A DNA stretch of 62,183 nt from Ktedonobacterales bacterium (lineage in GTDB: Bacteria > Chloroflexota > Ktedonobacteria > Ktedonobacterales > JADMIN01). The notes beneath the pieces are model-generated. The model ran no database searches, was not told the origin of the DNA, and saw nothing but the letters and a program-made list of their open reading frames with translations. A program made the translations under genes and the position numbers. Location of the stretch: NCBI GenBank assembly GCA_036559055.1, contig DATBTW010000256.1, forward strand, positions 1 through 62,183, read 5' to 3'. Below, piece after piece: positions 1-62,183 of this stretch (within the stretch, counting starts at the first letter, position 1; the number at the start of each line of letters is the position of its first letter).

Positions 1-366
1 CGCGAGGGATTTGTGGCGCTGGCAGGTAGCGCGGGCTTCCTGCTGCCCGCGCTGGTGGTGGGCGCGCAGGGCGCCGTCGCCGCGCTGGCCAATATCGCCC
101 CGCGCGAATGCCTGCGCCTGCTGGAGCTGTATCAGCAGGGCAAGCTGGAGGAGGCGCGGGCGCTCCAGGCGCGACTGATCCCCGTCAACACCGCCGTCAC
201 CTCAGGCTTCGGCGTGGCTGGACTGAAAGCCGCCCTGCAATTCGTCGCGCACTATGGCGGCGAGCCGCGCCGACCATTGGCGCCGCTGGGCGACGGCGAG
301 CGGGTGCGCCTGCGCTCGCTGCTGGCCCAGGCCGACCTGCTCAACACGATGCGCCCCAGCCACTAA
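1..366 (+). CDS. Dihydrodipicolinate synthase (DapA) family lyase, C-terminal part. The 5' end lies outside the window.
   Basis: The frame-1 ORF is open from the window edge. The translation (...LANIAPRECLRLLELYQQGKLEEARALQARLIPVNTAV...GVAGLKAAL...) resembles the C-terminal helical region of DapA/NAL-family enzymes. Confidence 0.7.
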   Translation, partial: REGFVALAGSAGFLLPALVVGAQGAVAALANIAPRECLRLLELYQQGKLEEARALQARLIPVNTAVTSGFGVAGLKAALQFVAHYGGEPRRPLAPLGDGERVRLRSLLAQADLLNTMRPSH

Positions 367-436
367 CCGGCGCTTCCAGGAGATCCGGACGAGTGGGGCG
401 AGGGATGGGGCGACACCCCGCAGAAAAGGCGTTGGA

Positions 437-922
437 ATGAACCTGAGCATACGGCCCCTGGCAAGTGATGAGATCGTGGCTCTGGAAGAGCTTTCCGTCC
501 TGGCATGGGAGCCGGTCTTTGCCTCCTTTCGCCACATCCTGGGGCCACACATCTACCCGCTGGTCTACCCAAACTGGCAGCAGCAACAACGCGAAGTGGT
601 GTTCGAGGCGTGCTCGGATAGCGCACGCTTTACCGTGCTGGTGGCCGAGGTAGATGGGGCGGTCGTGGGCTTCATCGCCTATGAGATCGACCTGGCAACC
701 CTGACGGGCGAGGTGTATTTGCTGGCCGTGCACCCTGACCACCAGAATCGCGGCATCGGTACAGCGCTGAATGTGTACGTCTTCGACGAGATGAAGGCGC
801 GTGGTATGCGATTGGCCGTCGTAGGAACCGGCGGCGACTCCGGCCATGCGCCCGCCCGACGGACGTATGAGAAGGCTGGCTACACCGGCCTGCCGCTCGT
901 TCGCTACTACAAACATCTCTAA
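437..922 (+). CDS. GNAT family N-acetyltransferase
   Basis: Internal ATG at 437 (MNLSIRPLASDE...). It carries the acetyl-CoA binding motif region (LAVHPDHQNRGIGTAL...YEKAGY). The upstream part of ORF 254..922 looks non-coding. Confidence 0.8.
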   Translation: MNLSIRPLASDEIVALEELSVLAWEPVFASFRHILGPHIYPLVYPNWQQQQREVVFEACSDSARFTVLVAEVDGAVVGFIAYEIDLATLTGEVYLLAVHPDHQNRGIGTALNVYVFDEMKARGMRLAVVGTGGDSGHAPARRTYEKAGYTGLPLVRYYKHL

Positions 923-1257
923 CGGCATAGGCTGATGCCCACATCAGCGCGGCGTCGCGGCTTCGGCTGCGCAACCACCACATTTTCTTTGGCTGGCTCA
1001 CGCTGCTGGCCTCGACCGTGCATGCTGTGCTGAGCTTCCCGGAGCTGGGGCAAGTCTCGCCGCTGGAGGTCTGGACGGGCGTGGTCGCGCTGCTCGCGCT
1101 GACGGCGCTGGTGGTATCTGGCGCTGGCTCTTGGTTTCATCCTCGCCTTCGCCGCTCACATCTAGCGCCGACCCAGCGCGATTGAACGCGAACGACACGC
1201 CAACCCATCTTGAGGTGGTTGGCGTGTCGCATCTGGGACGGCTGACTCTCTATCAGG

Positions 1258-1968
1258 CTAGAGTGTGGATGACGTCGCGACGGTGGTGTCGCTCCGGATG
1301 GGCGCAATCTCCGGAGCCCTGGCGCTGCGCTGATGGGTGGCGTGCGGCTTGAACGGGCTGCGCAGCAGCGAGCGGGTCCAACTCGTCAGCTTGACGAGCG
1401 CCTCATCGTGAAAGACCGAGAAGTCATGCCGCTCACCGGGATAGATGACCAACTCCTTCGGCTCGCCCGCACGCACGAAGAGCATGCGCGATGTGGCGGC
1501 GGGCGCCACGCTATCCGCTGTGCCGTGCATCAGCAGCAGGCGGCGGGGCGCGATCTCCGTGACCAACTCCACAACCGTGTCATTGGGAGCCAGCGCGGCG
1601 ACGCCGGTGACGGCCTCGCTGGCTCCGCCAGCGGCGAGGGCGAGTGCCGCCCCCGAATGCCAGCCAATCAACGCCATGCGCTCTACACCCTGTCGGCGCA
1701 GCGCCGTCAGCGCCGAAAGCAGACACATCAACCGCTCATCGAACATCTCTGAGCATTGCTCAAGCTGCAACACGCTCACCCCCGCTCGCTGGATGCGCGC
1801 CGCCAGCTCATCGAAGAGATGGAATGAGCCTTCCGTAGCGCACGGCGCGTCAGGAATCAGGATGGCGGCGGCGCGTGTCACGCTGGATGGTCGCCACTTG
1901 CCACAGACCGACCCGCGAGGTGTCGAGATCGTGATAGCAATCGAGGAGGTTGAGCCAGTTCCCGGCAC
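1258..1968 (-). CDS. Alpha/beta hydrolase (dienelactone hydrolase-like)
   Basis: 236-aa ORF with a GTG start preceded by AAGGA. It has a nucleophile-elbow-like GWHSG and a C-terminal LLMHGTADSVAP...ERHDF pattern typical of DLH/peptidase S9-like hydrolases. Confidence 0.65.
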   Translation of the reverse strand: MPGTGSTSSIAITISTPRGSVCGKWRPSSVTRAAAILIPDAPCATEGSFHLFDELAARIQRAGVSVLQLEQCSEMFDERLMCLLSALTALRRQGVERMALIGWHSGAALALAAGGASEAVTGVAALAPNDTVVELVTEIAPRRLLLMHGTADSVAPAATSRMLFVRAGEPKELVIYPGERHDFSVFHDEALVKLTSWTRSLLRSPFKPHATHQRSARAPEIAPIRSDTTVATSSTL

Positions 1969-2501
1969 AGATTGTTCCTTTCTGGCGCATGGCCGCGCGA
2001 CCAGCCGCAGGGTGGCGGGCTGGCCTCAACAGATGATGCGCTTCACCGCACCCTTGCTATTGCGCTCCATGCTCTGAGCGCGCGAGACAGCGGGTCGCGC
2101 CATGCCGCATCGCATAGTGGTGGTGTCTCAGCCCTGGCCCGCACACAGTTACCCGAGTGCCAGCCGTCGCAACTGGACGGCCAATATGCGGGCGTCAGGG
2201 AGGGGATTCTTGAACAATTTGGACGCTACTCGCCGCCGCTCACACAACCTTGTGTCGCGCGCAGCCCCGCTCGCACTCACCAGCCAAAGCGAGCGGCCTG
2301 GGGTGGGCGCATCGTGCGGAGACAGAAGCATCGATCATCCGCGTCATTGTATCTGGTACGGTCGCATGTTAGCCAGGGACATCCTGGCGAGTGGGACTAT
2401 TGTGCAGAGGTCGTCCGTTAAAGACTTTACATAACATTAAACAGCCGCCACGCTTACACTATGCGCCGCCCTGGTTCACCACCACCTCATAGGCGCCATC
2501 A

Positions 2502-3287
2502 TGTGGATAACTCGCGAACGGGTGGACGACGACCTGCGAGCCGGAGCGGCGAGCGTGTCGTTAGCGCCCACTCGCTCTGGAGCGACTGAGCGGCGCACGC
2601 TGTGCGCGAACACCGCGATTTCGTGGATAAATAGCCTATTCGTGTGGAAAAGTGGCCGCCAGTGTAGATAACTTGGCGCGATTGCATGGCCCTCGCGTCC
2701 CCCTGACAATCCGCCGAGAGTCGCCTGTGAAGCCATCAGGGCGGTGGATAACCGTGTGGATAACTCTATAGGACTGTGGATAACCCGTGGGAACCTGGGG
2801 CGCCGCCTGTCGATGCATGTCGATGCGTGAGTCCGACGATCCGCGAGGGGGCAACGCCTGTGGAGGACCGTGTGGATGATAGTGTGGATGCGCTGGGGAT
2901 GACGGTGGAAAGTCGCTGGGCTATCCACCACCGCAGTGGATGGCGTTGGGGATGCGTTGTGGACGCTGTGGAAAGGCGCTGGAAGTTATCCGCAGCCATC
3001 CACAATTCACCTGCGGATATCCCGGCGTTGCGCAGCGTTTACCCACGTCAGCCGCCCTGGTGGACGGGCTGTCGATAACCCCACGCGCCCAGAAACAGTC
3101 AGCGCTGCGGCTTACCCGCCGAGGGCGCTCTGAACGGTTATCCCCACTATCCACCGGCCCTAATACTACGTACTACTATTTCTCTCTTCATTCATCTATA
3201 AGAGAAGAAAAGAAGAACGGGCACAGGCGGATTGCGTGTTATCCACAGCGACCCGCTTATCCCCAGGCGCATGTGGATTGTGGAGAA
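2502..3287. other. Candidate chromosomal replication origin (oriC): a DnaA-box cluster
   Basis: Perfect TGTGGATAA boxes lie at 2502-2510, 2755-2763 and 2775-2783, and a perfect TTATCCACA at 3239-3247. One-mismatch boxes lie at 2622-2630, 2643-2651, 2663-2671, 2743-2751, 2871-2879, 2986-2994, 3070-3078, 3138-3146, 3257-3265 and 3279-3287. The whole 1969-3300 interval has no convincing ORF. Confidence 0.7.
3161..3228. other. AT-rich putative DNA unwinding element inside the candidate origin
   Basis: taatactacgtactactatttctctcttcattcatctataagagaagaaaagaagaa is about 26% GC over 3161-3210, in a genome of roughly 65-70% GC. DnaA-box-like sites flank it on both sides. Confidence 0.55.
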
Positions 3288-3300
3288 CACCGCTGCAATG

Positions 3301-4254
3301 TCAGCTCCCGGCGTGGAGCGACGCTTCGAGCGCCTGGCGCATCACCGCCAGCGGGGCCTCGCGGCCCGTCCACAGGGTAAACGACTCGGCGCCCTGATAC
3401 AGCAGCATCGAGAGGCCGCCTGTGGCGCGCAACCCCGCCGCATGCGCCGCGCGCACCAGCGCCGTCTCCGGCGGATTGTAGACCAGATCGAGGATGAAGG
3501 CGTCGCGCGGCATACGTCGCAAGAGGTCGATGGGAATCGGCGATGCCTGGAGGTCGCGCGTGCCGACGGGTGTGGCATTGATCAGCAGGCGTGTCTCGGC
3601 GAGGGCGGCGGCGAGCGCGTCGCTGTCATCGAGGGCGAAGGCGAAGTCTTTGAGGTGATCGGGCGCGGCGAATGGCCCCGTGGGAAAGACGCCGCTCGTT
3701 CCGATGGCCTCCAGGCGGCCAGCCTCTTCGCGGCGGCTGTAGAGCGCTTCGAGCGCCTGGCGCGCGGCTGAGCGTTTGCGCGCCGCCACCCACGGCAGCC
3801 CGCCGCGCAGCAGAATGCTGCCCAGCGCCGCCTGCGCCGCGCCGCCTGCGCCCAGCACCAGCGCGCGTAGATCAGGCCGCCAGATGCGCTGCTCGTCGAG
3901 GATGCGTAGCAGCGCGGTGGAGTCGGTGTTATATCCCACCAGGCGCACGCCGTGCGGAGTCTCTTCGCGCACGATGGTGTTGACCGCGCCGGCGAGGTAG
4001 CGCGCGGTGGAGACGCGAACATCCAGCAGCGGCGCGACGGCCAGTTTGTGGGGAATGGTGACATTGGCGCCGAGCATGTCGGACTGGCGCAGCGCCTCGA
4101 TGCGTTTGCGCAGGTCGCTGTGGGGCGTCTCCCACAACTCATAGCGGATGTCGAGACGCAGCGCATCGAACGCCGCCTGCTGCATAGCGGGTGAGCGCGA
4201 GTAGTCGAGCGAGCGCCCGATGAGACCGACGCGACGCTGCGTGGCGCGTGCCAT
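3301..4254 (-). CDS. aroE: Shikimate dehydrogenase
   Basis: Motifs SRSP, NVTIPHK, GAVNT, GYNTD and the GAGGAA Rossmann loop. I chose the ATG at 4254 (MARATQRRVGLIG...) over the ORF-track start at 4311. Confidence 0.85.
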   Translation of the reverse strand: MARATQRRVGLIGRSLDYSRSPAMQQAAFDALRLDIRYELWETPHSDLRKRIEALRQSDMLGANVTIPHKLAVAPLLDVRVSTARYLAGAVNTIVREETPHGVRLVGYNTDSTALLRILDEQRIWRPDLRALVLGAGGAAQAALGSILLRGGLPWVAARKRSAARQALEALYSRREEAGRLEAIGTSGVFPTGPFAAPDHLKDFAFALDDSDALAAALAETRLLINATPVGTRDLQASPIPIDLLRRMPRDAFILDLVYNPPETALVRAAHAAGLRATGGLSMLLYQGAESFTLWTGREAPLAVMRQALEASLHAGS

Positions 4255-4500
4255 TGGCGATGGTCTCCGTTCTCCGTGATCTCTGGCGATCTGATGAACT
4301 TCGCCCTGCATGCAGTGTACTCAATTGAGCGGATTCTTCGCCAGCATGGCTCGTTGATGGCTCGTTGGCATGGCTTGCTGCCCATGGCTCGACGGTGGGT
4401 TCTCACGCCGAGCGATAAGGCGCTATACTGCGCTTACGGGTGTCGCATGGCTTTGCCAGTGCTGTTCGATGAAGATGGATGATATGAGGAGCGGTCGCAG

Positions 4501-5571
4501 GTGATGGAGTCTCCTATGGTGGGTGGCCCACAGGCGCCACGCCGTCGAAGCTGGCTGATCGTGGCGGCGGGGCTGCTGGCGCTGGTGTTGTGTGTGGCGA
4601 TCATCGCCATCACGCTTGGCCCGCTTGCGTTGCGACGCCTCACGGGGGGACGTCCAATCAGCCTCCAGCCATCGGCTCCGCTGGTCTGCCCGCAGGCCAG
4701 GGCCAGCGACTCCGTTCCCCACGACGCCACCGGGCAATTCAATGTGCAGCCCGTCTATAGCGAGGTCCTCAGCTACGCCCACGACGCCAGCGGCCAGCCG
4801 ACAGGCCAGCGTGTCCATCTGTGGAGTGTGGACGTGCTGGGTCAGTATCCGCCGATGGACGACATCTTCACCTCGGCGGTCGGCGGCGTGGACGCCTGGG
4901 ATACCTCGCTCAGCGCCATCGATCCGAATGCGTTCCGCTGTATCACGCAGGATATGCAGAAGGCGGATGTCGCCGGGCAGGCGCTGGCGGTCTTGCAGGC
5001 CGCCGCCAAAGAGCTGCCGGGGCCAAAGACATCCGCCTATCTCGTGCCGTGGAATACCGACAAGTTCTACGGCGCCTCGGGCGAGCAGAGCCTGCTGATC
5101 CCCTTCTGGGAGTCGGATCCCCTCAATCGCAGCCTGACGCGCAACGCCACCACCGACTGGTTCTATATGGATGGCGCGCTCGACCATGAATATCTGGAAG
5201 TGGTGCGCTACGAACGCCTGGGCAGCGAGGGCAACGCCTATCTGACCCTGCTCGGCAACATGGTGACCGATGGCCTGGCCGACAACTTTGCCGAGCACAT
5301 GACCGGTCAGCCGATTGATTGGGGCATCAGCCCCGCCGAAGAGGCGGCGCTGTGGGCGCAGTTCCAGCCGACGGTGACAGACTATGCCAACCCCAACGAG
5401 CCGTCGCAGATGCTCGGCGACTCCGCGCAGGGCATCCCCAACGGCGCGGGCTACGCCATCGGCGACCACATCGTCGCAGGCTACATCCAGAACCACCCCG
5501 GCGTGACCTTCAACCAGCTCGTCGGGATGAACGAGCAGACCATCTTCGATGGCAGCGGCTATACGGGCTGA
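4501..5571 (+). CDS. Membrane-anchored DUF2268-like putative metalloprotease-fold protein
   Basis: N-terminal TM helix (WLIVAAGLLALVLCVAIIAITLG). The C-terminal region HEYLEVVRYE...LLGNMVTDGLADNFAEHMTG resembles the DUF2268 HExxH...EGLAE core, recalled from memory. GAGGAG lies upstream of the start. Confidence 0.45.
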   Translation: MMESPMVGGPQAPRRRSWLIVAAGLLALVLCVAIIAITLGPLALRRLTGGRPISLQPSAPLVCPQARASDSVPHDATGQFNVQPVYSEVLSYAHDASGQPTGQRVHLWSVDVLGQYPPMDDIFTSAVGGVDAWDTSLSAIDPNAFRCITQDMQKADVAGQALAVLQAAAKELPGPKTSAYLVPWNTDKFYGASGEQSLLIPFWESDPLNRSLTRNATTDWFYMDGALDHEYLEVVRYERLGSEGNAYLTLLGNMVTDGLADNFAEHMTGQPIDWGISPAEEAALWAQFQPTVTDYANPNEPSQMLGDSAQGIPNGAGYAIGDHIVAGYIQNHPGVTFNQLVGMNEQTIFDGSGYTG

Positions 5572-5583
5572 ACGGCGTCCCCG

Positions 5584-5655
5584 CCCCTCGCCCACAGGGC
5601 GAGAGGAATCCGGAAACTCCCCTCTCCTCGCGGGAGAGGGACGGGGGGTGAGGTT
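5584..5655 (+). repeat. REP-like GC-rich hairpin pair ending in a GGGGTGAGG tail
   Basis: The first hairpin is cccctcgccc-aca-gggcgagagg and the second is cccctctcc-tcgc-gggagaggg, followed by cggggggtgaggtt. It sits between convergent genes. Confidence 0.7.
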
Positions 5656-5660
5656 CAGCG

Positions 5661-7085
5661 CTAATAGTCGCCCGGCTCATCGGCCATGCGCACGATGCGT
5701 GGCGTGAACTTGCCGAGCACGTCGATCAGGTCGGCCTGCGCCGCGATGACCGACTCGATGTCCTTGTAGGCTTGAGGAGCCTCATCCACGCCGCCGCCCA
5801 GCAGCGTCACGCCGCGCTCGCGCAGATATTGGTCACGGAGGCTTCTAGTGATGCTATGAAGCGCTGTGCTTCTGCTCATAGCTCTACCAGCGCCATGCGA
5901 GGCTGAGTTCAAGGCTTTAGCTTCCCCGCGCCCGCGCACCACATAGCCCGCGTCGCCCATCGACCCTGGGATGATGCCCAGGACATCCGGGCCAGCGGGT
6001 GTCGCGCCCTTGCGGTGAACCACAGCGTTTTCGCCATTGGCGAGCCTTTCCATATGAGCGAAGTTATGAACGTTTTCCACCACGGCGATCTCCTTCAGGC
6101 CGACCGCCTGCGAGACGCGCTGGTGGATGACGTGGTGGTTGGCCGAGGCGAAACGGCCCGCCAGCTCCATCGCGAGCCAATAATCCTGGCCGGCTTCGCT
6201 GTCGAGCGGCAACCACGCCAGCCGCTGAACCTCGCCGCTCAGCCCGCCGCGCTCGCGCACGGCCACATCCAGAAAGGTGTTGGCGATTCGGAAGCCGACG
6301 CCGCGCGAGCCGCTATGCGAGAGCAGCGCCAGGTATTCACCCGCCTTCAGCCCCAACTGCGCATCGTCCGCGTACAGTCGGAAGGCGCCCCACTCCACGA
6401 AGTGATTGCCGCTTCCGGAGGAGCCGAGTTGCTGGCTGGCCTTGAACTGCAACGACTTGAGCAGGCGGGTCGCCTGCCACGCGGGATCCTCCAGCACGGG
6501 ATGATCGGGGTGGTCGCCGCGCTCCCAGCCCTCGCGCTGGCCGAAGCGCGTGCGGTCAATCAGCGCGCGGCGGAAGTCGTGCGGCCGCTGCCCCAGCGTG
6601 ATCGGCGAGACGCCATACACCGAGAGCCGCATGCGGCAGGCGATGTCCACCCCCACGGCATACGGGATGACCGCCTCGTGGGTGGCCAGCACACCGCCGA
6701 TGGGCAGACCATAGCCAGGGTGCGCATCGGGCATCAGCGCGCCCGCCACGGCCACGGGCAGCCGCAGCGCCTGCTCCATCTGGCTGATGGCGGCTGGCTC
6801 GATCTGGTCGGCCCCCCAGATGGCGTAGTCGGCGGGGCGCTCACGCAGGGCGATGTCGTCCTGCCGCTCGACCGGCGCCATGCGGCGGATGACCTCGCGC
6901 GCCAGGTCGGCGAGGCGCGGGTCGGCCAGATAGGCGCCAGGGTCGCGCCGCACCGGCTCCAGCCGCGCCAGAATCTCCGCCTGCGTCGCGCCCTCGCGCT
7001 CCATCCGCTCGGCGGCCGCCTTGGCTAATCCAATCACTTTTCCCTCAGGCCAGCCATTGGCCTTGAGTATTTTTCCACTCAACAT
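5661..7085 (-). CDS. rtcB: RNA-splicing ligase RtcB with an N-terminal extension of about 70-90 aa
   Basis: RtcB signatures are present: DAHPGYGLPIGG, GSGNHF, HSGSRGVG, VHNFA, HRKGAT, GSMGD and ASHGAGR. The length is 474 aa. Confidence 0.9.
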   Translation of the reverse strand: MLSGKILKANGWPEGKVIGLAKAAAERMEREGATQAEILARLEPVRRDPGAYLADPRLADLAREVIRRMAPVERQDDIALRERPADYAIWGADQIEPAAISQMEQALRLPVAVAGALMPDAHPGYGLPIGGVLATHEAVIPYAVGVDIACRMRLSVYGVSPITLGQRPHDFRRALIDRTRFGQREGWERGDHPDHPVLEDPAWQATRLLKSLQFKASQQLGSSGSGNHFVEWGAFRLYADDAQLGLKAGEYLALLSHSGSRGVGFRIANTFLDVAVRERGGLSGEVQRLAWLPLDSEAGQDYWLAMELAGRFASANHHVIHQRVSQAVGLKEIAVVENVHNFAHMERLANGENAVVHRKGATPAGPDVLGIIPGSMGDAGYVVRGRGEAKALNSASHGAGRAMSRSTALHSITRSLRDQYLRERGVTLLGGGVDEAPQAYKDIESVIAAQADLIDVLGKFTPRIVRMADEPGDY

Positions 7086-7207
7086 GATGCGTTCTCTATC
7101 CTTGTCCGGGCTTGCCTGGGTTGCCCAGGAGCCCGCTCGCCCCGCTGCCGCTCAAAGCGTGCAGGCAGAGCGAGTGAAGATGATGCAAGTGGCGCAGAAA
7201 CAGCAAA

Positions 7208-7236
7208 GCGCGGATGTCGCCGCTGGACATCCGCGC
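7208..7236 (-). terminator. Intrinsic-terminator-like hairpin
   Basis: A perfect 11-bp stem (gcgcggatgtc / gacatccgcgc) with a 7-nt loop. On the minus strand it is followed by GCTTTGCTGTTTCTG. Confidence 0.5.
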
Positions 7237-7552
7237 GCTCTCTGACTGGCTGGGCCATCGCCGACCCGTCTGGTGGGCCGCTACGCTGAGATCAGCTGTA
7301 GTGAGTGGGGATGTCGGAGGCCCGACCGCAGCAGGGCGAGCAGCGACAGAGGGCGCTGAAAGCGAGCTGGAGCCATGGAGACACCTCCTGGTATGCTGGA
7401 AATAGCGCACGGCGCTATCTGGGGCGCGTCACATCTGTCATGCTGGTGGTCCGACCGGGGGCCAGGCGCTGTGACGCGGGCGCGGCCACTCGGCGGATGG
7501 GACTGTATCACACGCCGCCAGCCCGTGGCAAGGACGCAGAGGTGGCGCGGCC

Positions 7553-8278
7553 CTACGCGCGGCCCACGACGACCAGGATGCCGGAGACGGTGAGCTGGCT
7601 GGCCAGCCGCATGATGGCCAGCTCGGACTGCGACATGCGCTGGCTGATAGCGATCAGCGAGGAGGCGCCGTCGATCTGGGTGAGCAGGCTCCACTGCTCG
7701 CGGGTGATGCTGATGGCGTCGCCTGCGGGGTCTACCTCGGCGAAGTCCACGACCATCTCTGGCGCCAGCGGCGGTGGGTTGCGCACGTTGCTGTCACGCT
7801 GGCGGCGCTGCGCCTGCTCGATCAGCGGGCCGACGGGCAGCGGCAGCGCCACCCGCCCCGGCGGGATCAGCATGCCATCCTCGAAGAGGAAATCGCCCTC
7901 TGGCCAGCCGAACATCGACACCAACATGGTCACGGCGTCGTCTTCCGCCCAGGAGCGCAGCTGACTCTGGGTCAGCACGCGCGCGCTGGTGAGCGCCCGC
8001 ACTGCCTGCACATCGGGCAGCGTCTGCGCCTTCTCGGCAGGCAGCCCGGTGGCGTTCTCGATCTGCTCTGGCGAGATGAGGCGCGCCCGCAGAAACTGCT
8101 GGGCCAGCGGCGGATTCTGGCCAGAACGCTCCACCAGCAAGAGCTGCCCACCGGAGAAATAGATCGCGCCTTCCAGGCCATTGTAGGCCAGGCGCAGGCG
8201 TCCGGTGCGCTGCGCGCTCTCGATGGCGTGCAGCACATTGGGCAGCGCGAACTGGCGCAGATTCCCCATCAATGGCAT
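7553..8278 (-). CDS. DUF4388 (PATAN-like) domain protein
   Basis: ATG at 8278 preceded by AGAGAGGAA. The N-terminus MPLMGNLRQFALPNVLHAIESAQRTGRLRL...GAIYFSGGQLL is the typical DUF4388 opening. The upstream 80 codons of the ORF-track call look non-coding. Confidence 0.7.
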   Translation of the reverse strand: MPLMGNLRQFALPNVLHAIESAQRTGRLRLAYNGLEGAIYFSGGQLLLVERSGQNPPLAQQFLRARLISPEQIENATGLPAEKAQTLPDVQAVRALTSARVLTQSQLRSWAEDDAVTMLVSMFGWPEGDFLFEDGMLIPPGRVALPLPVGPLIEQAQRRQRDSNVRNPPPLAPEMVVDFAEVDPAGDAISITREQWSLLTQIDGASSLIAISQRMSQSELAIMRLASQLTVSGILVVVGRA

Positions 8279-8721
8279 CTCGATCGTTCCTCTCTGCAGG
8301 CGGGTGGCGTCTCCGGGTGGCGCGCGGGCAGTGCGCATGCCCGCCTTGCGAGTATACCGCATTCGATGAAACGCGCTGCGAATGACGCCATGGTCGTCCA
8401 CCAACCAGACCTTTGCATGCCATGTGACCAATCGCACGGATGATGCGCTTCTTGGATTATGAATGGGTTGATCGATCACCGCGCGGTTGAACGTGCGCCT
8501 CTTCATCCCCGTGCTCACGATCCCGCTCGCTCCCGCGAGGGCTGATCCCCGTCCTCCACCGGCGCCCTCACAGACGCGATAGTAGCGATGGCAATGCGCT
8601 CCTGATTTGCCATGTGACCGACGCCCGTCGGCGCCCCCGCCTGAGGCGTTTTCCCGCGTAGCGGAACGGCACGCTGACGCCCGTCTGCGAATGCCTCGCT
8701 ACCCTCCGAAGGAAGCTCCCC

Positions 8722-11700
8722 ATGACCATACTTGACCGCAAGACAGCCAGAGTATCCCACCAACACCATCAGACGCAGCGCGTCACAGAGGCGCAGACCT
8801 CCATCGCGCCCGCGCTCAGCGTCGTCATTCCCACGCTGAATGAAGCGCAGAATATCGAGGCGCTGCTGCGACGACTGCACCGCGCCATGCAGGACGCCGA
8901 CATCCTCTACGAGGCGCTCATCATCGACGATCACTCGACCGATGACACCGTGGCGGTGGCAGAGCGAACGGCTGCGGCGCTGGAGGCGCCTGTGCGCGTG
9001 CTGCTCAAGCGTGGCAAGCGTGGCAAGACCTATTCGCTGATGCAAGGGCTGGATGCCGCTCAATACGAAGCGCTGGCCATTCTGGATGGCGACCTGCAAT
9101 ATCCACCAGAGGACCTGCCTGCGCTGCTCGCTGAGTTGCAGTGGTCAGACATCATCGTCGGCGACCGCCGCTCGACCTATCCGCTGGTAGATGCGCGCCG
9201 CAGCCGCTATAGTCACATCTTCAACACAGTCGTGGGACGCTGGTTGTTCGCGCTCGATACAGATGTGCAGTCGGGCATCAAGGTCTTCCGGCGCGAGGTG
9301 TACACCTCGGCGCGGCTGCGCCCTGGCCGCTGGAGCTTCGATCTGGAGCTGCTGGCGATGGCGCAGGAGCATGGCTACCGCATCATCAGCGTCGAGATCG
9401 CCATGCAGCCGCGCGGCGCCGGACAGACCAAAACGCATACGCTGGCGGTCGCCGGTGAGCTGGGCATGCGGGCGCTGGCGATGCGCCTCTATCTCGCCAC
9501 GCATGCGGCGGACGATGGAGCCGCAGCCGCCGCAGTGCCTGCCGCCAGCGAGCAGCGTGACGCGCAGATTCGCGCTTACGAGCGCTGGCTCACGCAGGAC
9601 GCGGTCGAGAGCGCGCGCGCTCATACCCGTCGCGTCGTGGATCAGTATGTGGCGGAGGCGAGCAAGGTCGTGACCACGACCCGCTGGCGCAAGCAGATCG
9701 ACTACCGCCCATTCGCGCCGCACCGCCCCGAACATTCGGCGCTGGTCACGTTCAATCCGCTGCAGCTCGGCGCCATCGCGGCGCTCCTCGTGGTTTGGGT
9801 GACGTCGCTGGTGGTGTTTGGGCTGGGCGCGCTAGCCGCCACGCTCGGCGTGGTCACGGCGTTCTACCTGCTCGACCTGGCCGTCACGCTCTTTATCTCG
9901 GTGAATACGCTGCGTCAGCGTCCTGGAGCGCCGATTGACGACCAGGTGGCGCGCGGCATCCGCCCGGAATACTGGCCCTCCTACACGATTCTCTGCCCGC
10001 TCTATCACGAGGCCGAGGTGGCCGCGCAGTTCACGCGCGCTATGCGCCTGCTCGACTATCCAACCGATCGCTTGCAGGTGCTGCTGCTGACCGAGCAGGA
10101 CGACACCGAGACACGCGAGGCGCTGCTGCGGATGTGCCTGCCCGCGCACTTCGAGGTCATCACCGTCCCCGAAGGCTCGCCGCGCACCAAGCCGCGCGCC
10201 TGCAACTTTGGGTTGACGCTCGCCACTGGCGACTTTGTGGTGATCTTCGACGCCGAAGACATCCCCGATCCGCTCCAGCTCAAGAAAGCGGTGCTGACCT
10301 TCGCGCGCCACGATGCGACACTGGCGTGCGCGCAGGCCAGCCTGGCCTTCTATAATCCCAACCAGAACCTGCTGACACGCTGGTTCGCCGCCGAGTATGC
10401 GCTGTGGTTTGGCCTGACGTTGCCCGCGCTCCAGCGCATGAAGACCTTCCTGCCGCTGGGCGGCACCTCGAACCACTTCCGCGCGCGCATCTTGCGCGAG
10501 GTCGGCGCATGGGATCCCTTCAATGTGACGGAGGACTGCGACCTCGGCGTGCGGCTCTCGCAGTATGGCTATCGCACGGCGATGGTGGACTCCACGACCT
10601 ATGAGGAAGCCAACTCCAACCTGCGCAACTGGCTGCGGCAGCGGTCGCGCTGGATCAAGGGCTACGCGCAGACCTATCTCGTCTACATGCGCCATCCCTT
10701 CAGCTATGTGCGTCAGGGCCGTGTGAACGAGCTGTTCTGGCTCCAGATCATCGTCGGGGGCCGCGCGTTCACCCAGATGCTCAACCCGATTCTGTGGCTG
10801 ATGCTGCTGGTGTACCTGGGATTCAGTGCGTGGGTGACGCCGATCTATCACATCCTGTACCCTGCGCCGGTGCTGTACGGGGCAGCATTCTGCCTGGTCA
10901 TGGGCAACTTCTTCTATGTCTACAGCTATCTGATCGCCTGCCTCAGCCGACGCCAGTACCTGCTGACCCTCTGGGCGCTCTTGATTCCCTTCTACTGGGC
11001 GCTGATGAGCGTCGCATCGTACATCGCGTTCTTCCAGTTGATCACGCGCCCCTACTATTGGGAGAAGACACGGCACGGCCTGCACCTGGCGCCGCGTCGG
11101 GCGATGGCGCCTGCTCGGCTGATCGGGCGGCTGGTCGCTGCGCGCGGCGAGCATGCGCAGTCCCGCCGCGCAGTCCGCCGTGCGACCCAGCAGACATCCG
11201 CGTGGGCGCCGCGCTGGCTGGCGCCCCTGAGCGGCGCGGTCCATGCGGTCGCGATGGCCGTGATGCAGGCGCCGCTGGCGCGCCAGACACACGAGTATCT
11301 CGCGCACGAGTTGACAGTGGCGCGGCGCGACTTCGCGCGGCGCGGACTCCAGCAGGCGACGCTCTCGCCGACCATCTCGCTCCCTGTGGCGCCTGTCGTG
11401 GATTTGCTCTCGACGACCCTCATGCCCGCCATCAGCGCGGTCGCCACCGCGCCTGCGATCACAGGCGTCGCAGCCCGCAATCCTGAGCGAGGCACGCGCT
11501 ATATGGTGGCGTTGCGCCCGCTCGCGCCGAAAGTGGTGGCCGAGGCGGAGCCGCGCAGTGCGCCATTCGGCTGGCTGCGCGACCGCTGGCTGCTCGCGAC
11601 GCTGCTGACCGCCATCGTGGCCAGCGTGGCCGCCTGCGTCTACTACTTCCGCCAGGGCGACATCCTGCTCTACAACGACGCCGAGTCGCACATGCGCCTG

Positions 11701-13245
11701 GCGCGCATGCCGTTCGACGGCGTGACCACGGGGTTGGCGCAGCTCGGCTCGGCGTGGCTCCCGCTGCCGCACATCCTCATGTGGCCGTTCGTCATGAACG
11801 ACTACCTGTGGAGCAGCGGGTTGGCGGGCGCCTGTGTTGGCATGATGGCGTTTATTGTCACATCGCTCTATGTCTATCAGATCGCGCGGCTGCTCAGCGG
11901 CTCTGGTTCCGCCGCATATGTCGGCGCGCTGGCGCTGATGCTGAACCCCAACCTGCTCTACTTGCAGGCCACCCCGCTCTCGGAGTCGACGCTGCTGGCG
12001 GTCATGGCAGGCGCCTGCTACTACTTCCTGCTCTGGACACAGCGCGACCAACTGCGCCTGCTGCTGATCGCGGCGTTCTGCGGCCTGCTGGCCACGCTGA
12101 CCCGCTACGAGGGCTGGTCGCTCTTCGCCGTGCTGACGCTGCTCGTCATCGTCGTCAATACGCTCAAGCGTCGCAGCTTCCGTCGCATCATCGGTGAGGC
12201 GCTCTTCTTCGCGGCGCCAGGAACCGTGGGCATCGGACTGTGGCTGACCTGGAACCTCTTGCTGACGGGCAATCCGCTGTTCTTTGAGAATGGCCCCTAT
12301 TCAGCGAGTCGCCAGCAAGCCGCCTACCTTGCGCGCAACCAGCTTCCCACCTATCACAGTATCTCGATGGATATGCTGACCTTCGGCGCCGATGTGCTGG
12401 AGTATGCTGGCCCCATCGTCGTGGCGCTAGCGGTCGTGGGCGGGTTCCTCTATCTGCGCCGCGTCTGGCGGCGACCGGAAGGGATCGCGACGCTGGCGCT
12501 GATCGCACCCGTGGCGCTATACCTCTACACCCTCTACAAGGGCCAGATCGTTATCTATGTGCCAATTGTCTCGGCGAATATGCCCAGTGATCTCTTCAAT
12601 GTGCGCTATGCGACCAGCGCGCTCCTCCCGCTGGCGGTCTTTGTGGCGACCCTGGTGGGGCGACGTCGGCTGCTTCAGATCGCCGCCGTCATCCTGATCG
12701 TGGGGCAGGCGGTCATCACGACGACAGGTGGCGTGATCTCACTGCAAGATGGTCAGTATGGCCTGTCATGCTTGCAGTTCAAGCAGTCCGACATCTTCCT
12801 GGCGGAGCACTACAACGGTGGGCGCCTGCTCGCCGACCTGTACGGAAACCCTCTGGCGCTGGACGTGCTTGACATCCACTACGACGACGTCGTCTATGTT
12901 GGCTCATACATGGTCTGGCAGGAGGCGCTCGCGCAGCCGCAGGACTATGTGGATTGGGTCGTCGTGCGGCCAGGCGATGCCGTCTCGCAGGGGCTGGATG
13001 TCAACAGCGCATCATTCAAGGCCCATTTCATCCTGGTCGAACAGGATAGTAGCGGCAACCAGATCTATTACAAGCGCGGGCTGCCATCGCTGCCCAATCG
13101 GCCCGCTCCCCTGCAATTGATGCGGCGCTATGATCGCTGCGACCCGCCCTACAACATCAACGACCTTTCCGCCTTGACGGCGTCCGGGCATTCATCCGCG
13201 CAGGCCATACTCTCCTCTGAGGCGACGAGGAAGACCCTCGCCTGA
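8722..13245 (+). CDS. Tri-modular glycosyltransferase: an N-terminal GT2, a membrane GT2 and a C-terminal GT-C (GT39/ArnT-PMT-like) domain
   Basis: Residues about 30-250 (SVVIPTLNEAQNIE...IIDDHSTDDT...ILDGDLQYPPED) look like a DPM1/ArnC/GtrB-like GT2. Residues about 330-820 have TM helices plus YTILCPLYHE...FDAEDIPDP...TEDCDLG...QRSRWIKGY, a GT2 with a Q(R/Q)xRW motif. Residues about 960-1400 are multi-TM with YNDAESHMRLA in the first loop, as in GT-C enzymes. The last 100 aa or so look like a soluble tail. Confidence 0.8.
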   Translation: MTILDRKTARVSHQHHQTQRVTEAQTSIAPALSVVIPTLNEAQNIEALLRRLHRAMQDADILYEALIIDDHSTDDTVAVAERTAAALEAPVRVLLKRGKRGKTYSLMQGLDAAQYEALAILDGDLQYPPEDLPALLAELQWSDIIVGDRRSTYPLVDARRSRYSHIFNTVVGRWLFALDTDVQSGIKVFRREVYTSARLRPGRWSFDLELLAMAQEHGYRIISVEIAMQPRGAGQTKTHTLAVAGELGMRALAMRLYLATHAADDGAAAAAVPAASEQRDAQIRAYERWLTQDAVESARAHTRRVVDQYVAEASKVVTTTRWRKQIDYRPFAPHRPEHSALVTFNPLQLGAIAALLVVWVTSLVVFGLGALAATLGVVTAFYLLDLAVTLFISVNTLRQRPGAPIDDQVARGIRPEYWPSYTILCPLYHEAEVAAQFTRAMRLLDYPTDRLQVLLLTEQDDTETREALLRMCLPAHFEVITVPEGSPRTKPRACNFGLTLATGDFVVIFDAEDIPDPLQLKKAVLTFARHDATLACAQASLAFYNPNQNLLTRWFAAEYALWFGLTLPALQRMKTFLPLGGTSNHFRARILREVGAWDPFNVTEDCDLGVRLSQYGYRTAMVDSTTYEEANSNLRNWLRQRSRWIKGYAQTYLVYMRHPFSYVRQGRVNELFWLQIIVGGRAFTQMLNPILWLMLLVYLGFSAWVTPIYHILYPAPVLYGAAFCLVMGNFFYVYSYLIACLSRRQYLLTLWALLIPFYWALMSVASYIAFFQLITRPYYWEKTRHGLHLAPRRAMAPARLIGRLVAARGEHAQSRRAVRRATQQTSAWAPRWLAPLSGAVHAVAMAVMQAPLARQTHEYLAHELTVARRDFARRGLQQATLSPTISLPVAPVVDLLSTTLMPAISAVATAPAITGVAARNPERGTRYMVALRPLAPKVVAEAEPRSAPFGWLRDRWLLATLLTAIVASVAACVYYFRQGDILLYNDAESHMRLARMPFDGVTTGLAQLGSAWLPLPHILMWPFVMNDYLWSSGLAGACVGMMAFIVTSLYVYQIARLLSGSGSAAYVGALALMLNPNLLYLQATPLSESTLLAVMAGACYYFLLWTQRDQLRLLLIAAFCGLLATLTRYEGWSLFAVLTLLVIVVNTLKRRSFRRIIGEALFFAAPGTVGIGLWLTWNLLLTGNPLFFENGPYSASRQQAAYLARNQLPTYHSISMDMLTFGADVLEYAGPIVVALAVVGGFLYLRRVWRRPEGIATLALIAPVALYLYTLYKGQIVIYVPIVSANMPSDLFNVRYATSALLPLAVFVATLVGRRRLLQIAAVILIVGQAVITTTGGVISLQDGQYGLSCLQFKQSDIFLAEHYNGGRLLADLYGNPLALDVLDIHYDDVVYVGSYMVWQEALAQPQDYVDWVVVRPGDAVSQGLDVNSASFKAHFILVEQDSSGNQIYYKRGLPSLPNRPAPLQLMRRYDRCDPPYNINDLSALTASGHSSAQAILSSEATRKTLA

Positions 13246-13270
13246 TCGTGAGATCGCGCCGTGTCGTCGC

Positions 13271-14428
13271 TCAGGCGGCGGTCGAGAGGTATTGCGCCTT
13301 GAGCGCGGCGGCGGCCTCTGGTGAAGGGGAGAAGGCGCCGTTGTCCCACGCCCAGAAGAACAGCCCGACGATGTGCTGATCGCCAAAGACCGCCTGCGCC
13401 GCTGCGGTATAGGCTGCCGCCTGGAGCGCCGGGTCAGCGGGAGCCGTGGTGGTGTGCTCCCACGGACGATAGAGCGCATCGGTCGCGTTGCGGTAGCCAA
13501 TCTCGGAGAAGATCAGCGGCTTGCCCGTCGTCTGCGAGAAGCGGTCGAGCATCGGCAGCAGGCTCGCTCTCCAGACCGAGCGAATTCGGTCGGCCGAGAG
13601 CGCCTGTGGACTCTGCGCGACCGGCATATACTCCGAGACGCCGATGTCATCGAGCGCTGGATTGCTCAGCCAGCCGGGGATGGGCTTCGAGAGCGAGTTC
13701 CAGTTGATGTCGTAGGTCAGCTTGCCGGTGAAGACGCCACGCTCGCGGCTGATGAGTGTATTCCACAGCGACGCTGGCTGTTGCTCCAGCGCTTGCAGCT
13801 CCGTCCCGATGCCAAGCTGATCGGCCCCCGCCTGCTGCGCCGCGCGCACATACGGCTCGTACCCGGCCCAGTAGCCGTCGAACCACGCCTGCGCCTGCGT
13901 CTCGCTGTCGAAGTAGATCAGGCCCGACCAATCCTGGCCCGCTGGCACATTCAGCACATTCAGCAGCGGCTCAACAAAGACCTTCAGCCCCAGGTGATGC
14001 GCGTAGGCGATGCCATCGGCGAGCTCCTGTGGCGTGGGGGTACCGCTGCCGGGGTGGATGGTCGTGGCCTGGTAGCCGTCCTGATAGAGATCGACGACAA
14101 TCGAGACCCAGCGCGCCCCCGTCTGCCGTTGCAGCGTGACCAGGCCAGAGCGCCAGGCGGTATCTTTGGCGCTGTAGGCGGTCGTGCTCCACTGCGGGAA
14201 TGCGACGCCCGCCTCGACCTCGGGGCGCTCGAAGGGGATAGGCGTGGGGGTGGGCGGCGCCGGAGTGGCCGTCGCGCTTGGCGCCTTCCCCTGCGCCTGA
14301 CAGGCGGCGACCAGCGGGCCGAGCGCCATCAGCAGCGCGATGGAGACGATCCTCACGGGCGCTTGCGCGGGCCGACCAGCTCGCCTCCGCCACGCGCCGC
14401 GCCACAGGTTCAGCAACGCCAACACCAT
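13271..14428 (-). CDS. Secreted clan GH-A (TIM-barrel) glycoside-hydrolase-like protein
   Basis: ATG at 14428. It has a signal/anchor segment (VSIALLMALGPLVAACQAQG), a Pro/Thr linker, and candidate catalytic glutamates in VFVEPLLN and IFSEIGYR. Confidence 0.55.
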   Translation of the reverse strand: MVLALLNLWRGAWRRRAGRPAQAPVRIVSIALLMALGPLVAACQAQGKAPSATATPAPPTPTPIPFERPEVEAGVAFPQWSTTAYSAKDTAWRSGLVTLQRQTGARWVSIVVDLYQDGYQATTIHPGSGTPTPQELADGIAYAHHLGLKVFVEPLLNVLNVPAGQDWSGLIYFDSETQAQAWFDGYWAGYEPYVRAAQQAGADQLGIGTELQALEQQPASLWNTLISRERGVFTGKLTYDINWNSLSKPIPGWLSNPALDDIGVSEYMPVAQSPQALSADRIRSVWRASLLPMLDRFSQTTGKPLIFSEIGYRNATDALYRPWEHTTTAPADPALQAAAYTAAAQAVFGDQHIVGLFFWAWDNGAFSPSPEAAAALKAQYLSTAA

Positions 14429-14550
14429 CTCACGCTCCCCCAGTGCTCCGTGAGCAGTCCAGAGCCGCGCCGCCCACCGCCTGCTCTTGCGCTCTATTGT
14501 GCCGCAGCTTCTGGCGGAGGGCCAGATACCATAATGGCTAGCCAATCTTC

Positions 14551-15786
14551 TCAGCCGTCGCGGCTGGGGACGGCCTGGCCGCGGTCGCGCAGCGCGCTGA
14601 TGAAGGCGGCGATGTCGATGCTGGTGAGCCGCCGCGAGACCGCCGCGCCCCAGATGTAGCGTCCGCGCTGGCGCCGCTCATTGGCCAGCAGCCGCACGCG
14701 AAATGAGCCATCCATGCGCACGAAGATGCGCAGGATGCGCGGGCGCGTGGAGCGGTCGTAGAGTTTGGCGCAGGCGCGGCTATGCGCCTGGAGATCCTCA
14801 GCAGTGTGGCTGGGATCGAGCGCGGCGATGGCGGCGCGCTCCTCGGCCACGGCGGCGGCGCGCAGCGCGGGTTCGCGCAGGTTGCGCAGGAAGCTGCGCG
14901 CCATGAAGCCTGTGTGCGGCGCCTCGGCGCGTGGCAGCGCGTAATCGCTGAACTCCCAGTAGGCCGTGACCCCCAGCCAGCTATCGCGCCCGCCGGTGAC
15001 GGCCAGCAGCGGCGCCTCGGCGAAGATGTTGCGCTGGCGGCGCTTGCCCGATGGCGGCTCCAGCGGCTCCAGCAGCAGGCGCATGCCACGCGGTATCGGC
15101 CCCTTCTGCCGCACGCCGTGCGTGGTAGGCGTCAGATAGGGATTGCGGCCGCCCGCGCCCGACGTTGCGAGGAGCGCCGCGACATCCACCTGATCCACGC
15201 CCTCCTGCGCGCGGGCGATGGCGCGCGCGCGGCGGAAGGGCGCCGTCTGGCCGAGCAGCAGCCGCGATTCGCGCAGCAGTTGCGTCGTGAAGATCAACTG
15301 CGCCATCTCGACAGAGAAGCGCGCGACGGTGGCGCGGGCGCTCTTGTCCTCCAACTTATTGGCGGCCAGCGCGGCAGCCAGCGTGGCGCGCTCCTCCTCC
15401 GGTCGGCGGGCCAGCGCGGCGTGCGCCAGCTCGGTGACGGTCTCGTATCCGCTGACGATGCCCACTTCGACATCTTTCGCCGTGACGAGCAGCGGCAGCG
15501 CGATCTCCAGCTCTTCGTGAAACTCGCTGACGGTGGTGGAGACGCGCGGGATGACGAGCAGCAGCAGCAGCGCCGCCAGCGCCAGGCAGCCGCACGCGAT
15601 GATGACATCGGCCTGCCCATTGAAGCGCGCGATGAGCACCGAGGTGAAGATATTGAGCGCAGCCCCCACCAGCACCGTGACGACCACCACGCTGATGAAC
15701 AGCTCGCCCAGGCGTCCCCGCGCGGCGCGGCTCTCCTCCTCCAACGTCGGCGCGCCGCCCGTCCACTCATCCTGCAGATTGGCCAT
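14551..15786 (-). CDS. Hypothetical protein with an N-terminal 2-TM hairpin and a cytoplasmic domain of about 300 aa
   Basis: ATG at 15786 (MANLQDEWTGG...). There are two hydrophobic helices (LFISVVVVTVLVGAALNIFTSVLIA and VIIACGCLALAALLLLLVI). GC3-rich codon usage supports coding. I recognise no family. Confidence 0.55.
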   Translation of the reverse strand: MANLQDEWTGGAPTLEEESRAARGRLGELFISVVVVTVLVGAALNIFTSVLIARFNGQADVIIACGCLALAALLLLLVIPRVSTTVSEFHEELEIALPLLVTAKDVEVGIVSGYETVTELAHAALARRPEEERATLAAALAANKLEDKSARATVARFSVEMAQLIFTTQLLRESRLLLGQTAPFRRARAIARAQEGVDQVDVAALLATSGAGGRNPYLTPTTHGVRQKGPIPRGMRLLLEPLEPPSGKRRQRNIFAEAPLLAVTGGRDSWLGVTAYWEFSDYALPRAEAPHTGFMARSFLRNLREPALRAAAVAEERAAIAALDPSHTAEDLQAHSRACAKLYDRSTRPRILRIFVRMDGSFRVRLLANERRQRGRYIWGAAVSRRLTSIDIAAFISALRDRGQAVPSRDG

Positions 15787-15983
15787 AGCTCCGCTCGCTC
15801 CCTCACTCCGTCGTTCGCCTGCCGGGCAGTGTAGCACAGCAAGAACACCGTGGGCGTCGCTCAGTGGCGCAGATCGCCTAGACCATTCTGCCGCTTGACA
15901 TTGCCTTTGTCTGATGGCCTGACTATGCGGTGCGTGGAGCTGGACGCCAGACGCGATGAGCGCCAGAAGGAGGCAACGCTTCG

Positions 15984-16274
15984 ATGGCCACATACGTCAC
16001 ACTGGTGAGTTGGACCGAACAGGGAGTGAAGAACGCCCAGGATACCACCCGCCGCGCCCGTGAGTTCAGCAGCGACGTGGAGCGACGCGGCGGAAAGGTG
16101 CTGGGATTGTACTGGACGCAGGGACGCTACGATATCGTCACGATCGTCGACTTCCCCGACGAACAGACGGCGATGGCCGAGTTGTTGGCATTGGGAAGGA
16201 TTGGTAACGTCCGCACGGAGACGCTTCGCGCCTTCAGCGAGAGCGAGATGGATCAGATCATCCGAAAGATCTGA
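15984..16274 (+). CDS. GYD domain protein
   Basis: 96 aa. MATYVTLVSWTEQGVKN...GRYDIVTIVDFPDEQTAMA is the characteristic GYD family pattern. Confidence 0.85.
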   Translation: MATYVTLVSWTEQGVKNAQDTTRRAREFSSDVERRGGKVLGLYWTQGRYDIVTIVDFPDEQTAMAELLALGRIGNVRTETLRAFSESEMDQIIRKI

Positions 16275-16446
16275 CGCTCTGCCAGGTCTCGGCGCCCAGC
16301 CCCAAGCCGCCGAAGCCTCACCCACCGCTCCTGGCGCCCTCGCGCCGTTAAACTTCTGCCTTGCTTTCCTCGTATATACTCTACTTGGCAGACGAATCCT
16401 CGACTCTGGCTATCGCGCCGCGTGACACCTGAGGAGAACGAAGACG

Positions 16447-16620
16447 ATGCTACCCCATGATCAACGCGAACTGATGGGCCTGGACACCTACGAGAAAGAG
16501 GCGCGCATACGCCTCGACCCGTTCGACCAGGGGCGACAGGACGACCAGTATGATCCCGACGACCCGCGTTATGAGCGCAACTGGTTCAAGCGCTTCTGGG
16601 CGAAACTGCGCAGGCGCTAG
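16447..16620 (+). CDS. Small hypothetical protein of 57 aa, below the ORF-track cutoff
   Basis: ATG at 16447 preceded by GAGGAG (cacctgaggagaacgaagacgATG). It translates to MLPHDQRELMGLDTYEKEARIRLDPFDQGRQDDQYDPDDPRYERNWFKRFWAKLRRR, with GC-rich third positions and a TAG stop at 16618-16620. Confidence 0.45.
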   Translation: MLPHDQRELMGLDTYEKEARIRLDPFDQGRQDDQYDPDDPRYERNWFKRFWAKLRRR

Positions 16621-16709
16621 GCCAGGCCCGCAGCGCGTGATATACTGCACGCAAGGAAATGTCTGAGCTTGCGCGCTCCACCACGAGCAGGCCGGACATT
16701 CTCGATAGC

Positions 16710-16791
16710 GGGCGATTGCTGAAATTGGCAGACAGGCCAGACTTAGGATCTGGTGGCGCAAGCCGTGCGGGTTCGAGTCCCGCATCGCCCA
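16710..16791 (+). tRNA. tRNA-Leu, anticodon UAG
   Basis: Manual cloverleaf: acceptor GGGCGAT/ATCGCCC with discriminator A; a 3-bp D stem with an AAATTGGCAGA loop; anticodon stem CCAGA/TCTGG with loop CTTAGGA; a 13-nt variable arm (GGC-GCAA-GCC hairpin); and T arm GCGGG-TTCGAGT-CCCGC. CCA is not encoded. Confidence 0.9.
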
Positions 16792-16800
16792 CCCCCGCAG

Positions 16801-16848
16801 ACGCTGAACGCTCCCCGGCTCGGAAGTGAGCCGGGGAGCGTTCAGCGT
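16801..16848 (+). terminator. Perfect 20-bp stem hairpin immediately 3' of tRNA-Leu
   Basis: acgctgaacgctccccggct - cggaagtg - agccggggagcgttcagcgt. There is no U tract after it. Confidence 0.5.
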
Positions 16849-17251
16849 TCGCGCATCATGCTGGCGCCGCATCGTCCGCCGCTGGCGTGGCGTCACGCTC
16901 TTCAATGCGCTGGACGCGCAGGGCCACGACGCCGCATCGCATGAGGTTCAGGATAGCTGCGGCGGCCACCCGGAGAAGACTGGCAATTACCATTACCACG
17001 AAATCTCGCCCTGCATCCTGCGCACGGCGACGGGTAGCTCGACGCTGGTGGGCTATGCGCTCGACGGCTTCGGCATCTATGTGGAGCGCGACGCGAACGG
17101 GAACCTCCTGACCGACGCCGACCTGGATGCCTGCCACGGACGCACGAGCGTCGTCACCTGGGACGGCAAGCAGGTGAGCATGTATCACTATGACGCCACC
17201 GCCGAGTATCCCTATACGCTCGGCTGCTATCGCGGCACGCCTGTTCGGTAA
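16826..17251 (+). pseudogene. YHYH-domain protein fragment, apparently truncated at the N-terminus
   Basis: It contains DSCGGHPEKTGNYHYHEISP...GYALDGFGIY...LDACHG...YHYDAT, the YHYH family core. Only about 25 codons precede the core, and they overlap the tRNA-flanking hairpin. I see no signal peptide and no convincing start. Confidence 0.5.
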
Positions 17252-17388
17252 ACGCAACCCGCCGCATGATATACTCCCCTACGGATGGCGCTGTGTCCGT
17301 GTCCACCCTCGTCCTGCCCGGCTCGCATGCGCCATCAGAGTCATATGCGAGCCGATGAGGGCAGACCTAGCCTGGGAGCGTGGCAGCT

Positions 17389-18675
17389 ATGGACTTCTTC
17401 TCAGACCTCATCTCCACTGATCCAGAGATTGCGAACCTCATCAAGGCCGAGGAGCGGCGACAGTACGAGGGCATCGAGCTGATCGCCTCGGAGAACTACG
17501 TCAGCGCGGCGGTGCAGGAGGCAGTCGCCAGCGTGCTGACCAACAAGTACGCCGAGGGGCTGCCCGGCAAGCGCTACTATGGCGGCTGCGAGGTGGTCGA
17601 TCAGGTCGAGACGCTGGCCATCGAGCGCGCCAAGCAGCTCTTCGGCGCCGAGCATGCCAATGTGCAGCCGCACGCGGGCGCGCAGGCCAACGCCGCCGTC
17701 TATCTGGCGCTGCTGCAGCCCGGCGATACCGTGCTGGGCATGGCGCTCGATCAGGGCGGCCACCTCACCCACGGTTCCAAGGTCAACTTCTCTGGCAAGC
17801 TCTACCACTTCGTCTCATATGGCGTGGATCGCGAGACGGAGATGATCGACTACGACGAGGTCGAGCGGCTGGCGCACGAGCACAAGCCCAAGCTGATCGT
17901 CACCGGCTTCTCCGCCTACCCGCGCCGCCTCGACTTCGCGCGCTTCCGCCAGATCGCCGATAGCGTCGGCGCGCTGCTGATGGCCGACATCGCGCATGTG
18001 GCGGGGCTGGTCGCCGCCGACCTCTATCCCAACCCTGTCCCGCACTGCCACGTCGTCACCACCACCACCCACAAGACGCTGCGCGGCCCGCGCGGCGCCA
18101 TCATCCTCTGCACCGAGGAGCTGGGCGCCAAGATCGACAAGGGCGTCTTCCCCGGCACGCAGGGCGGCCCGCTGGAGCATGTCATCGCCGGCAAGGCCGT
18201 CGCCTTCAAAGAGGCGCTCAGCCCGGAGTTCCGCGTCTATCAGCAGCAGGTGGTGGACAACGCGCGGGCGCTGGCCAGCGCGCTCACCGAGCTGGGGCTG
18301 CGACTCGTCTCTGGCGGCACTGATAACCATCTTATGCTGGTGGATGTGCGCCCACTGAAAGTGACAGGCCGCGACGCCGAGAGCGCGCTGGAGGCCGTCC
18401 ACATCCACACCAACAAGAACGCCATCCCCTTCGATCCGGAGCCGCCCGTGCGCACGAGCGGCGTGCGCCTGGGGACGCCCGCCATCACGACGCGCGGTTT
18501 TGGCGTCGCCGAGATGCCCCAGTTAGCCCGGCTGATCCACGAGGCCATCAGCGGGCGCGAGGACGCCGCGCAGGCCGCCCACACGCGCGAGCAGGTCATC
18601 GCGCTGGCGAGCCGCTTCCCGCTGCCGGGGCTGTTCGTCTCCGGCGACCTGGGCGCGGCGCAGGTGGCGCGCTAG
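17389..18675 (+). CDS. glyA: Serine hydroxymethyltransferase
   Basis: ELIASENY, the [16 protein letters not shown]-lysine motif and GTQGGPLEH are present. An ATG lies at 17389 and an alternative GTG at 17380. Confidence 0.95.
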
Positions 18676-18748
18676 CGGCCCCCACTCCCAGCCGCTCCCC
18701 CGCTGCGCGGGCGAGGGGAGCCAGACGGCGCGCCAGGAAGGGAATGTC

Positions 18749-19165
18749 ATGCCCGCGATAGACTACACACTGCGCCCGATTGGCTACCTGCGCTCGTCGC
18801 TGACCCGGCGCGAGGATGCGCCTATGCAGGGCTTTGAGGGCGCGCCCGATGCCTGGCTCGATCTCGACGCTGCGTTCACAGACGCGCTCGCAGGCATCGC
18901 GGCGGGTGATGAACTCATCATCATTACCTGGCTGCACCAGGCGCAGCGCGACACGCTGCAAACGCATCCGCGCGGCGACCAGACGGCGCCGCTGCGCGGT
19001 GTCTTCGGCACACGCTCGCCCGACCGCCCGAATCCGCTGGGGCTGCATCGCGTCACCGTGCGCGAGGTCGCCGGTGCGCGCCTGAGGGTCGGCCCCATCG
19101 AGGCCATCGACGGCACGCCCGTCGTAGATATCAAGCCTACACTCAGGCAGGCAGCAGACTCCTAG
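18749..19165 (+). CDS. trmO: tRNA (t6A37-N6)-methyltransferase TrmO / TsaA family
   Basis: IGYLRS...REDAPMQG...GVFGTRSPDRPNPLGLH.V....IDGTPVVDIKP is the TsaA-like (YaeB) fold signature. Confidence 0.8.
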   Translation: MPAIDYTLRPIGYLRSSLTRREDAPMQGFEGAPDAWLDLDAAFTDALAGIAAGDELIIITWLHQAQRDTLQTHPRGDQTAPLRGVFGTRSPDRPNPLGLHRVTVREVAGARLRVGPIEAIDGTPVVDIKPTLRQAADS

Positions 19166-19219
19166 GGCGCAAGCTCGCCCTCTGGGAGAGAGGCAGAATG
19201 AAGGTCTGGTCCTCTTCTT

Positions 19220-19248
19220 TTGACAGCGAGTGCCCGGCGGGGTACACT
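19220..19248 (+). promoter_or_regulatory. Sigma-70-like promoter upstream of the DEAD-box helicase
   Basis: TTGACA (19220-19225), a 17-nt spacer and TACACT (19243-19248). It would give a leader of about 260 nt before the ATG at 19511. Confidence 0.45.
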
Positions 19249-19510
19249 ATACGTATTAGATGACGCGCGGACTTCTGAACACTGACGTTTCTTCCCCGCG
19301 ATAGTCCTCTGCTTCCGTCTTCCTCACTCGGCCTCGTGCATGGGTTCGCTACGTCCGATGACGTCAGGAACCCCTGGGTGTGACGCTTGTCCGATCGGTG
19401 TGGTGACGAGAACCTGGCAAGCCTTTGCGCAGGGCGCAACAAGACGCACATTGTCGAATCGCGTCTTTCCGCTTGCCCGACACAACGAACACGATCGACA
19501 AGGATTACGC

Positions 19511-21412
19511 ATGACCACCGAGACCCTCGAACCGTCTATGGCGCTGCCTACCGCGCAGCCGACCGAGACGCCAACCGACTCGACTACTTCAACCATTGCG
19601 CCCACCAGCGCCGACGCCGTGACCTCGTTCGCCGAGCTGGGCGCACATCCTCGCGCCGTCGCGCGGCTGGCGGAGTTGGGCATCACGACGCCCACGCTGA
19701 TCCAGGCGCGCAGCATCCCGCCGCTGCTGGCGGGGCGCGATGTCGTTGGCCAGTCGCGCACTGGCTCCGGCAAGACCATTGCCTATGGCCTGCCGCTGAT
19801 CGAGCGCATCGATCCGCGTCTGCGCCGCTTGCAGGCGCTGGTACTCGTGCCGACGCGCGAGCTGGCCAGCCAGGTGGCGGGCGTGCTCTTCTCGCTCGGC
19901 GGTGGCCGTGGCCTGCGCGTGGCTCAGCTCATCGGCGGGCGCTCCTATCTGCCGCAGCGCGAGGCCCTGCGCATGGGCGCGCAGATCGCCGTGGGCGCGC
20001 CGGGCCGCGTGCTCGACCACCTGCGCCAGGGCACGCTCGACCTGAGCCAGGTCACCTTCGCCGTACTCGATGAGGCCGACCAGATGCTCGACGCGGGCTT
20101 CGCGCCCGATGTGGAGCGGCTGCTCGCCGCCATGCCGGAGCAGCGCCAACTGGCGCTCTTCACCGCGACTTTGCCAGAGATGACCACCCAGATCGCCCGC
20201 CGCTACCTGCATGAGCCGATCACGGTGGACGCCGGGACGCCGGAGAGCCGCCCTGCGCCGACTGTCACGCAGATCGCCTATACCGTTCCGCGCGAACATC
20301 GCCTGAACGCGCTGATGACCCTGCTCGACCGCCGCCGTGAGGCGACTGGCACGACGCTGGTCTTTGGCCGCACCAAGCACGGCGTGGACAAGCTGGCGCG
20401 TCAGCTCGTGGCGCGCGGCTATCCGGTGGCGGCACTGCACGGCAACATGAGCCAGAACGCCCGCGACCGCGTCATCGGCGATTTCCGCAGCGGCAGAGCG
20501 CCGACCCTGGTGGCGACCAATGTGGCGGCGCGCGGGCTGGATGTGCTCTCCATCGAGCAGGTCATCAACTACGAGCTGCCCGAGTCGGCGGACCTCTTCA
20601 CCCATCGCGTGGGCCGCACTGGCCGCATGGACAACAGCGGCGAGGCCATCACGCTGCTGATCCCCGACGACATGGCGCAGTGGCGGCGCTTCCAGCGCGA
20701 CCTGGCGATGAAGGTCAAGCCGACGCCGTTCCCGCTGGACGAGCTGGTCATCCCTACGACTCCTGCGGCAGCGCCCATCCAGACGCCAGAGCGGATCGGG
20801 CAGACGCCTGAGACGCCAGTCGCAGAAGCTGACGCAGCCGACGAGCGTCGCCCCGCGCCACGCGCCTTCGAGCGCAGTGATCGTGGCGATGATCGTGGCG
20901 ATGATCGTGGCGGCCAGCGCCGCTGGGAAGATCGCCCGCAGCGCCGCTTCGAGGGGCGCGGCTACGCTGGCGCGCGCAGCCATTCGCGCAGCCACGAGCG
21001 AGGGTTCGAGCGCGGCCATGAGCACGGCGACTACGAGCGCGGCGCTGACCGTAGTTATGACCGCGATGACACTCGCCCGGCCCGCCGCGAGGATGCCGTG
21101 TCGCGCTGGACGCGCCCGGCCATCGAGAGCGAGCGCCGCGACGACTACCGCCGCGATGCCCGCGCGCCGCGCTACGAAGATCGCCATGAGCCGCGTCGCG
21201 AGCGCCGCTCTGACGATCCCCGCGAGCGTGCCTACGATGCTCGCGAAGAGCGCTCCGAGCCGCGTCGCCAGCCCCGCCGCGCTGATCGCCCCGGCGACCG
21301 CTTCCAGGCCGAGCGTGGTGAGCGCGCACCGCGCCGTGCCGTCGGCCCGCGCTCCGGCCCGCCCGCCGGCCGCGCGCCGCGCCCGCGCAGCCATCGCCCC
21401 ACGCGCGGGTAA
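19511..21412 (+). CDS. DEAD-box ATP-dependent RNA helicase with a low-complexity Arg/Asp/Glu-rich C-terminal tail
   Basis: It has a Q-motif region, GSGKT, DEAD (VLDEADQM), SAT-like TAT, and HRVGRTGR. The tail from about residue 450 is R/D/E-rich and includes a DRGDDRGDDRGG repeat. Confidence 0.9.
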   Translation: MTTETLEPSMALPTAQPTETPTDSTTSTIAPTSADAVTSFAELGAHPRAVARLAELGITTPTLIQARSIPPLLAGRDVVGQSRTGSGKTIAYGLPLIERIDPRLRRLQALVLVPTRELASQVAGVLFSLGGGRGLRVAQLIGGRSYLPQREALRMGAQIAVGAPGRVLDHLRQGTLDLSQVTFAVLDEADQMLDAGFAPDVERLLAAMPEQRQLALFTATLPEMTTQIARRYLHEPITVDAGTPESRPAPTVTQIAYTVPREHRLNALMTLLDRRREATGTTLVFGRTKHGVDKLARQLVARGYPVAALHGNMSQNARDRVIGDFRSGRAPTLVATNVAARGLDVLSIEQVINYELPESADLFTHRVGRTGRMDNSGEAITLLIPDDMAQWRRFQRDLAMKVKPTPFPLDELVIPTTPAAAPIQTPERIGQTPETPVAEADAADERRPAPRAFERSDRGDDRGDDRGGQRRWEDRPQRRFEGRGYAGARSHSRSHERGFERGHEHGDYERGADRSYDRDDTRPARREDAVSRWTRPAIESERRDDYRRDARAPRYEDRHEPRRERRSDDPRERAYDAREERSEPRRQPRRADRPGDRFQAERGERAPRRAVGPRSGPPAGRAPRPRSHRPTRG

Positions 21413-21435
21413 TCGCGCCCATCCCGTGCCATTCC

Positions 21436-21480
21436 GACGCCCCGCTCCGCAACATAGTGGAGCGGGGCGTCTTGTCTCTG
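21436..21480 (+). terminator. Rho-independent-like terminator after the helicase gene
   Basis: A perfect 13-bp stem (gacgccccgctcc / ggagcggggcgtc) with a 10-nt loop, followed by ttgtctctg. Confidence 0.6.
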
Positions 21481-21799
21481 CGTACGCCGTCGTGTACGAT
21501 GTCAGGACACACAAGAGCAGCCCGCGTCACCTCGTCGTCGGGTCGCTCTGGCTCCTTCACAACCTGACACACTGATGGTCATCCGTAGGTAGCTGAGGTA
21601 CGAGCGCCCAGAAGACGAGGGCGCCGCGCGTACCTCAGCGTTCTGTGGTTCATCCCGCGACCCACGCTGATTCTGTGGGCCTACCAGGAAGCCAGCCCAT
21701 GCTGGACATTGCTCCGGTTCGAGATAGCGCGTGGCAGTGGCGCCGCGCGCATATCGCCGCCCCAATTGTCGCCGTCGCGCGGCAGAAAGTGAGCCTGGT

Positions 21800-23848
21800 A
21801 TGAGAGTCTTCAATGCAGACAGCATCCGGAATGTCGCCGTCATCGCACATGGCGGGTCCGGCAAAACCTCGCTCGTAGACGCGGCACTCTACGACGCAGG
21901 CGCCGTCACCCGCCAGGGCAGAGTAGACGATGGCTCATCGGTCTCCGACACGGACCCCGATGAGCAGAAGCGCCGCATGTCCATCAACCTCACCGTCCTG
22001 CCGCTGGAGTGGCGCGAGTCGAAGGTCACCTTCCTCGATACCCCTGGCACAGCGGACTTTGTAGGCGAGGTGATGGCGGGCCTGCGCGTCGCGGATGCGG
22101 CGCTGCTGGTGGTCTCCGCCGAGAAAGGCGTCGAGGTCGGCACGCAGCTGGCCTGGGATCACGCCGACGAGTACCAGCTTCCCCGGCTCATCTTCATCAA
22201 CAAGCTCGACCGCGAGAACACGAACTACGACCACGCGCTCGATTCCCTGCGCGAGCGCTTCGGCTCCAAGGTCGCCCCGCTGACCATCCCCATCGGCCAG
22301 GCAGGCGCGTTTACTGGCGTGGTAGACATCATCTCTGGCAAGGCCTACGGCTTCGACGCCGACAAGGTGGTCGAGCGCGAGATTCCCGGCGACGTGCGCG
22401 AGCAGATGACCCGCTATCGCGATGCGCTGGTTGAGGCGGCGTGCGAGGCCGACGACGACCTGATGACCAAGTATCTGGAAGGCGGCGAGATCAGCGAGGA
22501 TGAGCTGCGCCACGCCGTGCGCCTGGCGGTGGCTGGCGGCCTGCTGGCCCCCGCGCTGGCGGGCTGCGCCGCCAGGAACATCGGTGTGCAGAACCTGCTC
22601 GACGCCATCGTCGATTACCTGCCCTCGGCGGCTGAGCGCCCCGGCGTCTCGCCCGATGGCCAGCCCTGCGCCTTCGTCTTCAAGACGATGGTCGATCCGC
22701 AGAAGGGCACCTACAGCTTCCTGCGCGTCTACAGCGGCTCCCTCAAATCCGACGCGCACGCCTTCAATGTGGATACCGCGACCGATGAGCGCCTGGGCCA
22801 GCTCTTGCAGGTGCGCGGCAAGTCGCAGGAGCAGATTCTCGAAGCCCCCGCCGGAGACATCTGCGCGGTGGTGAAGCTGAGCAAGACCCACACCGGCAAC
22901 ACCCTCGGCGCGAAGGATTGCGAGAAGCGCGACGTCATCCACCTGCCAGAGCCGCTTTTTACAGCGGCGGTTCACCCCAAAACGCAGAGCGACCTCGACA
23001 AGATGAGCGTGGCCCTCACCCGCATGGTGGAGGAAGACCCCACCTTGCATGTCGCGCGCGACCCGGAGACGGCGGAGACGCTGGTATCGGGCATGGGTGA
23101 GTCGCATGTGGAGATTGCGCTGGAGCGCGTGCAGCGCCGCTTTGGTGTCGAGGTGACGCGCCGCGACCGCCATGTGCCATACCGCGAGACCATCAAGAAG
23201 AAGGCGCGCGCGGAGGGTCGCCACAAGAAGCAGACCGGCGGGCATGGGCAATTCGGCGATGTCTGGCTGGAGATCGAGCCGCTGACGGGCGACGAGCGCG
23301 ACTTCGTCTTCGAGAATCGCAGTGTCGGCGGCGTAGTACCGAGAGAATACGTGCCGGGTGTCGAGAAGGGCGTCAACGAGTCGCTGCGCGAGGGATTCCT
23401 GGCGGGCTACCCGATGACGCATGTGCGCGTCTGCCTGGTGGATGGCAAATACCACGATGTCGATTCATCGTCGCAGGCGTTCGAGATCGCGGCGCGGCTG
23501 GGCATGAAGGAGGCGGTGGCGCTGGCCGCCCCGACGCTGCTGGAGCCGATCATGCAGGTGACGATTCTCGCGCCCGATGAGCACATGGGCGACATCACCT
23601 CTGATCTGAACACCAAGCGGGCGCGCATCCTGGGCATGGAGCCGGGCGAGCATGGCATGCAGCGCATCATGGCGCATGTGCCGATGGCCGAGATGCTACA
23701 CTACGCCACCGATCTGCGCTCCATCACCCAGGGGCGTGGTTCCTTCACGATGGAGATCTCCAGCTACGAGGAGGTACCCACCAACGTGCAGCAGGGCATC
23801 ATCGACGCCCACAAGAAAGAGGTCGCTGAGAAGCAGGCGGCGCACTGA
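21800..23848 (+). CDS. Elongation factor G paralogue (EF-G2-like)
   Basis: ATG at 21800. It shows EF-G five-domain collinearity, with G1 AHGGSGKTS, G3 DTPGTADF and G4 NKLD. It is not in a str-operon context. Confidence 0.85.
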   Translation: MRVFNADSIRNVAVIAHGGSGKTSLVDAALYDAGAVTRQGRVDDGSSVSDTDPDEQKRRMSINLTVLPLEWRESKVTFLDTPGTADFVGEVMAGLRVADAALLVVSAEKGVEVGTQLAWDHADEYQLPRLIFINKLDRENTNYDHALDSLRERFGSKVAPLTIPIGQAGAFTGVVDIISGKAYGFDADKVVEREIPGDVREQMTRYRDALVEAACEADDDLMTKYLEGGEISEDELRHAVRLAVAGGLLAPALAGCAARNIGVQNLLDAIVDYLPSAAERPGVSPDGQPCAFVFKTMVDPQKGTYSFLRVYSGSLKSDAHAFNVDTATDERLGQLLQVRGKSQEQILEAPAGDICAVVKLSKTHTGNTLGAKDCEKRDVIHLPEPLFTAAVHPKTQSDLDKMSVALTRMVEEDPTLHVARDPETAETLVSGMGESHVEIALERVQRRFGVEVTRRDRHVPYRETIKKKARAEGRHKKQTGGHGQFGDVWLEIEPLTGDERDFVFENRSVGGVVPREYVPGVEKGVNESLREGFLAGYPMTHVRVCLVDGKYHDVDSSSQAFEIAARLGMKEAVALAAPTLLEPIMQVTILAPDEHMGDITSDLNTKRARILGMEPGEHGMQRIMAHVPMAEMLHYATDLRSITQGRGSFTMEISSYEEVPTNVQQGIIDAHKKEVAEKQAAH

Positions 23849-23868
23849 GCGGCGCCTTTCGCGCAAGA

Positions 23869-23902
23869 CAGAGGGCAAGCTGGCGAACCAGCCTGCCCTC
23901 TG
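23869..23902. terminator. Bidirectional terminator-like hairpin between convergent genes
   Basis: cagagggcaagctgg - cgaa - ccagcctgccctctg. It lies between the EF-G paralogue stop (23848) and the VOC gene stop (23925). Confidence 0.55.
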
Positions 23903-23924
23903 CCTGTGTGTCGCGATCTGGCCG

Positions 23925-24314
23925 CTAATACGAGGTCGCGGCGACCTTCCAGAGGAAGCCATCCGGGTCGGCGAAGTAGCCGAAGTAGCCCCAGCCCGTC
24001 TTGGCGGCGGGCTTCACGACCTCCGCGCCCGCCGTGACGGCCTTGCCCATCACCTCGTCCACCTCGGCGCTCGTCGCCACGGTATAGTGGAACGATACTC
24101 CACGGAAGCCGGAGCCTTCGGCGGAGACGCCCGCATCCGCCGCCGCCGCCTCGCGCTGGTAGAGCGCCAGCGACGACGAGCCATCGCCCAGGGTGATTTC
24201 GACGAAGTGCGGATAGTCTTTCGCGACCGTGCAGCCCAGTCCCTCGCTATAGAACTGCTTCGCGCGGTTGAGGTCCTCGACGCCGAGCATGATGGTGGAG
24301 ACTGCGAGTGACAT
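23925..24314 (-). CDS. VOC (glyoxalase/bleomycin-resistance) family protein
   Basis: 129 aa. IMLGVEDLNRAKQFYSEGLG...GYFADPDGFLWKV is the typical VOC pattern. Confidence 0.85.
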   Translation of the reverse strand: MSLAVSTIMLGVEDLNRAKQFYSEGLGCTVAKDYPHFVEITLGDGSSSLALYQREAAAADAGVSAEGSGFRGVSFHYTVATSAEVDEVMGKAVTAGAEVVKPAAKTGWGYFGYFADPDGFLWKVAATSY

Positions 24315-24601
24315 GATGGTTGCCCTTTCCTTTTGCGCTTTTCATGGCGCCAGTTTGCGCCTCTACTACCCTGACGTAACGCACCGACGAAATGTGACCG
24401 GCGCGTGTGACGACCCCGCGAACCCTGCGCGTCGGTGGCGCCATCCGCTGGCGAGGGGCAGGGGAGGGGGCTTCTGGGCAAACAGGCGCCAAGCCGCTAT
24501 ACTGGGGCGCAGGGAGAACCACCCTGGCGGGTCGCCTCGCGCCCGTGCCTGTGTGCTGACGGGCGATGGATGGCGACGACCACGACGGATGAGGAGCGCC
24601 G

Positions 24602-25450
24602 ATGCTGCCACCAGAGCGAACCGGCAGGCCGCCAAAGGCCCGCCCACTGCCCTCCGCGCCCACTGACGGCGCGGATCCGGACGCGCCACGACCCCGCCTC
24701 GATACCTCCTTGCGCGTGGAGAACATCCTGCTCAAGGAGTTCGATTACGCCGGGCTGGCCGCTTATCAAGTCTATGAGAATCGCGAGCGCATCTTCAACT
24801 TCTACTTCACCATCATGGGCGCGATGCTTTCCGCGCTGGGCGCGGTCTACCAGCTCAGCAACAACACCAAGAACGACCTGCGCCCGCTGGCCGTTGGCCT
24901 CTTGATCGCGGGCGGTCTGCTCAGCGCGATCTTCTTCGTGCGGCTGATCCACCTGCGCCAGTCGCTGCGCGATAGCATCATCACCACCTACGTCATCAAA
25001 GAGTTCTATATCCAGCAATTCATGGACGACATTCCGAACATCGAGCAGGCGTTTCGCTGGCGGCTGGCCACCATCCCATCGGGTGAGCGGCCCAGCAGCG
25101 ATACCTCGTTCGTGCTCTATCCTATCGCCGTGCTGGGCTGCATGGCGTTCGGCGTGGCTGCGCTGATTGGCGACCAGGTGCGGCTGGCGACTGGCGGCGC
25201 CACACTGCTGAGCAGTGTCAGCCCCACGCAGGAGCCGTGGGCGTTGGGCGCGCTGGCCATCGCGCTCGTGGCGCTCTTCGAGTGGGTGTTCTACCATGCC
25301 AATATCAGCGCGCAGAGCGAGCTGAAGAGTCTGGAGCAGCAGGCCGGGCGGCTGGGCATCACCCTGGGCGAGGCCAATCAGCGCCAGAGCAAGACCCTGC
25401 TGGAGCGCGTGCTACCCTGGAATCAGCAGCCGCAGGACGATCTGCGCTGA
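24602..25450 (+). CDS. Hypothetical integral membrane protein (about 4 TM)
   Basis: GAGGAG lies 6 nt upstream of the ATG. It has the hydrophobic helices FYFTIMGAMLSALGAVY, LAVGLLIAGGLLSAIFFV, FVLYPIAVLGCMAFGVAALI and ALGALAIALVALFEWVF. I recognise no family. Confidence 0.55.
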   Translation: MLPPERTGRPPKARPLPSAPTDGADPDAPRPRLDTSLRVENILLKEFDYAGLAAYQVYENRERIFNFYFTIMGAMLSALGAVYQLSNNTKNDLRPLAVGLLIAGGLLSAIFFVRLIHLRQSLRDSIITTYVIKEFYIQQFMDDIPNIEQAFRWRLATIPSGERPSSDTSFVLYPIAVLGCMAFGVAALIGDQVRLATGGATLLSSVSPTQEPWALGALAIALVALFEWVFYHANISAQSELKSLEQQAGRLGITLGEANQRQSKTLLERVLPWNQQPQDDLR

Positions 25451-26871
25451 TCGTCAGCCGCCATGAACGCGCTGCCCGCGCTGGCTCCCCCCCCCCGCAA
25501 AGCGGGGAAAGGGCTTCGGGTGGGGGGCGCGGCGCCCAGCAGCCCGATGTAGCTATCCGCGGTGCGCCAGTAGCGCGCGCCCGCCGCGCCATCGAACGCG
25601 GCGATATATTGCGTGTTGTGGCAGAGCGAGATGCCTGGCGGGAACCACTGGCCGCAGATACTGATACTGCGGTAATTCGAGATGGTGGTGGCGGCGAAGA
25701 CCACGCCGTCGTCGCTTTGGAGCGTAGTGTAGCCCAGGTCGGCATCCTCGGGCTGGCCGCGCCAGACCAACGCGCCATCGCTGACGCGCAGCGCAGTCAG
25801 CAGCGTCGAATCCAGCATGTAGAGATCGGCGCCGGATTCGACAGGCGTGGAGAAGGCGCACGAGCTGTCGTGGCTCCAGCGGGCGGCGCCCGTCTGTGGA
25901 TCGAGCGCCAGGAGTGCGCGCAGGTGGCTCGCGGGGTCGAGGGCGCAGGCATACAGGGAGCTTCTCGTCAGCGTCACCTGTTGCTCGAAATAGGCGCCTG
26001 GCGACCCTGGAAGCTGCCGCCCCCAGAGGGTCGCGCCGTCGCTCTGGCGCAGGCTGACCACCTCGCCGGTCGTGTCGTAGGCGATCAGCGTCGCGCCGCG
26101 CGCCACCACGCCGAGCGATGGGGGGGTCTGCTGAAAGGTGTTGGTGGGGGTGATGCGCGCACTCCACGCCGCGCCGCCATCGCCGAGGCGCAGGGCGCGC
26201 ACGACGCCATCCTGTGAGCCGAGGAAGAGCAACCCCGCGCCAGTGGCCAGCGCATCGAAGCCACTATAGGCGGGTGGATTGGGGATGGCGACGCGCCAGG
26301 CCAGCGTATGCGAGAAGCGGTCGATGGCGCGCAACTCGTAGGCTGGCGGGGCCGTGCCGGTTCTGACCAGCGCGATCACCACGCCGCCTGCCACTAGCAG
26401 TTGCGACGGCGTCTGTTGCCCCGGCAGCGCCATGCGCCAGAGCGACGCGCCATCGCTCAGCCGCAGCGCCAGCAGCGACGCCTGCGACTGATTGGGCTGG
26501 GCGAATCCCACCAGATAGACGGCGTTATCGGCGACCGTCCCGGAGACGAGATAGAGGCCCAGCGGGCGCCGCCAGAGGGTCGAGCCATCGTGGCCGCTCA
26601 GCCCGGTGACGGTGTCCAGATTCGCGCTATCGGCAGAGAGCGCGACCAGCGTGGCATGGCTGGGGCTGGCCTGCTGCGAGAGCGCCGTGCGGATGGCGCC
26701 GAGCTGTGTCGCGCCGCACGCCAGGATCAGCAGCAGCGCCAGGCACGCGCTCAGGATGACGCGCCCTCGTCGCCCCAGCCGCCGGAAGACGCCCGCCAGC
26801 CCCAGCAGCGCTACCGCCAGGCAGCCGACGCCCCCCGCTAGCAGATCGAATAGTATGCCTGACATCGCCAT
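25423..26871 (-). CDS. Membrane-anchored PQQ-like (BamB-type) beta-propeller repeat protein
   Basis: ATG at 26871 preceded by GAGGAAGG. Two N-terminal TM segments are followed by repeated ...DG(S/A)xLW(R/S)... and AxxGxxY motifs typical of PQQ-like propellers. Confidence 0.7.
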   Translation of the reverse strand: MAMSGILFDLLAGGVGCLAVALLGLAGVFRRLGRRGRVILSACLALLLILACGATQLGAIRTALSQQASPSHATLVALSADSANLDTVTGLSGHDGSTLWRRPLGLYLVSGTVADNAVYLVGFAQPNQSQASLLALRLSDGASLWRMALPGQQTPSQLLVAGGVVIALVRTGTAPPAYELRAIDRFSHTLAWRVAIPNPPAYSGFDALATGAGLLFLGSQDGVVRALRLGDGGAAWSARITPTNTFQQTPPSLGVVARGATLIAYDTTGEVVSLRQSDGATLWGRQLPGSPGAYFEQQVTLTRSSLYACALDPASHLRALLALDPQTGAARWSHDSSCAFSTPVESGADLYMLDSTLLTALRVSDGALVWRGQPEDADLGYTTLQSDDGVVFAATTISNYRSISICGQWFPPGISLCHNTQYIAAFDGAAGARYWRTADSYIGLLGAAPPTRSPFPALRGGGASAGSAFMAADDQRRSSCGC

Positions 26872-27028
26872 CACGCGCCTTCCTCGGCGTCGCGCTAGCG
26901 CTGACACGCATGGCCATTGCCGTTCCCTCGCGCATGCGCAGCCTTCTCGCTGGAAGGTACGTCGGCGGGCGGGGAATCATCACAGCAAGGTGGATGGGCT
27001 AGCAAGCATGGTCGTGCGGCGCGCAGCC

Positions 27029-27331
27029 TCACTGACCGAGTGCCTCATCCGTCGAATAGGCGCGCAGTGACATGAACCTTGCCAGCGCGGCGGCTTCCTG
27101 CGCCGTCAGCACGATGGTTTGCTCCAGGTCGTGTAGGAAGATACGGCTGGGATGGTTGCGACTGTGCTCCAGCCGCCAGATGTAGGTGCGATCACACCCG
27201 AGTCGCTCGGCGAGGCGTTCCTGTGAGAGTCCACGGCGCATGCGCAGGCGCTTGTGAAAGGGGCCGAAGTCGCTCCAGGAAATATCCAACTCCTGAGCTG
27301 CCGAGCGTGGATCATGCGCAGATGCGTCCAT
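27029..27331 (-). CDS. XRE-family helix-turn-helix transcriptional regulator
   Basis: ATG at 27331. LRMRRGLSQERLAERLGCDRTYIWRLEHSRNHPS is a canonical Cro/C1-type HTH. Confidence 0.85.
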   Translation of the reverse strand: MDASAHDPRSAAQELDISWSDFGPFHKRLRMRRGLSQERLAERLGCDRTYIWRLEHSRNHPSRIFLHDLEQTIVLTAQEAAALARFMSLRAYSTDEALGQ

Positions 27332-27400
27332 GGTGTCCGTTCCCTCCCATCTCCGCCCGCGTGTCGGGGGGAGGGGGCGAGCGGATGTGCTTCCTCGTAT

Positions 27401-27430
27401 GTTGCGCCACGCAACGTTGCGTGGCGCAAC
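27401..27430. promoter_or_regulatory. Perfect 30-bp palindrome (two tandem GTTGCG-N3-CGCAAC sites), a candidate operator
   Basis: GTTGCGCCACGCAACGTTGCGTGGCGCAAC lies in the divergent intergenic region between the XRE gene and the 27641 gene. A second inverted repeat, agcgtaca-N7-tgtacgct, lies at 27437-27459. Confidence 0.6.
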
Positions 27431-27640
27431 TTCACAAGCGTACATTCATAGTGTACGCTGGCTGTCAAGAAGGAGGAAGACACAAACCCATATGTGTGGG
27501 GACTATCCAGGCAGATTCTGAGTAGCCAGTAGGCGTAGTTTCTGTGAAATTAGATGTTCTGGATAGGAGGTGTACTGCAAACCAGTCATCAACGCTTCGT
27601 TGAACTGTCATCCCAACACAAGCGGGATCGCGTGGGAGTC

Positions 27641-28579
27641 ATGCATGGAGGTGGCACGACGATACCAAAGAAAAGGAGCCTCGTATCGTGGCATCGCGGC
27701 AGGGCGATACTTGGGATTCTGATAGCGGTCATGATACTCATCGCTGGCGGAATAACGTCGGGGACGGGGTTACTGGCGCGTGGTGGAACCAGTACGGCAG
27801 TGTTCGCGACGCCTACTCCAGCCAGTACGATCAAAAACACCGGCGCGCACTCAAAATCGTCTGGAAGATCACCCGGCAGCGGACCAGCGCTTTGGATGGT
27901 CATTCCATCGGCATTAGCAGGACATACCGTACACTGGACGCAAGTGAGTTACTCGTATAGGGCCACCAGTCCTGACCCGGCCAATGGTCAGCTTGTGACA
28001 GGATCAGTCTGGGAGCAAATTGGCGCCGATGGCATACCAACCGTGTTCTTCGCCAGCTACACGCTCAGCACGGGCGTACCCTTGCAAGAAATTCTGCAAA
28101 CCAGGAATGGTGTCATGCTCCTGCTGGGTTCGGCGTACGCTGGACAGGGGCCTTCTTGCACCCAGCAATCGCAGTCGGTCAGTGTCGCGCAGATGCGCGC
28201 TACGCTGCCACCGTTTGCGGACGAATCAAAACTTGCCAGCCAAGGGTTTAGCAAGACACTCTTGAAAGCCCCGGCCTATGGCGTTCCCACGTCGCGCGAT
28301 TCCATCATCGGAGTAACTCCAGTTCAGGTATATGGTAGCGTTGGTTCCGCGTATTCGTGGGTTGCGCGTACAAGTCTACAGGGAAACGCGACCGAGGTCA
28401 CAATCATCGACGCGGACGCCCAGGGGCGCGTCGAGACCCAGGACAGCCAGATCATAAGCGGCGCTGGCGCTATAACGAGTGAGACGCGCACAACATTCGG
28501 CGTGCTTCAGGTCTATGCCTCCTCGTCTGTGCCCGCCTCGGTCTTTCCAACGCAGATAGGAAGGGCATGCAATGGCTAA
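27641..28579 (+). CDS. Hypothetical membrane-anchored extracytoplasmic protein in a low-GC island
   Basis: ATG at 27641 preceded by GGGAG. There is a single N-terminal TM helix (AILGILIAVMILIAGGI). The remaining 260 aa or so are Ser/Thr/Gly/Gln-rich. Codon usage is atypical (ata, tta, aga, agg). I recognise no family. Confidence 0.55.
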   Translation: MHGGGTTIPKKRSLVSWHRGRAILGILIAVMILIAGGITSGTGLLARGGTSTAVFATPTPASTIKNTGAHSKSSGRSPGSGPALWMVIPSALAGHTVHWTQVSYSYRATSPDPANGQLVTGSVWEQIGADGIPTVFFASYTLSTGVPLQEILQTRNGVMLLLGSAYAGQGPSCTQQSQSVSVAQMRATLPPFADESKLASQGFSKTLLKAPAYGVPTSRDSIIGVTPVQVYGSVGSAYSWVARTSLQGNATEVTIIDADAQGRVETQDSQIISGAGAITSETRTTFGVLQVYASSSVPASVFPTQIGRACNG

Positions 28580-29054
28580 ACGCTTCGGGTTGCTCGCGCT
28601 ATTGGCCGCTTTCGTTCTGACGGTTGTTGCCACAAGTGCGCCTACCGCGTATGCCGAGCCCACTCGCGCAGAGGGCTGGACTGGCTGGGATTGCAAAGTG
28701 GATGTAGGCGTCCAGGTTCAGAATGGTTGGCTCAGTGGCCAGGGATGTATCAACTGGACTGACGACAGCAGCTTCGTGTGGGCGGTATGGGCCTCCACGT
28801 CAGCTCCGCAAAGCTATGCGATCTACACCGACACGTACGGATATGACCAGTGCGCCCCAAATCCGTACCAACTCGACATGAACACCGGCGCAACTGTCTA
28901 CAACACGAACTACGGTACCAGCAATGAAGCCGTAGGTTACTACCAGAATTGCGTCGTGGACATAACTACGAGGAGTTCAACGCCAACCTCAGCAAAGCTA
29001 CATCATCGTCTCAGTATGAAGGCGGCTCAGCCTGGTTCCTTCCCTGAGCGATGA
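28572..29054 (+). CDS. Small secreted four-cysteine protein of unknown function
   Basis: It has a signal peptide (MAKRFGLLALLAAFVLTVVATSAPTAYA/EP). The mature part of about 130 aa contains 4 Cys and many Trp/Tyr/Asn. Its start overlaps the upstream stop by 8 nt, which suggests translational coupling. Confidence 0.6.
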   Translation: MAKRFGLLALLAAFVLTVVATSAPTAYAEPTRAEGWTGWDCKVDVGVQVQNGWLSGQGCINWTDDSSFVWAVWASTSAPQSYAIYTDTYGYDQCAPNPYQLDMNTGATVYNTNYGTSNEAVGYYQNCVVDITTRSSTPTSAKLHHRLSMKAAQPGSFPER

Positions 29055-29096
29055 CCACAGTGGAGTGGTAGGGCAGGTTCCTGTCACGGTAATGGG

Positions 29097-30020
29097 CTAG
29101 CCCACGATCTCGGTCGTCAGGTTGGGAAGATTACTCGCTGTGGTCCCTGTTTCAGCCCCTCCGGCGGGATCCGCGCCCTCTTCGGCGTCGGGCTGGGCGA
29201 TGTCGCTGGCGGCGATGCGCTTGAGCACGCTGGTGGTGTCGCGCAGGCGCTGGCCCGTGCCGCCGCGCCGCCAGGCCAGCAACTCCGCCGCGATGCTCAG
29301 GGCGATCTCGTCGGGGGTCTGCGCGCCCAGATCGAGGCCGATGGGCGCATGCACGCGCTCCAGGTCGGCGCGTGGCGTCCCGGCGCGCAGCAGATGGCGG
29401 AAGATATTGCGCACCTTGGAGGGGCTGCCGATCATGCCGACATAGCCCGCCGCGCTCTCGATAGCCGCGCGCAGCGCCTCCTCATCGGAGCGGTGGCCGC
29501 GCGTGACGATGACGATGGCGCTCATGGCGTCGGCCTGGCGCTCGCGCAGCCAGCCCGCGATCTCGGCCACTGCGACCTCGGCGCCCGGCGGCAGCGCAGC
29601 CGAGCCAGCGAACTCCGAGCGGTCATCCACCAGCGCCACGCGCCAGCCCAGCGGCGCCGCCAGCCGCGCCAACGCCTGCGCCACGTAGCCCGACCCGGCG
29701 ATTAGCAGGCGTGGCTCGGGTCGCAGCGGCTCGATGAAGACCTCGATGGTCGCCCCGCAGCTCCCCACACTCTCGCCTGAGTCGGGGTCGAGGTGGTACG
29801 TGACCAGCTCCGATTCGCCAGAGCGCAGCAGCCGCAGCCCATCCTCACGTGCGCGGGCGTCCAGGCTGGCGGCGCCCAGGGTGCCGCTCAGCGCGCCGCC
29901 TTCGCGCGCCAGCAGGCGAGTTCCCGGCGGGCAGGGGGTCGCGCCATTGACCCGCACGACGGTGAGCAGCGCCACAGCCTGCCCATGGGCCAGCGCCCGA
30001 GCGATCTCGTCAAACATCAT
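29097..30020 (-). CDS. XdhC/CoxI family accessory protein
   Basis: The N-terminal XdhC_CoxI region (ALLTVVRVNGATPCPPGTRLL) is followed by the Rossmann-like XdhC_C region (PRLLIAGSGYVAQALARLA...IVIVTRGHRSDEEAL). Confidence 0.8.
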   Translation of the reverse strand: MMFDEIARALAHGQAVALLTVVRVNGATPCPPGTRLLAREGGALSGTLGAASLDARAREDGLRLLRSGESELVTYHLDPDSGESVGSCGATIEVFIEPLRPEPRLLIAGSGYVAQALARLAAPLGWRVALVDDRSEFAGSAALPPGAEVAVAEIAGWLRERQADAMSAIVIVTRGHRSDEEALRAAIESAAGYVGMIGSPSKVRNIFRHLLRAGTPRADLERVHAPIGLDLGAQTPDEIALSIAAELLAWRRGGTGQRLRDTTSVLKRIAASDIAQPDAEEGADPAGGAETGTTASNLPNLTTEIVG

Positions 30021-30042
30021 CGCCCTGCCTTTCGCGGCTGAT

Positions 30043-30168
30043 CGCGGCCATAAATGGCCGTCGCACGGTACGTGGGCATCAATGCCCCTGGCGCATCTCC
30101 CAATGCGGCTTTCAAGCCGCCATCCGCGTGCTCCGGCCTTTCAAGGCCGCGAGCGCCAGCCGCGCAGC
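30043..30168 (+). repeat. Multi-hairpin interspersed repeat, copy A
   Basis: It contains serial short palindromes: ggccataaatggcc, gggcatcaatgccc, gcggctttcaagccgc and ccggcctttcaaggccg. By manual alignment it is about 85% identical to 57396-57540. Confidence 0.75.
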
Positions 30169-30170
30169 CC

Positions 30171-30584
30171 TTACTCCTCGTCCTCGTCCTCTTCGTCGTC
30201 GGTCCAGCGGCCCGTGTATGGCCCCTGGATGCCCTGGTGCAGCACGCGCAGCGAGAGCAGCGCGCAGCGTTGCCGCGCCGGGCCAATCTCCACGCCGAGC
30301 ATCTCGAAGATGTCGTCGGGGGTCAGCGCGCGCAGCTCGTCGAGGCTGGCCCCCTCGATGCGGTCGGTCAGCATCGAAGCGGTCGCCTGGCTGATTGCGC
30401 AGCCCCGCCCGCTGAAGCGCACCTCGCGCACATGGTCGTCGTCGCCGACGTTCAGATCGATCTCGATGCGGTCGCCGCACAGCGGATTGGTATCCGCCGC
30501 GCTCAGCGTGGGCTGCTCCAGCTTGCCGTGGTTATGCGGCTCGCGGTAATGCTCCAGAATGTATTGGCGATAGATGTCATCCAT
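30171..30584 (-). CDS. sufU: SUF-system Fe-S cluster scaffold/sulfur-transfer protein SufU
   Basis: NPLCGD, GRGCAIS and RQRCALLS cysteine motifs are present. The C-terminal tail is acidic. Confidence 0.9.
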   Translation of the reverse strand: MDDIYRQYILEHYREPHNHGKLEQPTLSAADTNPLCGDRIEIDLNVGDDDHVREVRFSGRGCAISQATASMLTDRIEGASLDELRALTPDDIFEMLGVEIGPARQRCALLSLRVLHQGIQGPYTGRWTDDEEDEDEE

Positions 30585-30681
30585 AGATGTGGTGTTTTCT
30601 CTGAACCCGCGCAGGCGGGTCTGGTGGCGGCCCGCAGACCACCTTCAGGCGCGGTTTCAACCGCTGCGCCGCTCACATAAA

Positions 30682-31998
30682 CTATAGCGCAAAGACGGCG
30701 CGCGCGTGTTCCAGCGCCTCCGCCAGCGTGTCGATCTCAGCGGAGGTAGTGTAGACGTAGAAGCTGGCGCGCGCGGTGGCCGCCACCTGCAACCGCTCCA
30801 TCAGCGGCTGCGCGCAGTGGTGGCCAGCCCGCACGGCCACGCCCTCGCGGTCGAGCAGCGTGGCCAGGTCGTGCGCGTGGATGTCGCCCAGCGTGAACGA
30901 GATGACGCCGCCGCGGCGCTCGGCGGGCGGCCCGAAGATCGTCATGTCGGGGATGGCGCGCAGCCGCTCCAGCGCGTAGACCGTCAGCGCATGCTCGTGG
31001 GCGCGCACCTGCTCCATGTCGAGCTGGCGCAGGTAGTCTACCGCCGCGCCCAGCCCGATCGCCTCGATGATGGCAGGCGTGCCCGCCTCATACTTCCACG
31101 GCAGATCGTTGAAGGTCGTGCCCTCCAGCGTCACCTCGCGGATCATATCGCCGCCGCCGAGGAAGGGCGGCATGGCCTCCAGCAGCGCGGCGCGCCCCCA
31201 CAGCACGCCGATACCGGACGGGCCGAGCATCTTATGCCCGCTGAAGGCGTAGAAATCGCAGTCGAGCGCCCGCACATCCACTGGCAGGTGCGGCGCCCCC
31301 TGCGCGCCATCCACCAGAACGAGCGCGCCGACGGCGTGGGCTTTGGCGATCAGCTCAGGCAGCGGCGTCAGCGTCCCCAGCACATTCGACATCTGGGTCA
31401 GCGCCACCAGCTTTGGCTTGTGCCGCTCCAGCAGCGTGTCATAGGCGGCCAGATCAAGCTCGCCCTCGTTGGTGATGGGCGTGTAAGAGACACGCGCGCC
31501 AGTGCGCTGGGCGGCGAGCTGCCACGGCACGATGTTGCTGTGGTGCTCCATCTCGCTCAGCAGAATCGCGTCGCCCGCGCGCAGATTGGCGTCGGCCCAT
31601 GTCCGCGCGACCAGATTGATGCTCTCCGTCGTATTGCGCGTGAAGATGACCTCGCGGGCGCTGCGGGCGTTGATGAATTTCGCCACGTTCTTGCGGGCGC
31701 GCTCGTAGGCGCGGGTGGCTTCCTCGCTGAGCGTGTAGGCGCCGCGATGGATGTTGGCGTAGGAGGTGCGCGCGAACTGATCCATCGCAGCGAGGACGGC
31801 GGTGGGCTTCTGGCTGCTGGCGGCGCTATCGAGGAACGCCAGCGGCTTGCCATTGATCTCGCGCGCGAGGATGGGGAAATCGGCGCGCGGCGCGAGCGAC
31901 CCGATGGCGCCGATCGCTCCGACAGCTCCGATGGCTACGGCGTCGCTGGCGGTCGCGGATGATGTGGTCGCGTCAGTCGCTTCACTCGCGTCGAGCAT
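30682..31998 (-). CDS. sufS: Cysteine desulfurase SufS
   Basis: It has FLDSAASSQKP, the SGHKMLGPSGIG PLP-lysine motif and RAGHHCAQP with the active-site Cys. Confidence 0.9.
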   Translation of the reverse strand: MLDASEATDATTSSATASDAVAIGAVGAIGAIGSLAPRADFPILAREINGKPLAFLDSAASSQKPTAVLAAMDQFARTSYANIHRGAYTLSEEATRAYERARKNVAKFINARSAREVIFTRNTTESINLVARTWADANLRAGDAILLSEMEHHSNIVPWQLAAQRTGARVSYTPITNEGELDLAAYDTLLERHKPKLVALTQMSNVLGTLTPLPELIAKAHAVGALVLVDGAQGAPHLPVDVRALDCDFYAFSGHKMLGPSGIGVLWGRAALLEAMPPFLGGGDMIREVTLEGTTFNDLPWKYEAGTPAIIEAIGLGAAVDYLRQLDMEQVRAHEHALTVYALERLRAIPDMTIFGPPAERRGGVISFTLGDIHAHDLATLLDREGVAVRAGHHCAQPLMERLQVAATARASFYVYTTSAEIDTLAEALEHARAVFAL

Positions 31999-32131
31999 GC
32001 TGCCTCACTCCTCGCGCCCGCCTTTGGGCGCCTCGCTACGCCTCAGCTACGCCTCAACAATGCGCAGGAGCCGGAAGGGCATACCTCCCGGCTCCTGTTC
32101 GGCTGGTCGTCGTCGCAGGGGTCATCGGAGG

Positions 32132-32992
32132 CTACTTGCTTTCCGCTGCCTCCGCTGCCTCCGGGCCGATGAGCCACTCGTAGCCCTTCTTCTCCAGCTC
32201 CAGCGCGAAATCGGAACCGCCCGTCTTGATGATGCGCCCCTGATGCATGACATGCACCACATCTGGCGTGATGTAGTTCAGGATGCGCTGGTAGTGCGTG
32301 ATGATCAGCACGCCCATGCGCGGCCCACGCAGCGCGTTGACGCCCTCCGAGACGACGCGCAGCGCGTCGATGTCGAGGCCGGAATCCGTCTCGTCCAGCA
32401 CCGCCATGCTCGGCTCCAGCATCGCCATCTGCAGGATCTCGGCGCGCTTCTTCTCGCCGCCGGAGAAGCCCTCGTTCAGATAGCGGTTGATGAAGCTCTG
32501 ATCGACTTTGAGAATCTTCATCTTCTCGTTGATCAGCTTGCGGAACTCGGCGGGCGGAATACCCTTGCGCTTGGAGACCTGTCCGGTCGCCTCGTTATTG
32601 GCGGCGGGATCATACCCCTCGCGGCGGGCATCCACCGCGCGCCGCAGGAAGTTGGCGACGGTGACGCCGGGAACGGAGCTGGGATACTGGAAGGCCAGGA
32701 AGATGCCCATGCGCGCGCGCTTGTCGGGCGAGAGTTCAAGGATGTTGTGGCCCTTGAAGAGGACCTCGCCGCTGGTCACCTGATACTTGGGATGTCCCAT
32801 GATGACGTTGGCGAGCGTACTCTTGCCGGAGCCATTCGGCCCCATCAGGGCGTGCGTCTCCCCCTGAGTGATCGTCAGATCGACGCCGCGCAGAATCTCC
32901 TTGCCCTCGACGCTGGCGTGCAGGCCGCGGATGACGAGCTGCGCGGGCTGTGTCTCGACGCCCGGCGTGGCAGTGGCGGATGTGGTCTCCAT
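32132..32992 (-). CDS. sufC: Fe-S cluster assembly ATPase SufC
   Basis: It has Walker [10 protein letters not shown], the ABC signature FSGGEKKR, Walker [11 protein letters not shown], and AFQYP. Confidence 0.95.
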
Positions 32993-33140
32993 AGCCGTGA
33001 TGCGAACCTCCTCCCGCGCGCAGATGCGCCGGGTGATGCTTCTTCTCGTTCCCGAATCGTTATCGCGTCCGAGCGCGCCGAGCGCCGCGAACGTGGTCAG
33101 GCTCCGCTGAGCCGATGTCGCTATGTGAAAGTGGGTTGGC

Positions 33141-33680
33141 TCAGGCCTGCTGCGCGCCTGCTCCGCCCGGAGCGGATCGCCCGGCGCGTGGCGTCAGGGT
33201 GATGAGCCGCTGGACGGCGCGCTGGCTGGCCATCACCTGTTGCACGGCCAACGCAGCGTCGGCCTCGCGCAGCAGATCGGCCAGGGTGATGGCGTCGAGC
33301 GTCGCCGTGATGGCGTCGCGCACCCGCGCCCACAGGAAGTGGGTCGAGCAGCCGTCCAGACGGTCGCAGATGACGTCCATCTCGCCCTCGGTCGCGCAGA
33401 TCATCGGCGCGATTGGCCCCTCCAGCGCGCGCAGAATCTCGCTCATGCGCAGCTCTTCGGGCGACTTCGCCAGCCGATAGCCGCCATGCGCGCCACGGGT
33501 GGATTCCACCATTCCGTGCTGGCGCAGGGACCGCACCAACTGCTCCAGATACTGCTGTTGCAGTTCCAGCCCTTCAGCCAGACTGATCTCGGTCAGCGAG
33601 CAGGGCCTGTCTCCGTAGTGGCGCGCCAGATGAACCATCAGGCGCACCCCATACTCACCGCGTGTCGATACCCGCAGCAT
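33141..33680 (-). CDS. Rrf2-family transcriptional regulator (IscR/SufR-like, three clustered Cys)
   Basis: [20 protein letters not shown]...SLTEIS...GGYRLAK is the Rrf2 winged helix. The Cys ligand cluster is [19 protein letters not shown]. It heads the suf gene string. Confidence 0.85.
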
Positions 33681-33806
33681 TGCCGGCCTCCTCGCTTATT
33701 CCGACTTGCCAACTAGGATATAGCATACCATCGTGCGCGAAGCCGGGTCAAGCAAGGCAGGAATCAGCGAGCGACCTGCGCCTTCGCCGAACGGAAACGC
33801 CTCCGG

Positions 33807-33843
33807 CTCCCTCTCCCTCTGGGAGAGGGCTGGGGTGAGGGCG
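33807..33843 (+). repeat. REP-like hairpin with a GGGGTGAGG tail
   Basis: ctccctctccctctgggagagggctggggtgagggcg. Confidence 0.7.
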
Positions 33844-33844
33844 T

Positions 33845-35401
33845 TCACCCGCGCACATTCACCTGCCAGACGATGATCTGCGCATCCTGCTCGTCGATCG
33901 TGGCGATGCGTGTTCCGTCGGGCGACCAGACGAGGGAGTTGAGGTCTCCGTAGCAGGCCAGCGACAGGACACCAGATAGGTAGGTGTAGTGCGTCTGCGC
34001 CAGCGGATCGCTTCCTTTGTTAGCGCGGATGGAGAGGACGGCGGTATCGTTTGGCGCGCAATTGAGCGTGGCGAGCAGCGTGCCATCTGGACTCTGGGCG
34101 AGCGTCATGCCCGCCTCAGATCCCGTCGCCAGCGGGATGGCGGCGCTGTTCGCTCCATTCGGCGGATTGACCAGCGGCGGCATATATCCGTCCGTCGCGG
34201 GCGCCGCGTTTGTTCCCGGCAGGTTGAGGAATGCGGAGGTGGCCAGATCGGGCGTCACATACTGCCCATCGGCTGACCATAGCCACTGGCTCGTGCGATA
34301 CAACACGGGGTCGGAGGGGCTGCGCCGTTCTCCGACCACGCCACTGCGCCACGGGGTGATGGCGCTGGCCGCTGGCGTCGTCGCGGAGCTGGGCGCCGCG
34401 CGGAGCTGGCCATCGGCGGTCCACTGGTACGATGGAGCGAAGGGGATGGTATCGCCCGTTGTCTGGATGTATTGCTCACTGGCCTGCCAGGCATAGGCCG
34501 GGATGTAGGGAGGTGTGGCGCCAGTCAGCGCGCCGGGAATCGCGCTGACGTTTGCGGCTCCGGTCTTCAGATTCCAGGTGATGAGCGGCAGCCCAGCCTG
34601 TTCGCCGCTGCCGTTCGCTGGCGCGATAGGCGTCGCCGCCACCAACAGCCGAGGCGGCGCGCCAACGCCCGGCTGCACGATGAGCAGCGCGCCCGCTTCC
34701 TGGCGGTTCAGCGGCGCCCCGGTAGGATCAGTTCCCGTCAGCAGTTCATACGTCAGGAAGAGCGCGATGGAGTGACCATCGGGTGTCCAGGCCAGCGATT
34801 GGAGGTTGGTGTTCTGTATCTGGCATCCGCTGGCGCCTGCGCACAGCGCGTCGGGGCTGGGCGCTGGTAACGTCTCGCGATGCGTCACATGTCCGGTGGC
34901 GCTGTTGAGAATAACGAGCGCAAAGCCCGTGGCGACATTACTACTGTGATAGATTCCTCCGCCGTTTGTGGCGGCGTCGATCTGCGGATTGTAGGCCACG
35001 CAATTGTCGGTGGGCAGGTTGGTCTGGCCAAAGACGGCGAGTTGCTTGCCATCGGGCGACCACGCAGGCTGGCTGGCGCAATAGATGATGCCGTTGAGAT
35101 CGAACCCTTTCACCGCGAGCGCGGGCGTGGTGTTGGCGCCCGGCTGTCCACTGTGACCCGCGCCGCGCAGGATGACGCCTCCGGCGATGGCGACGACGAT
35201 CACCACAGCTACGCCAATCAGCGCCGCCCTGCGCCAGCGTCGATAGCCACCACTGACTTGCGCATGGTCATCCGCAAGCGCGGGATGCGGCGCAGTCGTC
35301 TCTGTCGGCTGCGCATCGGTCTGTGGCGCCGCCTGCTGGATGAGATTACGCAGGGCGTCAAGCCTTCGCTGGCGCTCGCCATCACCCGAATGCTCGCTCA
35401 T
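33845..35401 (-). CDS. Membrane-anchored TolB/WD40-like beta-propeller protein, paralogue 1
   Basis: ATG at 35401 preceded by AGGAGG. It starts with a cytoplasmic MSEHSGDGERQRRLDALRNL leader, then a TM helix (AALIGVAVVIVVAIAGGVIL), then repeated WSPDG/WTPDG motifs. It ends in DEQDAQIIVWQVNVRG. Confidence 0.75.
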   Translation of the reverse strand: MSEHSGDGERQRRLDALRNLIQQAAPQTDAQPTETTAPHPALADDHAQVSGGYRRWRRAALIGVAVVIVVAIAGGVILRGAGHSGQPGANTTPALAVKGFDLNGIIYCASQPAWSPDGKQLAVFGQTNLPTDNCVAYNPQIDAATNGGGIYHSSNVATGFALVILNSATGHVTHRETLPAPSPDALCAGASGCQIQNTNLQSLAWTPDGHSIALFLTYELLTGTDPTGAPLNRQEAGALLIVQPGVGAPPRLLVAATPIAPANGSGEQAGLPLITWNLKTGAANVSAIPGALTGATPPYIPAYAWQASEQYIQTTGDTIPFAPSYQWTADGQLRAAPSSATTPAASAITPWRSGVVGERRSPSDPVLYRTSQWLWSADGQYVTPDLATSAFLNLPGTNAAPATDGYMPPLVNPPNGANSAAIPLATGSEAGMTLAQSPDGTLLATLNCAPNDTAVLSIRANKGSDPLAQTHYTYLSGVLSLACYGDLNSLVWSPDGTRIATIDEQDAQIIVWQVNVRG

Positions 35402-35424
35402 TGCCGTCTTTTCCTCCTGCGGCC

Positions 35425-36993
35425 TCACCCGTGCACATTCACCTGCCAGACGATGATCTGCGCATCCTGCTCGTCGCTGACGGCGATACGTGCGCCATCG
35501 GGCGACCAGGTGATGGGGCTGAGAGCGCCTCCGCAGCCCAGCGATGTGCTCGTCAGCGGGTAGGTGTAGTTCGCCTGCGCCACCGTCTGGCCGTTGCCGA
35601 CATTGCGGATGGTGAGTCGCCCGGCGCCGTTCGGCGCACAGTCCCAAGCGGCGAGCAGTTTGCCATCGGGGTTGCGCGCCAGGCCAACGTTGCTGTTCGC
35701 TTTGATGGCGGCCCAGATGGTCTGGTTCAGTGCGGCGTCTGGCGGTACGACGATCGGCTCCGGGATCAGGCCGGAGGTGTCGGGCGGTGGTGTAGCTGTC
35801 TCGCCTGCGATGTTCAAATAGACGCCGAGGTCGACGTTCGGCAGCGCATAGCGGCTGTCCGGCGACCAGAGCCACTGGCTGGCCTGATAGCGAACAACAG
35901 GATGCGCCAGGCCCTGCGCGGTATAGACATTGAGCACACCCTGGCGCCAGGGCGTAGTATCACCTGTCTGCGCCTGCTGATCTATCGTCAGCGCGCCATC
36001 AACTCCTAGCCGATAGCCCGCAGCGAACGGCGCCGTCAACGGCCACTGGCCACGCTGGATGTCGGCGTAGGTCGAAACGCCAGAGGTCAGATTCCACGTG
36101 AACCGTGGCGGGCTATAGATGTTCTGGACGCCGATAGGATGACTGGTATAGCCCAACGCCATGCGTCCAAGCGCGACGAAACTGCGTGGAGCGGCGTCGC
36201 CGTCCACAGGCACGGTGATCAACAGTCCACGATCCTGAAAGTGTATGTAGTCGTTGGGAGTGTAGTTGTAGCTCGCGAAAACCGCGATAGTATGGCCGCC
36301 TGGACTCCACCCCAACGATTCCGGGCGAGAATACTGGATGTTGACGAACGAGGTAGGCGAAGTAGGCTGAGTTGCGCATGCGTCGTAGCCAGCGCAGAGC
36401 AATTTAGCCGACGGTACGGGCAGCGTGATCGTGCGCGCGGCATGGCCGCTGGCGATGTCGAAGATGACGATGGCAAACTTGTCGGGCGCTGGGCCACTGA
36501 TCGTGGTTTCGCCGTTGCTCGTCTGCTGGATATTCGTCACGTCGCTGTACGGGAAGCAGCCATTGGGCGATGCGCCAACCACCGCGAGCACAGCGAGCTG
36601 CTTGCCATCGGGCGACCAGGCTGGCGTGGAGGGACACGAGAACGATCCCGCCGCCGACAGCGAGACGACTTTGCTCGCCAGCGCGGGTGGGGGCTTCGGG
36701 CCGAGCCGCAGCCCGCTATTCTTCAGGATGGCGCCGATCACCACGCCGAAGATGACCACCGCCGCGACAATCACCAGCGCGGGCGCGCGCCAGCGCCGCC
36801 ACCGCCGACGCGCCGTGGTGGCGGGGCGGCGTGGGCTGACCCCCGCGAGTTGGCGCAGCGTCGGCGGAGACGCTGGGGTTAGCGCTGGCGGCGCCTCAGT
36901 TGTGGCGGGCGTAGTTGGCTCATCGTGGGCCAGGCTGCGCAGCGCGTCGAGCCGCTGCTGGCGCGCGTCTGGCTCGTTGGGGCGCTCACTCAT
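35425..36993 (-). CDS. Membrane-anchored TolB/WD40-like beta-propeller protein, paralogue 2
   Basis: The architecture matches paralogue 1: MSERPNEPDARQQRLDALRSL, a TM helix, then WSPDG repeats. It ends in DEQDAQIIVWQVNVHG. Confidence 0.75.
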   Translation of the reverse strand: MSERPNEPDARQQRLDALRSLAHDEPTTPATTEAPPALTPASPPTLRQLAGVSPRRPATTARRRWRRWRAPALVIVAAVVIFGVVIGAILKNSGLRLGPKPPPALASKVVSLSAAGSFSCPSTPAWSPDGKQLAVLAVVGASPNGCFPYSDVTNIQQTSNGETTISGPAPDKFAIVIFDIASGHAARTITLPVPSAKLLCAGYDACATQPTSPTSFVNIQYSRPESLGWSPGGHTIAVFASYNYTPNDYIHFQDRGLLITVPVDGDAAPRSFVALGRMALGYTSHPIGVQNIYSPPRFTWNLTSGVSTYADIQRGQWPLTAPFAAGYRLGVDGALTIDQQAQTGDTTPWRQGVLNVYTAQGLAHPVVRYQASQWLWSPDSRYALPNVDLGVYLNIAGETATPPPDTSGLIPEPIVVPPDAALNQTIWAAIKANSNVGLARNPDGKLLAAWDCAPNGAGRLTIRNVGNGQTVAQANYTYPLTSTSLGCGGALSPITWSPDGARIAVSDEQDAQIIVWQVNVHG

Positions 36994-37183
36994 CGTCCCA
37001 TCCCTTCGTCATCGCGCTCACATCTCCCCCATTACGACGCCTCCTCGGTGGGCAGATTTACATCGCGGGGCGCGCCCCAGTCCCAGCCGATGCTGTATAA
37101 TCGGAGGCGAATGTCGCCGCGTGCGACGACAACCCCACCATCCTACCGATGAGAACGAGTGATCGAGGCGAGATAGAGGCGAT

Positions 37184-38182
37184 ATGCAAGTCCTCCCACT
37201 GGCGCTGTTTCTGGTGCTGCTCGAACTGACCGCCGGGTCGTTCATCAGCCTGTTCCTGCTCGATGTGCGCGGCGACAGCAGCCGCAACTTCATCATCTTC
37301 CAGGGCGTGCTGTATGCGTTGGCCGCCCTGCTGACCCTCGGCGCGATGTCTGCCTTCGCCTCGCCACAGATCGTGCATGGCTATGGGCTGGATGAGCCGT
37401 GGCTGGCCGGTCAGGGGCCACTGACACTGGCGCTGCTGCTGCTGATGATCCCCTGGAATGTGCTGCTCTGGCTCGACCGCGCGCCACGCCCCAAGGGCGC
37501 GCAGCAGGCGCGTGGTCTGCGCGCGGCGCTGGGCGAGTCGCCGCTGCGGCTGGCGCGCTTCGGGCTGGGCGCGCTCGTCTCGCTGGTGGCGCTGGCCGAC
37601 CTCTTCGTCGTCGGCATGGCCTACCGCACGCTGGCCGCCAGCCGACTGGATGGCGCGCTGGTGGTGGCGGCGCTGATCGCCGGGGCGCTGGCGCTGGGCG
37701 GCGTGATGACCGCCATGCTGCTGGGCCACTGGTATCTCAACACGCCCACCGCCTCTGGCAAGCCGCTGGAGTTCGTGACGACGCTGACGCTGGTGGCGCT
37801 CGTGCTGGAGATGGCGTTCCTGATCTTCGTTGGGCCGGCCACTATCCACGCCACTGTGCCGGTGACGCACATCACCCCCGGCACGGTCATCCACACGGGC
37901 AACGGCAGCCTGGTCGTCAGCACACCCACAGCGGCGCCGGGCCAGACGGCGGGCCAGTCGCCCGCCGACGCGCGCCAGACGCCCATCGCCACGACGGCAA
38001 TGTTCTGGCTGGAGTTTGTGCTGGGCTTCCTCGCGCCGCTGGGGCTGGGCGGCGCCGCGCTCTACCTGACGCGCGGGCGCTCGTTCCAGTCGGCCACCGG
38101 CATGCTGTACCTCTGCGTTTCCTTCATCTTCATCGGCGAGATTCTGGCGCGCGGGCTGCTGCTCTTCCCCATCTTCGGGTAG
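37184..38182 (+). CDS. Hypothetical polytopic membrane protein (about 8 TM)
   Basis: The 332-aa protein is strongly hydrophobic throughout and has GC3-rich codons. I recognise no family. Confidence 0.6.
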   Translation: MQVLPLALFLVLLELTAGSFISLFLLDVRGDSSRNFIIFQGVLYALAALLTLGAMSAFASPQIVHGYGLDEPWLAGQGPLTLALLLLMIPWNVLLWLDRAPRPKGAQQARGLRAALGESPLRLARFGLGALVSLVALADLFVVGMAYRTLAASRLDGALVVAALIAGALALGGVMTAMLLGHWYLNTPTASGKPLEFVTTLTLVALVLEMAFLIFVGPATIHATVPVTHITPGTVIHTGNGSLVVSTPTAAPGQTAGQSPADARQTPIATTAMFWLEFVLGFLAPLGLGGAALYLTRGRSFQSATGMLYLCVSFIFIGEILARGLLLFPIFG

Positions 38183-38333
38183 ACATTGGGTGAGGTCGCG
38201 AGCAGCGACGAAAATCGCATATCATAGGGGCAGGGCTGACGCATGGAGCGGCGCCCTGCCCCTTGCGTGTGTGAGGCGCGAGCAGCGCGGGCGATGTGCG
38301 GGCGATGCAGCCGATGGAGAGGAAGCGGACGCG

Positions 38334-39704
38334 ATGGCAAGTCCTTCTGGCCCGTCTGAGGTCAATCCGAAGATCTTCGGCGCCTACGATGTGCGGGGTG
38401 TCTACCCCACCGATCTCAACGACGAGACCGCCTATCGCATCGGACGGGCCTTCGCGCAGTATCTGGGCGTCGAGCGCATCGCCGTCGGGCGCGACATGCG
38501 ACTCAGCTCTCCGGCGCTGGCGGCGGCCTTCATGCGCGGCATCACCGACCAGGGCGCCGACGCCGTCGATCTGGGGATGACGACCACCGACGAGCTGTAC
38601 TTCGCCGTCGGCAAGTTCGGCTACCCCGGCGGCGCCATGATCACCGCCTCGCACAATCCCAAGCAGTACAACGGCTTGAAGATGTGCCGCGCCGACGCCG
38701 TCGCCATCAGCTCGGAGACAGGCGGGTTCGACATTCGCGATCTGGCGGTCTCCGGGCAGTTCGCCGCGCCGACGCGCCAAGGGCAGATCACTCAGCGCGA
38801 CGTCTCCGACGACTTCGTGGCGCACTGCCTCTCGTTCATCGACGTGTCGAAGGTCAAGCCGTATAAGATCGCGGTGGACGCCGGCAACGGCATGGCGGGG
38901 CTGATCGTGCCGCGCGTCTTCCAGAAGCTGCCCTGTGAACTGGTTCCGCTCTACTTCGAGCTGGATGGCTCCTTCCCCAACCATCCCGCCAGCCCGATCG
39001 AGCCGGAGAATACCGAGAAGCTGCGCAAGGTCGTGCCAGCGCAGGGCTGCAACATGGGCATCGCCTTCGATGGCGACGCCGACCGCATGTTCCTCATCGA
39101 TGAGCATGGGCGGCTGCTGGGTGGCGACATGGTGACGGCGCTGGTCGCCCACAGCCTGCTCCAGACGCATCCAGGGGCAACCATTCTCTACAACCTGATC
39201 TGCTCGCGATCCGTACCAGAGGTGATCGAGCGCGATGGCGGGCGCGCCGTACGCACGCGCGTGGGGCATAGTTTCATCAAAGCGCAGATGCGCCAGGAGA
39301 ACGCCATCTTTGGTGGCGAGCACTCTGGCCATTTCTATTTCCGCGATAACTGGTACGCTGATTCCGGGCTGATCGCCTTCCTGATCGTGCTGGAGCTGGT
39401 GAGCGTCAGCGGCAAGACCGTCTCGCAGTTGGTGGCGGAGGTCGATACACGCTTCCGCAGCGGTGAGATCAACAGCGAGGTGCATGACCAGCAGGAGCGC
39501 TTGGCGGCGGTCGAGCGCCAATTCGCCGCCCGGGGCGCGCAGATCGACCATCTGGATGGCGTCACAATCGGGTTCCCGACCTGGTGGGCGAATGTGCGCC
39601 CGTCAAATACGGAGCCGCTCTTACGTCTGAATGTGGAGGCGGATAGCAAAGACGAATTGGAGCGCCGCGCTGCCGAGGTTCTGGCGGTGATCCGGCAGGC
39701 GTAG
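38334..39704 (+). CDS. Phosphomannomutase/phosphoglucomutase
   Basis: ATG at 38334 preceded by GGAGAGGAAG. It has the active-site TASHNP, the metal loop FDGDADR, and the GEHSGH sugar-binding loop. Confidence 0.9.
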   Translation: MASPSGPSEVNPKIFGAYDVRGVYPTDLNDETAYRIGRAFAQYLGVERIAVGRDMRLSSPALAAAFMRGITDQGADAVDLGMTTTDELYFAVGKFGYPGGAMITASHNPKQYNGLKMCRADAVAISSETGGFDIRDLAVSGQFAAPTRQGQITQRDVSDDFVAHCLSFIDVSKVKPYKIAVDAGNGMAGLIVPRVFQKLPCELVPLYFELDGSFPNHPASPIEPENTEKLRKVVPAQGCNMGIAFDGDADRMFLIDEHGRLLGGDMVTALVAHSLLQTHPGATILYNLICSRSVPEVIERDGGRAVRTRVGHSFIKAQMRQENAIFGGEHSGHFYFRDNWYADSGLIAFLIVLELVSVSGKTVSQLVAEVDTRFRSGEINSEVHDQQERLAAVERQFAARGAQIDHLDGVTIGFPTWWANVRPSNTEPLLRLNVEADSKDELERRAAEVLAVIRQA

Positions 39705-39786
39705 ACACAAAGGTAGATAGCGGTAGGCGACCAGAGACCAGAAGCGACCGCAGGCGTACAACGAGCAAACTAGAGGAGGCTCAGCC

Positions 39787-40557
39787 GTGGGTGTGCTTTC
39801 GCGATTCACGACCTATGTGAAGTCGGTGTTCAGTTCGATGCTGGATCGGGCCGAAGACCCCGGCCAGACCCTCGACTATTCCTATCAGAAGCAGTTGGAG
39901 CAGTTGCAGAATCTGCGCCGCAGCATCGCCGATGTGGTGACAAGCGAGAAGCGGCTGGAGCTGCAAAAAGCCCAGCTCACCACCGACATCAACAAATACG
40001 ATGACCAGGCGCGTCGCGCGCTCTCGCTCAACCAGGAAGACCTGGCGCGGCAGGCGCTGGAGCGCAAGCAGGGCATCCAGGCGCAGTTGTCGGGCTTCGA
40101 TACGCAGATCGAGCAGCTCAAGGGCCAGCAGCAGAAGTTCCTCGACATGCAGGAGCGATTGCAGGCGCGCGTTGAAGCCTTCCGCAACCAGAAGGAAATG
40201 GTCAAGGCGACCTATGGCGCGGCCAAGGCGCAGGTGCAGATCCAGGAGCAGGTGTCGGGCATCTCAGAGGAGATGTCGGATGTCAATCTGGCGGTGCAGC
40301 GCGCGCAAGATAAGGTCTTGCAGATGCAGGCCCGCGCCAACGCGCTGGATGAGCTGACGGCGTCGGGCGCGCTGCCAGAGATTGGCTCGCCAGGCGGCGA
40401 CTCCATCGACCGCCAGTTGGCCGCGCTCTCCAGCAAGTCGCAGATCGACAACGAGCTGGCCGCCATGAAGTCGCAGATGGCGCTGCCCGCCGCCACTGAG
40501 GAAGACGCTCCACAGGCGCAGTTGCCGCCCGCCAGCGCCGAGCAGCCACAGCAGTAG
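39787..40557 (+). CDS. pspA: PspA/IM30 family protein
   Basis: GTG start. MGVLSRFTTYVKSVFSSMLDRAEDPGQTLDYSYQKQLEQLQNLRRSIADV is followed by a long coiled-coil, typical of PspA/Vipp1. Confidence 0.9.
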   Translation: MGVLSRFTTYVKSVFSSMLDRAEDPGQTLDYSYQKQLEQLQNLRRSIADVVTSEKRLELQKAQLTTDINKYDDQARRALSLNQEDLARQALERKQGIQAQLSGFDTQIEQLKGQQQKFLDMQERLQARVEAFRNQKEMVKATYGAAKAQVQIQEQVSGISEEMSDVNLAVQRAQDKVLQMQARANALDELTASGALPEIGSPGGDSIDRQLAALSSKSQIDNELAAMKSQMALPAATEEDAPQAQLPPASAEQPQQ

Positions 40558-40720
40558 CCCGCGCAAAGCCAACCGAGCAGTACACCGAGCGGTATGCGGC
40601 GTCGGCGTCGCGCCAGTCTGTGGCGTGTGCCGAGCGACCGCTGAACATGCAGCCACCGGGCGGCGTCCCGCGCGAACAGGCGTGGCGGCGCTGGCTGGCG
40701 GAGAAAAGAAGGTGGGCGAG

Positions 40721-41026
40721 ATGGTTGTACGCATCCACATGGAAGATCAGTATCGGCTGAGCGATGCGGCTGTGGTCGAGATGGACAAGCTGGATGACGC
40801 GCTGAACGCGGCGATGGACGCGGGCGATACAGCGGCATTCAGCGCCGCGCTGAACGCCATGCTGACCTATGTGCGGCAGAACGGCGCAAAAGTGCCGCTC
40901 GACGAGATCATCCCCTCGGATGTCATCCTGCCGTCCGAAGACATGACGCTGGAGGATGCGCGCGAGATCATGGAGAAGCCCATCGCGACGCCCGCCTCAG
41001 CGGATTCCACGCCGACGCCCGACTAA
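40721..41026 (+). CDS. PspA-associated protein PspAA
   Basis: MVVRIHMEDQYRLSDAAVVEMDKLDDALNAAMDAGD...PLDEIIPSDVILPSEDMTLEDAREI matches my recollection of the PspAA family (MIVRImGEGQ..l.d....LN.lD..l....). It lies directly downstream of pspA. Confidence 0.75.
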   Translation: MVVRIHMEDQYRLSDAAVVEMDKLDDALNAAMDAGDTAAFSAALNAMLTYVRQNGAKVPLDEIIPSDVILPSEDMTLEDAREIMEKPIATPASADSTPTPD

Positions 41027-41361
41027 CGCTGGACACCCCATCACAATCTTGAAGCGGCGCAGGCGCGCTGAGGAATGGCTCCTCGCGCGCCTGCGCCGCT
41101 TTGCGCCCTGGCGCTCCTCGCCTGCGCGCGCAGGAGCGGCGGGTGTGATCCTGCTCACATCTGCGATTTGTCGTGAGAGGACAGTGCGCCGACACGCGTT
41201 GTACACAGCAGGGATACTGTGTGAATGTCCGGCTCCCTTCATCCGCATGGCCGCTTGGCGCGTGATCGTATGACCACGGCCTGACCCTCTCTGCGTGACC
41301 TGAACACCTCCCCTGCCTAACCAGGCGCCGGGGGAACATCGGGAAAGGACTGCTCGGCTCC

Positions 41362-43575
41362 ATGGCTCAGAAGCGCACTCCTGTCACTGCACTCGTCCTG
41401 CTGTGTCTGCTCACGACGCTCTCCGCCTGTGGCCAGGTCGCGGCCAAAAAGGCGCCCGCTGCCCCCACACCTGTCCCGTTGCCGAAAGGCTGGAACATGG
41501 TGGCCAGCCCGCGCGTGGGCGAGGAGGGCGCCCTGCAAGATGTGGCCATCATCTCGGCCAATGACGCCTGGGCGGTCGGCAGCTACTATGGCGTGGATGC
41601 GCTCCAGCGTACCCTCACCGAGCACTGGGATGGCTCAACCTGGAGCGTCGTATCCAGCCCCAACCCGTCCACAGTTGCGAATCAACTCGTCGCCGTCTCG
41701 GCGCCCTCATCCAGCGACGCTTGGGCGGTGGGGCAGGCGACGACCGCCCCAACATCCCCGAGTGGGGGACAATTCACAGACGCGCCGATCATCGAGCGCT
41801 GGGATGGCAAAAGCTGGGCGGTGACGCCCAACCCCACGCTGGGCAAAGGCGATCACTATCTAACGGGTATCGCGGCGATCTCGCCGACGGATGTCTGGGC
41901 CGTGGGCTATTCGCGGGTGGAGAGCGGTAATGGCGTCGCGCAGGCGCCACTGGCCGCCCACTGGGATGGCTCGTCGTGGAAGGTTGTCGCCACTCCTGCC
42001 ACTGCGGGGTCAGTTGCCAATCTGCAAGCGGTCACCGCTATCGCCTCGAATGATGTCTGGGCGGTTGGCGGCGATGAGGGGCAGGGCGCAGGTTCGCTGA
42101 TCGAGCACTGGAATGGCTCGGCGTGGGGTGTGGCGCAGGATAATGGCGTGGCAGTGAATGCCAGCCAGCAGGGAACGCTCAGCAGTATCTCTGCCGATGG
42201 GCCGAATGATGTCTGGGCGGTTGGGTCAGGCCTGTATCCCTTTGCTGGCGGCTGCGGCAATGGATCCAACGTCATCATCGAACACTGGGACGGGCAGAGC
42301 TGGTCCGACGTCAATTTTCCGACTCCAGTCGCTCCCAATAGTGGCTTCTTCGGCTTCAACCACGTCGCCGTGGCGGGCCACAACGATGTGTGGGCGGTAG
42401 GCGGCGTGAATACGTACACCCGGAATATCCAGCCCGTCGCCGAACACTGGGACGGAACGCAATGGAGCATCTCATCGCTGCCCTCGCTCTCGACGGCCAT
42501 CGGGTTCGCGGGCGTAGCCGCCAAACCTGGCGCCGTGTTGGCTGTCGGTCAGACGGCCATCTCGAATGGCTACGGCGCGACGGTCGTGGGGCAGTGGACA
42601 GGCAGCCAGTGGACGCGCTTGACCAGTCCCAGCCCTGGCACGCTGACCAATGAGCTGAACGGCCTCGCGGTGATTGGGCCCAAAGACATCTGGGCGGTCG
42701 GCGACTCCGCCGCGGGGGCGCTCAGCGAGCGCTGGGATGGCGCACAGTGGACGGTCGTCTCCGCGCCGAACAGCGCCACGTCGGACAACTACCTGAACGC
42801 GGTGGCGGGTACAAGCGCCAGCGATGTGTGGGCGGTTGGCTCCGGCGCCGGAAAATTCGGGCCGGGCGTCGCCGAGCACTGGGACGGCTCAGCCTGGACG
42901 CAGGCGCAGGTTCCGGCGCATACTGGGGCGCTCAACGGCGTAGCGGCGCTGAATACGACGGACGTCTGGGCCGTGGGCCAATCAGGCGCCCTCCACTGGA
43001 ATGGCAGCGCGTGGACGACTAGTTCCGGCGCACCCGATGGCCTGCTTGGCGTGACCGCGGTCGCCGCGAACGATGTCTGGGCGGTGGGTGGTAACGTTCC
43101 ACAGAGCTGCGGCGGCATTAGCCCTGCCATCATGGCGCACTGGAACGGCAAACAGTGGATCAACTTCTCCGGCATGCCGCAGGGTATTCTCTACAGCGTT
43201 TCGGCTGCCAGCAGCGACGATCTCTGGGCGGTGGGGGATGGCTTTGGATCTCCGTTGATCATTCGCATGGATGGCAAGCAGTGGAAGCAGGTTACGCTGC
43301 CGAGCGCGCTCAGCAAGTCACTGCAGTTTGCGCGGAGTGTCTGCGCGATCTCTGCCAACGATGTCTGGATCGTGGGGCAGAGCGCTCACTCGGGTCTCTC
43401 GGCGCTGCACTGGGACGGCCAGAGCTGGACCGTGACCACGCTCAAGGCTCCGGAGCTAGCCAACGATACGCTCAATGCCGTGGCGGCGGTGTCTGCGAAC
43501 GAGGTCTGGGCCGTGGGTAGTTATTCGCAGTACTATAGCGAGCAGCAGTCGCTGATCGAGCGCTCCATCTCGTGA
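41362..43575 (+). CDS. Lipoprotein with about 14 tandem WAVG / HWDG(S)xW repeats (predicted double beta-propeller)
   Basis: It has a lipobox (LLTTLSAC/G). There are fourteen occurrences of xDxWAVG at about 50-aa spacing, each followed by EHWDGxxWS-type strands. Confidence 0.75.
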   Translation: MAQKRTPVTALVLLCLLTTLSACGQVAAKKAPAAPTPVPLPKGWNMVASPRVGEEGALQDVAIISANDAWAVGSYYGVDALQRTLTEHWDGSTWSVVSSPNPSTVANQLVAVSAPSSSDAWAVGQATTAPTSPSGGQFTDAPIIERWDGKSWAVTPNPTLGKGDHYLTGIAAISPTDVWAVGYSRVESGNGVAQAPLAAHWDGSSWKVVATPATAGSVANLQAVTAIASNDVWAVGGDEGQGAGSLIEHWNGSAWGVAQDNGVAVNASQQGTLSSISADGPNDVWAVGSGLYPFAGGCGNGSNVIIEHWDGQSWSDVNFPTPVAPNSGFFGFNHVAVAGHNDVWAVGGVNTYTRNIQPVAEHWDGTQWSISSLPSLSTAIGFAGVAAKPGAVLAVGQTAISNGYGATVVGQWTGSQWTRLTSPSPGTLTNELNGLAVIGPKDIWAVGDSAAGALSERWDGAQWTVVSAPNSATSDNYLNAVAGTSASDVWAVGSGAGKFGPGVAEHWDGSAWTQAQVPAHTGALNGVAALNTTDVWAVGQSGALHWNGSAWTTSSGAPDGLLGVTAVAANDVWAVGGNVPQSCGGISPAIMAHWNGKQWINFSGMPQGILYSVSAASSDDLWAVGDGFGSPLIIRMDGKQWKQVTLPSALSKSLQFARSVCAISANDVWIVGQSAHSGLSALHWDGQSWTVTTLKAPELANDTLNAVAAVSANEVWAVGSYSQYYSEQQSLIERSIS

Positions 43576-43745
43576 GGCCACATGCATGTGGGGCACGGCT
43601 TGACGCAGCGCCTATACTCATCGAAACTGATGCTGTCAGAGGGGTATAGGCGCGTTTCGTTGAGCGTCGCCCCGCATGATGGTGATGGTTCGCCATTCAC
43701 CCGCGAAACGCCAACCGTCCCACGGCGCCCGGGGGTGAGCCAGGC

Positions 43746-44654
43746 ATGCAACCTTCTTCGCGACAGCCCCCATCTGCCCAGCAGGCTCCAGATGCGGCAG
43801 GTGGCTTCCCCCAGGACGAACGTCAAATCAGCGGGACGCCTGACGCCCGCGGAATCTGGCGCTTTGCCGTACCTGTGTACCTGGGCAGCGCCATGGCGCT
43901 GATTCCCTGGATCATTGGCCTGGTGATCGTGCAGCCAGGCGCTGGATACGCGTACCACCTGGATTGGGTGGCGCTCGGGATCGTCGTCCTGCTCACAGCG
44001 GGCGCGCTCGCCACGGGCGCGCTCTGCGCGCTCCACTGGCGCCAGGCTGCCATCGCGGCCACGTTCATGGCGACGGTGGCGTTTGTGACCGCCTGGTTCA
44101 GCGCGCTGGCGCTCATCCGACACACGAAGACGCTCATCATCGCCTGGATGATCTTCGAGCCCCTGATCTGTCTGATGCTCTGGGTAGCCGTTCGCGTCGT
44201 GCGCTCTCGCGATTCCGGATGGAACTTGCCACGCTGGGTTGGCGGCGCGTGCTTTGTCTTTCCGGCGCTGAGCGCGCTGTGGATCGTCGGCTCTCGCGTC
44301 GTCGATGCTGTCTTCTACGGGAACAGTCTCTCGACCGTGGTGGAGGCCCGCCGATTGCGCATAGCCTGGGGTGGCCTTGACCTCTTCGAGCTTGTGGCGA
44401 TACTGGTCACTGTCTACTGTATTCGCCGTGGCTCACCCTGGGTGGTTGTCGCCGCCTCCGTGGTCGGCGGACTCCTGTGCTGCGATGCATGGGTGGACGT
44501 CATGACCTCATCAGGACTCGATCAGGCGCTCGGCGTCGCGTTGGCCTGCGTCGAACTCCCGCTTGCCGCGTACTCGCTGGCGTTGGCGGCGCGGGCGACG
44601 CACGTCTGGGGAATGCGCGCCGTGTCAAGCCCCGCAGCCGTCAGGCAGGGATGA
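43746..44654 (+). CDS. Hypothetical polytopic membrane protein
   Basis: 302 aa with about 8 hydrophobic helices, and it lies on the same strand as the upstream lipoprotein. I recognise no family. Confidence 0.55.
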   Translation: MQPSSRQPPSAQQAPDAAGGFPQDERQISGTPDARGIWRFAVPVYLGSAMALIPWIIGLVIVQPGAGYAYHLDWVALGIVVLLTAGALATGALCALHWRQAAIAATFMATVAFVTAWFSALALIRHTKTLIIAWMIFEPLICLMLWVAVRVVRSRDSGWNLPRWVGGACFVFPALSALWIVGSRVVDAVFYGNSLSTVVEARRLRIAWGGLDLFELVAILVTVYCIRRGSPWVVVAASVVGGLLCCDAWVDVMTSSGLDQALGVALACVELPLAAYSLALAARATHVWGMRAVSSPAAVRQG

Positions 44655-44663
44655 GCCTCGCTG

Positions 44664-46793
44664 CTACAGGCGGTCGAGCGGCTGCATGCCCAGCGTGGTC
44701 AGGGCGTTGCGCAGGGTCTGCGCGGTGACGCGCACCAGCGCCGCGCGGAAATCCTTCACGTTGGGGTCAGATTCGCGCAGCACGGGCGGCGTGTGGTCGT
44801 AGAAGTCGTTGAAGCGTGTCGCCAGATCGAAGGTATAGGCGGCGACGCGGTGCGGCTCCAGCGTCTCGGCGGCTTCGGCCAGCGTGCGCGGCCAGGCGTC
44901 GATATGGCGCAGCAGATCCCACTCGCTCTGCTCCAGCGTCGCGGGCAGCGCCGCCAGTGTCGCGGGCGCGCGATACCCCGCCTCGTCCAGCCGCCGCTGG
45001 ATGCTCTGCGCGCGGGCGTGGGCGTATTGCAGGTAGACGCCGCTATCACCATTCGGGCGTAGCGCCTGATCGACATCCAGCGTGATGATCTGCTGGAGGT
45101 CGAAGCGCACCATGAAGTAGCGGATGGCCGAAGCGGCCAGCGCCGCCGCCGATGCGCGGCTCATGCCGGGCGCTCCGCCCGCCTCGCGCGGCGCCATCAG
45201 CCGCTCGATGGCCAGATTGATCAGGTCGTCGGCCTTGATCTCGATGCCTTTGCGCCCCGACATGGCATAGGATGCGCGGCCATCAGAGGTATCGATGCCC
45301 AGGCTGGCGGCAGCGGCAGGCGAGAGCGCCACTACCTCATACGCCAGGTGGCGCGAGTTCTCCGCCTGCTCCACATAGCCCAGGCGGCGCAGGCTCTCGT
45401 AAACGACCTGCTGCGGATACGACTGGCGCACGTCGATCACGTTGACGACACGCCGGGCGTGGCCAAAGCGCGCGGCGGGCGCCTGCTTCTTTGCCTCGCT
45501 GGCGGGCGCCTTCGCGCGCATCGTCCACAGTTCATCGCCATTCGCCTGCTTGTCCCACGGCAGAAAGTGGAACTCCACGCCGATACTGGGATCGTCGCTG
45601 ATGCCAAATTTCCAGAGTTGCGTGGCGATGTCTTTGCCGGTGTAGGTGGCCGTGCCGTCGCTCTTCACCAGGATCTTGTCGCTGGTGTGGTCGCTCTCCT
45701 CACTCTGGTTCTCGCTATCGCCAAAGGGCAGAATCCACGCGCCTTTGGCCGGGCCGCTCTCTGGCTTGCGCAGGATGCCCCGGTCGCGCAGCATCTCAAA
45801 GGTGTGGCGCCACAGGCCGGCGGCGACGATGGCGGATTCCCATGTCAGCAGGTTGTAGTAAATGTTCAGGCGGCTCATCGTCTTCAGGTGGGCATGGACA
45901 ATGGCGTTGGAGAGCTCGGCGGCCAGTGTGGCGTAGTCAGGCTGACCCGCCTGGTGTGCGCCGCCATGCTCGTGGCCATGCTCGTGGCCATGCTCGATGC
46001 TGTGCAGCACTGTCCGTCGCAACTCAGTCAGTTCGGGGCGCTGCTCATACGCCTTGCCCACGGCGACATAGACGCGCGAGCAATAGTAGTCGAAGCTCTC
46101 GCCGGGCAGTCGCTCGGCGCCGCCCTCCACCGCCAGCTCGCCGCGCCGCAGCAACTCCTGCCCAACGACGACATCGGCCACCTGCACGCCGGTATCGTCG
46201 ATGTAGTTCTGCACTTCAACCTGATAGCCTTGTGTGCGCAGCATACGCGCGGCGGTGTCGCCCACGCACGAGTTGCGCAGGTGGCCGACGTGCGCGGCTT
46301 TGTTGCTATTGATAGCGGTGTGCTCCACGATGACCTTGACGCCTGCTTTGGCCTGGCTCGCGCCGTAGCCATCGCCCGCCGCTGCCACGCGCGCTATGAT
46401 CGCGCGCCCGACGCTGGGCCAATCCAGCGAGATATTGAGGAAGCCGGGTTTGACGACGTTCACCTCGCGTATGATGGCGCTCTGCGCGCCGCGCAGCCGC
46501 TCGGCCAGCCCCTCAGCGATCAGCATGGGCGGACGGCCCACGCGACTCTTCGCCGCCCAGGGCATCATCGCCATGCCGTAGTCGCCGAAGCTGGCCTGCG
46601 TGGCGGGTCGCACATCGAAGGGCAACGCCTCCATCTCGACCGCCAGCCCCTCATCGCGGATGTAGCCCGCCGTCGCCACACGCAGCAGCGCGGTCAGCCG
46701 CTCGATCACATCCACCTGCTCGATCTGCTCGATCTGCTCGGCGCCGGAGTCGGCGTGCGGCTGTGCGCCGTCTGATGATTTCTTCTGGGGCAT
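44664..46793 (-). CDS. argS: Arginine--tRNA ligase (long form, 709 aa)
   Basis: It has the HIGH-type motif NKAAHVGHLRN, class I synthetase collinearity and a C-terminal anticodon-binding (DALR-type) domain. ATG at 46793. Confidence 0.85.
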   Translation of the reverse strand: MPQKKSSDGAQPHADSGAEQIEQIEQVDVIERLTALLRVATAGYIRDEGLAVEMEALPFDVRPATQASFGDYGMAMMPWAAKSRVGRPPMLIAEGLAERLRGAQSAIIREVNVVKPGFLNISLDWPSVGRAIIARVAAAGDGYGASQAKAGVKVIVEHTAINSNKAAHVGHLRNSCVGDTAARMLRTQGYQVEVQNYIDDTGVQVADVVVGQELLRRGELAVEGGAERLPGESFDYYCSRVYVAVGKAYEQRPELTELRRTVLHSIEHGHEHGHEHGGAHQAGQPDYATLAAELSNAIVHAHLKTMSRLNIYYNLLTWESAIVAAGLWRHTFEMLRDRGILRKPESGPAKGAWILPFGDSENQSEESDHTSDKILVKSDGTATYTGKDIATQLWKFGISDDPSIGVEFHFLPWDKQANGDELWTMRAKAPASEAKKQAPAARFGHARRVVNVIDVRQSYPQQVVYESLRRLGYVEQAENSRHLAYEVVALSPAAAASLGIDTSDGRASYAMSGRKGIEIKADDLINLAIERLMAPREAGGAPGMSRASAAALAASAIRYFMVRFDLQQIITLDVDQALRPNGDSGVYLQYAHARAQSIQRRLDEAGYRAPATLAALPATLEQSEWDLLRHIDAWPRTLAEAAETLEPHRVAAYTFDLATRFNDFYDHTPPVLRESDPNVKDFRAALVRVTAQTLRNALTTLGMQPLDRL

Positions 46794-47032
46794 GGCTACT
46801 TCTCCGCTTCGTCTCCCGGCGCACAATAAACGCCGACGGCAGGCGTCGGCGCATGGTCAGCGACTCAGGCGTGGCCAGCGTTGGCCGCGCTCGCCACAGT
46901 ATATCATCCAGGAACACGGGCGGGTGAACCCGCAGCCAGGGGCCTGCGGGCCGCGAAGCCCGCCTGTGGAGGCAGGCTTCGCGGCGGCCCGAATGGCCGC
47001 CGGTAGCGCGCGGCTTCAGCCGCCAGCCGGCT

Positions 47033-47389
47033 TCATGCCGCCCCTTCGCGCAGCGCCGCCTCGGCGGCCACGGGGAGCGGTGGGCCGGCGGGCTGGTCGC
47101 GCAGGGCGAAGATAGCCCACAGCGCCCCGATGGCGAACAGCGTGGCATAGCCCTCGACCAGCAGCGTGTTTCCGACGCCGCCCAGGTGGACGAACTGCGG
47201 CAGCAGCGCGGTGACGCCGTCGAGCAGGAAATGCAGTCCAATCGCCAGCCAGAGCCAGCGCAGCGAGCCGCGACGGAAGACCTGCAGGACGATCAGCGAG
47301 AGCATGACATGCGCGGTGATGGCGCAGACGCGCTCCCAGCCCGCCAGCAGCGGCAGCCAGCCCGGCTGCGCGGCGATGGCATGGCGTTG
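47033..47389 (-). pseudogene. YhfC-family intramembrane metalloprotease, C-terminal fragment only
   Basis: The frame is open only from 47389, with an in-frame TAA at 47390-47392. It encodes ...GWERVCAITAHVMLSLIVLQVF...LAIGLHFLLDG, the C-terminal ER..A...H / H..D half of the family. The N-terminal half is absent, and the upstream 47413-47811 gene is unrelated. Confidence 0.45.
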
Positions 47390-47412
47390 TTACCCTCCCG
47401 ATGTGAAGCGGA

Positions 47413-47811
47413 TTAGCGCGAGGTTCGCCACCAGGCGTTCACTGGCGCAAAACTGCCGCGCATGCGGAAGCTGTAGACCAGCGCGACCACCGCGACCAGC
47501 AGCGGCGCGGCGACGAAGAGGAGTATGCCCGTATTGGTGAGCGCGCTGAGCGGGCCGCTGAACAGCGTGATGAGCGCCAGAATGGCCAGCGCGGCGACCC
47601 AGCGCCAGTCGTTGCGCTGGCCAGCGAAGAAGGTCGCGAGCGCCGCGATGATGATGGCCAGCTTGTCGCCGATCGTGACAAGCCCGGCCCCCTGCTCCCC
47701 GCGCAACACTGCGCTGGCGGTAGCGCCATCGCCTGCGCTGATGAGCAGCGCCAGCCCTACTACCACCAGGATGAGCGTCACCACGCAAGCGCCGCGCAAC
47801 AGGAGCTTCAT
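47413..47811 (-). CDS. Small hypothetical membrane protein (4 TM)
   Basis: ATG at 47811 preceded by GAGGAGAGGG. 132 aa with four hydrophobic helices. Confidence 0.55.
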   Translation of the reverse strand: MKLLLRGACVVTLILVVVGLALLISAGDGATASAVLRGEQGAGLVTIGDKLAIIIAALATFFAGQRNDWRWVAALAILALITLFSGPLSALTNTGILLFVAAPLLVAVVALVYSFRMRGSFAPVNAWWRTSR

Positions 47812-47853
47812 GGCCCTCTCCTCTTCCAGCATATCGAATGATGTGATCGGCGA

Positions 47854-48414
47854 TCAGGCTCGTTCGGAGGCCAGCGCCTTATAGAAGATCGTGGTGGCCC
47901 GCCCGGAGCCATCGGCTTCGACGGAGTAGTCCGGGATGCTGCCGACCTCGCTGTAGCCCACCGCGCGATAGAACCGCACGGCGTCGCTATCAGTATTCGT
48001 ATCGAGCACGAGCAGTGTTCGCCCATTCTCGCGCGCCAGCGATTCCGCCGCGCGCATCAGCGCCCGCCCGATGCCCTGGCGTCGCGCCGCGCTGTGCGTC
48101 ATCAGCTTCTGCGCCTCCGCGCGATGCGGGGCGTTCTGCCGGGGCGATGGCGCGAGCTGCACGCTGCCGACCACCGCGCCCGCGCGCTCCGCCACCAGCA
48201 GCCAGCGCGCCCCCCGCGCCACCTCCGCGCGCACGTCGCGCCAGTAGTCGCGCGCGTTCGCATCGGCGAGCGGCGGCCAGAAGCCCAGCGATGCCCCGCC
48301 TGCCACGGCGTCTTGCAGCAGCCCCACGAGCTGTGGGGCGAGCGTCGCCGCGTCGTCGGCCTCCACGCGGCGGATGGTGATGGCGTCGCTGGAATCGTCG
48401 GGCAGAGCGGTCAT
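47854..48414 (-). CDS. GNAT family N-acetyltransferase
   Basis: VGSVQL....QKLMTHSAARRQGIGRALM...A...G...L.LDT....A..FY...GY is the GNAT A/B motif region. Confidence 0.85.
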   Translation of the reverse strand: MTALPDDSSDAITIRRVEADDAATLAPQLVGLLQDAVAGGASLGFWPPLADANARDYWRDVRAEVARGARWLLVAERAGAVVGSVQLAPSPRQNAPHRAEAQKLMTHSAARRQGIGRALMRAAESLARENGRTLLVLDTNTDSDAVRFYRAVGYSEVGSIPDYSVEADGSGRATTIFYKALASERA

Positions 48415-48517
48415 GGTGGGCCTGTCTCCTTGTCGTACACGCGGGACGACCTCATCCAGGTTCCCTCTACTACAAGAGAGAAGGGATCACAGGCGATGCG
48501 CACCGCGCGTGGCGCGA

Positions 48518-48557
48518 ACCTCACCCTCTGTCTCCCTCTCCCACGGGGAGAGGGAGG
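48518..48557 (-). repeat. REP-like hairpin with a GGGGTGAGG-type tail, inverted orientation
   Basis: aacctcaccctctgtctccctctcccacggggagagggagg. Confidence 0.65.
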
Positions 48558-48638
48558 ATCTGGCCGCAGACGTAGCGCGCGTGGCGAGGCGTCTGGTTGG
48601 CGCAACGCCTGCGATTCCCAAGTCTATCTTGCCAGTGG

Positions 48639-48679
48639 CTCTCCCTCCTCACGCAGGGGAGGGGGGCAGGGGTGAGGTT
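48639..48679 (+). repeat. REP-like hairpin with a GGGGTGAGG tail
   Basis: ctctccctcctcacgcaggggaggggggcaggggtgaggtt. Confidence 0.65.
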
Positions 48680-48857
48680 TCGTCGCCATCGCTGGTAGTA
48701 TAGCCCACCCGGCGCGCCATGGCTGGCGGCGATTGGGGCTTACCCGTCTGTGCTACACTGCGCGCCTGGCGCATCCGTTTCGATGGATGGATGGTATCTT
48801 TGATGAGATATAACCCTTCGGCGCCCGCCTGCGCCAACACATGAGGAGGATATCGCG

Positions 48858-49478
48858 ATGAAGCTCCGCCCTGGCCAACTGGCGCCGTATTTCAGCATGC
48901 GTGATCTCTACGGGCGGAATATCTCGCTGGAGGCGTTTCGCGGCGACATGGTGTTCGTCTCCTTCAATCGCGCTGCCGTCTGCCCGCTCTGCAATGTACG
49001 CACCTATCATCTCATCCAGCGCTATCCTATCTACCAGCAGATGGGGTTGAGCATCATCGCGTTCTTCGAGTCGTCGCCACAGAGCGCGCATGACTATCTG
49101 GATCGGCTCCAGGCGCCCTTCCCCATCATCCCTGATCTACGCCACGAGATTTACGACGCCTACGGCCTCGGCGCATCGTTTCTGGGCGGGCTGCGGGCGC
49201 TCGTCATGCGTCGCGCCGTCTATCGCGAGGCCGAGCGGCTGCGCCTGGGCGCGGGAACCCACCTGATCGAAAACCTGCGCAAGATGGATGGCAATCTCTC
49301 GCGTCTGCCGGGCGATTTCCTGATCGGCCCGGATGGCCGCATCCGTGCGGCGTATTACGGGCGCGACGCGGGCGACTTCATGCTCTTCCGCGAGCTGGAG
49401 GCGGCGGCGTTTGGCGCGCCCCTCGATGCGCAGATGGTCGCGCGGTTCACCGCCGCCCGCCAGGCGCCGCGCGCGTAG
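48858..49478 (+). CDS. AhpC/TSA (redoxin) family thioredoxin-fold protein
   Basis: LAPYFSMRDLYGRNISLEAFRGDMVFVSFNRAAVCPLCN carries a CxxC-type CPLC motif. DFLIGPDGRIR is typical of peroxiredoxin-like proteins. Confidence 0.75.
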   Translation: MKLRPGQLAPYFSMRDLYGRNISLEAFRGDMVFVSFNRAAVCPLCNVRTYHLIQRYPIYQQMGLSIIAFFESSPQSAHDYLDRLQAPFPIIPDLRHEIYDAYGLGASFLGGLRALVMRRAVYREAERLRLGAGTHLIENLRKMDGNLSRLPGDFLIGPDGRIRAAYYGRDAGDFMLFRELEAAAFGAPLDAQMVARFTAARQAPRA

Positions 49479-49669
49479 CGGTAGCGCGCCTACCCCGCTC
49501 CAGCCCATTCCCAGAGGGAGAGGGAGCCGGAGGCGCTGCGCCGCAGCGATTTCGATAGCCCTGCTCCTGCCGCAGCGGGGGAGGGGGGCGTCTCACCTCG
49601 TGATAGAATGCGCGTAGCGAGCGACCGCGAGCCGGGCAGGTCGGGCGAATGTGGAGGGAGGCGCGAGTC

Positions 49670-50743
49670 ATGGCGACGCTACAGGTATTCGTGAGCCACA
49701 CCAAAGACAATAGCGACTTCTGCCACACGGTGGTGGAGGGGCTGCGCGGGGCCGGGGCTAACGTCTGGTACGACGAACACAACATGGGGTCGGGGATGCT
49801 GCTCGACACCATCGAGCAGGAGATACGCAAGCGGCCCGTCTTCGTCGTGATCCTCTCACCCGCCGCGCTGCGCTCGCAATGGGTGCGCGACGAGTGCAAG
49901 GCGGCCTACCTGCGGCTCAAGCGCGACTCCACGCGCATCATCCAGCCCGTGCTGGCGGGCGCGCTGCCCGACGAAGACGAGATCCCGATGTACCTGCAAG
50001 ACTTCAAGCGCATCGAGGCGCCAGGCTTGCAGCCGTTCCCGGCCGCCGAGGCCACGCGCCGCCTGCTGCACACGCTGGCGCTGACCCCGGCGGGCCAGGC
50101 GCCCGCGCCCATCGCCCCGCAGCCCCGCGAGAGCGGCGACGATCTGCTGGAGCGCGGCAAAGCGCTGATCGCCCAGGATCGCTACGCCGACGCGCTGCCG
50201 CTGATCGAGCGCGCCACCCAGCTCCTCCCCGACTCCTCCTCCGCCTGGTTCAATCGCGGCTATCTGCTCAACGCGTTGAAGCGTTTTGCCGACGCGCTGC
50301 CCGCTCACGACCGCGCGCTGGCGCTCGACCCGGCCTACGCTGCCGCCTGGAACAACAAAGGGAACGCGCTCAATGATTTGGGACGGCGCGAGGAGGCGCT
50401 GGAGGCCTACGAGCGCGCGCTGGCGCTCGACCCGGCCTACGCCATCGCCTGGAACAACAAAGGGATCGCGCTCAATGGGCTGGGGCGCCATGCCGAAGCG
50501 CTGGTGGCGCTGGACAAAGCGCTGGCGCTCGATCCGAACGACGTCTTCGCCTGGCGAAATAAAGGGATTGCGCTCAACGAGCTGGGGCGCTATGCGGAGG
50601 CGCTCAGCGTCTACGAGCGCAGCCTGACGCTGGATGCGCAATCTCCGCGCGGGTGGAATGGCAAGGCGCGGGCGCTGCGTGGGCTGGGGCGCGTGGCCGA
50701 GGCCGAGGCGGCCGAGCGTCGCGCGAAGGAGCTGGGCGGCTGA
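49670..50743 (+). CDS. TIR domain - TPR repeat protein
   Basis: ATG at 49670 preceded by GGAGGGAGG. The N-terminal 130 aa or so (VFVSHTKDN...GANVWYDEHNMGSG....I.QEI.....FVVILSPAALRSQWVRDE) match the bacterial TIR_2 pattern, including the conserved Glu. The C-terminal half has 5-6 TPR units (AWxNKGxAL..LGR..EAL..Y.RALALDP). Confidence 0.75.
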   Translation: MATLQVFVSHTKDNSDFCHTVVEGLRGAGANVWYDEHNMGSGMLLDTIEQEIRKRPVFVVILSPAALRSQWVRDECKAAYLRLKRDSTRIIQPVLAGALPDEDEIPMYLQDFKRIEAPGLQPFPAAEATRRLLHTLALTPAGQAPAPIAPQPRESGDDLLERGKALIAQDRYADALPLIERATQLLPDSSSAWFNRGYLLNALKRFADALPAHDRALALDPAYAAAWNNKGNALNDLGRREEALEAYERALALDPAYAIAWNNKGIALNGLGRHAEALVALDKALALDPNDVFAWRNKGIALNELGRYAEALSVYERSLTLDAQSPRGWNGKARALRGLGRVAEAEAAERRAKELGG

Positions 50744-50764
50744 GGTCGCGCGCATAGCAAAAAG

Positions 50765-50806
50765 CCCCTCTCCCGCCGCAGCGGGGGAGGGGTTTGGGGT
50801 GGGGGC
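50765..50806 (+). repeat. REP-like hairpin with a GGGGTGGGG tail between convergent genes
   Basis: cccctctcccgccgcagcgggggaggggtttggggtgggggcc. Confidence 0.65.
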
Positions 50807-50807
50807 C

Positions 50808-53441
<2,634 letters not shown>

Positions 53442-53888
53442 GGAAGTGGGATCCTCATGAGTGCTGTGCGAGCGCTTGTCCGCAGGCGCCATCATCGGGG
53501 GCTTCACGCCCTGCTCATCTGTTCCCGCTGAGCAGGCCGCCAGCCGGAAAAGGCTGGGTGAGCGCCGGGCGGAAGCCAGACGGATGGCCGCCAGAAGACA
53601 GCGTAGACGCCCACGCCACGCGGCGCCTGCCTTGTCAGTATCGTCAGTGGCGTCGGTTGCGTTCAGCGTGCCAGGTTGGTTATCTCAGAATAACGTCCGG
53701 CGCCGCCCGCTGCGCGCGATGACGAGCCGCAAGCGGCGCGCGCATCACCCCAGAGGGAGGCGCCATGAATGACAGCGATGTGATCGATTGATCGATTGTT
53801 GAACTACTGGAAACACCCGCTCCCGCGCTGGAGGACGTGTAGCGCCTGAGCGCTCCTCGCGCGCCCGCGCCGGGAAGCGGGCGTACGC

Positions 53889-55142
53889 TCAGGCTGACTC
53901 GTTCTCCAGTTCGACATTGCGCGACTCAATGACGGCGCGCGTGACGATCTGGGCGGGTTGATGCGACGTAATGGTGTCGCCGTCAATCACGACCTTCTTC
54001 ACATCTGAACGTGACGGCGCATCGAACATCACATCGAGTAGGACATTCTCCACAATGGTACGCAGCCCACGCGCGCCCGTCTTCTGGGCCAGCGCGGCAT
54101 CGGCGGTAGCTTCGAGCGCCTCCGGCGTGAAGGTCAGCTCGATGCGATCCAGGTTCATCAGCTTCTGATATTGCTTGACGATCGCGTTCTTCGGCTCCGT
54201 CAGAATGCGGATGAGCGCCTCGCGGTCGAGATTGTCGAGCGAGCAGGCGACGGGCAGACGCCCGATGAACTCTGGGATCATGCCGAACTTCAACAGGTCA
54301 TCGGGGATCAACTGAGCCAGCGCAGTGTTGCTCAACTCAGGTGTCTCGTCCACCGCTTTGAAGCCCATCAGCTTGTGGCTGCCCAGGCGCTGCTCCACGA
54401 TCTTATCCAGCCCCTCGAAGGCGCCGCCGCAGATGAACAGGATATTCTGCGTGTTGATCTGGATGAAATCCTGGTGGGGATGCTTGCGCCCGCCCTGCGG
54501 CGGCACATTGGCGACCGTGCCTTCGATGATCTTCAGCAGCGCCTGCTGCACGCCCTCGCCAGAGACATCGCGCGTGATGGAGGGATTGTCGGCCTTGCGG
54601 GCGATCTTGTCGATCTCGTCGATGTAGACGATGCCGCGCTCGGCGCGCGCCACATCGAACTCGGCGATCTGGATCAGCCGCAGCAGGATGTTCTCGACAT
54701 CTTCGCCGACATAGCCGGCCTCGGTCAGCGCTGTGGCGTCGGCGATGCAGAAGGGCACATCGAGCACCTTGGCCAGCGTCTGCGCCAGCAGCGTCTTGCC
54801 GCTGCCAGTGGGGCCGATCAGCAGGATGTTGCTCTTGCCCAGCTCCACATCGTCGATCTGCATGCCAGAGTTGATGCGCTTGTAGTGGTTGTAGACGGCC
54901 ACGGCGAGGGTTTTCTTGGCGCGATCCTGGCCGATCACATATTGGTTGAGCTGGTCGTAGATCTTCTTGGGGGTTGGAACCTTCCCCGTCGCCACGCGCG
55001 GCTTGACGACAGCCTGTTCTTCTTCAATGATCTCGCGGCAGAGGTCAACGCACTCATCGCAGATGTAGACACCGCCTGGCCCGGCGATGAGCCGCTGCAC
55101 CAGATCCTGACTCTTGCCGCAGAAGGAGCATCGGTACGTCAT
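53889..55142 (-). CDS. clpX: ATP-dependent Clp protease ATP-binding subunit ClpX
   Basis: ATG at 55142. It has the zinc ribbon CSFCGK...CDEC, Walker A GPTGSGKT and Walker [10 protein letters not shown]. The upstream 142 codons of the ORF-track call are non-coding leader. Confidence 0.95.
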
Positions 55143-55679
55143 GCGCGTCCCCTTCGTATTCGCCACGTTGCTACCATCCCCTCGCTGTCGTCGGCCTCTC
55201 TCCGACGTCCGCTGACGACGTCCGCTGACGTTGATCGCCGTGTTTTGCCGTGGTAGGCTCCGATACAGCTCGTTGCCCCACGTTTGGCGCCGCAGTTGAC
55301 GGGATGGCCACGGTGGCCTGGATGTCACACTGACGACGATGATTGGGCGCGTCTTGGCGCGCGCGCTGATTCTGGCTGTTCTTGAATAGCCGCCACGCGA
55401 CAACCACTCTGCGAGCAGGGCGGATGCGCTGATGGCATAGTCATAGTATATACGTCGAATGCGCCGGGCAGGAACAAGATTGCTCCAAGTCCCGACGCTT
55501 TCGCACACTTTCGCACACAAGGCCGACGCGCCGCCAGCGCGCAAGCCGTTCAGATTGATCCGCCGCATGATGGGCGGGCGCCGTGATCACACGGGCGGAT
55601 AAATCCGCACCTACGTGGCCCTACGGCCACGAAGCCCGTCTGCGCGGGCTGCCGGACTCGCGCCCGTGTGTCTTGGACG

Positions 55680-57197
55680 CTACTCTTCCGCCTCTGGCTC
55701 CTGGTCAGCTTTGCCCTTCTTCGCCTTCGCGGCGGGCTTCTCGGCAGGCGCCGCTTCATCGGCCTGCTCCGCAGCATCGGCGCCAGCGCGTGCGGCGGCG
55801 GCGGCGTTGGCCTGCGCGTCGGCGGCCTCGGTCGCGGCCTCCGCCTCAGCCTGGTCAGCTTGGTCATCTTCCGTCGTCTCCTCGGCGGCGGGTGGCCACT
55901 TGCCCTCGGTGGCGATCTCCACCATGCGGTCGAGCGCCTTGTCGCGGCGCAGACGCGCGACGATGGAGCGCTTCTGGCTGGCGTTCAGGCTATTCCATCG
56001 CTCGCGGCGCCCGGCCGTGAGCGCGGTCATCATCTCGTACCACTGCGCGCCTTCATCGTCGCCCACGGTGATGTGCTCGGCGTCGGCGAGGGCGGCCATC
56101 CCCAGGTCGCGCTTGACCCGCTCGGTCGCCTCGGGCTGCAACTCCTCGCGGTAGGCTTCGGGGGTCTTGTTGGTGGCGTCGAGGAACTGCTCCAGCGTGA
56201 GGCGGCTGTCTTCCAGCATGCGCCGCGTCTCGCGCGTCATCGTGTCCATCTCATCCTCCACCAGCAGCGGATGGATGTTATAGGTGTTGGCCTCGATGAA
56301 GGCCTTGGTGACGGCGTCGCTCAACTCGCGATTGGCATCGCGCGAGCGCTGGGCGGCAAGCTGCTCGCGGATGGCGGCGCGCACCGCGTCCATGTCGCTA
56401 TATTCGCCGACCGACATGGCGAATTCGTCGTTCAGCTCGGGCAGCTCGTGCTCCTTGACCGCCTTCAGCGTGACCTCGTAGGTGGCCTCTTTTCCGGCGA
56501 AATCGGGGTTGCCGTAGTCTTCGGGGATGGTGGTGGTGAAGGTCTTGCTCTCGCCTTCCTTCATGCCGACGACTTGCTCATCCATGCCGCTGAAGATGCC
56601 TGCGCGCTCATCGGTGAGGACGAATTCGTTGTCGTGCAGATTGCTGATGTCGCGGTCGCCGCTGGTCAGCTTGAGGTCCATCGTCACCTGATCGCCGACC
56701 TTGGCCGGGCGGTCGGCGGGCAGCCAGGCGGCCTGCTGCTGTCGCAGCCGCTCGACGGTCTCTTCGACCTGCTCTTCGGTGATATCCAGGCTGGGCGGCG
56801 GCACGCGGATCGCTTTGTAATCGCCCAGCGTGGCGGGGGTCAGCACCGGCACATGCACCACGGCAGAGAACGGCTGGCCAATCTCCAGCGATTGCTCGGT
56901 ATCGACATGCGGCTGGGTGAGCGGCGTCAGGTTGTTCTCGGTGATGGCGTTGCGGTAGGCGCTGTCGATCAGGTCGTCAAGCCCTTCCTGATAGATCGCC
57001 TCTCTGCCGAGCATGCGCTCCAGTGTGGCGCGAGGGGCGTGGCCGCGGCGGAAGCCGTGGACGGTGTACTTCTGCGCCAGGCGCTTGTAGGCCTTGTCTG
57101 AGGCCGATTCGATCTCTGGCCAGTCCACTTCGACGTGAAGCTTCGCCTCGCTCTCAGGCGTGCGCTCGATGGTGACTTTCAAGGTAAGGGCCTCCAA
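55680..57197 (-). CDS. tig: Trigger factor with an Ala/Glu/Asp-rich C-terminal extension
   Basis: The N-terminal ribosome-binding region includes GFRRGHAP. FKBP-like and C-terminal arm domains follow. The last 70 aa or so are low complexity. Confidence 0.9.
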   Translation of the reverse strand: MEALTLKVTIERTPESEAKLHVEVDWPEIESASDKAYKRLAQKYTVHGFRRGHAPRATLERMLGREAIYQEGLDDLIDSAYRNAITENNLTPLTQPHVDTEQSLEIGQPFSAVVHVPVLTPATLGDYKAIRVPPPSLDITEEQVEETVERLRQQQAAWLPADRPAKVGDQVTMDLKLTSGDRDISNLHDNEFVLTDERAGIFSGMDEQVVGMKEGESKTFTTTIPEDYGNPDFAGKEATYEVTLKAVKEHELPELNDEFAMSVGEYSDMDAVRAAIREQLAAQRSRDANRELSDAVTKAFIEANTYNIHPLLVEDEMDTMTRETRRMLEDSRLTLEQFLDATNKTPEAYREELQPEATERVKRDLGMAALADAEHITVGDDEGAQWYEMMTALTAGRRERWNSLNASQKRSIVARLRRDKALDRMVEIATEGKWPPAAEETTEDDQADQAEAEAATEAADAQANAAAAARAGADAAEQADEAAPAEKPAAKAKKGKADQEPEAEE

Positions 57198-57395
57198 CCA
57201 TCACAAAGAAGCGCGCAGACCAACGCGCAGCCTCACGCGCGGCCAGCCAGCCTCGTGCGAGGCGGCCAGGCGACGTGGTCGAGAGGCGTTGGGGGCGCGG
57301 CAGTGTATCGCAGACAGCTCTCAGTGTACGCAAAGGATAGTATATCACCAGTCGCAGGGGAAAATCGCCAGTCGCGCGCAGTGGCGTGGGGGAGT

Positions 57396-57540
57396 CGCGG
57401 CCATCAATGGCCGGCGCACGGTGCGGGGGCATAGATGCCCCTTGGGACGCAGCGCGGCCAGCGTCTTCACGGCTTTCAAGCCGTCGTCGCGTGCTCCGGC
57501 CTTTCAAGGCCGAGAGTCGCGCCGCCAGCCGCGCTGCGGC
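57396..57540 (+). repeat. Multi-hairpin interspersed repeat, copy B
   Basis: ggccatcaatggcc, gggcatagatgccc, cggctttcaagccg and ccggcctttcaaggccg occur in the same order as at 30043-30168, with an extra insertion of about 11 nt. Confidence 0.75.
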
Positions 57541-57636
57541 CTATCGCGCTGGCGGCTGCGCGGCGGCGTGCGGTACAGTGTGTGGGCGTGTGTACGCTGA
57601 AGAACGGCCTAGACGAGCGACCCGAGGAGGTTTCGC

Positions 57637-58149
57637 ATGGCAAAGCAGTACCGGCAGGCCCCGGCGATGGCGATAGATCCCAATAAGCGCTACGTGGCGA
57701 CATTCCACACCGAGCGCGGCGACTTTCAGGTCGAGCTATTCGCCAAAGAGGCGCCGATGACGGTCAACAACTTCGTCTTCCTGGCGCGCGATGGCTTCTA
57801 TGACGGCGTCACCTTCCATCGCGTCATCAGGGGCTTCATGGCGCAGGGCGGCGATCCCACTGGCACAGGCACGGGCGGCCCCGGCTATCAGTTCAACGAC
57901 GAGCAGAGCGCGCTGAACCTCAAGCACGAAGGCGCGGGCACGCTGAGCATGGCCAACGCTGGCCGCAACACCAATGGCTCGCAGTTCTTCATCACCTTTG
58001 GCCCCACGCCGCATCTGAATGGCAAGCATGCCGTCTTCGGCAAGGTCATCAGCGGGATGGATGTGGTCAACAGCCTCCGCGAGCGCGACCCGGATCGCGA
58101 CCGCAACCCCGGCGACAAGATCCTGAGCATCGACATCAGCGAGCAATAG
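57637..58149 (+). CDS. Cyclophilin-type peptidyl-prolyl cis-trans isomerase
   Basis: [15 protein letters not shown] and [20 protein letters not shown] are canonical cyclophilin motifs. Confidence 0.95.
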
Positions 58150-58222
58150 CGCCCGCGAGCGCATCCGCCAGCGGACGAGCCTTCCCAATCCAGGGAACGC
58201 ATCTGGGAGTGAGCGACGACCT

Positions 58223-59140
58223 TTGACGCAACCACAGGCCCCCACGCTGGCGGTGATCGCTGATCTGCATGGCAATCTGCCCGCGCTCGAAGCGGTTCTG
58301 GCTGATCTGGAACGTGTTCAGCCCGACGCCGTGGTGATCGCGGGCGATTTCGTGAATCGCGGGCCACAGAGCCACGCCGTCGTCGCACGCGCCGCGCGGC
58401 TGGGCTTCCCCGCCATCAGCGGCAACCATGATACGTGGCTCTCGTCGCTGGCGCGCGGCGAGCGCCTGCCCGATGGCTGGGAGACGTCCTGGTGGACCCC
58501 CGTGCGCCGCGCTGCGGAGGAGCTGGCGCCCGACGACCTGCGCTGGCTCGATGCGCTGCCCACCACGCTGCGTGTGGCGCTGCCGGGAGCCGAGCCAATG
58601 CTGATCGTGCACGGCAGCCCGCGCAGCAGCCGCGAAGGCATGGGGCGCATGCTCAGCGACGCCACGCTGGCGGCGGCGCTGGAAGGTGTCGAGGAGCGCG
58701 TCATCATCGGCGCGCACATCCACTATCCGTGGGAGCGCCTGGTCGGCGCACGGCGCACCGTGGTGATCGGCGCGGTCGGCTGCCCCTTCAACCTCGACAT
58801 CAACGCGCAGTATGGCCTCTTCACCTGGCGCGAGGGCGACTGGCGCTGCGAGCATCGCTCCGTCCCCTACGACCATGAACCACTGTACGCGGCGTGGCGC
58901 GCCAGCGGCTACCTGGACGACGGCAGCCTCGCATCCGAGCTGATGCTGCTGGAGCACCAGACCGCGCGCACGCAGTACGTGCCGTTCTGGGATTGGGCGC
59001 TGGAGCGCGGGCTGCCGCTGACGCGCGAGAGCCACACCAGCTTCGCGGCGCAGCGCGAGCCAGCGCCCGCGACCTTTCCCCGGCCCACCGACCTGAGCGG
59101 CGCGCTTGGCAGAGGGAACGCAGGGCAGACGCAGCGATGA
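58223..59140 (+). CDS. Metallophosphoesterase family protein
   Basis: It has the motifs IADLHGN, AGDFVNRG and GNHD. The ORF-track start is TTG. Confidence 0.8.
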   Translation: MTQPQAPTLAVIADLHGNLPALEAVLADLERVQPDAVVIAGDFVNRGPQSHAVVARAARLGFPAISGNHDTWLSSLARGERLPDGWETSWWTPVRRAAEELAPDDLRWLDALPTTLRVALPGAEPMLIVHGSPRSSREGMGRMLSDATLAAALEGVEERVIIGAHIHYPWERLVGARRTVVIGAVGCPFNLDINAQYGLFTWREGDWRCEHRSVPYDHEPLYAAWRASGYLDDGSLASELMLLEHQTARTQYVPFWDWALERGLPLTRESHTSFAAQREPAPATFPRPTDLSGALGRGNAGQTQR

Positions 59141-59476
59141 ATCCCAGGCGCCCGCATTGCGGTGACAGAGGCGAACGACCTGGAGCCGACGCGCGAGCAC
59201 GTCGCGACACTCAGCGCTCCACGCGGATAGGAAAACGTCTCTCGCTCCGGCAACCCGGCACATGAGCTGAGATAGTTAGTTACTGACGTCGACGTAAAAG
59301 GATGAATCTTGCGAGCGGAAGGGGCATGAGGACATCGAATACTCCACCTACTATGATACCTCCGCCAGCCTCTTTGTGATTGTCGCGTAACGCCATCAGT
59401 GCTAAAAGCATGTATGTGTGCAGGCTCTTTGGGTAATTGTGCTCCGCCGCCAAGAGAGGGCAAACCCTCTCTTGCT

Positions 59477-60160
59477 TCACGCTTCTCTTGGCTGGCCATG
59501 CTTATCCAGCAAGGCGTGTATGAGTGAATCCGCCAACCACTGTTCGTACTGCTGAGGCACCCACCCACGGTCGATGACGAACATGCGGTACAGATCGTGC
59601 GAGCCCGATGCCCAGATGATATCCGCCGCCTGCTCGACGGTTACTTCGCTGGCAAGCGCACCCTGCTTCGCCACTGCTGCGGCAACCGTCTGCGCATCGC
59701 GGAACCGTCCCTCGGCGAGTTGACGGAGCATCGCGGCAATTTCTGGATCGGCGGTGGCCGCTCCCTGCATGATCTCCGCCACGTCCGCCGAGCGCTCATG
59801 AATCTGCCGACCGTTTGCGGCAAAGATTGCCAGCAGTCGTCGCGCATCAGGTTCGGCAAGCATCGCGTGCCACCATGGTCGCTCTACTAAGGGCATAGGC
59901 TCCTCATCACCACCCACGACGAGTCGCACCAACGCTGTAAGCAGAGCCACTTTCGTCCCGAATATGGCGGTGATGGTCGGAGCAGATACTCCTGCCTCAC
60001 GCGCGATCGCCGGCAATGTCGTGGCCACATAGCCGTTCACGGCAAACAGACGCCGCGCAGCGTCCAAGAGCTTGCGACGTGTGAGCTCCGCCTGCAGTTG
60101 GCGCTGTGGAGAGTGATAGCGGCGTTTTGCAGATGTCTCGTCCTTCACATTCACCACCAT
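59477..60160 (-). CDS. TetR/AcrR family transcriptional regulator
   Basis: ATG at 60160. LLDAARRLFAVNGYVATTLPAIAREAGVSAPTITAIFGTK is the TetR HTH. Confidence 0.85.
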   Translation of the reverse strand: MVVNVKDETSAKRRYHSPQRQLQAELTRRKLLDAARRLFAVNGYVATTLPAIAREAGVSAPTITAIFGTKVALLTALVRLVVGGDEEPMPLVERPWWHAMLAEPDARRLLAIFAANGRQIHERSADVAEIMQGAATADPEIAAMLRQLAEGRFRDAQTVAAAVAKQGALASEVTVEQAADIIWASGSHDLYRMFVIDRGWVPQQYEQWLADSLIHALLDKHGQPREA

Positions 60161-60188
60161 TGACACATATTCAATATGAGTGTATAGT
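60160..60188 (+). promoter_or_regulatory. Near-consensus sigma-70 promoter with an embedded palindrome, a candidate TetR operator
   Basis: TTGACA (60160-60165), a 17-nt spacer and TATAGT (60183-60188). The spacer contains the palindrome CATATT-C-AATATG (60166-60178). The promoter points toward the 60268 gene. Confidence 0.6.
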
Positions 60189-60267
60189 ATCATAAATCAG
60201 CCGTGTGTGCAAGAGCGTCTGTGCGGTTTCAGGCGTTCGCACGGTGAGTATGTACATCTAGTGAGGA

Positions 60268-60696
60268 GTGTCCACCATGGAGCCATCTGTCGAGGCGAGT
60301 CTACTCAGTGTCATGGAACGCATCCGTGAGGCGACGAACCGTCATGATCTCGACGCCCTAGCAAACTGTTTCGCCGCTGATTATGCCAGCGCGTTCCCCA
60401 CGCATCCCGAGCGCGTCGTTGGCGGACGTGAGCAACTGCGGCGCACCTGGTCACGGATCTTCCAGGCCGTTCCCAATATCCAGTCAGAGCTACTGCGTTG
60501 GGCGACACATGGTACCACCATCTGGGCGGAGTGGGAATGGCATGGGACGCTCGCCACTGGCGCTCCATTTCTTCAGCGCGGCGTCACCATTCACGGCGTC
60601 GAGCATGGCGTCACGGCATGGGCGCGACTCTACATGGAGCCGGTTCGTGAAGATGCGCCTGGCATTGAAGCGTTTGAGGGGAGCGCACCCCAATGA
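60268..60696 (+). CDS. SnoaL-like / NTF2-fold protein
   Basis: INRHDLDALANCFAADY......G.E.L...W..IF...P......L......G.T.WAEWEWHGT is the SnoaL-like polyketide-cyclase-fold pattern. Confidence 0.7.
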   Translation: MSTMEPSVEASLLSVMERIREATNRHDLDALANCFAADYASAFPTHPERVVGGREQLRRTWSRIFQAVPNIQSELLRWATHGTTIWAEWEWHGTLATGAPFLQRGVTIHGVEHGVTAWARLYMEPVREDAPGIEAFEGSAPQ

Positions 60697-61583
60697 TCCT
60701 CATCGCTGGAGGGACCGGACTGCTGGGAACCCAGGTCACACGGCTGCTGACTGCTCAGGGGCAGGACGTGCGTGTCCTCACCCGCAATCCGCAGCGAGCA
60801 CGCCACCTGGAAGCGGGCCACGTTGAGTTCGTGACAGGCAGTGTCCAGGATCCCGACGCAGTAGCCCAGGCGGTAGCTGGCTCGCGCATGGTCATCTCGG
60901 CCATTCACGGATTTGCAGGACATGGCGCCTCAAACCCAACCACCGTCGATTTGCACGGCAATCGTGCCTTGATCCGAGCGGCACAGGCGCAGGGAGTCGA
61001 GCGCTTCATTCTCCTCTCGATCCATGGCGCTACCCTGGATCACCCGATTGAGCTCTTCCGCATGAAGCGGCGCGCGGAAGAGGAATTGCAGGCGAGTGGG
61101 ATTCCCTGGACCATTATCCGGCCGACAGCGTACATGGAGACCTGGACGAAATTGATTGGGGAGCCGCTCGTCATAACAGGCAAAACCCGCATCTTCGGAC
61201 GCGGCGAGAATCCGATCAATTTCGTCTCCGCCTCCGATGTGGCGCACTATGTGACGCTGGCCACTGAAGACAGCGGCATGACTAGGCAGTGTCTTGAGGT
61301 AGGCGGTCCAGAGAACCTCACCATGCGCCACGTAGCAGAGACTATCATGTGCGTGACCAAGGTTACTGGCGTTGTTACCCCTGTCCCATTGTCCATGATG
61401 CGGATGATGGCGACGCTGCTGCGTCCATTCAATCCCACGCTCGCTCGCCAGATCCAGGCGGCGGTCGTCATGGACACGAGGGATATGTCCTTCGACCCCA
61501 CCGCGCTACGGCAACGCTTTCCGACCATGCCATTCACGACTTTGGAAGACGTTGTGCGTAGGGACTTTGCTTCAGGTGTGTAG
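60693..61583 (+). CDS. NmrA-like / atypical SDR NAD(P)H-binding protein
   Basis: The N-terminal Rossmann motif is ILIAGGTGLLGTQVTRLL. The start overlaps the upstream stop (ATGA). Confidence 0.8.
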   Translation: MILIAGGTGLLGTQVTRLLTAQGQDVRVLTRNPQRARHLEAGHVEFVTGSVQDPDAVAQAVAGSRMVISAIHGFAGHGASNPTTVDLHGNRALIRAAQAQGVERFILLSIHGATLDHPIELFRMKRRAEEELQASGIPWTIIRPTAYMETWTKLIGEPLVITGKTRIFGRGENPINFVSASDVAHYVTLATEDSGMTRQCLEVGGPENLTMRHVAETIMCVTKVTGVVTPVPLSMMRMMATLLRPFNPTLARQIQAAVVMDTRDMSFDPTALRQRFPTMPFTTLEDVVRRDFASGV

Positions 61584-61636
61584 GTGAGACAGTGGATAGG
61601 TCACCTTTTGAATCGCCGAAACACCTGTCGCTGATC

Positions 61637-62183
61637 CTAAACCGAGTAGCCGCATTGTCGCGAGCAAGCGCGAATGACGTGCCGCTTGTGCCGCAGACGC
61701 TCTTTCGCCCGCAGCAGTTCGCGGCGCAGTTCAGCCAGATCGCGACAGCAGCGGTTCTTGAGCTCGACGCGCTTGAGATAGTTCCAGATACCCTCATCCG
61801 GGTTCAGATCCGGCGCATAGCCGGGCAGGCGCTCCAGATGCAACCGCTTGGCCGCTCCTGCCGCCAGGTAGTCCTTGATCGGCTGGCCTTTATGGATGGG
61901 GGAGCCATCCCAGATGACGAGCACCTTGCCGCGGATCTTGCGGAGCAGGAAGCGCAAGAACCCGACGACCGATTCGGCGGTATACGCGTGCTCTTGCATC
62001 TGCAGGAACAGACGCCCGTCCACGGTGATCCCACTGATGACCGACAGATGATCCCGCGTCAGCTTGACCCGCAGCACGGGCGTCTTCCCGCGTGGCGCCC
62101 AGGTGCGTACTGCCAGTGGCAGCAGATAAAAGCCGGACTCGTCTACCCAGACGATGGTGTATCCTTCGTCGGTCGCTTTTTTT
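61637..62183 (-). mobile_element. IS630-family (Tc1/mariner-type DDE) transposase, C-terminal part. The element continues beyond the window.
   Basis: The reading frame is open to the window edge. The DDE triad context is present: VWVDESGF, VIWDGSPIHK and YAPDLNPDEGIWNYLK. The element terminus must lie within 61584-61636. Confidence 0.85.

Follow-up and report, generated by a model that had tools for sequence, protein, structure and literature searches.

The separation of a chromosomal replication origin from dnaA is already well known. In Escherichia coli, oriC lies between gidA and mioC, about 42 kb from dnaA, with its unwinding element at one end; it is 232 bp long as annotated and carries about 11 DnaA boxes, organized in two opposed arrays (DnaA subcomplexes), together with IHF and Fis sites and 11 GATC sites. 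In the MG1655 sequence, box R1 is directed toward the unwinding element, and the reverse strand reads TTATCCACA-13 nt-CTA ATA AGA, running into the 13-mers. The origins of Streptomyces and Mycobacterium have many boxes (about 19 in Streptomyces) spread over 0.6–1 kb of a GC-rich genome, between dnaA and dnaN, and the Bacillus subtilis origin is bipartite around dnaA. Dense groups of boxes also occur away from dnaA, as in datA of E. coli and the clusters of B. subtilis and Streptomyces, which titrate or inactivate DnaA. Titration clusters require boxes only, and we know of no trios, unwinding element or initiation at datA or at the B. subtilis and Streptomyces clusters.

An arrangement of DnaA boxes followed by DnaA-trios, the basal unwinding system (BUS), has been predicted in 85% of the origins that were surveyed (Richardson 2016/2019; Pelliciari 2021, PMC8287927). 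The published search rule calls for a box with up to 2 mismatches, an optional second box with up to 4, a spacer of no more than 16 bp and three or more trios whose central base is A; the spacers are GC-rich and about 4 bp long on average, the distance from the first box to the trio is most often 13 bp, 3'-GAT-5' is the preferred trio next to the box, and in most predicted BUS the upstream box matches the consensus better (PMC8287927). Box and trios are written on one strand, as 3'-AATAGGTGT ... GAT-5' (Table S2 of PMC8287927), and the proposal is that DnaA holds the trio strand in single-stranded form. The BUS of B. subtilis incC has tandem boxes, a 4-bp GC-rich spacer, the 13-bp distance, at least three trios and AT-rich DNA (PMC8287927).

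In cultured Ktedonobacteria, dnaA and dnaN lie next to parA and parB on the chromosome, and the GC skew forms a V at the predicted ori (PMC13289182). That paper, from 2026, gives ori positions predicted by Ori-Finder for cultured strains, and a literature search returned no description of a Ktedonobacteria replication origin. The locus considered here belongs to an uncultured soil Ktedonobacterales bacterium of 65% GC and lies in a window (the whole stretch of DNA analysed) of 62,183 bp, in which the first-pass annotation had singled out positions 2502–3287 as a candidate oriC. Sequence-level tests based on the unwinding core, on footprinting and on the persistence of the element despite changes in its flanks favour an origin over a DnaA-titration cluster. 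The element is probably the DnaA-dependent oriC of the primary chromosome, with linkage to neither dnaA nor dnaN; we infer that DnaA binds and unwinds it, and that it is the sole origin of its replicon.

Clustering and orientation of DnaA boxes

The window contains four perfect DnaA boxes (TTATCCACA), at 2502 (-), 2755 (-), 2775 (-) and 3239 (+), all of them inside the cluster, as the first-pass annotation had noted. Dinucleotide-preserving shuffles gave a chance level of 0.07 perfect boxes, and four or more were reached in none of 100 shuffles. When one mismatch is tolerated, 18 boxes are found across the 62 kb, 14 of them inside the 786 bp of 2502–3287, where the shuffle rate predicts 0.037 (Poisson P ~1e-31); the ten additional boxes occupy exactly the positions previously listed for at least ten one-mismatch copies. 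With two mismatches tolerated, the cluster holds about 22–24 boxes. GATC sites number one in the element, against 4.6 expected.

The interval 1969–3300 had been described as having no convincing ORF, and this holds: mechanical ORFs are present, none of them gene-like by third-codon-position GC, a test that recovers the other genes of this 65% GC window. ORFs overlapping the boxes were ruled out as genes by the same measure and by indels in relatives that are not multiples of three. Box clustering far above chance in non-coding DNA, a hallmark of oriC, is thus found here.

The boxes of 2921–3155 are mostly directed toward the putative unwinding site, whereas the ten boxes of 2502–2891 all have the other orientation and form triplets spaced by 20–21 or 12 bp. 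The earlier description of two convergent, oriented arrays stands as a strong tendency but not as a strict rule, given the reversed boxes at 2967, 3070, 3272 and 3279, of which the first two (with two mismatches and one mismatch, respectively) share the orientation of the left array though they lie within the right-hand one. The outer end of the far array is the terminal perfect box TTATCCACA (2502–2510, - strand), which is perfect in the related loci L001–L003 and absent in L004. It is followed on the same strand by three boxes with one mismatch each, at 2622, 2643 and 2663 (2622–2671), spaced by 21 and 20 bp, or two helical turns. This triplet is nearly unchanged in L001–L003 and is also found in L004 and L097; a 30-nt window within it (2630–2659) is 97% invariant. 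A further triplet (2743–2783, - strand), made up of a one-mismatch box at 2743 and perfect boxes at 2755 and 2775 with spacings of 12 and 20 bp, is common to L001–L003, L091, L094 and L097, and two of its three boxes are retained in L004. Three weaker boxes at 2859, 2871 and 2883 (2859–2891, - strand), 12 bp apart, have the far-array orientation and are partially conserved in relatives.

The array facing the unwinding site begins with four + strand boxes between 2921 and 3047, at 2921 (CTATCCACC), 2986 (TTATCCGCA), 2996 (CCATCCACA) and 3039 (TTACCCACG), with the reversed box at 2967 among them. All four are retained at 1–3 mismatches in L001–L003 and have the orientation of the two core boxes described below. 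The reversed one-mismatch box TTATCGACA (3070–3078, - strand) is retained in L001 and L003 and lost in L002. Past the unwinding element, at 3239–3287, lie the perfect + strand box at 3239, a + strand box at 3257 and two - strand boxes at 3272 and 3279, partly conserved in L001–L003. L004 lacks all four and has a methyltransferase gene directly beside the unwinding element, so that they are probably accessory. Boxes are also present on that far side of the AT-rich stretch in L091 and L097, where no alignment equates them with those of 3239–3287.

The putative unwinding core

On the + strand, 3138–3217 reads TTATCCCCA / CTATCCACC / GGCC / CTA ATA CTA / CGTACTACTATT / TCTCTCTTCATTCATCTATAAGAGAAGAAAAGAAGAA, and the complement of its first part is 3'-AATAGGGGT GATAGGTGG CCGG GAT TAT GAT-5'. 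The tandem core boxes (3138–3155, + strand) have one mismatch (TTATCCCCA) and two mismatches (CTATCCACC), so that the better-matching box is upstream here as well. They are followed by the GC-rich 4-bp spacer GGCC (3156–3159; GCCC in some relatives) and by three in-phase DnaA-trios (3160–3168) that read CTA ATA CTA on the + strand and 3'-GAT TAT GAT-5' on the - strand. The distance from the first box to the trio is exactly 13 bp, and the trios lie on the same strand as 3'-AATAGGTGT-5', so that in sequence the core is a BUS under the published rule. That rule is permissive in its loose form, being satisfied by 16 of the 106 boxes with up to two mismatches in the window. A stricter filter (box with up to 2 mismatches, spacer of up to 16 bp, CTA as first trio and downstream GC of at most 40%) leaves 3138–3168 as the sole site in the window. 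It counts against the assignment that only three trios are in phase: after a 4-nt break comes CTA CTA TTT, a set offset by one base.

The AT-rich, CT/AG-rich DNA that adjoins these boxes (3161–3217; 28–32% GC) is the predicted DNA unwinding element, as expected next to the boxes of an oriC. Within it, 3161–3211 has the lowest duplex stability of any 50-bp stretch in the 62 kb, at -55.8 kcal/mol against a mean of -80.5 and a standard deviation of 5.0 (about 4.9 sd). An AT-rich stretch bracketed by boxes had been proposed at first sight, and 3172–3211 indeed has 28% GC with boxes on both sides. The low GC content is shared by relatives (25–37% in nine of ten Ktedonobacterales-type relatives, whose genomes have 61–66% GC), while the sequence itself drifts; in the short contig L089, whose lineage is unclear, the value here is 43%.

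Another AT-rich patch at 2394–2444, the third least stable in the window, was considered as a second unwinding element. It is an unlikely one: it lies 62 bp from the nearest box, has no trios and stays with the hydrolase gene in L004. Its TTATGTAAA motif remains beside the boxes in L097, which makes its linkage ambiguous. The second least stable 50-bp duplex (60148–60198; 30% GC) is in a stretch of 0.60 GC at 59–62 kb and has no DnaA boxes.

DnaA would be expected to fill about 22 boxes in two opposed arrays, the far one at 2502–2891 and the one facing the unwinding site at 2921–3155, which terminates in the tandem boxes TTATCCCCA/CTATCCACC. A DnaA-ATP oligomer could then extend from the tandem boxes across GGCC onto the - strand trios, 3'-GAT TAT GAT-5', and capture of this strand would open the adjacent AT-rich DNA at 3161–3217 for helicase loading.

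A scan of metagenome contigs with the 25-nt core returned six contigs, among them L087, in which an identical core (TTATCCCCACTATCCACCG.CCCT; 24 specified bases) is found at 392–416, about 330 nt upstream of dnaN (742–1866). L087 was considered as a Ktedonobacterales relative retaining an ancestral dnaN-linked arrangement, and this was rejected given that the homologues of its DnaN are from Actinomycetota. By its position relative to dnaN, L087 is the same core at a classically placed putative origin, and two phyla share this core at origin-type sites.

Comparison with described origins

Like E. coli oriC, the element is unlinked from dnaA, has two opposed box arrays and has its predicted unwinding element toward one end. 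Its core has the same geometry as the reverse strand of the MG1655 origin, and its core boxes have the orientation of box R1 toward the unwinding element. It is larger, at about 790 bp with about 22 boxes, and has extra boxes beyond the unwinding element. The resemblance to the BUS of B. subtilis incC extends to the tandem boxes, the 4-bp GC-rich spacer, the 13-bp distance, the trios and the AT-rich DNA. The B. subtilis origin as a whole differs in being split around dnaA, whereas the element is a single block with three in-phase trios only. A bipartite origin of the B. subtilis or Helicobacter pylori type was not found: the cluster is continuous, and there is no dnaA in the window or in the related loci. 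The many boxes in a GC-rich genome recall Streptomyces and Mycobacterium, in which oriC lies between dnaA and dnaN rather than between aroE and a hydrolase gene.

Conservation in rearranged relatives

The nearest genomes are metagenome-assembled genomes of uncultured Ktedonobacterales (Chloroflexota), and the element is present in about 15 contigs of related Ktedonobacterales. In L001–L003, the cluster lies between aroE (81–91% identical) and the same hydrolase gene. The metagenome contigs L084, L085, L086 and L088 carry the cluster too, as do the longer contigs L091 (DASVZR010000009, 150 kb) and L094–L096. In a four-way alignment, 77% of box columns are invariant, against 29% of non-box columns (Fisher P = 4e-31), and the segment 3156–3178 is 91% invariant. 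A core block of about 41 nt is almost unchanged, and the stretch from the trios to the tandem boxes differs by only 1–3 bases across the window, L001–L004, L084–L086, L088, L094 and L097. The tandem boxes themselves show no difference among ten Ktedonobacterales-type sequences and L097, and are slightly altered in L091. The minimal part common to all relatives is about 2622–3217.

Two relatives keep the element in other surroundings. In L004 (contig CAVPBB010000021, 350 kb), the methyltransferase gene that abuts the unwinding element is matched on the other side by an inositol-1-phosphate synthase gene just beyond the 2622-type triplet. In L097, where the hydrolase is 42% identical, an HtrA-like protease gene lies on the unwinding side and small genes on the other, and the layout is preserved nearly box for box, with recA, recR and ybaB 4.5–7.5 kb from the cluster. 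Genes have been exchanged on both sides of the element in these contigs (L004 11047–15139; L097 6855–9441), and the immediate flanks of the origin look prone to rearrangement. Among Ktedonobacterales and Chloroflexia genomes with aroE genes 49–71% identical, no cluster was found near aroE, which has other genes downstream. Since the neighbours have been exchanged and the more distant aroE genes have no cluster beside them, the element predates, as far as these comparisons reach, the junction that it now forms with aroE, and it behaves as a self-contained unit.

Genomic context

The flanking genes had been named as a hydrolase gene and aroE, and both identifications were confirmed. The former (1258–1968, - strand) encodes an alpha/beta hydrolase (a weak match) from a narrow family found mostly in Ktedonobacterales, and the latter (3301–4311, - strand) encodes shikimate dehydrogenase and abuts the origin with its 3' end. 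The remainder of the window consists of ordinary chromosomal DNA, with genes for RtcB, a 1507-aa glycosyltransferase, tRNA-Leu, SHMT, a DEAD-box helicase, EF-G, Suf proteins, phosphoglucomutase, PspA, ArgRS, Lon, ClpX and trigger factor. The window genes tig, clpX, argS and lon, and recA and recR in L097, pass the NCBIfam equivalog cut-offs and point to a primary chromosome as the likely replicon.

Some of the window genes have features of their own. The EF-G gene (21731–23848, + strand) scores 656.3 against the TIGR00484 equivalog cut-off of 659.4 and may encode an EF-G paralogue. The ClpX ORF (53889–55568, - strand) has about 143 residues before the zinc finger, as either an N-terminal extension or the result of a mechanically chosen upstream start. 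A 364-aa protein encoded at 49649–50743 (+ strand) carries a TIR domain at its N terminus and TPR repeats after it, a domain pair common in anti-phage or signalling proteins. At 27001–29000, GC dips to 0.58, against 0.65 for the window, and includes a 341-aa ORF (27554–28579) without a Pfam match; this may be acquired DNA.

In agreement with the initial reading, neither dnaA nor dnaN was found in the window by Pfam or tblastn. There is none within 59 kb on one side or, by synteny in relatives, within about 10 kb on the other. Searches by tblastn with B. subtilis DnaA (a query confirmed as DnaA by Pfam, 270 bits) and with the DnaN of L087 gave no hit in the window or in loci L001–L089, and Pfam annotation of L091–L097 revealed no dnaA and no dnaN. 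The usual origin neighbours rpmH, gidA, parAB, gyrB and recF are absent from the window, in which no parS-like site with up to three mismatches was detected either. The adjacency to indicator genes that is usual, but not obligatory, for an origin is thus lacking here; the authors of Ori-Finder state that it is not universal. A promoter and terminator scan gave nothing exceeding the shuffle expectation. Third-position GC skew was separated from coding-strand bias, and its replication-associated component was -0.005 over 3.3–62 kb (95% bootstrap interval -0.031 to +0.017), with only 2.5 kb available to the left of the element. The genes to the right are divided between the strands, 19 on + and 21 on -, over 59 kb. 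Neither gene orientation nor GC skew, whether overall or at third positions, thus gave a signal in favour of an origin here or against it.

The box-free leader of the hydrolase gene

The ORF-free DNA had been described as one region of 1.3 kb. About 0.8 kb of it is retained here as origin, and the remaining 0.5 kb or so is a conserved leader of the hydrolase gene. This part (1969–2460, - strand), upstream of the hydrolase gene and outside the origin, contains the promoter-like motif TTATGTAAAG ... TACAAT and, between it and the gene, about 450 nt of leader, with counterparts in L004 (15140–15680) and L091 (9470–10000). In L004, the leader stays with the hydrolase gene though another gene parts it from the boxes. 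Rfam gave no match to 1900–3350 at E <= 1. RNAalifold predicted 77 pairs, 11 of them with compensatory changes, and several hairpins keep their pairing although both partners have changed. The leader may be an undescribed cis-regulatory RNA; the hydrolase family that it precedes, with 53 homologues, is nearly confined to Ktedonobacterales.

Alternative explanations

The position of the cluster, far from dnaA and dnaN, is also that of datA and of the B. subtilis and Streptomyces clusters, and a secondary cluster of this kind, which titrates or inactivates DnaA while the true oriC lies beside dnaA, would agree with the lack of a GC-skew or strand-bias signal over 59 kb and with the single dnaA/dnaN/parAB locus of cultured Ktedonobacteria (PMC13289182). 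It is nevertheless improbable, because the element combines boxes with trios and an unwinding element, because its most conserved part is precisely the correctly spaced and oriented box-spacer-trio core with the least stable DNA, and because the same core is found at the dnaN-linked origin of L087. The absence of dnaA nearby would also be explained if the element were the origin of a large, chromid-like second replicon fired by chromosome-encoded DnaA: cultured Ktedonobacteria have second replicons of 1.5–3.5 Mb without a Rep-family initiator, yet with Ori-Finder origins (PMC13289182). Such an origin would account for the missing Rep-type initiator on the secondary replicons of Ktedonobacteria (PMC13289182) and would be a rare case of two DnaA-dependent replicons per cell. 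This is very unlikely, given that those second replicons carry only 0–7 of 120 marker genes (PMC13289182), whereas the window holds true tig, clpX and argS as well as lon, and in L097 recA and recR lie 4.5–7.2 kb from the cluster; the lineage of the window (65% GC) is, moreover, distant from the cultured strains (49–54% GC).

The remaining explanations keep the element on the chromosome and give it a different role. DnaA serves as a transcription factor in many bacteria, and the cluster is located upstream of the hydrolase gene, as would suit a DnaA-controlled promoter region for that gene or for the end of aroE. About 22 boxes and an unwinding core far exceed the needs of a promoter, however, and the cluster is still conserved in L004 and L097, where other genes part it from the hydrolase gene and its leader, so that this role is extremely improbable. 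A bacterial chromosome rarely has two active DnaA origins. Dual oriC have been predicted in some bacteria, such as in a preprint on Halomonadaceae, and the element could be one of two origins or a former origin that has been retained, but an unused origin would not hold its boxes and core so constrained across lineages of 42–91% protein identity; we consider either case highly unlikely.

Implications

As the probable oriC of the primary chromosome, the element leaves knowledge of how origins function unchanged. It provides a sharply delimited candidate with a minimal conserved core of about 2622–3217. Genomes of this soil lineage, both metagenome-assembled and closed, could be oriented and rotated by it, and shuttle vectors could be built with it. 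It would also permit testing whether the box-trio unwinding core is functional in Chloroflexota. The preservation of its structure amid gene exchange, together with a core identical to that of an actinobacterial dnaN-linked origin, fits an ancient, self-contained unwinding module.
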